This document shows, piece by piece, positions 1 to 64,000 of a DNA stretch of 64,000 nucleotides. The notes under the pieces were generated by a model that was given only the letters and a program-made list of their open reading frames with translations, was not told the DNA's origin and did no database searches. Source of the DNA: Squalus acanthias (taxonomy: Eukaryota); the NCBI GenBank assembly GCA_030390025.1, contig CM059432.1:61444001-61508000 (forward strand). Reading direction: 5' to 3'. The number at the start of each line of letters is the position of its first letter. Position 1 is the first letter of the stretch. The translations under genes were made by a program, and so were the position numbers.

Positions 1-41
1 GTAACACGACCCCAACCCGACCCCAAGACAAAATCCAGCCC

Positions 42-1530
42 ATAGTCTCTGTCACAAGTGGGTCAGACGGTGGTTGAAGGGGCGGGTGGGTGGGGTGCTT
101 GGGTTGACGTGCGCTCCTTGCGCTTGGCTTCCGCTTGCTCCCGGCGAAGAGACTCGAGGTGTTCGGCGCCTTCCCGGATGCTTTTCCTCCACTTTGTGCG
201 GTCTTGGGCCAGGGATTCCCAGGTGTCGGTGGGGATGTTGCACTTTTTCAAGGAGGCTTTGAGGGTGTCCTTGAAGTGTTTCCTCTGCCCACCTGGGGCT
301 CTCTTGCCGCGCCGGAGCTCCGAGTAGAGCGCTTGTTTTGGGAGTCTCGTATCGGGCATGCGGACAATGTGACCCGTCCATCGGAGCTGATCGAGCGTGG
401 TCAAAGCTTTGATGCTGGGGATGTTGGCCTGAGCAAGAACACTGACGTTGGTGCGCCTATCCTGCCAATGGATTTGCAGGATCTTGCGGAGGCAGCGTTG
501 GTGGTACCTCTCCAGTGCTTTGAGGTGCCTGCTGTACATGGTTCATGTCTCTGAGGCATACAGCAGGGCGGGTATTACTGCTGCTCTGTAGACCATGAGC
601 TTAGTGCCGGGTTTGAGGTCCTGGTCTTCAAACACTCCCTTCCGAAGGTGACCGAAGGCTGCACTGGCACACTGAAGGCGGCGTTGGACTTTGTCGTCGA
701 CGTCTGCCCTTGTTGACAGTAGGCTCCCGAGGTATGGAAAGTGGTCCACGTTGTCCAAGGCCTTGTCATGGATTTTGATAATCGGGAGGCAGTACTGTGT
801 GGCGGGGGCAGGTTGGTAGAGGACCTTTGTCTTACGGATGTTTAGTGTAAGGCCTATGCTCTCGTACGCTTCGGTGAAGGTGTTGACGATGGTTTGGAGT
901 TCGACCTCCGAGTGAGCGCAGACGCAAGCGTCGTCTGCATACTGTAATTCGACGACAGAGTATGGGACGACCTTGGATCTGGACTGGAGGCGACGGAGAT
1001 TGAACAGTTTCCCGTTTGTTCTGTAAATTAGCTCCACTCCAGCGGGGAGCTTACTGAGGGTGAGATGGAGCATTGCAGCAAGGAAGATCGAGAAGAGTGT
1101 TGGTGCGATGACACAGCCTTGCTTGACCCCGGTTCGTACGTGAATTGGGTCTGTGGTGGAACCGTTGGTCAGGATCACGGCTTGCATGTCGTTGTGAAGC
1201 AGGGAGAGGATGGTGACAAACTTTTGAGGGCAGCCGAATTTGAGGAGGACACTCCATAATCCCTCACGGTTGACAGTGTCGAAGGCCTTTGTGAGATCAA
1301 AGAAGGCCATGTACAGCGGTTGGTGCTGTTTCCTGCATTTCTCTTGTAATTGACGTGCGGTGAAGATCATGTCCATTGTGCCCCTTAGTGGGCGGAATCC
1401 GCATTGCGACTCTGGGAGGAGCTCTTCGACCACTGAGAGAAGGCGATTGAGGAGGATTCTTGCGATGACTTTCCCTGTGGCAGACAGCAGGGAAACTCCT
1501 CTGTAATTACCGCAATCGGACTTGTCCCAG
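42..1530 (-). mobile_element. RTE-clade LINE, 5'-truncated, RT region with in-frame stop
   Basis: ORFs 543..1433 and 63..539 are in one frame, separated by TGA (ASET*TMYSRH; the copy at 40 kb reads ASETWTMY). RTE RT motifs: LPESQCGFR, DLTKAFD, GVKQGCVIAP, YADD, RLPKQALYSEL. Confidence 0.95.
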
Positions 1531-1748
1531 CACTCACACTCTTGGACACAGATTCACCTCAATGTTTTTATTTTGGGCAGGCAGCAAATACCAATCACAT
1601 AAACAAACTTAGCAGTGCCATCAAGGCACAGAGCAGAGCTTAGATTAAAATGCACAAAAAATCCTCAGTGATATATATGGTTCTTGAATATTGTTAACTG
1701 AACGCTAGATAGTCATTTGATGGGAGTAACCACATTGTAGCAATTACA

Positions 1749-1868
1749 TAAAAACAGAAAATGCTGGAAATACTTAGCAGGTCAGGCAGCATCTGTGGAG
1801 AGAGAAACAGAGTTAACGTTTCAGGTCGATGACCCTTCGTCAGAACTCCGTCAGTATTTTGCTTTTGT
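1749..1868 (-). mobile_element. Short Penelope-type terminal-repeat-derived element
   Basis: cagaaaatgctggaaatact.agcaggtcaggcagcatctgtggagagagaaacagagttaacgtttcaggtc recurs at ~32387, 51193, 55653, 56719 and 61198, and carries a hammerhead core. Confidence 0.7.
1808..1850 (-). ncRNA. Minimal type I hammerhead ribozyme motif
   Basis: Minus strand reads cggagtt-CTGACGA-a-gggtc-atc-gacct-GAAA-CGTT-aactctg. Both core boxes are present, with a 7-bp stem I, a 5-bp stem II and a loop-less palindromic stem III (AACGTT). Confidence 0.7.
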
Positions 1869-2148
1869 GTTGTAGCAATTACACTTTGCTTATATTTTGT
1901 TATTAGCAGGAATGTTCTTGAGGGTCGGACATAAAAAGCAGTTAGTTATTACCACAGCAATACCAGTGTTTCTTTGGACATAACACTCAGTACAGATCAT
2001 GGGTGTTGCTATTAACTGAATATTACAAAAATAACACAGACAAGGAGTAATTTTCCAACTCCCAGTCAGGAACCTCACTTGCCGGGAGTATGTATCAGGA
2101 ATTTGGGGCTTTCCAGACTCCTTCATTCCCTCTAACTAGTAGTCTTAC

Positions 2149-2291
2149 CAATGTTCCTTTTAAGCTGCGTAGCCGCTCAGCTCTCTGGACCTCCCGCACA
2201 GCCGGCTCACCGACTTTTTCAATGGGAACAACAGTGCATGCGCAGTATTTTGAATGGGCCGCGCACCCAAAAAAAATTAACGGGAACATTG
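2149..2291. mobile_element. hAT-type MITE
   Basis: Termini caatgttcc...gggaacattg; 8-bp flanks agtcttac/atccttac (6/8 match); related copy at 41763-41915. Confidence 0.7.
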
Positions 2292-4268
2292 ATCCTTACA
2301 ACAAGTCTGCTGATGCCACTTTAAGTACACCATCCATTTATCATCAGCAGGTAGCAATAATTTTGCCACTATCACAGGAACAGTCGCAAAACAACACCAC
2401 TTTGCTGGTAAGGCTTCTTAGCATAACATAGAAACATAGAATGGTTACAGCACAGAAGGCGGCCATTTGGCCCGTCGAGCCCGTGCCAGCTCTCAGCTAG
2501 TCCCACTCCCCTGCCCTTTCCTCGTGGCCCTGCAAATTTTTTTCCTTCAGATACTTATCCAACTTTTAGGCAGTGCATTCCATATTTTAACCACTCGCTG
2601 CGTAAAAACTGTTTTTTCTTATGTTGCCTTTGGTTCTTTTGCCAATCACCTTAAATCTGGTTATCGACCCTTCTGCCAATGGGAACACCTTCTCTCTATC
2701 TACTTAGTCCAAACCACTCATGATTTTGAACACCTCTATCAAATCTCCTCTCAATCTTCTCTGCTCCAAGGAGAACAACCCCAGCTTCTCCAATCTATCA
2801 ACGTAACTGAAGTCCCTCATTCCTGGAATCATTCTCGTAAATCTTTTCTGCACCTTCTCTGAGGCCTTCACATCCTTCCTAAAGTGTGGTGCCCAGAATT
2901 GGACACAGTACTCCAGTTGGGGCTGAACCAGTCTTTTCCACATTTTTGTACTCTACACCTCTATTTATGAAGTCCAGGATCCCATAAGCCTTTTTAACTG
3001 CTTTCTCAACCTGCCCTGCCACCTGCAATGATTTGTTCACGTATACCCCCAGGTCGCTCTGTTCGTGCACCCACTTTAGGATTGTACCATTAGGTTATAT
3101 GTCCTCTCAATCTTTCTACCAAGATGTATCACTTCACACTTTTCTGCATTAAATTTCATCTGCCACGTGTCCGCCCATTTCACCAGCCTGTTTATGTCTT
3201 CCTGAAGTCTATCACTCCTCTTCACTGTTCACTATACTTCCAATGTTTTGTGTCATCTGCAAATTTTGAAATTGTGCCCTTTACACCCACGTCCAAGTCA
3301 TTAACATATATCAAGAAAAGCAGTGGTCCTAGAACTGACCCCTGGGGAACATCACTGTATACCTTCCTCCAGTCCGAAAAACAACCGTTTACCACTACTC
3401 TCTGTTTCCTGTCACTTAGCCAATTTCGGACCCATGCTGCCACTGTCCCTTTTATTCCATGGGCTTCAACTTTGCTGACGAGCATATTATGTGGCACTTT
3501 GTCAAACGCCTTTTGAAAATCCATGTACACTACGTCAACCGCATTACCCTCATCAACACTCTCTGTTTCCTCATCAAAAAACTCGATCAAGTTGGTTAAA
3601 CACGATTTGCCTTTAACAAATTCATGCTGGCTTTCCTTAATTAATCCACACCTATCCAAGTGGCTGTTAATTATGTCCCTGATTACTGTTTCTAAAAGCT
3701 TCCCCACTGACTGAGGTTAAACTGACTGGCCTGTAGTTGCTGGGTTTATCTACACACCCTTTTTTGAACAATTGTATAACATTTGCAATTCTCTAGTCCT
3801 CTTGCACCACCCCCGCATCTATGCAGGACTGGAATATTATGGCCAGTACCTCCGCGATTTCCGCCCTCAATTCCCTCAGCATCCTAGGAAGCATCCCATC
3901 CGCTCCTGGTGATTTATCTACTTTAAGTACAGCCAGCCTTTCTAATACCTCTTCTTTGTCAATTTTTATGCTATCAAGCATCTCCACTACCTCCTCCTTC
4001 ACTATGTCTATGGCAGCATCCCTTTCCTTGGTAAAGACAGATGCAAAGTACTCATTTAGTACCTCAGCCATACCTTCTGCTGTTTTTTAATTCGTTCATG
4101 GGATGTGGGTGTCGCTAGCAAGGCCAGCATTTATTGTCCATCCCTAGTTGCCCTTGAGAAGGTGGTGGTGAGCCGTCTTCTTGAACCGCTGCAGTCCGTG
4201 TGGTGAAGGTACTCCCACAGTGCTGTTAGGGAGGGAGCTCATGGATTTTGACCCAGCGACGATGAAGG

Positions 4269-4744
4269 AAAAGAAAGAAAGAAAGACTTGCATTTATATA
4301 GCACCTTTCACGACCACCGGACATCTCAAAGCGATTTACAGCCAATGAAGTACTTTTTGAAGTGGTGTCATTGTTGTAATGTGGGAAACGCGGCAGCCAG
4401 TTTGCACACAGCAAACTCCCACAAACAGCAATGTGATAATGACCAGATAATCTGTTTTTGTTATGTTGGTTGAGGGATAAATATTGGCCAGGACACTGGG
4501 GATAACTCCCCTGCTCTTCTTCGAAATAGTGCCATGGGATCTTTTACGTCCACCTGAGAGAGCAGACGGGGCCTCGGTTTAAAGTCTCAGCTGAAAGATG
4601 GCACCTCCGACAGTACAGTACTCCCTCAGCACTGTACTGGAGTGTCAGCCTAGCTTTATGTGCTCAAGTCCCTGGAGTGGGACTTGAACCCACAACCTTA
4701 TCACTCAGAGGCGAGTGTGCTACCAACTGAGCCACAGCTGACAC
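4269..4744 (-). mobile_element. tRNA-derived Deu-domain SINE (SacSINE1-like)
   Basis: B-box-like gggttcaagtccc on minus (4679-4691), central Deu-type body and (cttt)n tail; several other copies in the window. Confidence 0.85.
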
Positions 4745-4928
4745 GTAAGGTGCCACATAAAAGGTTACTGCACAAGATAAGAGCTCACGGGGTTGGGGGT
4801 AATATATTAGCATGGATAGAGGATTGGCTAACTCACAGAAAACAGAGAGTTGGGATAAATGGGTCATTTTCAGGTTGGCAAACTGTAACTAATGGGGTGC
4901 CGCAGGGATCAGTGCTGGGGCCTCAACT
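4745..4928 (+). mobile_element. Internal CR1 RT fragment flanked by a 31-bp direct repeat
   Basis: Encodes KVPHKRLLHKIRAHGVGG...[12 protein letters not shown]; agtgtgctaccaactgagccacagctgacac occurs at 4714-4744 and 4929-4959. Confidence 0.9.
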
Positions 4929-6385
4929 AGTGTGCTACCAACTGAGCCACAGCTGACACTGGAACGGCGATATACTTCCAAGTCAGGATGGTGTGTGACT
5001 TGGAGGGGAACTTGGAGATGGTGGTGTTCCCATGCGCCTGCTGCCCTTGTCCTTCTAGGTGGTAGAGGTCGTGGATTTGGGAGGTGCTGCTGAAGTAGCC
5101 TTGGCGAGTTGCTGCTGAAGAAGCCTTGGCGAGTTACTGCAGTGCATCTTGTTGATGGTACACACTGCAGCCATGGTATGCCGGTGGTGGAGGAGTGAAT
5201 GTTTAAGGTGGTGGATGAGGTGCCAATCAAGCGGGCTGCTTTGTTTTGGATGGTGTTGAGCTTCTTGAGTGTTGTTGGAGCTACACTTATCCAGGCAAGT
5301 GGAGAGTATTCCATCACACTCCTGTGCCTTGTAGATGTGGAAAGGCTTTGGGGAGTCAGGAGGTGAGACACTCGCCACAGAATACCCAGCCTCTGACCTG
5401 CTGTTGTTGCCACACTATTTATGTGGCTGGTCCAGTTTGGTTTCTGGTCAATGGTGACCCCGAGGATAATCATGGTGGGGGATTTGGCGATGGTGATGCC
5501 ATTGAATGTCAAGGGGCGGTGGTTAGACGTGCGCTTGTTGGAGATAGTCATTTCCTGGCACTTGTGTGGTGCGAATGTTACCTGCCACTTATCAGCCCAA
5601 GCCTGAATATCGTCCAGGTCTTGCTGCATGTAGGCATGGACTGCTTCATTTTCTGAAAAGTTGCGAATGGCACTGAACACTGTGCAGTCATCAGCGAACA
5701 TCTCCACTTCTGACCTTATGATGGAGGGAAGGTCATTGATGAAGCAGCTGAAGATGGTTGGGTCTAGGACACTGCCCTGAGGAACTCCTGCAGTGATGTC
5801 CTGGGGCTGTGATGATTGACCTCCAACCAGCACAACCATCTTCCTTTGTGCTAGGTATGACTCCAGCCAATGTAGAGTTTAGTGCCTGATTCCTGTTGAC
5901 TTCAGTTTTGCTAGGGTTCCTTGATGCCACACTCGATCAAATGCTGCCTTGATGTCAAGGGCAGTCACTCTCACCTCACCTCTGGAATTCAGCTCTTTTG
6001 GACCAAGGCTGTAATGAGGTCTGGAGCTGAGTGGTCTTGGTGGAACCCAAACGGGGCATCAGTGAGCAGGCTATTGGTGAGTAAGTGCCGCTTGATAGCA
6101 CTGTCGACGACACCTTCCATCACTTTGCTGATGATTGAGAGTAGACTGATGGGGCGGTAATTAGCCAGATTAGATTTGTCCTGCTTTTTGTGGACAGGAC
6201 ATACCTGGGCAGTTTTCTACATTGTCAGGTAGATGCCAGTGTTATAGCTGTACTGGAACAGTTTTGCTAGTGGCATGGCTAGTTCTGGAGCACAAGTACT
6301 CAGCACAACAGCTGGGATGTTGTCAGGGCCCACAGCCTTTGCTGTATCCAGTGCGCTCAGCTGTTTCTTGATATCAAATGGAGTG

Positions 6386-6699
6386 AGCACGGTGGCATAG
6401 TGGTTAGCCCTGTTGCCTCACAGCGCCAGGGACCCGGATTCGAATCCGGCCTTGGTGACTGTCTGTGTGGAGTTTGCACATTCTCCCCGTGTCTGCGTGG
6501 GTTTCCTCCAGGTGCTCCGGTTTCCTCCCACAGTCCAAAGATGTGCGGGTTAGGTTGATTTGGCTATGATAAATTGACCCTTAGTGTTAGGGGGGATTAA
6601 ATACGTGGGGTTACGGGGATAGGGTGGTATATGTGTCGGTGCAGGCTCGATGGGCCGAAATGGCCTCTATCTGCACTGTGGGGATTCTGTGATTCTGTG
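6386..6699 (+). mobile_element. HE1-type V-SINE
   Basis: tRNA-like head (tggcatagtgg, ggattcgaatcc), V-domain (gtgtggagtttgcacattctccccgtgtctgcgtgggtttcctcc) and CR1-type tail (gattctgt)n. Confidence 0.9.
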
Positions 6700-8445
6700 A
6701 ATTGGCTGAAGACTGGCTTCTGTGGTGGTGGGGACCTCAAGAGGAGGCCAATATGGATCATCCACTCGGCACTTCTGGCTGAAGATGGTTGCAAATGCTT
6801 CAGCTTTGTCTTTTGCACTCACATGCTGGGCTCCACTATCATTGAGGATGAGGATATTCATGGAGCCTCCTCCTCCTGTTAGTTGTTTAATGGTCCACCA
6901 CCATTCATGACTGGATGTGGCAGGACTGCAGAGCTTTGATCTGATCTGTTGATTGTGGGATCGCTTAGCTCTGTCTATAGCATGCTGCTTCCGCTTTTTA
7001 CCACGCATGTAGTCCTGTGTTGCAGCTTCCCCAGGTTGTCACCGCATTTTTAGGTACGCCTGGTGCTGCTCCTGGCATGCTTTTCTGCACTCCTTATTGA
7101 ACCAGGATTGGTCCCCTGGCTTGATGGTAATGGTAGAGTGAGGGATATGCCGGGTTATGAGTTTATAGATTGTGGTGGAATACAATTCTGCTGCTGGTGA
7201 TGGTCCACAGCACCTCATATATGACCAGTTTTGAGCTGCTAGATCTGTTCTGAATCTATCCCATTTAGCACGGTGGTAGTGCCACACAACACGATGGAGG
7301 GTGTCCTCAGTGTGAAGACAGGACTTCGTCTCCAAAATGACTCCATGCATAGGTCTCCTTTTTGCTCCCTACTCGGCCCCACCCCTCCTCTTACTACCCG
7401 TTTACTATTTATATGCCTATAGAAGACTTTTGGATTACCTTTTATGTTGGCTACCATTCTATTCTCATACCCTCTCTTTGCCCCTCTTATTTTCTTTTTC
7501 ACTTCTCCTCTGACCTTTCTATATATAGCCTGATTCTCAGATGTATTTGCAACCTGACATCTGTCATATGTGTTCTTTTTCTGCTTCATCATATTCGCTA
7601 TCTGTTTCATCATCCAGGGAGCTCTGACTTTAGTTGCCCTACATTTCCCCCTCGTGGGAATGTACTTCAACTGTACCCGAACTATTTCCTCTTTAAAGGC
7701 AGCCCATTGTTCCATTACAGTTTTGCCTGCCAATCTTTGATTCCAGTTTACCCGGGCCAGATCTGTTCTCATCCCACTGAAATTGGCCTTCCCCCAGTTA
7801 AACATTCTTACTCTAGATTACTCCCTGTCCTTTTCCATAGCTAATCTAAACCTTATGATATTATGATCACTGTTCCCTAAATGTTCACCTACTGACACTT
7901 GCTCCACTTGACCTATCTCATTCCCCAGAATGAGATCCAGCAATGTCTCCTCCCTCGTCGGAAACATACTGATCAAGAAAGTTCTCCTGAACACACTTCA
8001 GAAATTCTTCCCCTTCTCTGCCCTTTACACTATTGCAATCCCAGTCTATATTAGAATAGTTGAAGTCCCCCATTATTACTACATCAAATTAACACACCAA
8101 ATCTTCTCACCTTTCACCAAACCATATTCCCATCTGATTTTCCAGATTTTCATTTATTCATCTGATATAAAATTTGTAACCAATTGTTTATAATACCATC
8201 TTATCCCCTTTTTGAATTTAATTTAAGCAGAAACCCTCCATACATAATCACCTTTGAGATCAGTTGTTCTAAATAGTGTTTCTTATTCTGATATAACTTC
8301 CCGTCTGCCTATTTATTCCTTTAAACGATCCCTTTAATTACTTGTGCATAAGAACATAAGAAATAGGAGCAGGAGCAGGCCATTCGGCCCCTCGAGCCTG
8401 CTCCACCATTTAATGAGATCATGGCTGATCCGATTTTGGCCTCAA

Positions 8446-10108
8446 GTGGGGTTCCGACGTGATGTTAACGGGCAACTGGAAATTTTGGTTGTTCTACCGG
8501 GGGGCCGACAACAAATCATGCTTATTGACACCGGTTCATCCGTTACCATCATCCATACCCCACACCCTGAACGCCATGCTGCAGCGGGCAAGGGCTGCTT
8601 GATATTACAAGGCTTTGATGGGAGGTCAACCTCTGCTTTTAAGGGAGAAATGATAACTATGCGCACAAACGGGATTGATTTGAATGTTGATGACCCTGTC
8701 ATGATGACAACTCCTGACAGAAGGGGCATATTGGGAAGTGATGTTTTGGAAAGTTACGGGACGATTATTGATTACAACCAGAGGTGTATTTGGATCAGGA
8801 CAGGAAGTAGTGAATTGGTCAAAATATCGGATGCCCACTCCGTATTTGCGATTAAGAGGACTTGCTTGTACGAGGCACCAGATCACCCAGATGAACGAGT
8901 CAGATTATTAATTCAAATGCACTCACCCGCATTTGCCACTAGTAAGCGTGACTGCGATCGAATGGAGGGTGAGGAGACAATTAACGGCCCGTCCCACTCC
9001 TTTGTTAAGCAGTACCCAATTTCCAAAGAAAGTCATCCCTGTATTAGAGATGTCATCGACTCCCTCTGAAAACAGGGCATTCTGAGAACTGGCACTTTCA
9101 CGACCAATTCACCAGCTTGGCCGGTTCGGAAGCCGGACGATAGCTGGGGGCTCACTATTGATTACCAAAGTCTTAACAAGGCTACGCCCAAGAGCGCCTC
9201 TATCATTAAGGATGCGCCAACCTTATTATCAGAAGTCCCAAAAGACTCTAAATACTACTCCACCCTAGACATTGCAAATGGCTTTTTGAGTATTCCCATC
9301 AGAACAGAGGATCAATATAAATTTGCCTTCACCTTTGAGGACCAGAATTACATGTGGACGTGCCTACCCCAAGGCTTCCACAACGCCCCAACCATCTTCC
9401 ATACCAGAATGGTACGGACCCTGAAAGCTTTTTCTAAGCCCCAGTACCTGCTTCAGTATGTCGACGACTTGCTACTGGCTACTAGTACAATCGAGGAGCA
9501 CCTTGAACTGTTAGATGAACTTTTAACACTGTTAAGCAGTGCAGGCTTGAAAATTAACCCTCGAAAAGCTCAGCTTTTGCAGGAACAGGTCACCTATTTG
9601 GGAGTGACGATCTCTCCGTAGGGTCTAAGTCCCGACGAGCACAAGATAGAGGTCATTCAACGATTCCTGCTTCCTGTATCCAGGACAGCGCTCTGATCGT
9701 TTTTGCGACTAGTGGGATACGAGCGTAGTTTTATTCCTGGATTTGCATAACTTGCAAAGCCCCTCTATGAACTGTTAAAAGGAAAAGAGGATCAAATGTC
9801 CTCCCTGTGGGGGCCAGATCACACTGCTGCAGTTGGGAAATTGAAGCAGGCTGTTATGCAGGCTACCTGTTTGATATCACCCGACCTGACACAGCCATTC
9901 CATCTCGAGGTCGCATATACCGACCATAGTCTGACTGCGGTCCCATGTCAAGAACAACTGGACAGGTTACAACCGATCGCATATGCCTCACGGGTTTTCC
10001 AGGGGGCAGAACTGACTTATTCAGCCTGTGAGCGCCACCTACTGGCGACGTTCTGGGCCAGTCAACACTTTACCTACATTACAGGCTTACAGAGGATTAT
10101 CTTGCAAA
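8446..10108 (+). pseudogene. pol: Retroviral pol fragment (protease - RT - connection/tether), no LTRs
   Basis: One reading frame with four stops (9067, 9619, 9694, 9748). Motifs: LIDTGS (8527-8535), GILGSD, QYP, NSPAWPVRKPD, LDIANGF, LPQGFHNAP, YVDD (9457-9468), PFHLEV, PIAYASR. Confidence 0.92.
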
Positions 10109-13100
10109 CTCCACTTTCCTGCCCACTCCCCATAACCCTCGACTCCCCTGTTGCTCAAAAATCTGTCTATCTCAGCCTTGAATATATTCAATGACTCAGC
10201 TTCCACAGCTCTCTGGGGTAAAGAATTCCAAAGATTCACGACCCTCTGAGAGAAGAAATTCCTCCTCATCTTTGTCTTAAATGGGCGACCCCCTTATTCT
10301 GAGACTATGCCCCCTCGTTCTAGATTCCCTGACGAGGGGAAACATCCTCTCAGCATCTACCCTGTCTAACCCCCTCAGAATCTTATATGTTTCAATACGA
10401 TCACCTCTCATTCTTCTCAACTTCAATGAGTATAGGCCCAACCTGCTCAACCTTTCCTCATAAAGACAACCCTTCCATCCCAGGAATCAACCCAGTGAAC
10501 CTTCTCTGAACTGCCTCCAATGCAAGTATATCCCTCCTTAAATAAGGGGACCAAAACTGTACGCAGTACTCCAGGTGTGCTCTCACCAGCGCCCTGTACA
10601 GTTGTAGTAAGACTTCCCTACTTTTATACTCTATCCCCCTTGAAATAAAGGCCAACATTCCATTTGTCTTCCTAATTACTTGCTTCACCTGCATGTTAAC
10701 TTTTTGTGTTTCATGTACGAGGACACCCAAATCCCTCTGTACCGCTGCATTCTGTAGTCTTTCTCCATTTAAATAATATTTTTCTTATCTATTCTTCCTA
10801 CCAAAGTGGATAACTTCACATTTTCCCACATTATACTCCATCTGCAAAATTCTTGCCCACTCACTTAACCTATCTATATCCCTTTGCAGATTCTTTGTGT
10901 CCTCCTCACAACTTGCTTTCCCACCTATCTTTGTATCATCCGCAAATTTGGCTACAATACACTCGCTTCCTTCATCCAAGTCATTAATATAGATTGAAAA
11001 TAGTTGAGGCCCCAGCACTGATCCCTGTGGCACCCCACTAGTTACAGATTGCCATCCTGAAACTGACCCATTTATCCCGACTCTCTGTTCTCTGTTAGTT
11101 AGCCAATCCTCTATCCAATCTAATATATTACCCCCAACACCATGAGCTCTTATCTTATGCAGTAACCTTTTATGTGGCACCTTGTCGAATGCCTTTTGGA
11201 AATCCAAATACACTACATCCACTGGTTCCCTTTTATCCACCCTGCTCATTACCTCCTCAAAGAACTCTAATAGATTTGTCAAACATGATTTCCCATTCAT
11301 AAAACCATGTTGACTCTGTTTGATTGTATTATGATTTTCTAAATGCCCTGCTACTATTTCCTTAATAATGGATTCGAGCATTTTGCCAATGATAGATGTT
11401 AGGCTAACTGGCCAAAAGTTTCCTGCTTTCTGTCTCCCTCCTTTTTTGAATAAGGGCGTTACATTTGTGGTTTTCCAATCCACAGGGACTTTTCCAGAGG
11501 CAAGGGAATTTTGGAAGATTACAACCAATGCATCCATTATCTCTGTAGCCACGTCTTTTAAGACCCTAGGAAGCAGGCCATCAGGTCATGGGGACTTGTC
11601 AGCCTTTAGACCCATAAGTTTGCCTAGCACTTTTTCTCTAGTGATAGTGATTGTTTTAAGTTCCTCCCTCCCTTTTGTCCCTTGATTTTCTACTATTACT
11701 GGGATGTTTTTAGTTTCCTCTACTGTGAAGACAGATACAAAATATTTGTTCAATGCCTCTGCCATTTCCTTGTTTCCCATTATTATTTCCCCAGTTTCAT
11801 CCTCTAAGGGACCAACGTTTATTTTAGCTACTCTCTTCCTTTTTATATACTTGTAGAAGCTCTTACTGTCAGTTTTTATATTTCTTGCTAGTTTACTCTC
11901 ATAAGCTATTTTCTCCCTCTTTACTATTTTTTTTAGTCATCCTTTGCTGGTTTCTAAAATGTTCCCAATCTTCTAGCCTACCACTAATCTTTGCAACATT
12001 GTATGCCTTTTCTTTCAATTTGATACCATCCTTAACTTCCTTGGTTAGCCATGATTGGTTCATCCTTCTCTTCGAGTCTTTCTTTCTCACTGAAATATAT
12101 CTTTGTTGAGAGTTATGAAATATCTCTTTAAATGTCTGCCACTGCTTTTCTACCGTCTTACCTTCTAATCTATTTTCCCAGTCCACTTTAGCCAACTCTC
12201 TCCTCATACCTTTGTAATTGCCTTTATTTAAGTTTAATACTCTAGTTTCAGACCCAAGTTTCTCACCTTCAAACTGAATGTGGAATTCTATCATGTTATG
12301 ATCACTCTTCCCTAGAGGATCCTTTACTATGAGATCATTAATTAATCCTGTTTCATTGCACATTACCAGATCTAAAATAGCCTGTTCCCTGGTTGGTTCC
12401 ACAACGTATTGTTCCAAGAAACTGTCCCAAATACACTCTATGAACTCGTCCTCAAGGCTGCTTTTGCCAATTTGATTTGTCCAATTTATATGAAGATTAA
12501 AATCGCCCACGATTATTGCAGTACCTTTCTTGCAAGCCCCCACTATTTCTTGATTTATACTCTGTCCTATAGTATAGCTACTGTTAGGGGGCCTATAGAC
12601 TACTCCCACCAGTGCCTTCTTTCCCTTACTATTTCTTACCTCCACCCAAATTGATTCTACATCTGGAACTTCCGAGCCAAGATAATTTCTCACTATTGTA
12701 CTGATCTCATCCTTTATTAACAGAGCTACCCCACCTCCTTTTCCTTTCTGTCCATCCTTCCGAAATGTCAAATACCCCTGAATATTCAATTCCCAGCCTT
12801 GGTCACATTGCAACCACGTCTCTGTGATGGCTATTAGATCATACCCATTTATTTCTATTTGTGCCGTCAATTCATCTATCTTGTTACGAATGCTGTGTGC
12901 ATTCAGATAAAGAGCCTTTAATTTTGTCTTTTTATCATTTTTCCCCCACTCTGACCCTATTTGCTGGTGCACTCTTATGTTTGTATGCTCTGTCCCTTCC
13001 TGTCACACTCTGGTTTTCATTGCCCATATCGCTACCCTGCACTATTGCCCTATCCTTTCTCTTTACCTTTCTAAATTTCCCCTCACTTGAACCCTCCCCC

Positions 13101-13129
13101 CCACGATTTAGTTTAAAGCCCTATCTACA

Positions 13130-14065
13130 GCCCTAGTTATTCGATTTGCCAGGACACTGGTCCCAGCATGGTTCAAGTGAAGGCCGTCCCAACAGAACAG
13201 CTCCCTCTTTCCCCAGTACTGGTGCCAGTGCCCCATGAATCGAAACCCATTTCTCCCACACCAATCCTTGAGCCACGCATTCAACTCTCTGATCTTATTG
13301 ACCCTATGCCAATTTGCTCATGGCTCAGGTAGTAATCCAGAGATTATTACCTTTGTGATTCTGCTTTTTAATTTGGCCCCTAGCTGCTCATACTCCCTCA
13401 GCAGAACCTCTTTCTTAGTCCTACCTGTCATTGGTACCTACGTGGACCACGACAACTGGATCTTTCCCCCCCACTCCAAGTTCCTCTACAGCCCCGAGGA
13501 GATGTCCTTAACCCTGGCACCGTGCAGGCAACACAGCCTTCGGGACTCACGCTCTCGGCTGCAGAGAACAGTATCTATCCCCCTAACTATACTGTCTCCT
13601 ACCACTGCGACATTCCTTTTTACACCCCCCGCCCCCTTGAATGGCCCCCTGTACCACAGTGCCGTGGTCAGTTTGCTCATCTTCCCTGCATTCCCTGCTC
13701 TCGTCCACACAGGTTGCAAGAACCTCATAACAGTTGGACAAGTGCAAGGGCTGAGGCCCCTCCAGTGCTACCTCCTGGATCCCCATACCTGCCTCACTCA
13801 CAGTCACACACTCCTGTCCCTGACCACGGGCCAAATCTGAAGTATTTAACCTAAAGGGTGTGACTGCCTCCTGGAACAAAGTGTCCAGGTAACTTTCTCC
13901 CTCCCTGATGTATCGCAATGTCTGCAGCTCGGACTCCAGCTCATCAACTCTGAGCCGAAGTTCCTCGAGCTGCAGACACTTACTGCAGATGTGGTCGCCC
14001 TGGATCACACTGGTGTCCAGCAGCTCCCACATGCTACAGCTGCAACACATCACCTGCCCTGCCAC
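13130..14065 (-). pseudogene. CR1 ORF1 (zinc finger/leucine zipper + SGNH esterase-like), frameshifted
   Basis: CCSCSMW...HICSKC, LEELRLRVDELESEL, VVGDSIVRG, CCLHGARVKD. Confidence 0.88.
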
Positions 14066-14819
14066 CTCTATTGTATTTTATTTAATTAATTATGTAAATA
14101 TCAATCAATTGTCTATTTATAGTTTTTAACCTTGGTAAACTAGGTAATTTATTGTTTAATTTATTAAATTTATTAAAATAAGTTTAGTTAGTTATAAATT
14201 TAGTTATATGCTACAGGTCTTTACTGTAACTTAGCCCTCAGTCCTAAGAGAAAAGAAATACTCACCAGCAATCACCTACCTGCTTACCGGTGACGTCACA
14301 CTCTGATTTTTTTGTTGTTGAACTGGAGCCTCGCTGCTCCTCCCCCGCTGGCTCTGCTCTCGGGCCTCCTCTCGCCGCGCTCTTTATTCTGCTCCCGCCT
14401 GCCACTCCAGTTCCGCCCAGGTCTGCTGGCTCTGCATTGATTTATCGTTTGCCCACATCCTTTTATGTCAATTCACCTGATTTTCTTCCCAAATTGCGTT
14501 TAGTAAAATCATGTACCATTTCTCTTAGCAGTGCATGATTAAATTTTACATAAATATAATTATATAAATCAGAAGGCAAAGATACAAAAAGGAAAATTTA
14601 ACAGAGTATGACAATTCCCAAATGGCAAATTACTATCAGTTCATTATTTGATCCTTCCTTGTCTCCTTGATTCATCCTGGTCCAATATAGTTTTGTTATC
14701 TTTGGGGTGTTGCCTTTCTCCTTTAACATGAGTCCACAGTTCAAACAATTATCACTGTTTCGGAGGTGTTCTTTCATGACCTGTTATGGCTTTAAAATTC
14801 AAAAGATGTTAGTTCTTTT

Positions 14820-15110
14820 AAACACAGTTCCTCTAATTGTCATCAAAATCCAAGGTATTTTAAGATCTCAGTCTCGCTGACTACTTCCTTCAACATAGTT
14901 TTAGCCATTCTATTTGTTCTTAGTGCACATTTCTTTCATGAACTAGTCCACAAATCGTGCCTTATCACCAACAATCACCTGATCTCCTCACCTCCAAAGA
15001 ACTTGTTCCACAAGTACTTTCGCAATAGTAAGCATGCTGGTACCACTTCAAGCTGATACTTCAAAAAACGAATACAGCATGTCTGTACATTCAGCAATGT
15101 AATGTGGCAA
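14820..15110 (-). pseudogene. Decayed integrase core of an LTR element/ERV
   Basis: Manual translation gives YIAECTDMLYSFFEV, LTIAKVLVEQVLWR*GDQVIVGD, FMKEMC, RTNRMAKTMLKEVVSET and KIPWILMTIRGT, in the order expected for a DDE integrase core. Confidence 0.7.
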
Positions 15111-15139
15111 ATAGAAATAAGGGGTTAATTACTGCTTCA

Positions 15140-15175
15140 CTGGAAAAAAAAACCGTTGGGGGAGAGGTCAGCCAG
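15140..15175 (-). promoter_or_regulatory. Strong splice acceptor upstream of the integrase remnant
   Basis: Minus strand gCTGAC-ctctcccccaacggtttttttttc-CAG: branch point, polypyrimidine tract and AG. Confidence 0.55.
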
Positions 15176-15999
15176 CACAATAGCAGTTTCAGACATGCTG
15201 CTAAGTCAATAAAAAAAGTGCTTTGAAAATGTTCAAACTATAACTTTGTAATTCTCCAAAGCTGCTCTTACCTTTTCCAAAAAAAAGCTCTGTGCATTTG
15301 AACAGTGGCATAATGTAAACTACAGTCAAAATAAATCGATACCACACGTCTTTATAACCTAAAAAGTATAAAACCAAACACTTTTTTGAAAGCACAAAGG
15401 CCTTCCTTAAATCTCGCATTTCTTTGGCGACACAATCTTAAATTAAAATGAACATACATTTAACAACTACACTCTTGCTCTCATAACAACTCCAGGTACC
15501 TTAATTACACTCAAACATTCAAGCATTATTTGTGCTCATCAATAAAATATTGATTCCTTGTTATGGGTTGATTAACTCAAAAGTGCAAATTTTATGTAAC
15601 AATCCTGAGTCACAAGCTAGAGATTGTTCACACAATTTACATAACCAGTTTTCTAGAAGTGGCCACTAATAGAAAAGCAGTATTCATAATTTGATCATTT
15701 GGTCAGACACACATTCTGTAAATTTCAGTTTTCAAACCTAAAACCAGAAGAATTCAGTATCGCAAAAACAACATACTTGTATACATATATAGAGAAAACA
15801 ATTAACAAATATAAAAAAGCATATGCTTGTAGAAAAGACACTGATCATAATGTTTACATTATTATTAATAGCAACAACAGGGACTACAAAGGGTTAAACT
15901 GTGTTTAGGTCTGTGAGACACTACAGCATGAAACAGCAGAAAATATGACACATTTAAAGAGCAGTACATATAACACAAAAGAAAGTATATTAGTCTGCT

Positions 16000-16974
16000 A
16001 CTTCAATCCTGTTTTCTCACAAAAATTTCAATCTCTGATAGTTGCTGTGGGCTTTCAATTATTTCTCTTCCTAAATCTGTTCTTACTCTTTCTTCATATA
16101 TCGAACAAAGGAATTTCTACCAAACTGCTTTATAGCCTTTGTTTGCTGAAAAAGGGCTGATACAAACTCCTCAACCTCCTGCACAATTTCTTCACTCCCC
16201 CTCTGTTGAACAAAGGAAGCGGTGCAATGGCAGAAAGTATACTAAGAAGGGCAGACTGAGAAACTCATCACCAGTCCCAGTAAACCTCTCCAATGCGGAA
16301 TCATTACGACTGCCTCTCTCACTCCTGCAATGTTGCACCTCTTGCATTGTTCCTTTTCACTCTGAATTTCGAGATGACCCCATTTTACAGAAACTTTCAA
16401 TGCTCCTGAACAAACTGCTTGTTGGTCCACAATTTTATCTTTACATTTCTGAATTTCTTTTCCTGTGCTTCTATTTCTAACTGTTCCTGCTTATTCTCTT
16501 TTTTTAAATCCTCATAGGCAGTAGCAGCCATCTGGCCCACCTCGTTCCAACAAGATTTTACCCGATTCCAAAGAGAATTTTCCCATATGTAACCATACCT
16601 TGGCCACATCATTTGCGGATCTCTCCACACAGAAATGAGCAGCAGAGCACAACAACTTCAGCCCTTTCTCTACAGAGAACTCTTTTTTTTCTACTGGACC
16701 ATCCACACGGTTTCTCACTGTTTTAAACAGCTCCTCTTTTTCACACAATAATTCTGCCACCTGCTTTTCGCTTCTTTCCACGCAAAATGTGAGTCGCATA
16801 CATCAACAAAAACCTTGCTGCTTTTAGTTTCAACTTTTTCTCTTTCACCAACTTCTCTATATGGGTCACCACCATCGCATATGTCGCGTCTGTTTTAGTC
16901 ATTAAGGTAACCAACACCTCACTACCAGCTACACCAATTAGCTTCTTTTGAAAAGCTTCCTTGACAGTTGCCAT
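16000..16974 (-). pseudogene. gag-like / coiled-coil ORF of a decayed provirus (frameshifted)
   Basis: ATG ~100 nt downstream of the PBS; overlapping fragments 16741..16974, 16512..16799 and 16397..16630 are K/E-rich and helical. The 3' boundary is approximate. Confidence 0.55.
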
Positions 16975-17072
16975 AGTTACTCATACTACTGGAGGGATAA
17001 CTCCATGCAACCGCCGAAACGGTTTCCTTCCTAAACAAATCCGATCATCCCAGGTCCCAGATTGCTAGTCAG

Positions 17073-17090
17073 GTCCTTTTATGGTTGCCA
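17073..17090 (-). promoter_or_regulatory. Primer binding site, tRNA-Arg type
   Basis: Minus TGGCAACCATAAAAGGAC versus the recalled ERV9-type Arg PBS TGGCGACCACGAAGGGAC: 14/18 match, three differences at CpG positions. It lies 1 nt after an LTR-like ...TTTTACA end. Confidence 0.7.
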
Positions 17091-17091
17091 T

Positions 17092-17550
17092 TGTAAAAGA
17101 ATTTGAATCTGACACCAAATATGGTTGCAACTTAAAACCTTTTATTGTGTGTGGCCAAATCTTGACACATTCAATGTCTCTAAGCAGTAGTCACACAGAA
17201 AAATAAATACAATTACCCTGTTTTTCTTCTGGGTAGAGACATAACCTTCAACAAACCTTTTGTTCTTGTCTCCCTCTACAAATTGTGAAGGAAAGTGCAA
17301 GAGCTTTATAGGCCTCTAGTCACACATACTGTCCAAGATGATTTGTGAGAGCGTGACAGTAGTTATTGTGAACAAGGCCCCCAGAAATGAGGTAGTTCCT
17401 GACAAAATACCAGATGCTAACTTGTTCACCATTAAGCATGTAACTAAACATCTTGAGCCCATTGACCTGTTTCCTATCTCAAGAATATCTTGGCTATCTT
17501 GTTTCACAATGTATTGATGAAGTTTATTCAAATAGGCATGAATCACACAT
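17092..17550 (-). mobile_element. Putative 5' LTR (outer boundary uncertain)
   Basis: Ends in CA next to the PBS; AATAAA on minus at ~17141-17146; TATAAA on minus at 17305-17310. Confidence 0.5.
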
Positions 17551-17754
17551 TCTGTATTTCAGCAGGAAACAGACAGCACAGTCAGCTAAATTATGAACTG
17601 ATACATTAAACCCTGAAGCATTCTGGGAATGAACAGCTTAACCATTTCATTGTTTTTAGCTACAGTACAAATCCACAAGCAATTCACAAGTTAAAAGAAA
17701 GCAAAAACCTTAATCATGTAAGAATAAACCAAATCCTAATCCTACTTATATATA

Positions 17755-17845
17755 GAATCATAGAATGGTTACAGCATGGAGGATGGCCATTCAGCCAGTC
17801 GAGCCCGTGCCAGCTCTCTGCAAGAGCACTTAAGCTAGTCCCACT
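17755..17845 (-). mobile_element. CR1 3' tail fragment
   Basis: agaatcatagaatggttacagca...ggccattcagccagtcgagcc matches the 2425 tail. Confidence 0.8.
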
Positions 17846-19037
17846 AAGAGAGATCCACACAGCATTCTTAAGTTTTCATTATGGATTGTACAGAGTACAG
17901 TTGGAAAAAATGTTCTCCCTTTTGTTCCCTGCCACACTATAATCCAATAACAGTAATGCTTCCTATATTACACCTTTAGAATTGTTTATAAATTTATATC
18001 AGATGCTTTCCATCTTACTGTTCATTAAAATCACTGAAGAGTTATATTCCCGAGAATCCTTGTAATGGAAATGCTCCTCAAACAAGAATGAAAACGAAAT
18101 GGTTAAAACTCTTTGTTGGTGTCCAACCCATAGCCTGCAGGCCAAATCCAGCCCAATTCCCAGTCTTATTCTGTCTGGAGAGTTCCATCTTTTGATCTCT
18201 CTCACCAATAAAAACATCTAATCTGGTGGTAGATTTGTGGGAATTAAAAAAAATCTCAGACAGCATTATGGACTTTGTCAACAGGAGTACGCAGGATTCA
18301 CATACAGCTCCCTCTCCCAGCAACGCTGCTTTCCTCCTTCAGTTGGGACGTGAAGGATTCACACCCTTTGAAGTTCACCTCCATTGTCCAAACATCAGAA
18401 CATTTCCTTCTATTTCACTGCACACTTTGAATGTTGACAGTCAATTGAGATAAAGATCTGAGAGTGCTGCTGCTATTTCACATTTATGAATTCTTCTTGT
18501 AGGAGAAATTGGCACACAAAGCTAGAGAGCTGCAGGCCACAGGGGGATTCCCTCAGACATCAATCAATGACCCAACTGGAAGAAGAGGCTATGGGTATCC
18601 TGAGGAGTAACTCCACTCAACCTGTGGCAGACAGAGAAGTTGGAGGTTCTGAGTACACAGTTGTTTTGTGATTATATTGAAAGCTCTTATTATAGAAAGA
18701 GGAGATCATGAACAGAACTTGTCACTGAAACTGCAACAAAGTTATGAGGATAGCAGTAAGTGACAGCAGAAATCAGGTAACAAGGGCTTTTGTTTGTCTC
18801 CTCAGAACCTCCAAGCAAAGAGGCAGCAAGTGAAGCAGTGGAGGAAGGAATTCCAAGCCCTTCCACAACTGGCAGATGTCGTAGAAACTTGCTCACCCCA
18901 TCAGTTTCAATCTCACTTCCACTCACAACTCCTGATAGAGTCACTAAGGATCAGTACGGTTGTATAGATGAGGAAATGTCACCATGTGAGTCACAGTGTA
19001 AGGAAGCCAGAGGCTAAAAGTGTGGATGTGGAGCATT

Positions 19038-19799
19038 GGCCCAGAAATTAGGCTCCCTGGCTTCCCGCGGGTGTAAGGATCCCGCGCGCACCTACCAACC
19101 GCGCCTGCCGTTGACCTCTGGGCCCACAGGGACTTCAGCTCCTGGGCCTCCTGCAGCTGCCGGCGCGCAGTGCTTGCGTGTCCCAGGGGCGTAGTTAGTG
19201 CGATGCGTCCCCTGGGATCACGTGGGCCATGGAGAGCCAATGGCAGCAGACCATCTTTCATTCATAGATTTGACAGGAAGACCTGTCAAATCTATGAATT
19301 GAAATCGGCCCCAAAACAACAGCTAAACTTCAAATAAATTTTTTAAAAATCGTATTTTTAAAACAACTATAAGTTAAATAAATTAACTACTTTAAACAAA
19401 AATTTAAATTTTTGAAAAAATTAAAATACTTTTTAACAGTGCTAAAAATAAACTTACCTTTCTTTAAAGTATCTAAAAAAGATAAACCTGTTGAAAATGT
19501 TTTTAAATTATAATTAATTAACCACTTACCTTGTTGAAAACGGGTCTTGCGCCTCCTTTTTAAAAGCGCAGGTTCTTCAATACTTACCCTCCCGGAGAAA
19601 CCTGAAAAAAAATCTAAGTTTGCTGCGTGCGCGCAGCCTCTACCGCGCACGCGGTTCACCTCTGAACCGCTCCCTTCACGAGACCGGAAGTTCCGGTTTC
19701 CCGCGCATGCGCAGTGCATGCAGGAAACCTGCACTTCAGGAGGCCTTACGGGTGAGTACACAGTGCGTACTCACCCGGCAAGTGCCGAATTTTTGGCCC
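19038..19799. mobile_element. Non-autonomous PIF/Harbinger-type element
   Basis: Termini ggcccagaaatt...aatttttggccc, 3-bp ATT on both sides, GC-rich ends with an AT-rich core; relatives at 27608 and 61636. Confidence 0.75.
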
Positions 19800-20714
19800 A
19801 TTATGTTGTTGAACAGAGGCCAAGGAAATATCAGTAGCCAGCTGCCAAGCAAGTGGACAATGATCTCAGGTGTCTGGCCATGAAACAAAAGATGCTCCCA
19901 GAGCATCAGATGTATGTGGAGGCTCTGTAAAGCCTCTCATCAGATGTGCGATAGTTGGCTGGCATGGCGATTGAGTCCAATGTCATCCTGTATGGCACCA
20001 TCAGAGAGGGATTTACTTCAATGTAGTTTGTGCTGGAGAGAGGAGCAGCTGCAGCAACATCTGCATTTTGACCCTAATTAACAGGTCACCAGTCAGTGTC
20101 TTCCACGTGCAAGGATTGACTACTGACCTTGAGGGACCAATTGGAGAGTGCAATGGCTGCTCTAATGAATTCCTAACTATCCAAAGTAACATTTCAGAGG
20201 GCTTAGAGAATATCCAGTATATTCTCTCTCAGGGACTTTGGGATATTTGATCTTCTATTAGATTTGTTCTACCACATATCATAGGACCCTAGTTTCCTGT
20301 TCCCTGTTCACGTGAGAGAGCTGGAAATCACACTAATGAAGCTGATATCCCTCAGGACAGCAACACTACAGAGATCTCCAGACAATCCCCTCAGATGCCT
20401 TCACAGGTGGAAATGTCAGAGTAGAACCAGGCTGGTGAATAACATCGGAGAAGCGGGAGCAGATCCAAGGAATTTCCTAGCCCTTATGTTCAGCATACTC
20501 CTCATGCCCCCTTGATATCCTCATCACACCCCCCAGGGGGTCAAGTGTCCCAGTTTGGGAATCTCCGGTCCAGCCAGAAGTTAGAAATCTACTGAAAAAC
20601 ATATAAATAAAGTTATGTTCTGGAGATCTCCGGTGTCAGTCCATTCTAGAAGAACATATAATGCATCAATATGTTCAAGTCCTACTCCATTTCAGTACAA
20701 TACATTGTTGGATG

Positions 20715-21010
20715 TACCAACTTTCAGATGAAACATTAAACTGAGGCCCCATCTGCCTTTTCAGGTGACAAAAAAAGGGCCCATGGCATTCTTTGAAGAA
20801 GAGCAGGAAGTTTTCCTGTGTCCAAGCCAATATTCTTCCCTTAACCGATACCACGAAAACAGGTTAACTGGTCATTCATCTCAATTCCTGTTTGTGGGAT
20901 CTCTCTCGGCACAAATTATTGCCACTTTTGTGTAGATAAGAAAAATAAATGCAGTTCAAAAGTAATTAATTAATTGGCTGTTAAACACTTTGGGATTTGT
21001 CAAGGACATG
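20715..21010 (+). mobile_element. Decayed Deu-domain SINE
   Basis: Reverse-complement similarity to 4269-4744 (ctgaggccccatctg, ccatggca, ctgtttgtgggatct). Confidence 0.7.
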
Positions 21011-21017
21011 GTAAAGT

Positions 21018-24000
21018 TAGCCTGTCATTTTAGAAAGCAGTGTCGAGATCTTAAAGGGGAACTTCCTTCTAAAATGAAAAAAAATCATTTAAAAATATGC
21101 AGTCTTAAGCCTTTAGAGCTCAACTGCCTTCTTAAAAAAGAACATTAAAAATAATTCCCAAATGACAGTCTTCAGTTCTTAAAGCTGAACTGCCTTCTGC
21201 ACATAAAAAAATGGTAAAAGTGATTCAGCACTAACACAAATGCCTCAACAAACCAGGGAAGGGGCACCCAGTGTTTCGCACGCAGCACTCCAGCTTTGTG
21301 CAGGGGGTCAACACTGCAAGAGGTGTCCTCTAGCCACAGGGGGCTAGGAGGCCCTCCAGAAAGAACGATGTGGGACCAGATCACCAAGGCCATCACTGCC
21401 AGCAGTGTCAGCCCCACGACCTGGCTCCAGTGCCCAAAGAAGTTTCATGACCTCAGACCAGTGGTCAAGGTCAGTGAATGTATCTTCAGAAGACAACTGC
21501 ACCATAGAAACATAGAAGATAGGAGCAGGAGTAGGCCATTTGGCCCCTCGAGCCTGCTCCGCCATTCGATGAGATCATGGCTGATCATCCAAACTCAGTA
21601 CCCTGTACCTGCCTTCTCCCCATATCCCTTGATACCTTTAGCTTTAAGAAATATATCTAACTCATTCTTGAATATATTTAATGACTTGGCCTCAACTACC
21701 TTCTGTGGTAGAGAATTCCACAGGTTCACCACTCTCTGGGTGAAGAAATTCTTCCTCATTTCTGTCTTAAATGGCTTACCCCTTATCCTTAGAATATGAC
21801 CCCTGGTTCTGGACTCTCCGACCATCGGGAACATTCTTCCTGCATCTAGTTTGTCCAGACCTGTCAGAATTTTATATGTTTCGATGAGATCACCTCTCAT
21901 TCTTCTGTACTCCAGCGAGTATAAGCCCAATCGACCCAATCTCTCCTCATATGTCATTCCTGCCATTCCAGGTATCAGCCTTGTGAATCTTCGCTGAACT
22001 CCTTCCATGGCAAGAACATCCTTCCTCAGATAAGGCGACCAAAACTGCACACAGTACTCAAGGTGTGGTCTCACCAAGGCCCTGTACAACTGCAGCAGGA
22101 CATCCCTGTTCCTATACTCAAACCCTTTCGCTATGAAGGCCAACATACCATTTGCCTTCTTCACCGCCTGCTGCACCTGCATGCTTACCTTCAGCGACTG
22201 GTGCACAAGGACACCCAGGTCTCGTTGCACTTCCCCTTCTCCCAATCTATTGCCATTCAGATAATAGTCTGCCTTTCTGTTTTTGACACCAAAGTGGATA
22301 ACCTCGCATTTATCCACGTGCTATTGCATCTGCCACGCTTCTGCCCACTCACCCAACCTGTCCAAATCATCCTGGAGTTTCTCGGTATCCTCCTCGCAGC
22401 ACACACTCCCACCCAGCTTTGTGTCATCTGCAAACTTGGAGATATTACATTTAGTTCCCTTATCTAGATCATTAATGTATATTGTGAATAGCTGGGGTCC
22501 AAGGACCGATCCCTGCGGTACCCCACTAGTCACTGCTTGCCACTCGGAAAAAGACCCATTAATTCCTACTCTCTGCTTTCTGTCCGCCAACCAGTTCTCT
22601 ATCCAAGTCAATACCTTGCCCCCAATCCCATGTGCCTTAACTTTACACGCTAATCTCTTATGTGGGACCTTATCAAAAGCCTTTTGAAAGTCCAAATACA
22701 CCACATCTACTGGTTCTCCCTTATCTATTTTCCCAGTTACATCCTCAAAAAATTCCAATAGATTAGTCAAGCACGATTTACCTTTTGTAAATCCATGTTG
22801 ACTTTGTCCGATCCTGTCACTGTTTTTCAAGTGCTCAGCTATTACATCTTTTATAATGGACTCTAGCATTTTCCCCACTACCGATGTCAGGCTTACCGGT
22901 CTGTAATTCTCCACTTTCTCTCTACCACCCTTTTTGAATAGTGGGGTAACATTAGCTACCCTCCAATCCATGGGTACAGTTCCAGATTCCATCGAATGTT
23001 GGAAGATGATCAGCAATGCATCTACTATTTCTAGGGCCACTTCCTTAAGTACCCTAGGATGTAGATTATCAGGCCCTGGGGATTTATCGGCCTTCAATCC
23101 CATCAATTTCCCCAACACCATTTCCCTGCAAATACTGATTTCTTTCAGTTCCTCCCTTTCATCAGACCCTATGTTCTCCAACATCTCTGGGAGGTTATTT
23201 GTGTCCTCCTTTGTGAAGACAGAACCAAAATATGCATTTAATTGGTCTGCCATTTCTTTGTTCCCCATTATAACTTCCCCCGCTTCTGACTGCAAGGGAC
23301 CTACACTTGATTTCACTAATCTTTTTCTCTTCACATAACTATAAAAGCTCTTAGTCAGTTTTTATGTACCCAGCAAGCTTACTTTCATATTCTATTTTCC
23401 CCTACTTAATGAATCCCTTTGTCCTCCTTTGTTGAATCCTAAACTGCTCCCAATCCTCAGGGTTACCGCTTTTTCTGGCCAATTTATATGCCCCCTCCTT
23501 GGATCTTATGCTATCCCTGATTTCCCTTGTTAGCCACAGTTGAGTCACACTTTTTGTTTTATTCTTATGCCACACTGGGATGAACAAATTCTGTAGTTCA
23601 TCCATGCAGTCTTTGAATGTTTGCCATTGCCTATTCACCGTCAACCCTTTGAGTGACATTCCCCAATCAATCCTACCCAATTCGCACCTCATTCCATCGT
23701 AGTTTCCTTTATTTAAATTCAAGACCCTAGTCTCTGATTCAACTACTTCACTCTCCATCCTAATGAAGAATTCTATCATATTATGATCACTCTGACCCAA
23801 GGGGCCTCGTACAACAAGATTGCTAATTAATCCTTTCTCGTTACATAATACCCAGTCTAAGATGGCCTGATCTCTGGTTGGTTCCTCGACATATTGTTCC
23901 AGAAAACCATCCCGTAAACATTCTAGGAATTCCTCCTCCACAGTATTTTTACTAATTTCGTTAGCCCAATCTATATGTAAATTAAAGTCACCCATGATGA

Positions 24001-27000
24001 CTGCTATGCCCTTACTGCATGCTTCTCTAATTTCCCTTTTAATGCCATCCCCAACCTCCGTATTACTGTTTGGAGGTCTATATACCACTCCCACTAACGT
24101 TTTCTGCCCCTTGTTATTTCTCAGTTCTACCCATACAGATTCTGCATCATCAGAGCTAATATCCTTCCTTTCAATTGTGTTAATCCCCTCTTTAACCAGC
24201 AATGCTACCCCACCTCCCTTTCTTTTTTGCCTATCTTTCCTAAATATTGAATAACCCTGGATGTTGAGTTCCCAGCCTTGGCCACCCTGGAGCCATGTTT
24301 CTGTAATCCCAATCAAATCGTATTCATTTACCTCTATTTGCGCAGCTAATTCATCCACCTTGTTCCGAATGCTCCTTGCATTAAGACACAAAGCCTTCAG
24401 GCTTGTTTTTTTAACGCTCTCAGACCTATATGAATTATTATTTACTGTGACCATGTTTGATTTAAACCGTTGAGTTCTTTGCCTTCTACTTTTGTTTTTC
24501 TCCTTCCTGTCTTTTGCTTTTATCCTTGTTTCCCTTTCCTCTGTCTCCCTGCTCAGGTTTCCACCCCCCTGCCACTTTAGTTTAAACGCTCCCCAACAGC
24601 ACTGGCAAACACTCCCCCTAGGACATCGGTCCCGGCCCAGCCCAGGTGCAGACCGTCCCGTTTGTACTGGTCCCACCTCCCCCAGAACCGGTTCCAATGT
24701 CCAAGGAATTTGAATCCCTCCCCCTTGCACCATTCCTCTAGCCACGTATTCATTTGAAATATCCTCCTATTTCTACTCTGACTAGCACGTGGCACTGGTA
24801 GCAATCCTGAGATTACTACCTTTGAGGTCCTATTTTTTAAATTTACCTCCTAACTCCCTATATTCTGCTTTTAGGACCTCATCCCGTTTTTTACCTATAT
24901 CGTTGATGCCTATGTGCACCACGACAACTGGCTGTTCGCCCTCCCCCTCCAAAATGTTCTGTAGCCGCTCCGAGACGTCCTTGACCCTTGCACCAGGGAG
25001 GCAACACACCATCCTGGAGTCTCGTTTGCGGCCGCAGAGACGCCTATCTATTCCCCTTACAATTGAATCCCCTATCACTATAGCTCTTCCACACTTTTTC
25101 CTCCCAGCCTGTGCAGCAGAGCCACCCATGGTGCCAGGAAGTTGGCTGCTGCTGCCTTCCCCTGATAAGTCATCCCCCCCAACAGCATCCAAAGTGGTAT
25201 ATCTGTTTGAGAGGGGGATGGCCACAGGGGACCCCTGCACTACCTGCCTGCACCTCTTACTCTGCCTGGTGGTCACCCATTCACTTCCTGCCTGTACACC
25301 CTTTACCTGCGGTGTGACCAACTCGCTAAACATGTTATCCACAACGTTCTCAGCGTCGCGAATGCTCCAATATGCATCCATCCGCAGCTCCAGCGCCGCA
25401 ATGCGGTCCATCAGTAGCTGCAGCTGGATACACTTCCCACACACATGGTCGTCAGGGACACAGGAAGCGTCCCTGATTTCCCACATATAGCAGGAGGAGC
25501 ATATCACGGGGTGGAGCTCTCCTGCCATGACTTACCCTTTAATTAATTAATTAAAATTAAATTAAATGAATCCCACCAATTTCACTTCAATTTAATGATA
25601 TACTCAAGGGCCCTTGTTTAACAGCAGTCCCCGCTACACCACAGAGACTCTAGAAACTATAAACCACAGAATTTAAGTATGGAAAAAAGAAGAGAGAAAT
25701 ACTCACCAACCAATCACTTACCTGCTTTCTGGTGATGTCACACTTCGATTACGTTTTACTCCTGTCTCCCGCTCGGAGATTGGTAAACCTACCTGCTCCT
25801 CGGGCTCGCTTTTATCCTCTGCCGCCGCCGCTCCTCCTAGGTCCGCACCGCCGCTGCTGTGGGCCTACCTGCTCCCAGGGCTTGCTTTTATCCTCTGCCG
25901 CCGCCGCCACCACTGGCCTCACACACTGCTCATTGCACGATCTGGCCTCATCACTCACCTACCAACAATCTGTACCAAACACAAGGCACACCTCACATTC
26001 CTAGCTTCACCTTGCCCCCTTAGAGGAGACGGTGCTGGCCATTCTTGGCAGGGGCATGGTTAAGCCCTTAGCCAGCGGCAGGGCTGAAAGAATACAAGAT
26101 GCTGGTATCCTCATACGTTATCCTCCTTCTCAGATCCCACTTCCCCCTCATCCCACAATCTCTTCTGATTTATAAGCTGCACATGGTGTAAGCATGCAGC
26201 TCTTGCTTTCCCACCCTCCCCTCACCACAACTCTACCCTTGTGCCTTCCTCATTTCAGACACCCAAGAAATCCAGCCTGCCCAGCCAGTGGTTGACCAAG
26301 AAGAGGAAGAGGAGAGTGAAGAAGAAACACCATCACTCGATTTGACACTCCCAGCCACCAGCTCCTCGAGGTCATCCTGCAAGGCCATCTGCAGTGTCCC
26401 CGCTGAAATTTAGCAGTCTTCCACCAGCTATGCTGCAGCCACTGGGGTAGCACTGCATGACATCAGTAGGATAGGCAAAGGCAAAGGCAGATGCAAGACA
26501 GTCACGAAGGGAACACACGAGAGTGATTAGTTGATTTCTTGATTTCATATTAGATGCATTTATGGATAAAGTTGGATTGGAATGTTTGCTTTGTGGCGGC
26601 TTTTATTTCAGCATTGTGGCCAAGAGAACACTGTGATGGTCAGTAACAGAGGGAAGGTAAGGTGTGGGACAAATGTTGAAAGGGGAATTGGGGTTGTGGT
26701 CAGTGGTACCGCAGGCAGATGATTCCATCCCGGATATCCCGGCCAGAAAGGGGCTGTCTGGGTTGCATCTGTCCTTCCACTTCCTCCTCTTCTGCTATCA
26801 AGCTGACTTATCACATCGTTAAAAGGGTACTTAAATTGAAATGGACACGACTTAACTTTCTGTGATGAGTTCAGTTCGTATCTAGGGCGCAAATACAGCA
26901 ACTTCACACCATTCAATCATTGCAATGGTGAGGTAGCCTGCGAAATGCTGTTTTCGTGATGGTATCGGCGGAGTGACGCATCTCAGACACTGACTTTTGG

Positions 27001-27114
27001 ATAGCTGTGTTTAACCGCACATCCACCCCTCGCCTGAAGTTGCTGTACCATTTGCGCATAAATAATGGCAAGTGGCATTAGCCTCAATGTTATTTTGACC
27101 TCAAATTCTGGCCC
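21018..27114 (+). mobile_element. Harbinger derivative with Myb/SANT-like remnant, split by a CR1
   Basis: Collinear with 59790-61100; MWDQITKAITASSVSPTTWLQCPKKFHDL; right terminus aaattctggccc. Confidence 0.75.
21503..25910 (-). mobile_element. Near full-length CR1 LINE
   Basis: catagaaa tail; ORF2 pieces 21595..22317, 22321..23334 and 23402..~24500 (one stop, frameshift near 23340-23400); ORF1 24830..25528 with CSSC/HVCGKC and GDSIVRG. The host element rejoins as ctgcac|cactggcc. Confidence 0.95.
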
Positions 27115-27607
27115 AATAAAGGATTATTAGAATTGAATCTTGCTTAGTGTTTTCTCAGGGAGGAGTCTGACACCCAGTTTTCAGGTTCTAATGTAAACTG
27201 GTCTGGTAACAAATCACATAACAATTAAAAGTTCCAATGTTAGTAAGTGCTTATATGATACATACTATAATAAAGATAATTTGATCAAATACAATTTGAA
27301 GGAATTAGTGCAAAGCCAAAATTATGTGAAAAGCTAAATCTGGGATGTACAGTATTGTGCAAAAAATTCAGTCTCTTCATTGTACATGGGCTGAAAATAC
27401 TGCCATCATGTGGTCACAATTAACAATTGAGTCAGATAGTTTTTCATATATTTTAATGATACAGATGTGGGAATACAATATAGGGAATAGTTTATTCCAG
27501 GAGTGAGTCAGGGAAACTTCAGAACTCATCAGTGTCAAAGTCAGAAACTTGGTATAAAGATAATTTTTGTTCTTTTTATACAGCATGTGATACAGTAAAA
27601 GTATATT

Positions 27608-28330
27608 GGCCCGGATTTTCCGGGGCCTATGACCATATCCATTGATGCGCATGCGCGAAAACCCGGACCATGCGATCTGTCAAGTTTCAGCTTGACAGAT
27701 CGTACCCATCCGCAGGAAATGGACATTCGCTGGTGCAGAGTTGGGCTATTTGCCCAACTACTGCACCAGCGAATGCCCACAAAACCCTTACGCCTGGTAA
27801 AAGCAGGCGTAAGGTATTCTTTTACCAGCGTAAAAGTTTAAATAAATAGTAAAATAAAATTTTTCAAATGATTTAACCATACAAAAACCTTTAAAATTAG
27901 TTTAGGTTATTTTTGGACCCTTGAAAAATGTTTACATTTATTTTTCAAAAAATTTAATTTTTATATTAACTGTTTAATTAAATTGTATTTTAATTAATTT
28001 TGACCATGTGATGATTTATTTTTATTTCCGTGTTGTGAAAGTGTTTTTTAGAGGATTCCTATTATGCTTATGGGGATTCCGTACGTAAATGGAATCCCCA
28101 TAAGCATAATGGGAAACCCCCTTTGTGATTGGTTGGGCCGGCCCACATGATCCCAGAGATCCTTGCGAACCGCATGCGCTCCTGGGATATGTGGGCCTTT
28201 ATGCAGGCATACGCCTGCATGCCCAGGAGCACAAGTCTTCAAAGGTCTGGAGGCACCAGGTAGGTGCAGAGTTTACTTGCGGTTCGGAAGCATTCGCCCG
28301 CGGGAAGCCTCCGACCGTAATTTGCAGTCC
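27608..28330. mobile_element. Non-autonomous PIF/Harbinger-type element
   Basis: ATT flanks on both sides, ggcccggatttt terminus, inverted relative to 61636-62164; internal perfect 20-bp inverted repeat. Confidence 0.72.
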
Positions 28331-28419
28331 ATTATTTTTCTTAGATTAAACACCGAATGTGATGGGTGAATTATGATATGCCAATTCTCATCTTCTCAGG
28401 TTATTAATGACAACCTCAT

Positions 28420-28645
28420 GAAAAACTTGCATTCATATAGCACCTTTTATGACCTCTGGATGTCCCAAAGCACTTCACAGACAATAAAGTTATTTTTTGA
28501 AGTGTTTTCACTGTTGTAATTTAGGGAAACATGGCAGCCAATTTGTGGATAGTAAGGTCCCACAAACAGCAATGAGATAAACAACCAGTTAATATGATGC
28601 TGGTTGAAGGATAACTATTGGCCAGGACACCAAGTAAACTCCCCA
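28420..28645 (-). mobile_element. Deu-domain SINE 3' fragment
   Basis: acttgcattcatatagcacc...cccacaaacagcaatgagata matches 4285-4500. Confidence 0.75.
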
Positions 28646-28979
28646 GCCAACATTCCAAAACATCAATTTCTTTAAAGTATCTTATTATCTTCTATATTGT
28701 GCTTGAACATACATCATAATAATAACACTACTACATTTCTGAATGTGTATAAAATTCAGTAATTCCACTACAGAAATCATCCATTAACATGTGAACAGCA
28801 CTTTAAAAAAAAATCAGAAATTAGGTGTTAAATGAAGTGAAAATGAGCATGACTGGTCATTTGTTAATGCATTTAACAAATTCATTTTTTGAAACTCAGT
28901 GATTCTGGCAATTTTTGTGTTTGGAAAAATTCTTTGGATAGATAAAAGGATCGAGTGGAAGACAAGGCTCGGGGGGAGG

Positions 28980-30382
28980 TGGGGCTGGCTAAATTGGATA
29001 GCCCCCGAAAACGGGCGCCGAGGTCACGATTAACCCACGCCCATTGATTGAAATGCAGACAGCATGCCAACTTCATGCTGCCTGCTCATTAACATGATTT
29101 CAGTGTCCAGCCAGCACTAACCATGCAGTTCATTGGTTGGACGCATCAGTAGGGGGCCAATATCGTAACTTGCTAGCACCAGTTAAACCTAGCCTGCACT
29201 GCTTAAAGCTAGCCTGGAACTCTTAAAGGGCAGGTGCATTGTGGCTGGAGCAGGTATTGGGAGTCATGCAGGAAGTGAATCTGACCTGGGGAACAGTGAG
29301 GAATGGCACAACATGGGAGAGAGCGAGCTCCAAGGTTTTCGGACACTGCACTGGAGGCCTTGGTGGAGGAGGTGGAAAGTAGGAGAGATGTCTTGTATCC
29401 GCAGGATGCCCTCAGGACACATGCTCAAAAGGCAGATAGCCATCGAGGTCAATGCCAGGGGTTAAGCGCCAAAGATTTGGATGCAGTGATGCAAGAAGTT
29501 CAATGGCCTCACGAGTGGTCAAGGTCAGTGAAATGCACCTTCAAACGCCAGATCCTACCAACTGCACCCCTAGCCTCAGCCACTGCTCAATTCACCACAC
29601 CCCCCATCACTCACCTACCAACAATCTCTATCAATCAGGACTCATACCTAACATTCATAGCTTCACCTCACCCTCACACACTTTGCACTGCTGCAAGCCT
29701 CACACCCACATCTCACAGCTTCCACACATTGCCAGCTAATCAACCGTAATAGCCACATCACACAAATAGATTGCACGTCACTCACTGACACACTTCCCTC
29801 TCTCTTGGAGGAGATGGTGGCGCACAACTGGAGGCAGCAGGAGCTAACCGGCGGGGGACAGGTGCGACTGCACATCCTAACCCCCGTTGAGTAGGCGGTG
29901 CTGGCCATTATTGGAATGGCCATTGCTGAGGTCGTGGCCAGCGGCAGGGCTGAATCCATCGAAGATGACAGTATCCTCATACCTAATCCTCCTCACATCC
30001 CACTTCCCCCTCATCCCATAATCTCTTCTGATTTACAAGCTGCAGATAGTGTAAGCATGCACCTCTTACATTCCCCCCACCCCTCATCACAACCTTATCC
30101 TTATGCCTTTCTCCTTTCAGATACCGAAGAACTGCAACCTGCTGAGGCAGTGGTGGAAGAGCAAGACGACAGAGATGAAGATGACACACCGTCACTCGGT
30201 GCATGCGGATTGACGTCATGATCTGCCTGCTCTGTATACTTCCGGCGGATGTTCACTGCGTGCAAGCTAACGCTTGCACCAATATGGCATCTGGTGCGAT
30301 ACGCTCCACAAGTGTGCGCGCACGCACTGCGGACACCATTTTGTAGCTCTAAGGACACTCATAGCGCAAAAAAAATCCCAGT
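28980..30382 (+). mobile_element. Harbinger derivative with intron-containing Myb/SANT-like ORF remnant
   Basis: MAQHGRERAPRFSDTALEALVEEVESRRDVLYP (Myb_DNA-bind_5/NAIF1-like); splice-like sites gtcaag|gtcagt and ctttcag|. Confidence 0.8.
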
Positions 30383-30546
30383 TTTGCACTCAGAGTCTTT
30401 CTTTAACAATTTGGACACATTTGAAAAGCTTTAGGCTCCAGAGCAATGCAGTAATTTAGAAGACAAGAGTGCAGTATAACAGAGCAGTGAGTTGGTAAAG
30501 AAAACAGCAGTGTGTAGAGGGAAGCACTGCCCAAAGAAACTTGCTA

Positions 30547-31013
30547 CAGGAAACTCTTTGGTATCCGGCACTGACGGGACCGGCGTGGTGCCGGTTGATC
30601 GAAAGTTCCGGATAACGGAGAGTTATATCTACCGAGGCTATTTTTAACATAAAAAAATCAAGAAATGTGCAGTATACAGTATTTGGTTACTCACCTACAG
30701 AATGTTGTGTTAAATGGATGGTGGAAGATGCTTGATTAAGTACAGTACTGCCAGTTGAGGGTAATCCATAACTCTTTAATTACTTAACAGTAAGAGACAC
30801 TCCCGGCAGCGCGGGAGAATCAGACTCCTGTTACTGCAGTGTTCGGACTTCCAGGAGAACTTTGGAGAACTACCCCCACTGACTAACTCGGCATTCGCGG
30901 GAGACTCGGACTCGGCAACATTGCCGGTTATTTGAGAGGAGTTTTCGGAGTATGATTTTTGCCGGTTAAGAGAATTCCGGATATTTAGGTGCCGGTTAAA
31001 CAAGAGTTTCCTG
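30547..31013. mobile_element. Tc1/mariner (Tigger/pogo-like) MITE
   Basis: ta|caggaaactctt...aagagtttcctg|ta: 12-bp perfect TIR with TA TSD; subterminal gccggtt/ttccggat repeats. Confidence 0.85.
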
Positions 31014-31579
31014 TATATGAGGACAGCAGCAGAACATGTGACCTTGGCAAAGAGAAGTTTATCAAGTACAAGATTTCTTTTATAACTTCTCATATTTTAA
31101 TAAAAACAATTATATTATTTCCTCGCTTCAACACTGTTCAAAGCAGAATATGTTGATTTCCAATTAGGGAATTTTAATGAAAATAAAAACAATCAGAGGT
31201 GAAAAACAAAAACACATTTGTGTTCTTTAAGTTGAGCCACATGGAAAGACAAATCATGAACCTTTTCATGAAAAAATAAAATCACAGGATTTAAAGATGA
31301 AGACATTTAAAACCAATTCCAATTTGGGTCAGTGATCGGGAAGAGAGTATATAATATTAATTGGAAAAAAACTCATAATTGAGGCAAAAACAGCAGCAAA
31401 GTCAGAACTATAAACTGTGTGCAATCTGTTTCTATGGTATTGGTACATTAGAAAATCTATCTATAATAAATTAGAAGTTTTGTGTATGGTGTGCAATTCT
31501 TATTCACATTAACCTTATTTTCTATGTCACGATTCTTAAGTCATGTTTTTTTGTCAAAATTTCTAATGGCAAAACCCTA

Positions 31580-31725
31580 GGGTAGGTTTTAACTTTCACC
31601 ACCGGTGGAAAACTGGCAGTAGCAGATCATCCGTCAGTTATACATCCCACTCGATTTTCTTCCATTGAAGCTGATCCGCTATCGTCACTTTTCCATCCGG
31701 CGGTCAAAGTTAAAATTTATTCCCC
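31580..31725. mobile_element. Palindromic MITE
   Basis: gggtaggttttaactttcaccaccggtggaaaa ... ttttccatccggcggtcaaagttaaaatttattccc form imperfect inverted arms. Confidence 0.65.
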
Positions 31726-31897
31726 CATGTTAATAATTGGCTGTCACAATGTAATTGCAAGGCCTCCCCAACATTAGGTGGCACTCTTGTGCCTCCCACT
31801 CATGTTTCCTTTCTCTTGTACCTCTGTTGCAACACAAGCTGTAAGTAGATAATTTTTTTTTAATATATTGAATAAATACTTTAATAAAGATTAAAGA

Positions 31898-32283
31898 AAG
31901 GTGATCTCGTTGAAACATTTAAGATTCTGAGGGGGATTGACAGGGTAGATGCTGACAGGTTGTTTCCCCTGGCTGGATATTCTAGAACTAGGTGGCACAG
32001 CCTCAGGATAAGGGGTCGGCCTTTTAAGACTGAGATGAGGAGGAATTTTTTCACTCGGAGGGTTGTGAATCATTGGAATTCTCTACCCTAAAGGGCTGTG
32101 GATGATGAATTGTTGAGTATATTCAAGGCTGAGATAGATAGATTTTTGGACATTAGGGGAATCAAGGGATAAGGGGATTGGGCGGGAAAGTGGAGTTGAG
32201 GTCGAAGATCAGCCATGATCTTATTGAATGGTGGAACAGGCTCGAGGGGTCATATGGACTACACCTGCTCCTATTTCTTATGT
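31898..32283 (+). mobile_element. CR1 3' fragment
   Basis: GDLVETFKILRGIDRVD...RRNFF.RVVN.WNSLP followed by the CR1 3' UTR; the only sizeable plus-strand tailed LINE in the window. Confidence 0.9.
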
Positions 32284-32386
32284 ATCTATTTGAAGCAGTG
32301 CAGTGAATTATCCCAGTGTCCTGAACAATGGTCTGCTCTTAACCAACACTACCAAAAGTAGATTAACAGGTCATTTATTTCATTTA

Positions 32387-32490
32387 TAAACAGAAAATGC
32401 TGGAAATACTCAGCACTGCAAGTCAGGCAGCATCTGTGGAGAGAGAAACAGAGTTAACCTTTCAGGTCAATAGACTTTCATCAGAACAGT
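32387..32490 (-). mobile_element. Penelope-type short repeat with hammerhead core
   Basis: Minus strand gtt-CTGATGA-aagtctattgacct-GAAA-ggttaact. Confidence 0.65.
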
Positions 32491-33400
32491 GATGCTATAC
32501 AACCTGTACTTTTGTTTTACAACTTTCCATGGCGGTTTGGTTCATAAAGGAAATACATATGTTTTACAATTAAGCAAAAAAAAGGTAACATTTATCAACG
32601 GCAACTTTCTGGTAAAATGCAAACAAGTCTGAATTTTGGCATTGCAAACATGAAACCTCTTTAGTTACTTAGTTTAGACACTTTTTCTTTCTGTGTTTGC
32701 CTAATTCCAGGTTACTGGATACGTCCCTCTGATTCACTTGTCTATTCTGTATTAAACTGATGAATGTTACAATGAAACTTTTCTTCCTGATTGTTGTGCT
32801 TATAAACCGATAAAATTGGTTCCAGCTGGCAGGTATTAGTATTTTGTTGCCAGTTATAATAAGTTTTATTATAAGTTAATGGGACAGAATTGTATGACTA
32901 AGTACTGTGGCTAATATCTCTCGTGAAATTTTTTGTAATATCTATGCACAAGTAGATCCTATTAAAGAGAAAAGCATTCCCCGCATCAAAATTAATTTGA
33001 GACAAGCAAGGGGAAGCATTTGATAGCCTGGAATTAGGCAAATTAAAAAATACAATACTGGAGAATTCTAGCAAAGAGACACTTCACTGTGGGTGCATTA
33101 AAGGGGAACTTTAAGTACAAGAAATGATGCATACTTAATCATACATTGGTCCTGTGCCATTATTTTACCTGTTGGTTTTTAGTTACTGATTCCACATAGA
33201 TCTATTTTACTGGAATTTGTGAAACATGATTACTAGGTCATCAATTACTTAGAAACACAGGCATTCTCACATTTTCCTGCTAATGGAGAAATTTCACTCC
33301 TCAGTGTGCGGTGATGCACCATTGCAGAATACATCCAATTGTTGGTATTCTAGTGCTTAATATAAATCTGTACTCCATGACATTGTAATTAAAAGAGCAT

Positions 33401-34619
33401 GGGGGTTAAATTGGTTAGCCCCCCGAAAACTGGCGCGGGGATTGTGAAGCGCGATTAACCTGCGCCCGTTGAGTGGAATGCAGGCAGCACGCCAACTTCT
33501 TGCTGCCTGCTCATTATAATGATGATTTGTGTGTGTGCACTTCCCGCGCTGTTCATTGGCTGCACGCATCAGCAGGGAGTCCAATATCCTGAATGGCTAA
33601 AGCAAGCCTGCACTATTTAAAGCTAGCCTGCACCTCTTAAAGGGGAGGTGCATTGTGGCTGCAACAGGTGCTGTGAGTCGTTCTACAAGTGAGTCTCACC
33701 TGGGAAATAGTGAAGAATGGCTGATCATGAGAGAAAGCGGGCACAAAGATTTACGGACACTGCACTGGAGATCTTGGTGAGGTGGAAAGGAGAGATGTCC
33801 TGTACTGCTGGGAGGGGAGGAGGTGCAGAGGCCCTCCAGCCACATGCTCAGAAGGCAGTGACAAGAGATAGTGGAGGAGGTCAATGCCAGGTGTATTGCT
33901 CCAAGAACATGGAAACAGTGCAGGAAGAAGTTTAATGATCTCACACGAGTGGTCAAGGTCAGTGAATGCATCTTCAAATGCCAGATCCTACCAACTGCAC
34001 CACTAGCCTCAGCCACTGCTCAATTCAGCACACCCCCATCACTCATCTACCAACAAGCTCTATCAATTAGAGCGCAACGCTAATATTCATATGCTTCACC
34101 TCACCCTCACACACTTAGCACTGTTGCAAGGCTTAAACCCACATCTCACAGCTTACACACACAGGCAACTATTCAACCATGACAGCTACATCACTCAAAC
34201 AGATTGCACAACACTCACTGAACACTTCCCCACCACATGCAGGAGAAGGTGGCACACAACCTGAGTCAGCAGGAACTAAACGGAGGGGGAGAGGCACCCC
34301 TACATGTTCTAACCCCCATGGAGGAGACGGTGCTGGCCATTATAGGAAGGGTCATTGCTGAGGCTGTGGCCACCGGCGTGGCTGAAGGCATTGAAGATTA
34401 AGGTATCCGTATAGCGTTGCACACTGATTGATGTCATGATCTGCCTGCTCTACATGCTGCTGGTGGGCATTAGGTTTGCGTGCGCTAACCCCTTTACCAA
34501 TATGGCATCCGGCGCACTTCGCTTCAGAATTGTGCGCGTGTGCCATAGATGACATTTGGAACCTTAAGAGGCCTCCTAGCGCCCAAAAAACAGGCATTAC
34601 CGAGCCCAATTTCGCCCCC
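33401..34619 (+). mobile_element. Harbinger derivative with Myb/SANT-like ORF remnant
   Basis: TIRs gggggttaaattgg / ccaatttcgccccc; MADHERKRAQRFTDTALEILV; PRTWKQCRKKFNDLTRVVK. Confidence 0.82.
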
Positions 34620-35385
34620 ACCGTGTGTCTGTATTTTCCAGTGATTTAGAGAGAGTTATACATGGCAGCATTATCGGGATTAATCTTTGGCTTCAGAGCA
34701 CTAATACTTGAATTTTAAGGCCTCCAGAGCTGAACCCCATAAAATACAAATACATTCTGAATACTCATTTTATCTCCTTAAGGTTTTCTTGCATTATATA
34801 GCACTGTAGGGTATTGATCCATTTCATGTTTTGTATCTGTCACCACCACAGTCTGATCAAGGGCTCAAATGAGTAGGTTAGAGACAGCAGGAAAGAGAAT
34901 GTCTGCTTGAAAAAGAAATCAGAGGTCTGAAGTGCAGGAGGTTCGTAGGAACCATTTAGTACAAGCTGTGTTGGTGGAGATTGTTTTGAGTTGTTTTCAG
35001 CAATACATTTGAACTGTTTTGAGCTGCATGTCTTTTATTCACTACATTAGCAGTAAGGATCACAGTCTGAAGACATAGCACCTGTAAGCATCTTTTAAAA
35101 ATTCTTTTGTGTTAAACTTTGCTGAATAAAAAATTGGATATCTTATCTCTTAATTTTAATATTGAGAAAAAACCTAACTTCAGTTGGCACTCGATGGTAA
35201 AAGTCGATCCACAGGGAGACACTGATTTGCAAATTTTATGACTGCTTTTAATATACAGACACTGCCAGGAAAAGAATCGTGATTTTATATTACACAGGGG
35301 GACACATTTATAGAAGTTTTTGAAACATTCCCAGAATCATGAGCAGCAAGTGACTATTAGCTGTGCAAAAGGTCAATGAGTATTT

Positions 35386-36082
35386 TAGAATCATAGAATG
35401 ATTACAGCACAGGAGGCCGCCATTCGGCCTCTGCAAGAGCACTTAAGCTAGTCCCACTCCCCCGCCCTTTCCTCGTAGCCCTGCAAATTTCTTTCCTACA
35501 GGTACTTATTCAATTCCCTTTTGAAAGTTATTATTGAATCTGCTTCCACCACCCCTTCAGGCAGTGCATTCCAGATCACAACAACTCGCTGCGTAAAAAT
35601 TGTTTCTGCATGTCACCTCTGATTCTTTTGTCAATCGCTTTTAAATCTGTGTCCTCTGGTTACTGATCCTTCTCTCATTTAAAATAGTTTCTCCTTATTT
35701 ACTCTATCAAAACCATTCATAATTTTGAACACCTCTATCAAATCTCTTAACCTTCCCTGCTCTAAGGAGAACAACCCCTCATCCCTGGTGCCATTCTAGT
35801 AAATCTCTTCTGCATCCTCTCCAAGGTCTTGACATCCTTTCTAAAGTGTGATTCCCAGAATTGATCACAATATTCCAGCTGAGGCCTAACCAGTGTTTTT
35901 TCAAGGTTTAGCATAACTTCCTTGCTTTTGTACTCTATGCCTCTATTAATAAAGCCAAGAATCCTATGTGCTTTTTTAACAGCCTTCTCAACTTGCCTGC
36001 CACCTTCAAAGATTTGTGTACATATACCCCCAGGTCTCTCTGTTCCTGCACCCCTTTAAAATTGTAATATTTAGTTTATATT
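35386..36082 (-). mobile_element. CR1 3' fragment
   Basis: Collinear with 2425-3100. Confidence 0.88.
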
Positions 36083-36644
36083 TCAGATATATAGAGAATA
36101 TATATTATAGACATACAGCAAAAGAATGCACAAGCAAGAGAGCATGTAAGACAGACTTTTAGCAGATCTCCCGTGACATTGCTTATGGCAGGTAAGATGA
36201 AACACTGTTTCATAAGGACAAGACCATTATATTATGCAATGCATAATGTATTATTCTGCTGCTAAGGTGGAGCAATGTCCTTTTAAGGTCACGCAGTCTA
36301 ATTCCAGTTAAGGAAACACTGGATGAAGTCATTCAGAATTCGACAGGATATCTTCAGAACCCCCAGAGAAATGGTGTAAACAAGGGTGATTGCTAAAGTT
36401 AATTAAGATGCTGTAGACATTCTGACACCAACATTTTATGTTCCTGGGAATATCTTCTTTGTACATTGAAAATAACTTTTTATTTCCTTACATGTTTTTC
36501 TGGCGACAGAAATTTGCAATGGGACTTAATGTCCAACTGACAGGAATGCACACTAGACATGGTAATTAACATTTTTATTATATTACTAGTAGGTTTTCCG
36601 TGGCGTTGTTCAAGTTACACTCCCTATTTTACCTGTCTCCATCA

Positions 36645-36792
36645 CCTTTCTGTCGCTGGTTCTCTGTCTCTTTGTTCTTTTCTGTTTGTCTCTATTCTCT
36701 TTTGTTTCTTCCTTTTTTTTTCTTTTCTGGCTATTTGTCCTATTTTCGCTCTTATCTTTTGTTATTTTGCTTTCTCTTGCTTTTCTTTTTCT
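36645..36792. repeat. Pyrimidine-rich low-complexity tract
   Basis: T/C-dominated sequence; it explains the spurious F/L/S-rich and K/R-rich ORFs here. Confidence 0.8.
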
Positions 36793-38202
36793 GATTGTGA
36801 GGATGCAGGTGGTGGTTGGTGAAAGGTACAAGAGGTGGTCAGGGAGGTATGTGGCCAGGATGTAGTCAGGTTGTGAGTCGCCATTGACTAAAGGTTTTCT
36901 TTTCCACAGCTGTAATCATGTCCTTAATTAACAAGGCCACCCTACTTCCTTTTTCCCTTCTCTTTATCTACTGAAAATTTTATAGCTGGGAATATTTAGC
37001 TCTCATTTCTACTCGAGCTGAAGCCAAATTTCCATCAAGGCTATATCATATCCCTCCATTCTAATTAGTACCTGTTTCTCCAATTTTATGTCTAATATTT
37101 CGGGTATTCACATATAAACAGTGCAGCAATTCATGAAATCTACCCTATATTGTTAATTTGGTGTCATTGCAGTCTTTAATTTATTCAATTTCATTACCCA
37201 CCAATGATAAGTATCAATTATATTGATATAAAACCCTAGAAAACAATACATTTCAAAGTTGCAACATTTTTTAAATGCACATCAACACGATAATTACCAA
37301 AGACATGAGAGATCTGCCATTATCTAACAAGACTATATTGTCAGTTTACACCGTCTCTTCTTTTTTTGTTGTTTATTTAAGGTCAGGAATATTAGCATTG
37401 TTAAATATAATGTTTTTGCATTTTAGGTATCCATGCTTGGAATTTTTGCAAGGTTTTCCAGCAATAGATCAGCAGAATCCCAAATGAAACAATGTAACAG
37501 TTAAAAATGACCATTTACACCATTTCTGACAATTTACCGTCAAAAGTACAGCAGGAGATTAGGAGAACCCCATGGAAATTCAGGGCTCCATTGTCGACAT
37601 CAGACAATTGTCATTACTTACAGTGCTGGGATCAGCACAGATGTTCTTGTCCTCCCATAAGTTAGCTGTGCAATTATAGGCTACAGAACTTTATAAATGA
37701 ACTTTAGTTTCTACTGAACATTAAATGTTAAAATAATTTATATACACAGAAATATAGGAAGTGGACATAAACAGAAGTCTTCTCTTCTTCTTAGGCAGTC
37801 CCTCGAACCGAGGATGACTTGCTTCCACACTAAAAATGAGTTCTCAGGTAACTGATGAGTCCAATGCGGGATCGACAGTCTCTGTCACAGGTGGGGCAGA
37901 CGGTGGGTGGGGTGCTTGGGTTGATGTGCGCTCCTTCCGCTGTTTGCGCTTGGCTTCCGCTTGCTCCCGGCGAAGAGGCTCGAGGTGTTCGGCGCCTTCC
38001 CGGATGCTTCGCCTCCACTTTGAGCGGTCTTGGACCAGGGATTCTCAGGTGTCGGAGGGGATGTTGCACTTTTTCCAAGGAGGCTTTGAGGGGGTCCTTG
38101 AAGTGTTTCCTCTGCCCACCTGGGGCTCTCCTGCCGTGTCGGAACTCCGAGTAGAGCGCTTCTTTTGGGAGTCTCGTATCGGGCATGTGGATGATATGGC
38201 CC

Positions 38203-39836
38203 TGTAGAATTCGCAATATATCGCGATTTTATTAATAAGGAGAAAAACACAAAGTTTCATTCAAACAGCTTTTATTTCAGTAGAATGCTGGCAGGTTTAA
38301 AGTGGACACAAGCAGCCTGTAAAATGGCCGCCGCACCTCGTGACAGAACATTCTAGACTTTTCAACAGGCAGACAAGATGGCGTTCCAATAAACATTTGT
38401 GCAAGATCGATTAAGATTCAGCACAGTGAAGATAATACACGAGACATTATGGGTTTGCAGTATACACATAGATACTGAAATCGGTCTCCCAGGTACAAAG
38501 GAAAGCCATTGTACCGAGTAATCAAGGGCCCATCCAAAAGACATTAATATGTAAAATCCCAACGACTCTACGATGAGAGAGAGCCGTTAGCAGGTAGTTA
38601 TACAGGACACTTGGAAGCCCCAAACCCCTCCAGGGAGAACACCGACCGATTTAACAATGGGAGAAATATTAACAGGTACTCAGACATTTACGAGTAGCCC
38701 CGAAACCCATTAAGAACGGAGATCACCCATACAAGACATTTTGAGCGCCAAACCCTAAACAAAAGAATGGACATTATAGTTGGGCGGGAAAACGGAAGAT
38801 TTTGCACTATAATTGCAGGCTCCAAACCGTCCAGCTTTCTCTTATCCTGTGCTCTTATTTCGTAACCTCGTGGCTGCTCCTGTGTACTCGTAGTCGGGCT
38901 CCTGCTTGCCTGTTGACTCTTTGAAAAAGACTGTTGAACTTTCTGATCCGTTCGGATCTACCTCGTGTCGCGTAACGAAGACCTATGTTGGTAACTGGCA
39001 GCGGAACCAAAGGCCCGAGATGAGATGAGATGAGATGAGATGAGAAGAGAGGAAGACCATATCCATCGCCACGGTCAGTAAATCCCGACCGCGCCTGTAG
39101 GTCGATTAGCCAAGTTTTCCTCGCCAGGAAGACTTCTTCGAACTTGCAAGAAAACATATCGTATCGACGATATCGACAACTGTGCTCGAAGAGTACCTGT
39201 TAAACCAACCAATATAGATCTTCATCACAGCAGACGTTCCAGCCTGCTAGCCGGAGCAGCAGAAGCAAGTAAACAAGTGGGACTAGGAGATCTCCTGACC
39301 GACACGTGGGTGCTGCGGTGAAAAACATCCGATCAGCTATTCGGAATTTCTCCGAGTTATCACGAGTGGTGAGCATGAGTCTCGAAATCCTACGAATCTA
39401 GTTTAGGATAGATATTGATAGGGGAGGTTTAAGGATTAAGGATATTTGTAATGTGTGCCCCTATTTACTTTGTGCCGTTCGTTCCTCGTTTCCCTAAGAT
39501 CGACTATATAACTGTTTGTAAGATTGTACTGTCATTAATCTGTGCTTATGACATGTATTTCATAATCTTAAGTATCATGCAATAAAGATTTTCCATTTCG
39601 TACCATTCAAACCGAGTCTACATGAGTTTCATCTCCATTACTGCTCTCGCATCTAAGTCCAGTGTCTAGAACCGTAAGGGAGAGTGATTCGAACCACTCA
39701 CAGGTGTGTCTAGTGTTCCCAGACTGGCTGGAGACCAGAACAGGCAACAAGGCCTAGACCCGCACTGACATACAGGCTGCACAGAGCCGCGTGAATCTCA
39801 CAGGCTGCGAGACACGCAGGGTCAGAATCCCTTACA
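38203..39836 (+). mobile_element. Solo LTR, 1634 bp
   Basis: TGTA...TACA ends, exact 4-bp TSD gccc (38199-38202, 39837-39840), RTE sequence resumes on both sides, AATAAA at 39581. Strand is inferred from the polyA signal. Confidence 0.85.
39017..39044. repeat. (GAGAT)n microsatellite within the solo LTR
   Basis: gagat x5 plus a partial unit. Confidence 0.9.
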
Positions 39837-41762
39837 GCCCATCCAACGGAGCTGATCGAGCGTGGTCAAAGCTTCGATGCTGGGGATGTTGGCCTGAGCG
39901 AGAAGACTGACGTTGGTGCGCCTATCCTGCCAATAGATTTGCAGGATCTTGCGGAGGCAGCGTTGGTGGTACCTCTCCAGTGCTTTGAGGTACCTGCTGT
40001 ACATGGTCCATGTCTCTGAAGCGTACAGGAGGGCGGGAATCACTACTGCGCTGTAGACCATGAGCTTGGTGTCGGGTTCGAGGTCCTGGTCTTCAAACAC
40101 TCTCTTCCTCAGGTGACCGAAGGCTGCACTGGTACACTGAAGGCGGTGTTGGACTTCGTCATCGACGTCTGCCCTTGTTGACAGTAGGCTCCCGAGGTAT
40201 GGAAAGTGGTCCACGTTGTCCAAGGCCTCACCATGGGTTTTGATAATCAGGGGGGGGGGGGGGGGGCAGTACTGTGTGGCGGGGGCAGATTGGCAGAGGA
40301 CCTTTGTCTTACGGATGTTTAGTGTAAGGCCCATGCTCTCGTACGCGTCGGTGAAGGTGTTGACGATGTAATAATGCTATAATGCTACAATGTAATAATG
40401 CTATTGCGAACTGGACTTGTGTGTCAACTTCATTTGTAGCTTGCTCCTTTTGAATCAGAAAATTGGGGGTTCAAGTTTCACTCCACGATTAGAGTACATA
40501 AATTAGTAGCCAAAAATGCCATCATTTGGATGAGATATTAAACTAAAGTTTTGTTAGCCTGTTTCTGTGGTTTAGGAGGAGATTCTATGGCACTACAAAA
40601 GGTAGTATGGAAAATTAATTCAATTTAGTCCCTTATTCCCTTGAAGAAATGTGCAGCCTTGGATACATGCAGTCTCAGTTAACAAAGATTAGGGAGTACT
40701 TAATAAAAATAAAATTCAGGCTTTCTTTAACAAGAGCTCTTAATCAGTATTCCCTTCATTACCTTCTTCAATTTACCTTCATTGGATGTACATTCTCTTT
40801 GTAATTAGAAGAAGATTCCTTTTGTCTTTTTCTGTAGTAATCTTTACCTAGCAGATGTCAAAGTGTACAAAGTATATTCAGGTCAGAGAGTTAGAGGTTA
40901 TATTAAGTCAATTTATTTGAGTACACTAGCCAGTTACAGACAGAGACAAATGTGTCAGTTAGCTGTACAAGTTGTCTGAAATCAAGGAAGGTGAGAGTTA
41001 ATCCAGCTAGCTCAGATACCGTCATTGGCGTGCAAGGTGGATTCAGCCAGAATAGAGGATCCAAGTGGAATAGATAATCCTGTCATGAAGGGGCTCATCG
41101 ACTCAAAGTTCCAGAAGCTAACACCACCGTCCCAGGAGAGGAAGAAGATAATTTTAACCATGCCGCTCATAAGGATAAGGTTGTATAAACTCTGGAAACA
41201 TTGTTAGCCACCAGCACATAAACGCTAATGTATTCAATAGACTGGCTATCCAAATCTGTTCATTTGTTAACAAAAATAAGGAGTTTACTGCTGGAGTAGT
41301 CTCACCAATTTGAAGTAGTCTCAGACACTGATCTCAACTATAATTTGATAATCAGCAATCTCGTTAATGCAGAATTACAGTGAGACGCTGAATTGTCTTT
41401 ACAATCTGCGTTGTGCATTTAGTTAAGTAACTCTGTCTATTAACTATTTGTCATTCAAATTGCTAGGTAATTCTGTCTATAACTAATTGTATCTATTAAT
41501 TATTTGTAAACTCAATGTTTCAACTTAAGTGGCGATAATTGTGATCCTGTAGTCAATAAACAGTTGTCAGTGCATGACATGTTCGACTTCTTGGATGATT
41601 TGGCAAGAAAGAGTTAATTCATTCAGTAGCTTGTGGGTATCCTAATTGAGGGTGGTAAGAGGAACTCAAATTCAATCCAAACTGCATGATATAAAACAGT
41701 TCAGCAAGCCAAATTTAGGCATCAATTATTCCTAGAGCTAAGGTGGGTGGTATACCCCAGGA

Positions 41763-41915
41763 CTATGTTTCCCCCTAAGGTGCGCAAGCGCGCATCAATC
41801 GGGAAATCTCGCGCCGGCCACTCACAAGCTGCTGCCACTGGAAGATACCGTGCATGTGTGGCCGCACAGCAAATTTAAAGAGACCACACATGAAAAAAAA
41901 TTAGAGGGAACATTG
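41763..41915. mobile_element. hAT-type MITE
   Basis: ctatgtttccc...gggaacattg with 8-bp flanks ccccagga/ccccaggt (7/8 match). Confidence 0.72.
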
Positions 41916-42019
41916 CCCCAGGTGGTTCCTTAATGAGGAGTGACGTGAGGGGGGTTAAAGATTCATCTGGTTCCTTGGCATATATTTGTTGGGATAACAA
42001 AACCAGTGTTCTTACAAGA

Positions 42020-42720
42020 TGTAGATTTGAGTGTTGTCAGCATACTTGTGGAAGCTGACTCCATGTCTGTGGACAATGTTGCCAAGGGGAAGCATGTAAC
42101 TGTGGAATGAGAGGGGGCAAAAGACAGATCACTGGGGGAATTCAGAGGTAATGAATTGGGAAGATTGTTCTGGCTACAATCGAATAAGAAAGAGTGGAAC
42201 CAAATGAGGACAATCCGAGTGAGCTGGACAATGGAGGATGGTGTGGACGACTGTGTCAAAGACTGCTGAAAGGACAAGGAGGACCAGCAGGGATAATGCA
42301 CCATGATCACAAGTACAGAGGATGTCATTTGTGACTTTCTTTAGGTTGTTTCAATGCTCCGGTAGAAACCTGATTGGGAAGATTCAAGAGTTGCAGGAAA
42401 GATGGATGGTGAGTTGGGAGGCGACATCACATTCAAGAACTTCGGAGCAGAAAGGGAAGTTGGAGGTGGGGTAGTAGTTTGCAAAGATATAGGGGGTGAG
42501 GGGGTGTTTTTTTGAAGAAGGGATTAATGATGACAGTTTAGAAAGCAAGGGGGTCATACCTGAGGAGAGAACACCATTTACAATATATGCAAGCATGGGG
42601 GCCAGGAAGAGTTGGATTGTCAGCAGTTTAGTGAGAATGGGGTCAAGGGAGCAGGAATTCGATCTCATGGATAAGGTTGGCTCAGTGAAGATTTGAAGGG
42701 AGATATGAGATAAACCAAAG
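42020..42720 (-). mobile_element. Old L2 LINE RT fragment
   Basis: SCSLDPILTKLL, LAYIVN.VLSSG and NYYPTSNFPFCSEVLE..VASQL resemble L2 RT. Confidence 0.75.
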
Positions 42721-44139
42721 AAAGATGCAGATTAAAACTGAGGGCGCGGGAGGTTTAGCTTATAGAATCCAGAAAATTACCAAACAGTAGAAGAAACAAC
42801 TTGCCTGCACTAAAGCTGAAAAGTGGCTAGACTGTTGTTAACTGCTCCCTGCAAATCTTGAGCTGGGTTCCAGAAACTCGACTCCCCTTTTGTCATCTCC
42901 TTGCCCAAGGTCCATTTCTGACTTCCAAAGCCATTGGCTATGTTGAATCCAGCCACCAGCACAGAGACCCCAGGATGGACTTTCCTCCAGGGAGATTTCA
43001 CCCATTGGAGGTGGGGGAGGGGCAGGACTTTTGCTCTTCACCCCAACCCTGCCATGATCCCAACCTATCTTACTGGGCCAGGGATCATTAATTATGTAGG
43101 CTGTGACCCAGGTGAGATCCCCATAGCACAGAGGGGGGCTACTGAAGCTGGGCAGCAAAATTCAGTGGTGCTGCAGCGGGACACTGTCATTTAACCACGG
43201 CGGGGTCGACAAGGGACAGGCGGGCAAGTTCCCTGCTGTGGGAGAGAAGAAAATTCCTGGCAGTGCTGGCAGACGCATGGATCTAGTGGTTGGCCTTCCC
43301 TGCCCATTTTCCATCACTATAACCCCTTCATCTATAGCCTCCACCAACAGGAAAAGAAGTGTGTGCAAAAAGTGCACTCACCCTCTGCATGCATCACGGC
43401 AGGATCAGCAAATGTTGATACAGCTGACCGGTCAGATTCCTGACATTTAAACATGGAAAATACTAACAAAATTATGAGTGGTGTGAGCAGAAGCTCCAAT
43501 TCTGCTTGCTATAACTACTCTCTGTGCTCCTCCTTTGACCTCGAATGTGAGCCTTGCATTTAAAGAGATGAGGGTTGGCACTGAAATGTGCTTACTTTGG
43601 AATGTCCAAATGACATCCCTGTGGAGTCCCTTGGAAATGTAGCATATGAACTAATCCTCCAGTGGAGCACCAGGCATCTTGTAGCATAAGCAGATGAAGA
43701 GGTGCCTCCTGCACACAGAGGGCAGGAGCACAGTTGCTGGTCTCAGCAAATGCTACTAATTCCCCCATACTCTACACTGAGGAACTTAGCTACAGCACAG
43801 CACCCTGCCACAGAAAACTGCCCCAGACCAAAAGCAAAAGCCACAGAAGACCATCCAGATCGGAGGTTGGAAGTCAGAAAACTCAGTGAAAACTTTCTGA
43901 CAACCATCCATGCCACATCTATGGAATTCCTCAAGCTCCACAACACAGACCTCCTAGGGGCACAGTGAATAAAGTTTGAAAGATGCTATTAACTCGTTGT
44001 CTGTAATCATCGTAGTTTACTGCAGGGGGACAGGAACTGGTACAGGGAAATGTTCTTGCCGGAGCTTGTTCAGGATGAGCGAAGCGCTGCTGTACTTTCC
44101 GTTCTCCCACAGTCCTGTAACTTGTTCTCGGTCAGCCCT

Positions 44140-44734
44140 TCTGCACTTTGTAGACAGTTTGCGACGCTCCGCCATTTCACCGAAAAAAATAATTTCTCTC
44201 CATCGCTGAATACCTTATAATAACCCTTTTTTTAAAAAGTTATCTGAAGACTGCCTCCCTCGACCGTGAAGGAAACAACTACGATATCCTTGAGGAAGGT
44301 TCAGTTATAAACACCGGTGAACTTACTTATATGTGATGAAAATGGGCAGTAAATGTCTCCCGCCGCCCCCACGGTATCCATTCACTTGAGAGAAACCTTG
44401 CAGTACAGTTGCATTGCCTGCATTAACTCGCACTGCTCTGAAGGTACAATCTCTGGCTGCTGGCAGCGGAGCCGCGCGCTGCCATTCACACAATCTCATG
44501 TATCCGCTCGCTCCGTGCCTGGGAAGCGCGTGCCGGTTGCAGGAGTCGGCGGCTCACAGCTGGAGGATGCGCTGATTAACTGGCACTCAGCTGCACGGCG
44601 CAGAGAATCGGCTTTCCTTGTCCTTCCCTCCCCACTCTGCACCGATGTGAAGAGGAAAATAATAAACATTTAAAAGAAAAATAATATATATATACATCTT
44701 TAATTGGATTGTGAAAGGAAAACTGAAGTGAAGC
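44140..44734. promoter_or_regulatory. CpG-rich promoter / 5' UTR candidate
   Basis: Non-repetitive, CpG-retaining stretch in a CpG-poor background; GC box-like cgccgccccc (~44371); YY1-like aaatggcgg on minus (~44169-44177). Confidence 0.6.
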
Positions 44735-44782
44735 ATGTGTGAAAGCCCCCATTGCCGCAGAGCTTTGCCGATTATACATTTG
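44735..44782 (+). CDS. Probable first coding exon of an unidentified host gene (MCESPHCRRALPIIHL, phase 0)
   Basis: ATG with A at -3, in-frame TGA two codons upstream, 16 open codons ending at TTG|GTGAGT, directly downstream of the CpG-rich region. No downstream exon was identified. Confidence 0.5.
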
Positions 44783-45621
44783 GTGAGTGTGTATGGCTAT
44801 TTTTTTTAAAGAATGTGCTTAAAGCTGTAAATGACCTTCATAAACTGTAGCTCCCAGGTAATGATATGTTCAAATTATTTGATAATAATGTAATACCTCA
44901 TTAAGTTTCAGTCTGTGCGACTGGCTGTCCGTTTTTATACGAGTGTGTGTACTATAACCTGACTCAAGCACTTCAGTTTATTTTTTTTCTATTTGAGCCA
45001 AGCATTCTGATGTTTTATTGCAGCAAAAGCCCCGGGCTAGCTTTGCAGTCCACTGCAGCGGGAATTTAATGTCAATCCGGGTTCCTCTTCAGCCTGTTGC
45101 GGTGCAGATTTTAATCAAACGCGGTCAGTGATGTAACGTTAGTGGGGAATGCGCCTAGGCCAGCTCTGCTTGTACAGAGTGCCACACACAGGGAAACCAG
45201 AAAACATGCCAAGGTCTGCTGGAAGCTGCTGAGATCTAGCCCCAAAGTAATCTAGATTTTGAACCAGTATGTAATGAAGATTAACCCTGTGGTTAGATCT
45301 GCCTGGTTAGAAGGTCATACTGTACATGTTAAACTCAAATTCTGATATGCTTGGAAATGTCGACAGTTCTGTGCGTCTCTTTGTGTTTTTGTATTTGTGT
45401 TGTGAAAATATAAAGAAAAATTGCAATGCCCACTGCTTTCTGATAAAATACAAAGTTAGCTGTAGAATTTGTTGAAGGCCAAACTGCTGCACATTTAAAA
45501 TAACCAGTAATGTGTTCTTTCATACATGTTCCTGATTTCATGTGCAGGGCAGATCTTCAAGTGGTGATCACTGAAATGTGAGAAACTTCAATTTCACTGC
45601 TTTGCCTGAATAAATATACAC

Positions 45622-45907
45622 CAGAAGTTTTCAAACTTTTTTATGTTGGGAACCCCTACAAGTATTGACACATTCCTGGGGTTCCCTGTCCTAACTTCCA
45701 AAAAATTGTTTTGTCAGCTAACCCCCGCCCCTCCCCCCCAGCAAAAACAAAAATACTGTCATTGCAGAAAAGCTTTCTTTATTAGAATACAACAATAGAA
45801 ATAATGTGGTAACAAGACAAGTGAAGAAAAATAATTACAGGCAGAAATCTGATGACTTCAGGGGCCCTATGGGGTTCCTCTGCAGAACCCCAGTTTGAGA
45901 ACCTGTG
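45622..45907. mobile_element. Old hAT (Charlie-like) MITE
   Basis: cagaagttttcaaact ... cccagtttgagaacctgtg; no TSD recognised. Confidence 0.5.
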
Positions 45908-48234
45908 GCGTGTTTGGAAGTGTGAAATTCACACTACCATCTATGCATTCCCCACATTGGTGTAACCTTGTGTGTTAAAAGTTCATGTTACCACTTCTTG
46001 CTCATTTTTCTGGTGACACAGTATCACTCTGTGACTGGCTGGCATTCAATCAGAAGTTTCAATGATGTCTATAGCACGTACAACCCTTTTAATGCGCTAC
46101 ATACACAGCAACTCTGAGCATACAAAGGCACTTTTTCACTTTTCACAGGCCACTGATTTCACTGCTAGTGTATTTTTGTAAATATTTTTGCTGTGCAGGG
46201 TAGATAAATGGATTTTTAACAGTAAATGTAAAGTATCCTGTGTGTCTCACTAAATGTCAATCACGGTAGGAAAATTATTTTATTTCTACAATTTAATGAC
46301 TTTTTATAAATGATTCTCACTATTGCAAAATTTGATTCATAAATGTTGTAATCATTCTTCAGGGCATATTAAACTTTTCAGATTCCTGTCCTTGGGTAAA
46401 ATCTGTTCTAAAAATAATAGGCCTTGAAATATACATACTGCAGTACTTCAATTTAATAGTTGTTTCTGATTTACTAAAGTCTGCTGTGATTATAAACTAC
46501 AGAGTTGAAGACATATTAAACAAAGTAACTTTTCTGTGGACTAGTATAAAGAACTTTGTATTGCTTCTGTCTGATTTTTATAGTTCTGGTGATGCTGGAT
46601 GTTCTTTACCAGTCAAAGTGAGCTTACAGTGTCAACATGTGTTGTGAATCCTGAGGTGAAGTGATTTGTAGTTTCAGAAAAGTTTCAATGGAGAATCCAA
46701 AAGCTTTTTCTTAAAAATTCTGTAGAATTTGAGTTTTGTTCATTTAATTTGAAAACCAATAATTTAGGACAAGTTTTAAATCATATTGGATTTACGAGCT
46801 CTCCAGATACTTTAAAAGGTTTAAATATTATAGCATTTTCAATAAGGGGACATACAAGTTTTTTTTAAAAACATTTTCAATCTTTCAAAGCTAAAATTAC
46901 TGACACAGTTTAATTATTAATTAAAGGATGTAAACCGTATGTTTTTTCGTCCTTTATAATTTGAATAAAGTGCATTTTTATTTTGTTAAATCATAAAACA
47001 GATTTCAGGTCAGCCCACTACACTTATGGTAGATCTGAAATTACTTCGTAGAATGACCCTGTGCTTCATCCACTAATATTGTCCTTGCCATTGTCACCTC
47101 ATTGTCTATATTTCCAAAAAAAACACATTTAACACTTCGTTGCAGACAGCTGTCTAAAAACTGATGTATAGCATCTCCTGTAGCTACAGCCATCTGCAGT
47201 AGAATATTGAATACAGCATGTTCTGTAGAAATGTGGTGACGATTACATCACTGAAGAATTATGGGATGACTCACTGGTGATTCCTGGCAATTTAATTTTA
47301 TGCCTACGTACGCCACTTGCAGTGCATCATTCCTACACACTGTCAGTTAGCAGTGCAAGTATGCCCATCCCCCAGAAACTGCTGCTTCAATTACATAGCA
47401 TGGTTTGACTTTCAAGCTAATGTATAGCTGCAGTGGCAATCATATTCGGTGAATCACAAATATATTTCAGTCGTGTCACAGGCAGAAAGATCTTTCTGAA
47501 AATTGCAATTTAATTCAAATTAAATCTTTCTTCATGCAAAATGTAATATGTGAGACTCCAGCAGTGTTGTTTATGCTGCAGATCTTTTAAAAAATTCTGT
47601 ATAATATACAGTATACATGATGGAATAACACTTATAACAGTATTTGGATAATATGATCAGGCATTAACAATTCTGCTATATAGTGAGGTGCAAGCTTAAC
47701 ATTTCAGGTGTAATTAATTAACTTGGACTTGGTAAAATTATTGGCAGTGATCTATCGAATAGTCAGCTAAGCCAATGCTGCTTTACTGTTACTTATTTCA
47801 GTATGAAGCCTGAAGAAACCCTCTTGGTTTCTTCATGGCAGTGCTTTCAGGATAATTTCTAAGCTTGATTTAATTAGGTCTCTAGTGGCATAAGAGTCAT
47901 CAGGCTGGATATTACTTTGAATGGTAGGTTAGTGGTTGGGTGTGATTTCTGCCTGCCCGCCCCCGCCCACATGACCCTGCTACAAACCTGCTGAAGTGGC
48001 CCTCACTATGTATGCGAGTGCATTTATAGCTGCCACATAGTGCATGAAGAGGTCTAATGACTTCACAAGGTTGGCCAAGGTAGATGAAGACACTGTTTCC
48101 CATGCACACCCTGTAGGAATGATAGAGGTACTAACGACGTTGGTGGTTTCTGGACTGGCAGCTACCAGTGCATTAATAGATGCCTGATGGTCTGCTGTAA
48201 CATCCCACTGTTGCACAGGGCTTCCAAAAATTAT

Positions 48235-48897
48235 GGGCCAAAATTTAACCCTGCCTGAAGGGCACATGGCAGACGGGTGGTAACAATGGCAGTCGTGCAC
48301 TTTCCTCTCCAATATTGATACGCTCTCACCCGCTGCTATTTGAACACCTCGGTTTTTAGTAGTGCAGGCAGGTGGAGGCCTCATTAGTATGTAAAAAAGG
48401 TCCTATGTGCAATTAGGACCCCTTCTTGATTTGTACTACCAATCACGCAAGTCACGCACAGTGCTGGACCTGCAAGTGAAACCCGGGGGCAAGTAGGAGC
48501 TGGGCCAGGAGAGGCCCAGAAATGTAAATAAATTTAATTGTTTTTTGGTTTCCATTTGAAGCTGGGAGGAGTAGTGCTCCTCTGAGCCACACAAGGAAAT
48601 TTTAAGCCTCCCCTGCCCTAGGCTTCCTTCCCACACCTCCCGATTGTGATCGCCACCACTTAGCTTAGTGCCGGAGACCCCGTTTCTTTGGGTCCCTGGT
48701 GACAGCCTCCCACTGTCCGAAATCCTGATCCTGCTTGCTGGCCAGGTTGTGATTTTGACTTAGTTTGGGCAGGTAACTGACGGCCTACATGGAAATAAAT
48801 GAGGTCCGGGAGTTAATATCTCCCAGGCCTCATGCTACGGGAGGGTTGGGACGGTTTGCTGCCCGCCTCAGCTCCTGCCTGGAGTTAAAATCCAGGC
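48235..48897. mobile_element. Non-autonomous Harbinger-like element
   Basis: Termini gggccaaaatttaaccc / ggagttaaaatccaggc; GC-rich subterminal sequence. Confidence 0.5.
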
Positions 48898-48999
48898 TTT
48901 AATTGGGAATATTCAATCTGTTCCCACACTAACCCCAGTAGCACCTCTGAACCTGTGCCTAGCAGCAGTGGGCTGCAAAGAGTGGTCACAGATGTTGCT

Positions 49000-51940
49000 G
49001 TCTCTCATGAAAGTGGCAGTGAGCTCTTGTCCTTCTCAGTGGCAGAGGTTGCGATTCTGGAGGTGCTGTGAAAGCATGCTTGGCAAGTTAAGACAGTGCA
49101 TCATGTCAGTAGTACATACTGCAGCACACTGTGCTGTGGAGATGAATATTAAGTTCCATGGTGGGGCAATGATTAAGCTGGCTGCTTTGTCCTGGATGGT
49201 GTCAATTTTTAGTGTCATTGCAGCTGACCACCAGGTGTGTGGTCAGTATTCCAGCACAGTCCTGACTTGAGCCTTGTAGATAGTGGAGGGATAGTGAGGG
49301 GGCAGGAGGTGAATCACCCACTGCAGAGTGCCCAGTTTCTGTGCTGTTCTTACGAACATACGAACATACGATTAGGAGCAGGAGTAGGCCACTCGGCCCT
49401 TCGAGCCTGCTCCGCCATTCAATAAGATCATGGCTGATCCGATTACTTCACATTCCCGCCTACCCCCGATAACTTTTCACCCCTTGCTTACCAAGAATCT
49501 ATCTACCTCTGCCTTAAAAATATTCAAAGACTCTGCTTCCACCGCCCTCTGAGGAAGAGAGTTCCAAAGACTCACGACCCTCTGTGAGAAAAAATTTCTC
49601 CTCATCTCTGTCTTAAATGGGGGACCCCTTATTTTTAAACAGTGACCCCTAGTTCTAGATTCTCCCACAGGAGGAAACATCCCCTCCACATCCACCCTGT
49701 CCAGACCCCTCAGGATCTTATATGTTTCAATCAAGTCACCTCTTATTCTTCTAAACTCCAGCGGATACAAGCCTAGCCTGTCCAACCTTTCCTCATAAGA
49801 CAACCCGCCCATTCCAGGTATTAGTCTAGTAAACCTTCTCTGAACTGCTTCCAACGCATTTACATCCTTCCTTAAATAAGGAGACCAATACTGTACACAG
49901 TACTCCAGATGTGGTCTCACCAATGCCCTGTATAACTGAAGCATAACCTCCCTACTTTTGTATTCAATTCCCCTCGCAATAAACGATAACATTCTATTAG
50001 CTTTCCTAATTACTTGCTGTACCTGCATAGTAACCTTTTGTGATTCATGCACTAGGACACCCAGATCCCTCTGCATCTCAGAGCTCTGCAATCTCTCACC
50101 ATTTAGATAATATGCTTCTTTTTTATTCTTCCTGCCAAAATGGACAACTTCACATTTTCCCACATTATACTCCATTTGCCAGATCTTTGCCTACTCACTT
50201 AACCTATCTATATCCCTTTGTAGCCTCCTTATGTCCTCTTCACAATTTACTTTCCTACCTATCTTTGTGTCATCAGCAAATTTAGCAACCATACCTTCGG
50301 TCCCTTCATCCAAGTCATTTATATAAATTGTAAAAGGTTGAGGCCCCAGCACTGATCCCTGTGGCACACCACTCGTTACATCTTGCCAATCAGTAAATGG
50401 CCCATTTATGCCTACTCTCTGTTTCCTGTTAGCTAGCCAATCTTCTATCCATGCCAATTTGTTACCCCCTACACCATGAGCTTTTATTTTCTGCAATAAC
50501 CTTTGATGTGGCACCTTATCAAATGCCTTCTGGAAATCTAAGTACAGTACATCCACCGGTTCCCCTTTATCCACAGCACATGTTACTTCCTCAAAGAACT
50601 CCAATAAATTGGTTAAACATGATTTCCCTTGCACAAAACCATGTTGACTCTGGCTGATTACTTTGAACTTTTCTAAATGCCCTGCTATAACGTCTTTAAT
50701 AATAGCTTCCAACATCTTCCCTATGTCAGATGTTAAGCTAACTGGCCTGTAGTTTCCTGCTTTCTGTCTCCCTCCCTTTTTGAATAAAGCAGTTACATTC
50801 GCTATTTTTCAATCGAATGGAACCTTCCCCGAATCTAGGGAATTTTGGAAAATTAAAACCAACGCATCAACTATCTCACTAACCACTTCTTTTAAGACCC
50901 TAGGATGAAGTCCATCAGGACCCGGGGACTTGTCAGCCCGCAGCTCCAACAATTTGCCAAGTACCACTTCCCTGGTGATTATAATTTTCTTGAGTTCCTC
51001 CCTCCCTTCCATTTCCTGATTTACAGCTATTTCTGGGATGTTACTTGTATCCTCTTATAGCCATGGTGTTGATATGACTGACTGGTTTAATTAAGCTTCT
51101 GGTCAGTGGTGACCCTAGGATGTTGATAGTGGGGAATTCAGGGATGGCGGAGCCATTGAAAATCAGGGGAGGTGGTTGAGTCTTTTATTGGAAATAAAAA
51201 CAGAAAATGCTGGAAATACTCAGCAGGTCAGGTCTTTTATTGGAGATGGTCATTGCCTGAACTTACGTGACGCAAAAGTTGCATGTCATTTGTTAGTCCA
51301 GGACTGAATATTGTCCAGGTCCTGCTGTAGCCTGGCATAGGCTACTTCATTATCTGAGGAATTGTAAATAGAGCTGAACACTGCTGAATTGTCAGCAAAT
51401 AGTTCCACTCCTGACCTTGTGATGGAGTGAAGGTCATCTGATGAAGCAGCTGAAGATAGTTGCACCTAAGATGCTGCCCTGAGGAACTCTGGCAGCGATA
51501 TTTTGGGGCTACGATGATTACCCTCCAACAACCATGACCAGCTTCCTGTGTTTCAGCTATAATACAGCCGCTGAAGGGTTTTCCATTTGATTTCCTTTGA
51601 CCTCAGTTTTGCCATGGCTCCTTGGAAGTTATACTCGGTCAAATGCTGCCTTAACGTCAAGGACAGCTACTGTCACTTCTCAGCCATTTAGCTCTTGCGT
51701 CCATATCTGGATAAAGACTGCAATAAAGTCAGGAACTGAGTACCTTTAGTGGAACTCAAACTGAGCCAGTTATTGGTGAGTAGGTGTTACTGGATGGCAC
51801 TGTTGATGTCTTCTTCCATCACTTTGCTTATGATTGGGAGGAGCCTGATAGAGCAGTAATTGGTCTTGTTAGATTTTAACTGCTTTTAGTGGATGGGACA
51901 AACCTAGGCAGTTTTCCACATTGTCGAGTAGATGCTACTG
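49000..51940 (-). mobile_element. Decayed CR1-group LINE (4082-7337 family), split by a CR1
   Basis: 49000-49350 and 51057-51940 are collinear with ~5050-6240 (TLKIDTIQDKAASLI). Confidence 0.8.
49352..51056 (-). mobile_element. CR1 LINE, 5'-truncated
   Basis: acgaacat tail; ORFs 49477..50175, 50191..50715 and 50809..51012 carry CR1 RT motifs. Confidence 0.95.
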
Positions 51941-54107
51941 GGGACACAAAGAAAAGAACCAAAATGTAGTAGAGTGTATACATATTTTTCATGCAATTTG
52001 TTGAGGTACTAGATCTAATTTCGTATTCCATCCACAAAATTGAGTAAATTCTCCAAAATAATGTAACTAATTTAAGAATTTTGTGATGAGTTAGTATACA
52101 TATATGTCTGCAAATATATATTTTTTAAGTTCGTAATTTGGGAAAGAATTGAAGTAGGAAGTGTTTTTCATTGAGTAGCAGTTGTGCTGCATGCTGGTAG
52201 TGTTTATTTATATTCTTGCAATAGTTAGTGTTGATAGTGGGGAACTCCTGTTAAATTAAACTGGAATGCAGAGCATTAGAGAGAAAAGACAACTTTGAAA
52301 TTGAGACAGAATGAGCAATACAGGCCAGAAAAAAAAGTGTGGATGCAGGAGGGCCACAAAACGGGGCAGTGATCAGTGGTTGGGGGAGGGGGGCAGGAGA
52401 AGGGTCTTTAATGCTTTTTGAAATAGGACAAGAAATCTGCAAATCACTGCTGTAAAGCCTACAGATGTTGCTTTATAAGTCAAAAATAATGGTTGCATGG
52501 AACTGATTATAGCGTTGAAATTGCTCCCATGTGTCCTTTATTTTTCCTTGAACATATCCACAGTACTGTTCTTTCTCAGTAATTCATGGCAGATTAAAAT
52601 CTTGCAATCTATGAATGAGGACAAGATTGGGCATCAACTGAATAAATCTTGGCTGTGATCCTTGTTGCTGAAAAAGGTATGTCTTTAAAAGACAGCAGCA
52701 CATGGCAAAACTGGTTGAAATTGTTTTTTATTGCTCCAAGTATTTAGGTAAGATTAGGGGATCTCAAGGTTCCAGTATCAGGGAATGGGGCACAGGAAGG
52801 AAGGTTTGTGGGAGGACGGCTGGTGAATGATAGTGGGGAGACTGGCCGCTAAAGTGCACAACATTCAATGTTTGGTGGCTAGGAAGACACCAGGGCAGGT
52901 TGGTGTCAGGCAGGCAGTAGAGGTTGGGGTCAGATTGTCAAGGTGGAATAGCTGGGTCAGACATAGAGCCTGGGCGGGCTGGGTACACAGTCAGGCTCAG
53001 GGTTGGACTGAAGGGGAAGGAGGAAGAAAATTCAGGTTGGCTATAGCAGAGGCATTGGGCCGAGGCACAAGTAAGAGAGAGAAAAAAATTAAAATGTTGA
53101 ACATAAAATAAATATAGAAAATTAAAAAGTTGCTGTGTTATGGTATCCTATGGGGATTTGATTGGTCTGTGGTGTTGAGGGGGGAGGAGAAATTTTCAAT
53201 TAATGCTTAGTCCCAATTTTGTGCTTCAGTCTTGAAATCACAGTTTGTTAGCAGCTTTACTTTTATATTGTAAATATCTCTTCGCACTTTATAAACCTGG
53301 ATAATGGCCACTTTTGGTCATTTCTCCAATGAAAACCATTTTGGTTGTGTGAGCCTCTTTTGTAACTAGGGGGTTTATATCTGCTTTGGCAGAATAGTTA
53401 CTGCCCCATGTTCAAACAATTGTATTGTACCAAATGTAATTTTCCAATGTCCGGCAACAAGATGTTTCATGCTAGTTTGGGGTAGTAAGTGCGACATGTT
53501 CTCAGTCTTGAAATTGAAGCCTTGTTGAGGGCAACTCAAAGCTACTAAACACTGCTCTGAACAATTAATGTTATTTTTTTAACTATCACTCATAAAGTGG
53601 TGGGGCTTTGTCCTGGGCTGAGCTCTGGCTACACTGTCAGGGACAAGATTTAGTTAACCACCTTTTCTCCCACGTCAAAATTAACTATTCCCCCCCAGTC
53701 CAAAAAAAAGAACAGCCCCACACTCACCTATTGGGCCAGAGGTGTCTTTCTACTGGGAAAATAAATTATTTCAGTTGTTAAAATGCCTGAGTACTGTCGG
53801 TAATGAAATTAAATGTGTAAATACCTGTATTCACTCAATTAATCCTGCCTACACCCCTGCTGTCTTTTGACCAAGTAAGTGAATGGCTGGCTATTCTATT
53901 GTACCTTTCCCTATATCATTATTCACAGTCCGGCGAGCCTGGGATACCTGAATCAGACTGCAGGCGGGAATTTATTACATTTTTCGTAGTCTACCCATAT
54001 TAAAAATATTCAACATGAAGGATAGGGTTCATTGTAACTCAATTAACTTTTTAAAACATTTAGTAGAATCATAGTATTAGTAATTCTATTATCAGTTGTG
54101 TATTTGG

Positions 54108-55224
54108 TTAAGAACATAAGAACATAAGAAATAGGAGCAGGAATAGGCCACTTGACCCCTTGAGCCTGCTCCGCCATTCAATAAGATCATGGCTGATCTT
54201 GGGCTCAAAACCACTTCCCCACCCGCTCCCCATAACCCTTCACTCCCTTATCTTGCAAACATTTGTCTATCTCCACCGTAAATGTATTTAATGACCCAGC
54301 CTCCACAGCTCTCTGGGACAGAGAATTCCACAGATTTACGACCCTTAGAGAGAAGAAATTCCTCCTCATCTCAGTTCTAAAAGGGCGACCCTTTATTCTA
54401 AAACTGTGCCCCTGCGTTCTAGATTTCCCCATGATGGGAAACACCCTCTCTGCATCTACCTTGTCGAGCCCCCTCAGTATCTTATATGTTTCAATAAGAT
54501 CACCTCTCATTCTTCTAAATTCCAATGAGTATAGGCCCAGCCTGCTCAACCTTTCCTCATAAGTCAACCCCCTCATCCCTGGAATTAACCTAGTGAATCG
54601 TCTCTGTACTGCCTCCAATGCAAGTATATCCTTCCTTAAATAAGGAGACCAAAACTGTACGCAGTACTCAAGGTGTGGTCTCACCAATACCCTGTACAAT
54701 TGTAGCAGAACTTCCCTGCTTTTATACTCCAACCCCTTTGAAATAAGGGCCAACATTCCATTTGCCTTTTTGATTACTTGCTGTACCTGCATGCTAACTT
54801 TTTGTGTTTCATGCACAAGGACCCCCAGGTCCCTCTGAACTGTAGCATTTTGTAATCTCTCTCCATTTAAACAATAATTTGCTGTTTTATTTTTCCTGCC
54901 AAAGTGTATAACCTCGCACTTTCCCACATTATACTCCATCTGCCAAATGTTTGCCCACTCACTTAGCCTGTCTATAACCTTTTGCAGGTTCTTTGAGTCC
55001 TCTGCACAACTTGCTTTCCCACCCATCTTTGTCTCATCCGCAAACTTGGCTACATTACACTCGGTCCCTTCATCCAAGTCATTAATGTAGATTGTAAATA
55101 GTTGAGGCCCTAGCACCGATCCCTGTGGCACCCCACTAGTTACCGTTTGCCAACCGGAAAATGATCCATTTATCCCGACTCTCTGCTTTCTGTTAGTTAG
55201 CCAATTCTCTATCCATGCTAATAT
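54108..55224 (-). mobile_element. CR1 LINE, 5'-truncated
   Basis: (aagaacat)n tail; open RT C-terminus 54205..55131. Confidence 0.95.
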
Positions 55225-56718
55225 CCTGCTCCTTTAATACTGATAAGCGTGCCTGATATATTACAGTATAGTGAAATTGAATTTGAATTTGTATTTGAAG
55301 TCCTTTTTTTCTCTTTTTTCATTTTCACCCATTTCTCACCTTTTTGTTTGTGAATGGCTCTCCTGTGTCTTTTCACTCTCCTAACTATTTTATAGAATCA
55401 TAGGCATTTACTGCACAGAAGGAGGCCATTCGGCCCATCATGCCTGTGCTGGAAATGTCAGAAGTGGGATGTCCATTTTATGACTCTCCATAACCTCACT
55501 GATGATTTTTTATCTAGCAATTTTCTATTAAGTAGTTTGCTGGCCATTCAGGTTATTAACTCCCTCTCTGTGATTGGAGTATCTGTTGATTCTCTCCCCT
55601 CCTTTCTCTTTATTTTTTCAACCTTACTACAATGCCTACTTATCTTTTAATCTTCAGTTCTGATGAATGATTACATCCAAAATATCAGAATCTATATTTT
55701 CTCTTACAGATACTAACTGATGTGCTGTGTATTTCTAGCATTTGCAACCTTTTCCCTTTTTTCTTTTTATTTAACTTAACATTCTGTATTTCACATACCA
55801 CTCAGTATTTCTGCTAATTGGCCCCTCGGGAACAAACTTGACCTTTGTTTCATAGTAGTAAGCCAAGACATGATGAGTACCTACCTCAATTATTAGATGA
55901 CAGTACTGTTATCCTACAATTTTCTTCAGGGGCAACATCATCTTGAAGGTGGAGTTGTTTTTCAGCATGTTAAATTTGAAGTGACACACAAATTCTATTC
56001 AATGTTGTGCAGGCACTGGGGTTTATTGGAGGAGTTCCTTTTCACCTCTCCGTGTAGAAATTAGTGTCTCAGCTTTATACCTCCTGACTTTTCGTGAACC
56101 CGGTCAGCATTAACTCACTCAAAAAGGTATGGGGGAATGTACCTTGAATTGAATGTGTATCATGGACAATGGGAGGCTATGTGTTTCATTCTTTAATCCG
56201 TGGATACAAGTAATTGCCTTTGAAAAGGACATTTTAACACTTTATGCAAAACATATTGCATCTCAGAGTGCCTTTAATCATTGGTACCATACAGTCCGTA
56301 ATATATGTTGGAGGCTTTGTGGAGAAGTCAGCAGCCCCTCATTATTTTCCCAATCTGTCCATGGATCAGCACTACTGGGGCACTGTCAGATCCATTACCA
56401 GGATCTTTATAACTCTTGAGGCCCTTCTTTGTTTGTTAGAACTTCAATATGAGACCCTGCTTGATCCTGGTATGCGCGATTAGTTTATATCCTACTCTGT
56501 ACTACACATCGTAGTGTCCTGGTTGTGTGCTTGATTCCAGGTGACCTGGAAAATGATCTAATCTGGAAAGATTACTTCCATCTGTCAAACCTGGGTTTCC
56601 TTTTCTTGACTAGTGTCTGTGGCATATTTGATTTGGAATCGCCTTAGATGAACTATTATCATGAAATATGTATCAGTAGAAGGGACTCTGGTGTTCATAT
56701 AAGGTGGACACTGGAGAC

Positions 56719-56806
56719 AAGGTCATCGACCTGAAACGTCAACTCTCTTTCTCTCTCCACGGATGCTGCCTGGCCTGCTGAGTTTTTCCAGCGTTTTCTG
56801 TTGTTA
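56719..56806 (+). mobile_element. Penelope-type short repeat, partial hammerhead
   Basis: aggtcatcgacct-GAAAC-GTC-aactct; the CTGANGA box is missing. Confidence 0.65.
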
Positions 56807-57714
56807 TGCCCAAGTACTCTGCTTTGTGTTTATGGAAAGATAGGGGTTGCGCTGACTTTTCATAGCTTAGTATACATATTTGACAGCTGGGTTTAGCCGA
56901 CATTGCTGGAATTCATGTTGTGGCCCCACAGAAGCTGAATAGATTTCATCTCAACCAAACTGACTTGGGTGTTCCTTTCTTCCTTTGATCTTGGTGTAGA
57001 ACAATCTATTGGTTTCACTTACTTTTGATTTTATTTTTACAATTTATATCATCTTTTGGTATTGATAGTATTGGATAGTTTTGTGGCTAGGGTCACCTTT
57101 TGGGAATTGCTAATGTATCATATTTTTTCCTTTTCTGGTTTGTACAGTTTCAACGATCTAATTTATCTGTTTTAATTGTTCTGTGTGAAATGCAGCATTC
57201 TATGATGGAAAGCTAGAAGTATTGCAAGGCAGCAGCATATAAAGCATTCTCAAATGACATTGTCGACCACAAGGTTAAAGTGGTTTGTCACTGTTAACTG
57301 ACCATACGAGTAGTAGATCTTTGTTCTTTTATAATGTTTATGTATAAAATCAAAATACTTGCAGCTCAACTCTAACCATTAAGCTACCAAATTTCTTCAG
57401 CCAGTTAGGTTGTCAATATAAAAAATTACAAATGTGCCACTAAACGCAAACTGAAATGGTATTGTTCCGTGTAAATATTTTCTTTGAGTGCTAGTTACCA
57501 GGCAATAACCCGAATTGTACACTATGTATATTTCTCAATTTTAGACACTGCAAGTTTCATCATGGTTTAAAGTTTTGTCAAAAAGATAAGAGAATAAATT
57601 GGTGAGAAGTGCTAATATTTTAGTAAATTTGCGGTTAATTGTGTTATTCTTAAGTTATGTATGTATTTTCATCCTGTGGGTAGAGTGTCATGACGAAAGA
57701 AAGTAAAGCTCAGC

Positions 57715-59370
57715 TAGAGCTTGTTAACAGCTATAGGTGCACTGGAATAGCTTGGCTTGGGAGCCAGCTACTTCTGGTGTGTAAGTCTCCAACACTACAG
57801 CTGGGAGTTATCCAAGCCCATAGCTTTGCTGCGTCCAGTATACTCACCCGCTTCTTAATGTCATATGAATTGAACCAAATTGGCTGAAGATTGCTATCCA
57901 TGATATATAGACTTAGACTTACATTTATATAGCGCCTTTCACGACCACCGGACGTCTCAAAGCACATTACAGCCAATGAAGTACTTTTTGAAGTGTAGTC
58001 ACTGTTGTAGTGTGGGAAACGTGGCAGCCAATTTGGTCGGGACTTCAGAAGGAGGCCAAGTTGGATTACCCATTTGGCTCTTTTGTCTCAAGATGCTTGC
58101 AAACACTTCAGTCTTGTCTCTTGCACTCATACGCTGGATTCAGCCATAGGATCAGGATGGTCATAGAGCCTTCCCGCTCCCAATACTTTCCCAATTGTCC
58201 ACCACCATTCCTGACTGGATGTGATAAGACTACAGAGCTGTTTTCTGATCCATTGGTTGTGTGATCACTTAGCTCTGTCTATAACCTGCTGCTTTTGCAT
58301 GCAGGTAGACCTGTGTTATAGCTTTGCTTGGTTAGTGCCTAAATTTAAGGTATTCTTAGTGCTTTTCCTGGCATGCAGTCCCATTGAACCAGAGTTGATA
58401 TCCCAGCTTGATGGAGATGGAAGAATGAGGGATGTGCTGGACCATGAGGTTACAGATTGTGGTGGTACGCAATTTTGCTGCTGCTAATGGCCCACTGTGC
58501 CTCATGGGTGCCCTGGTTTTGGCTGTTACGTCTGTACTTAGTGTGTTCTGCTCAGCGTGGTGGTAGTGCCTCACTACCAATGCTATTCTGGACAGACATG
58601 TCCACAACAGGTAGGTTGGTGATAATCAAATCAAGCAGGTTATTTACCCCTTGTGTTGGTTCCCCCTGTCTGACGGAGGCCCAGTCTGGCATCTACGCCT
58701 TTAAGGACTCAGGCAGCTTGTTCAATGGTGCTCATTGAAGACCCCGACCCAGAGTACATTTTGTGCCCTTACTTCCCTCAGGGCTTCCTTCAAGTAGTGT
58801 TCAGCATGGAGATGTGCTGATTCATTCACTGAGGGGGGCAGTCGGTGGTAATCGGTAGGTATTCTTGGCTGCCTTTGACTCTGAATCTCATGGCTTCAGG
58901 TTAATGTTCAGGACTCCCACGGCCACTCCCACCTGAATGTGTACCACTACGCCCCTATCACTGATAGGTCAATCCTTCTGGTGGGGTAGGACTTACCCAC
59001 AGATGGTGATGGAGGAGTTTCAGATGTTGGCTGTTAGATATAACTCTGTGAGTACATCTACGTCATACATTGCTTGACTAGTCTGTGGGCCAGCTCTCCC
59101 AACTTGGGCATCAATCCTCAAATGTTGGTGAGGAAGACTTGCAGGGCTGAGGTTGGCTGAGTCTTGTCTGATATCTCTCTCTTTATTTTATTTTTTTGTA
59201 GAGGTTATTTTACATCTGAGTTGCTTGCTAACCCACTTGAGAGGTCATTAAAAGGGAGCCATATATTGTGGGACTAGAATGACGTGTAGGCCAGATCGCG
59301 TAGGTTCCCTCCCCTGAAGGACATTCGTGAACAAGTTGGGTTTTTACGACAGCTATCATGGTCATTTTTG
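57715..59370 (-). mobile_element. Decayed CR1-group LINE with a short Deu-SINE insert (~57910-58035)
   Basis: Collinear with 6245-7335 (VVRHYHHAE, TTICNLMVQHIPHSSISIK). Confidence 0.7.
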
Positions 59371-59570
59371 TGGTGATTCACTGATGTTTTACACAAAATG
59401 GTGATTAAGTAGCTAATGAGTTGCTTGAGAAATGTGAAAATGACAATCAGTACAGGTACAGGCTGATTTCTGCCAAACGAGATTATCAAATTTGTGAGAC
59501 ACTGGAGGGAATGCAGATGTACTAGCTAATTTGACAAGTACTAATCATGATCAGAAACTGGAAACTTTTA

Positions 59571-61600
59571 GGCCAAGAAATTCCACGTCATTAAAACCTG
59601 CCGGTGTTAATGGCCGCCGAAATTGATGGTGCTGGCAGGACCAGTAAATTGGCGCTGGTGGCTAATTAACATTAGCCCAGTGCTAAACTTACTGTGCAAC
59701 GCCGTTCTGGTGGCGTTAGTCCCGGCAGGAGGCCCAAATGTAGCAAGGCCATAGCATTATTGCTGCAAGAACAGCCTTCTCTTAAAGCAAGGCTGTCATT
59801 TCAGAAAGCAGTTCAGTCCCTTAAAGGGGAACTGCCTTCTGCAATGAAAAAAATAAAAATCATATAAAAATAGGCAGTTTTTAGCCCTCAGAGCTCACCT
59901 GCCTTCGAAAAAAATCTTAACATTAAAAAGAATTCCCAAGTGGGAATCTTCAGTTCTTAAAGCTGAATTGTCTTCCGCACCTAGAAAAATGCTAAAGTGC
60001 TTCAGCACTAACACAAATGGCTCAACAAACCAGGGAAGGGGCACCCAGGGTCTTGCACACAGCACTCCAGCTTTGTGCAGGGGGTCAACACTGCAAGAGA
60101 GGTCTTCTATCCACAGGGGCCAGGAGGCCCTCCAGAAAGAAGGATGTGGGACCAGATCACCAAGGCCGTCACTGCCAGCAGTGTCGCCCCCACCACCTGG
60201 CTCCAGTGCCCAAAGAAGCTTCAAGACCTCAGATCACTGGTCAAGGTCAGTGAATGCATCTTCAAAAGCCATCTCCTACCAACTGCACCACTAGCCTCAC
60301 ACACTGCTCAATGTCAGGCCAGCGGCCAGGCTGAGTGCCAGGAGGCACCCCCCTCCCCCAATCACTCACCTACCAACAATCTGTACCAAACACGAGGCAC
60401 ACCTCCCATTCCTAGCTTCACCTCACCCCCTTGGAGGAGACGGTGCTGACCATTCTTGGCAGGGGCATGGTTGAGCCCTTGGCCAGTGGCGGGGCTGAAA
60501 GGATACGAGATGCTGGTATCCTCATACCCATGCACCTCTTGCTTTCCCGCCCTCCCCTCACTACAACTCCACCCTTGTGCCTTCCTCATTTCGCACATCC
60601 AAGAAATGCAACCTGACCAGCCAGTGGTTGACTAAGAAGAGGGAGAGGAGAGTGAAGAAGAAGAAGCACAGTTACTAGATTTCACACTCCCAGCCACCAG
60701 CTCCTCAAGGTTGACCCGCAAGGCCATTTGCAGTGTCCCCCACTGAAAGTCAGCAGCCTTTCACCAGCCATGCTGCAGCCACTGGGGTAGCACTGTGTGA
60801 CAACAGGAGGATAAGCAAAGGCACACACAAGACAGTCACTAAGGGAATGCATAAGAGTGATTAGTTGATTTCTTGATGTCATATTGGATGGATAGATGTA
60901 TAAAGTTGGATTGGAAAGTTTGCTTTGTGGTGGCTTTTATTTCAGCATTGTGGCTAAGAGGACGCTCTGATGGTCAGTAACAGAGGAAAGGTAAGATGTG
61001 GGACAAATGTTGAAAGGGGAATTGGGGTTGTGGTCACTGGTCCCACAGGCGGATGATTCCATCCCGGATATCCCGGCCAGAAAAAGGCTGTCTGTGTTGC
61101 ATCCTTACTTCTGCTTTGTCCTCTTCTGCTTCCTCCTCTTCTGCCTCTTCCTCTTCTGTGTCTTCCTGTTCCCACTGTGAGCGAATGCTGTAAATCTGAA
61201 ATAAAAGCATAAAATGCTGGAAATACTCAGCAGATCAGACAGCATCTCGACCTGAGATGTGAACTCTGTTTCTCTCTCCACAGATGCTGCCTGACCTGCT
61301 GAGTATTTCCAGCATTTTCTGTCTTCTCAGCGGCCTTCCTTTACCAATCGAGGCCTTGCAAGCGTCCAGTAGCATGCCCTGCACACTTAAACTGTTAATG
61401 TATATTGCACCAAGCCACTACTTCAATAACATTTGAAAAATCCAGTCCAAAAGCTTAAATGCAAACATACCTGAAAGATGTGTGTGTCCCTTTAAGAAGT
61501 GCTGACAGCATCTCTGTCAGTCTGCTGCACACTCGCTTTTCAGAGCGAGCTTAGGACCCAGCGCTAAATTCATGGCGTTAAGGTAGGGAATTTCTGGGCC
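59571..61600 (+). mobile_element. Internally deleted PIF/Harbinger element
   Basis: TIRs ggccaagaaattcc / ggaatttctgggcc with TTA TSD; Myb-like remnant on plus; acidic transposase-like C-terminus (EEEEAEEEEAEED...GRDIRDGIIRLWDQ*) on minus at ~61033-61173. Confidence 0.88.
61198..61322. mobile_element. Penelope-type repeat in inverted (fold-back) arrangement
   Basis: 61211-61247 and 61282-61318 are near-perfect reverse complements. Confidence 0.75.
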
Positions 61601-61635
61601 TTAATATTTATGTCTAATTTATATAAATATGTATT

Positions 61636-62164
61636 GTCCCAAAATTTGCGGTCGGAGACCTCCCGCGGGCGGATGCCTCCGACCTGCAAAAAATCTACGA
61701 ATTTACCTGGTGGTCCGGGAGGTTCGTAGATTTGCACTCCTGGGCCTCTCCGGGAACCCGCGGGCAGAAGCCCACGTACTCCCATAAGTATGAATGGGGA
61801 TCACTTAAAAAACACACAAACACATGAAATAAGTAAAAAAAAAAAAATTACATATTTAAAATTAATTAAAATGCTATTTAATTAAATATTTTAAACAAAA
61901 ATTAAAATTTTTGAAAAAGAAAATGTATATGTTTTAACGGGGCTAAAAATAAACTTACCTTATTGGGCAGGGTTTTTAATGTATAAATGAGTGATAACAT
62001 TTCATTTTTCTATTTTTTAGAACTCTTCCGCTGGTAAAAGCAGGCCGATCGCAAGTTCCGGGTTTTTGCGCATGCATTTCGCATGCCTAAACCCGGAACT
62101 TGTGAGGCCCCTGCGGATGCGTGTACACCTCGTACGCAGCCGTAGGGGCCGAAAATTATGGCCC
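61636..62164. mobile_element. Non-autonomous PIF/Harbinger-type element
   Basis: ATT flanks; shares gctaaaaataaacttacctt with 19441; terminus aaattatggccc. Confidence 0.72.
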
Positions 62165-62297
62165 ATTGTTTTAACAGCTTTAACAATACTGTGGATAAAA
62201 ATCCTATTTCCACAGTTATCATTTCCTATGTACCAGCACTTTTTTCCCCATGGGACTAGTTGTACAGTGTTATAAGTTTATTAATTGTTTATTAATC

Positions 62298-62630
62298 CGT
62301 CTTTCAGATGGGACATTAAACCGAGGCCCCATCTGCTCTCTCAGGTGGACGTAAAAAATCCCATGGCACTATTTCGAAGAAGAGCAGAGGAGTTATCCCC
62401 GGTGTCCTGGACAATATTTATCCTTCAATCAACATCAATAAAACAGATTATCTGGTCATTATCACATTGCTGTTTGTGGGAGCTTGCTGTGCAAAAATTG
62501 GCTGCCATGTTTCCAACATTACAACAGTGACTACACTTTAAAAAAAAAGGACTTAATTGGCTGTAAAGCACTTTGCAATGTCCAGTGGTCATGAAAGGTG
62601 CTATATAAATGCAAGTCTTTCTTTCTTTTG
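62298..62630 (+). mobile_element. Deu-domain SINE (head missing)
   Basis: Reverse complement of 4269-4600, ending gcaagtctttctttc. Confidence 0.85.
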
Positions 62631-62760
62631 AATTGTTGGGTGCTTCACTCTCAGTGGGTGCCCGACTGTCACTTTTCCTCACTCAGGCTGACCATATTTC
62701 CTGCTTTCCTGTGTAAATGCTGATTCAACTCTGATTTTCGGGCTAATCTCAAATCTAATG

Positions 62761-64000
62761 GCCGTGAATTTGCCGGTGCTCGGAGGACAGGTTTGGAGGC
62801 AGGTCGGGAGTAAAAATCAAAATGATTGATGGCGGGTTGCTAACCCGCCGCCATCCCACCTCCACGCAACTTTGCAATGTGTCGGGTCTGCGAGTCACAA
62901 TCAGACCCGACACCAAACGGTGGGAGAGGCACTTAAGGCAGTTAACAGCTTGTTAACTGCCTACATAATGCCTTTTTAACAGGCTCTTCACATTTTAAGA
63001 AATTTTCAGCGTGTTGCCCATCGTGCGACAAACACGCCAGCTGATTGTGCCGGGTTCAGCAAGGATCTGAATTACTGACAGCTGCTCCTGCAGCATAAAA
63101 GCAGAGGTGCAACATGGCTGACTTTCAGACGACAGAACTTAGTGCTTTGAGGTTTTGGAACACCTTTTGCAGGTCTTTTGAGCGTGAGTGTTTAAGCTGA
63201 AATCCATATGCACTTTGACCTCCTTGGAAGACCCTCTGGCCACATTGACTGAGCGCTTATAACATCTCTTCCTCAACTGAGATATATACCAGCAGGATGG
63301 GAACCATTTATACCCTCTCATCCTGGTCCTCAGAATCGGAGGAAGAACAGCTGCGGCAGCAGCAGAACCGTTCACCACAGCTGCAGCAACTACAAGAGCG
63401 CTAAGCTTCTCCCCGTTCACCTGATGCTGCACAGGGCAGAGACCGTCAGCACAGGGCTGCACCTCGCCACAGGAGATACCCACAGCACAGGGTTTACAGG
63501 CAGAGGATGAGCTTCCTCAACATGAGTGAGCAGCATTGCCAAAGGAGGCTGAGACTTTCGCGAGAGGTAGTCGCTGACATCTGCACAATGCTGCAACAAG
63601 ACCTGGAACCCAGAGGAGCGGGTGGACACCCCTTACCAGTCGCTGTCAAAGTCACCACCCCCAACTCAACTTCTTTGCTTCAGGGTCCTTCCAGGGATCA
63701 TCAGCAGACATCAGCAGCATCTCCCAGTCGGCCGCACACACTTGCATCATGCAGGTTACCGATGCCCTCTTTGCAAAGGTGCACAATTACATCCACTTCT
63801 CCATGGATGAAGCAAGTGTAACCGCGCGTGTGGTTGGCTTTGCAAATATGGTGGGCTTCCCAAGGGTGCAGGGCGTCATAGACTGTACACATGTGGCCAT
63901 TAGGGCACCCCATCACAACCCGGCTGTATTTGTCAACCGCAAAGGGCTTCCACTCCCTTAACGTCCAGCTGTTGTGTAACCACAGACAGAACATTATGCA
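62761..64000 (+). mobile_element. Harbinger transposon with decayed HARBI1-like DDE transposase (runs off the window)
   Basis: ggccgtgaattt terminus; [41 protein letters not shown] and FVNRKG.HSLNVQL across frameshifts (~63460-64000). Confidence 0.92.

Follow-up and report, generated by a model that had tools for sequence, protein, structure and literature searches.

How a retroviral pol fragment without LTRs came to lie inside a CR1 element is the question raised by this locus. The window (the whole stretch of 64,000 nucleotides, or 64 kb, that was analysed) consists of vertebrate DNA rich in repeats, including several CR1 LINEs. One of these, a near-full-length CR1 on the minus strand, flanks the viral insert on both sides. 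The insert is a 1,661-bp pol fragment with the order protease-RT-tether, located on the plus strand and hence antisense to its host, as the initial annotation had described it (1.66 kb of pol in the opposite orientation inside a CR1). The coordinates of these features are summarized in Table 1.

Table 1. Coordinates (positions in the window) of the pol insert, its junctions and the host CR1
Feature	Position	Strand	Basis
Pol fragment, LTR-less	8446..10106	+	translation, Pfam, alignment with relatives, parent-family contigs
Protease	about 8503-8751	+	DTG motif alignment with relatives; weak Pfam match
RT core	9127-9612	+	Pfam RVT_1
Tether/degenerate RNase H	about 9808-10106	+	Pfam RT_RNaseH_2
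AA at the left junction, one copy of a 2-bp target duplication (or microhomology)	8444..8445	.	32-kb copy; contig joins; one parent-family contig (record 18) matches
AA at the right junction, other copy of a 2-bp target duplication (or microhomology)	10107..10108	.	32-kb copy; contig joins
CR1 3' end: ORF2 stop (TGA 8444-8442), 3'UTR, (CATAAGAA)n tail	8347..8445	-	comparison with window copies; folding
CR1 body: ORF2, ORF1, 5' region	10107..14400, 5' end approximate	-	homology to other copies
ORF2 (endonuclease + RT)	about 12933-10108	-	2 stops, 3 frameshifts
AT-rich low-copy flank	8085..8346	.	contigs of organisms B and C

The insert is read in a single frame (8401/8446, plus strand) with exactly four stops, at 9067 (TGA), 9619 (TAG), 9694 (TGA) and 9748 (TAA), and zero frameshifts, which agrees with the original count. 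Two of the stops had been taken for CGA>TGA-like changes; the relatives' contigs allow at most one TGA to be CpG-derived, and the other TGA is not of the CpG type. Pfam matched RVT_1 at residues 228-389 (E 2.8e-30) and RT_RNaseH_2 at residues 455-550 (E 1.2e-22), and the RT carries the motifs LPQG (LPQGF) and YVDD. The protease gave a weak Pfam match, below the cut-off (E 0.006), and its DTG motif aligns with that of the relatives. The left cut lies about 25 codons upstream of the protease DTG and the right cut near the tether end, and the terminal letters, GTGG and TGCA, are both internal to pol. Since relatives such as P0098 and P0099 continue into a second RNase H and integrase, the last domain of the insert was identified as the retroviral tether, and these two following domains are missing here because the insert ends before them. 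Gag, env and LTR are likewise absent from the insert.

The remainder of the provirus was searched for in the window. Self-comparison of the 64 kb resulted in no LTR, as the repeats of the insert were only 15-20-nt chance matches. Tblastn of 10 full-length pol relatives matched the insert only, and so did tblastx of the 5' 6.9 kb of the snakehead retrovirus; the lack of LTRs reported initially was thus confirmed, and no other viral part was found in the 64-kb window. A local donor was rejected due to this absence of further viral sequence. An intron or spliced RNA was also rejected, as the insert ends are GT..CA on the plus strand and TG..AC on the minus strand, with no GT..AG. The insert is dead, and it is likely functionless and not a mobile unit.

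The insertion falls after the final sense codon of the CR1 ORF2 and before its stop codon. An intact CR1 copy at 32 kb reads CCTC-AA-CTCC across this site, and contigs from four of four runs connect 8443 with 10107, leaving two letters that could belong to either side. Together, the intact copy and these joins delimit the virus-derived part to 8446-10106, with AA present twice and zero loss of CR1 bases. With the boundaries given in the initial annotation (8445 and 10109), the right AA had been placed inside the insert, which ends at 10106. A clear TSD had not been seen there; AA stands on both sides. From the sequence, the paired AA may represent a 2-bp duplication or microhomology, and a 2-nt microhomology is possible at the left, where one parent-family contig (record 18) matches the AA. 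The microhomology suggested earlier for the right junction is plausible in that relatives continue H-T/S-P-H; however, the record 8 contig, the sole listed parent-family contig passing the right end, ceases to match at 10106.

The four other CR1 copies of the window align to 8347-8430/8435 and then resume from 10107-10118, and the insert is absent from the 3' ends of all four. Downstream of the insert, the CR1 3' end is intact, and its stem-loops scored z -1.96, with 5 of 200 shuffles equally good. Towards the 5' end of the host CR1, homology with the copy at 21.5 kb extends as far as 13606 and recurs at 14246-14308. No TSD of the host CR1 was found, with only AT-rich 7-8-mers shared between 8311-8346 and 14001-14800 and with an approximate CR1 5' end. 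The best named protein match of the CR1 RT came from Callorhinchus milii (70%), and dating of the CR1 from close proteins was unusable due to best matches of only 70-74%. Among the contigs at the 8085-8346 flank (records 9, 17, 25), those of organisms B and C extend 23-25 nt into the CR1 tail. This overlap, which falls below the 31-letter bridging rule, suggests that the CR1 insertion is also present in organisms B and C, species about 3-5% diverged.

Some further observations were made on the repeats and other features of the window. The CR1 stretch at the ORF2 stop (8430-8445 and 10107-10120; copies 21586, 49439 and 54198) is the most variable portion of the CR1 3' end; many contig joints fall there, and it may be a fragile spot. 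A second near-full-length CR1, from another subfamily and 69% identical to the host CR1, occupies 21503-25750 (minus strand) and retains long open ORF1/ORF2 stretches of 233-454 aa. Open RT frames of 336 and 329 aa at 546-1553 and 4892-5878 (both minus strand) belong to other LINE families. Related GC-richer repeats, 63-93% alike, were found at 21012-21498, 25908-26796, 28987-30320, 33404-34538 and 59783-61130. The region 61208-61321 contains 40-nt inverted arms 34 nt apart and has related pieces at 1747-1834, 32418-32479 and 56721-56808; it is related to a short repeat present in both orientations and looks like a small MITE- or SINE-type family. A decayed coding-like stretch at 16000-17100 (minus strand), with a low-complexity charged translation and several stops, had no repeat in the window and no match to the 5' 6.9 kb of the snakehead retrovirus; it is possibly a dead gag-like sequence or a host pseudogene.

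For the identity of the donor, the best protein matches were Xenopus tropicalis P0098 (51% over 96% of the query), coelacanth and frog proteins, and the best solved-structure match was foamy Pol. The RT tree was a quick IQ-TREE of 61 rows, with SH-aLRT only, no bootstrap and no foamy rows. The insert (P0001) grouped with P0098 and P0006 (SH-aLRT 99) and fell inside a 46-row retrovirus clade with snakehead, gamma- and epsilon-type rows (SH-aLRT 98). This placement of the RT within the retrovirus clade, in a quick tree lacking bootstrap and foamy rows, points to a Retroviridae-derived pol. A single-protein scan of viral_contigs gave 0 loci. The best of 17 viral_contigs loci was the snakehead retrovirus (E 4e-79 vs 2e-55 for the next; 35% identity), a locus equated by eye with the SnRV row in the supplement of PMC7947760. 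The 61-row tree without bootstrap gave no supported sister grouping of the insert with the snakehead retrovirus, whose related ERVs form the clade Huo of Xu et al. 2018 (PMC6001957).

A lokiretrovirus was suggested by the "NYNRIN-like" names of matches and by unstarred shark rows: all six cartilaginous-fish rows found in the Loki supplement (PMC7947760) are unstarred. This candidate was rejected by motif and tree. The Loki RT motif is CPFG in four of the five supplement rows seen and TPFG in one, whereas the insert has LPQGF, and five CPFG-motif proteins formed a separate clade (SH 99), these rows being motif-picked stand-ins and not the sequences of PMC7947760 itself. Lokiretroviruses are also characterized by an Env like the mononegavirus fusion protein, and the insert contains no env. 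With the pol of basal amphibian, coelacanth and fish ERVs, the insert shares the PR-RT-tether order, LPQG and YVDD. On these sequence comparisons, a basal retrovirus nearest the Xenopus ERV, loosely snakehead-like, would be a fair label for the donor. In the sawshark GPRC6A-like gene model P0097, the first about 35 residues are 73% identical to the tether of the insert; this model is likely an annotation chimera with another fragment of the donor retrovirus family. Taken with the Callorhinchus milii match of the CR1 RT, it makes a cartilaginous fish the likely host.

Sequences related to the insert were retrieved from related organisms. Twenty of the 23 listed sequencing runs hold part of the stretch, and none holds half of its words (best 0.36); the listed holders include no RNA run and have no bearing on expression. 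In organisms A, B and C, every part of the insert is covered by contigs, with up to 22 of them per site, and its mean difference from the 29 listed pol pieces is 9.5% (5-12%). The donor is a multicopy retrovirus family of related species. Matches of parent-family contigs begin at 8444-8459 on the left and reach 10106 on the right. Five listed family contigs (records 1, 10, 18, 19 and 27; organisms A, B and C) carry 38-333 unmatched nt upstream of 8444-8478, and that of record 8 carries 136 nt beyond 10106 without a CR1 match. As these family contigs continue beyond the insert on either side with sequence other than CR1, the other copies are not CR1 chimeras. For this analysis, minus-strand records were read in their own orientation, as inferred from records 17, 25 and 27; with the opposite strand reading, the left end would be placed at 8446 by record 26, and the overhang of record 8 would disappear. 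A CR1-pol junction was spanned by none of the 32 pieces listed (with 299,389 further pieces outside the listing, and with CR1 dominating the loose-end table).

The evidence on the orthologous site points in opposite ways in organisms A and C. In organism A, the flank is identical over 148 nt (record 9), all 15 listed pol pieces differ from the insert by 7-12% and depth is lacking for many window alleles, which hints that the insert is absent at its orthologous site, although contigs drop rare variants and the counts in X1, X6 and X8 were truncated. In organism C, record 29 differs from the insert in 13 of 259 letters (5%), which equals its flank divergence (single-piece p 0.005 vs the 9.5% mean), and it could be an orthologous insert older than the organism C split. 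No empty orthologous allele was seen in the contigs of organisms A, B and C, which break within CR1.

The decay of the insert was compared with that of its host. The 4 stops in the 553 codons of the pol fragment do not differ from the 2 stops plus 3 frameshifts found over the 942 codons of ORF2 (p 0.41 for stops, p 0.73 for all lesions). The implied divergence was 5.7% (1.6-15%) for the insert and 1.8% (0.2-6.6%) for ORF2, with overlapping ranges. Because both are equally decayed, CR1 and insert may also have been inserted jointly. The many CpGs that the initial annotation had seen in the insert were found (CpG o/e 0.65, with 0.30 for the CR1 body and 0.41 for the window as a whole). They are no sign of youth, since the insert is as decayed as the CR1. 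Among the 40 differences listed (1,107 more exist), CpG-type changes made up 12 of 19 A/T-side transitions vs a 28% background (p 0.001). This enrichment characterizes the insert as an old, methylation-decayed copy rather than a fresh one.

Entry by integrase was excluded because both ends are inside pol and nothing else viral is present in the window. Retroviral integrases produce target duplications of 4-6 bp, and the 2-bp duplication is a further mark against integrase; on these grounds, together with the missing LTR, the first description of the insertion as not integrase-mediated was upheld. The best reading, to which we assign a probability of roughly 0.6, is a one-off end-joining capture of pol as filler at a staggered germ-line break in an existing CR1, and the break-repair capture put forward initially therefore ranks highest. 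The break would have left a 2-nt overhang at the CR1 ORF2 stop, and the filler would be either an incomplete viral cDNA or a copy for which a genomic provirus served as template. The left end would have been joined through AA and the right perhaps through imperfect homology, fill-in would yield the 2-bp duplication, and neutral decay would follow. Such filler capture accounts at once for the antisense orientation, for the truncation at either end, for the absence of a deletion and for the 2-bp duplication. Repair capture permits either orientation, with which the opposite orientation to CR1 is compatible. Its hallmarks are present, namely truncation at both ends, no hallmarks of integrase or TPRT, and AA twice, with an uncertain right end. 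Counted against it, the return to the exact CR1 base is equally expected from a tethered template switch.

The other readings were weighed against the same features. Unlikely, in our estimate, is that a LINE RT copied sense viral RNA where the CR1, already in place, was nicked or broken, with priming from the right junction and joining via AA on the left side. Copying of the endonuclease-independent or internally primed type would use abundant sense RNA, the orientation of the insert fits right-end priming, and CR1s are abundant here. At the right end, CR1 10108-10114 encodes T-P and the first base of H, which is the modal motif of the relatives (T in 7, P in 4 and H in 11 of 11 rows past this end). 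Endonuclease-independent L1 insertions are among the cases described in PMC1920257; however, those L1 cases often delete target DNA, and none was lost here. The lack of poly(A), R or U3 also excludes an ordinary retrocopy, and the sole listed contig crossing the right end (record 8) stops matching at 10106. Quite improbable is a double template switch during CR1 retrotransposition, in which 99 nt of CR1 RNA were copied before a jump at AA to an antisense viral template, 1.66 kb of copying and a jump back. The return exactly at the departure point would fit, and so would the equal decay of both parts if CR1 and insert arrived together; double jumps appear among the chimeras described in PMC2104539. 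This reading, however, requires a minus-strand template, and the RT must still copy 4.3 kb to the CR1 5' end. The chimeras described in that source join same-orientation parts and do not rejoin the first RNA at the same base. The template switch named as an option in the initial annotation thus keeps weak support, with the antisense insert set against the same-orientation LINE chimeras of PMC2104539.

We regard as very improbable that the locus is the daughter of a mobile chimeric CR1 that carried viral pol and retrotransposed as a unit. The near-full-length host CR1 does keep its 3'UTR stem-loop and tail intact downstream of the insert, so an RNA substrate is possible in principle, but six listed family contigs enter non-CR1 sequence, the 32 listed pieces from three related organisms include no junction-spanning one, and the other four CR1 3' ends of the window lack the insert. 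The mobile CR1-pol chimera raised at first thus found no support among the listed contigs. The more elaborate version, in which a CR1 RT jumped onto and off an antisense retroviral template and so made a full-length CR1 with a viral protease-RT cassette, later propagated in sharks as a LINE-retrovirus chimera, is just as hard to credit. Equally slight is the chance of an assembly chimera of CR1 and a provirus: the best listed run holds 0.36 of the words and no listed contig spans a junction, but two false joins would be needed, with only 2 nt of overlap, restoring CR1 to the base, in a window without N at least 51 Mb into its piece. Least probable of all is an ordinary provirus integrated in CR1 that later lost both ends by two deletions. 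In the relatives, members of the donor family are built like an ordinary retrovirus, with RNase H and integrase following; the deletions, however, must end exactly at the CR1 boundaries with both LTRs gone and no CR1 base taken, and the 2-bp duplication is shorter than the 4-6 bp of integrase.

Several known systems were compared with the preferred end-joining capture. Ono et al. 2015 (PMC4516963) describe the capture of truncated MuERV-L/MaLR sequences at DNA breaks in mouse zygotes, plus two natural cases; pol pieces of MuERV-L cut at both ends, with 1-5-nt microhomology, are reported there at Cas9 breaks, and one of the natural inserts, a truncated piece of gag-pol, shows two microhomologies of 2 bp. 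The present insert resembles the captures described there as an internal ERV fragment with both ends cut and no LTR. It differs from them in its host site, a CR1 in a cartilaginous-fish-type genome, in the old age of the event and in its basal retroviral donor, and any RT involvement in the present insertion would be conjectural. Of the numt events described by Hazkani-Covo and Covo 2008 (PMC2567098), 54% lack a deletion, and target duplications of 1-11 nt occur in 17 of 71. The likeness to these NHEJ fillers covers passive capture, no target deletion, a short staggered-break duplication and short or imperfect microhomology, although the filler here is retroviral rather than mitochondrial. The bi- and tripartite LINE template-switch chimeras of Gogvadze et al. 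2007 (PMC2104539) also have foreign sequence near the LINE 3' end; however, the parts of those described are in the same orientation and TSD-flanked, whereas here the insert runs antisense and the LINE continues from the very base at which it broke off. By analogy, the event would belong to an already known type, the integrase-free capture of retroviral sequence at breaks. A shallow search of the published literature found no CR1-ERV chimera, which is weak evidence of its absence from print.

If the junctions recurred, a LINE carrying retroviral enzyme genes would represent a route of module exchange between the two main classes of retroelements. As a single dead capture, the locus would provide a clear case from nature, in a non-mammalian genome, of retroviral DNA that reached the germ line with no help from integrase, in which the surrounding CR1 repeat reveals the pre-insertion site to the base. 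The insert also marks a basal retrovirus family that is present in many copies in several related species of shark type.
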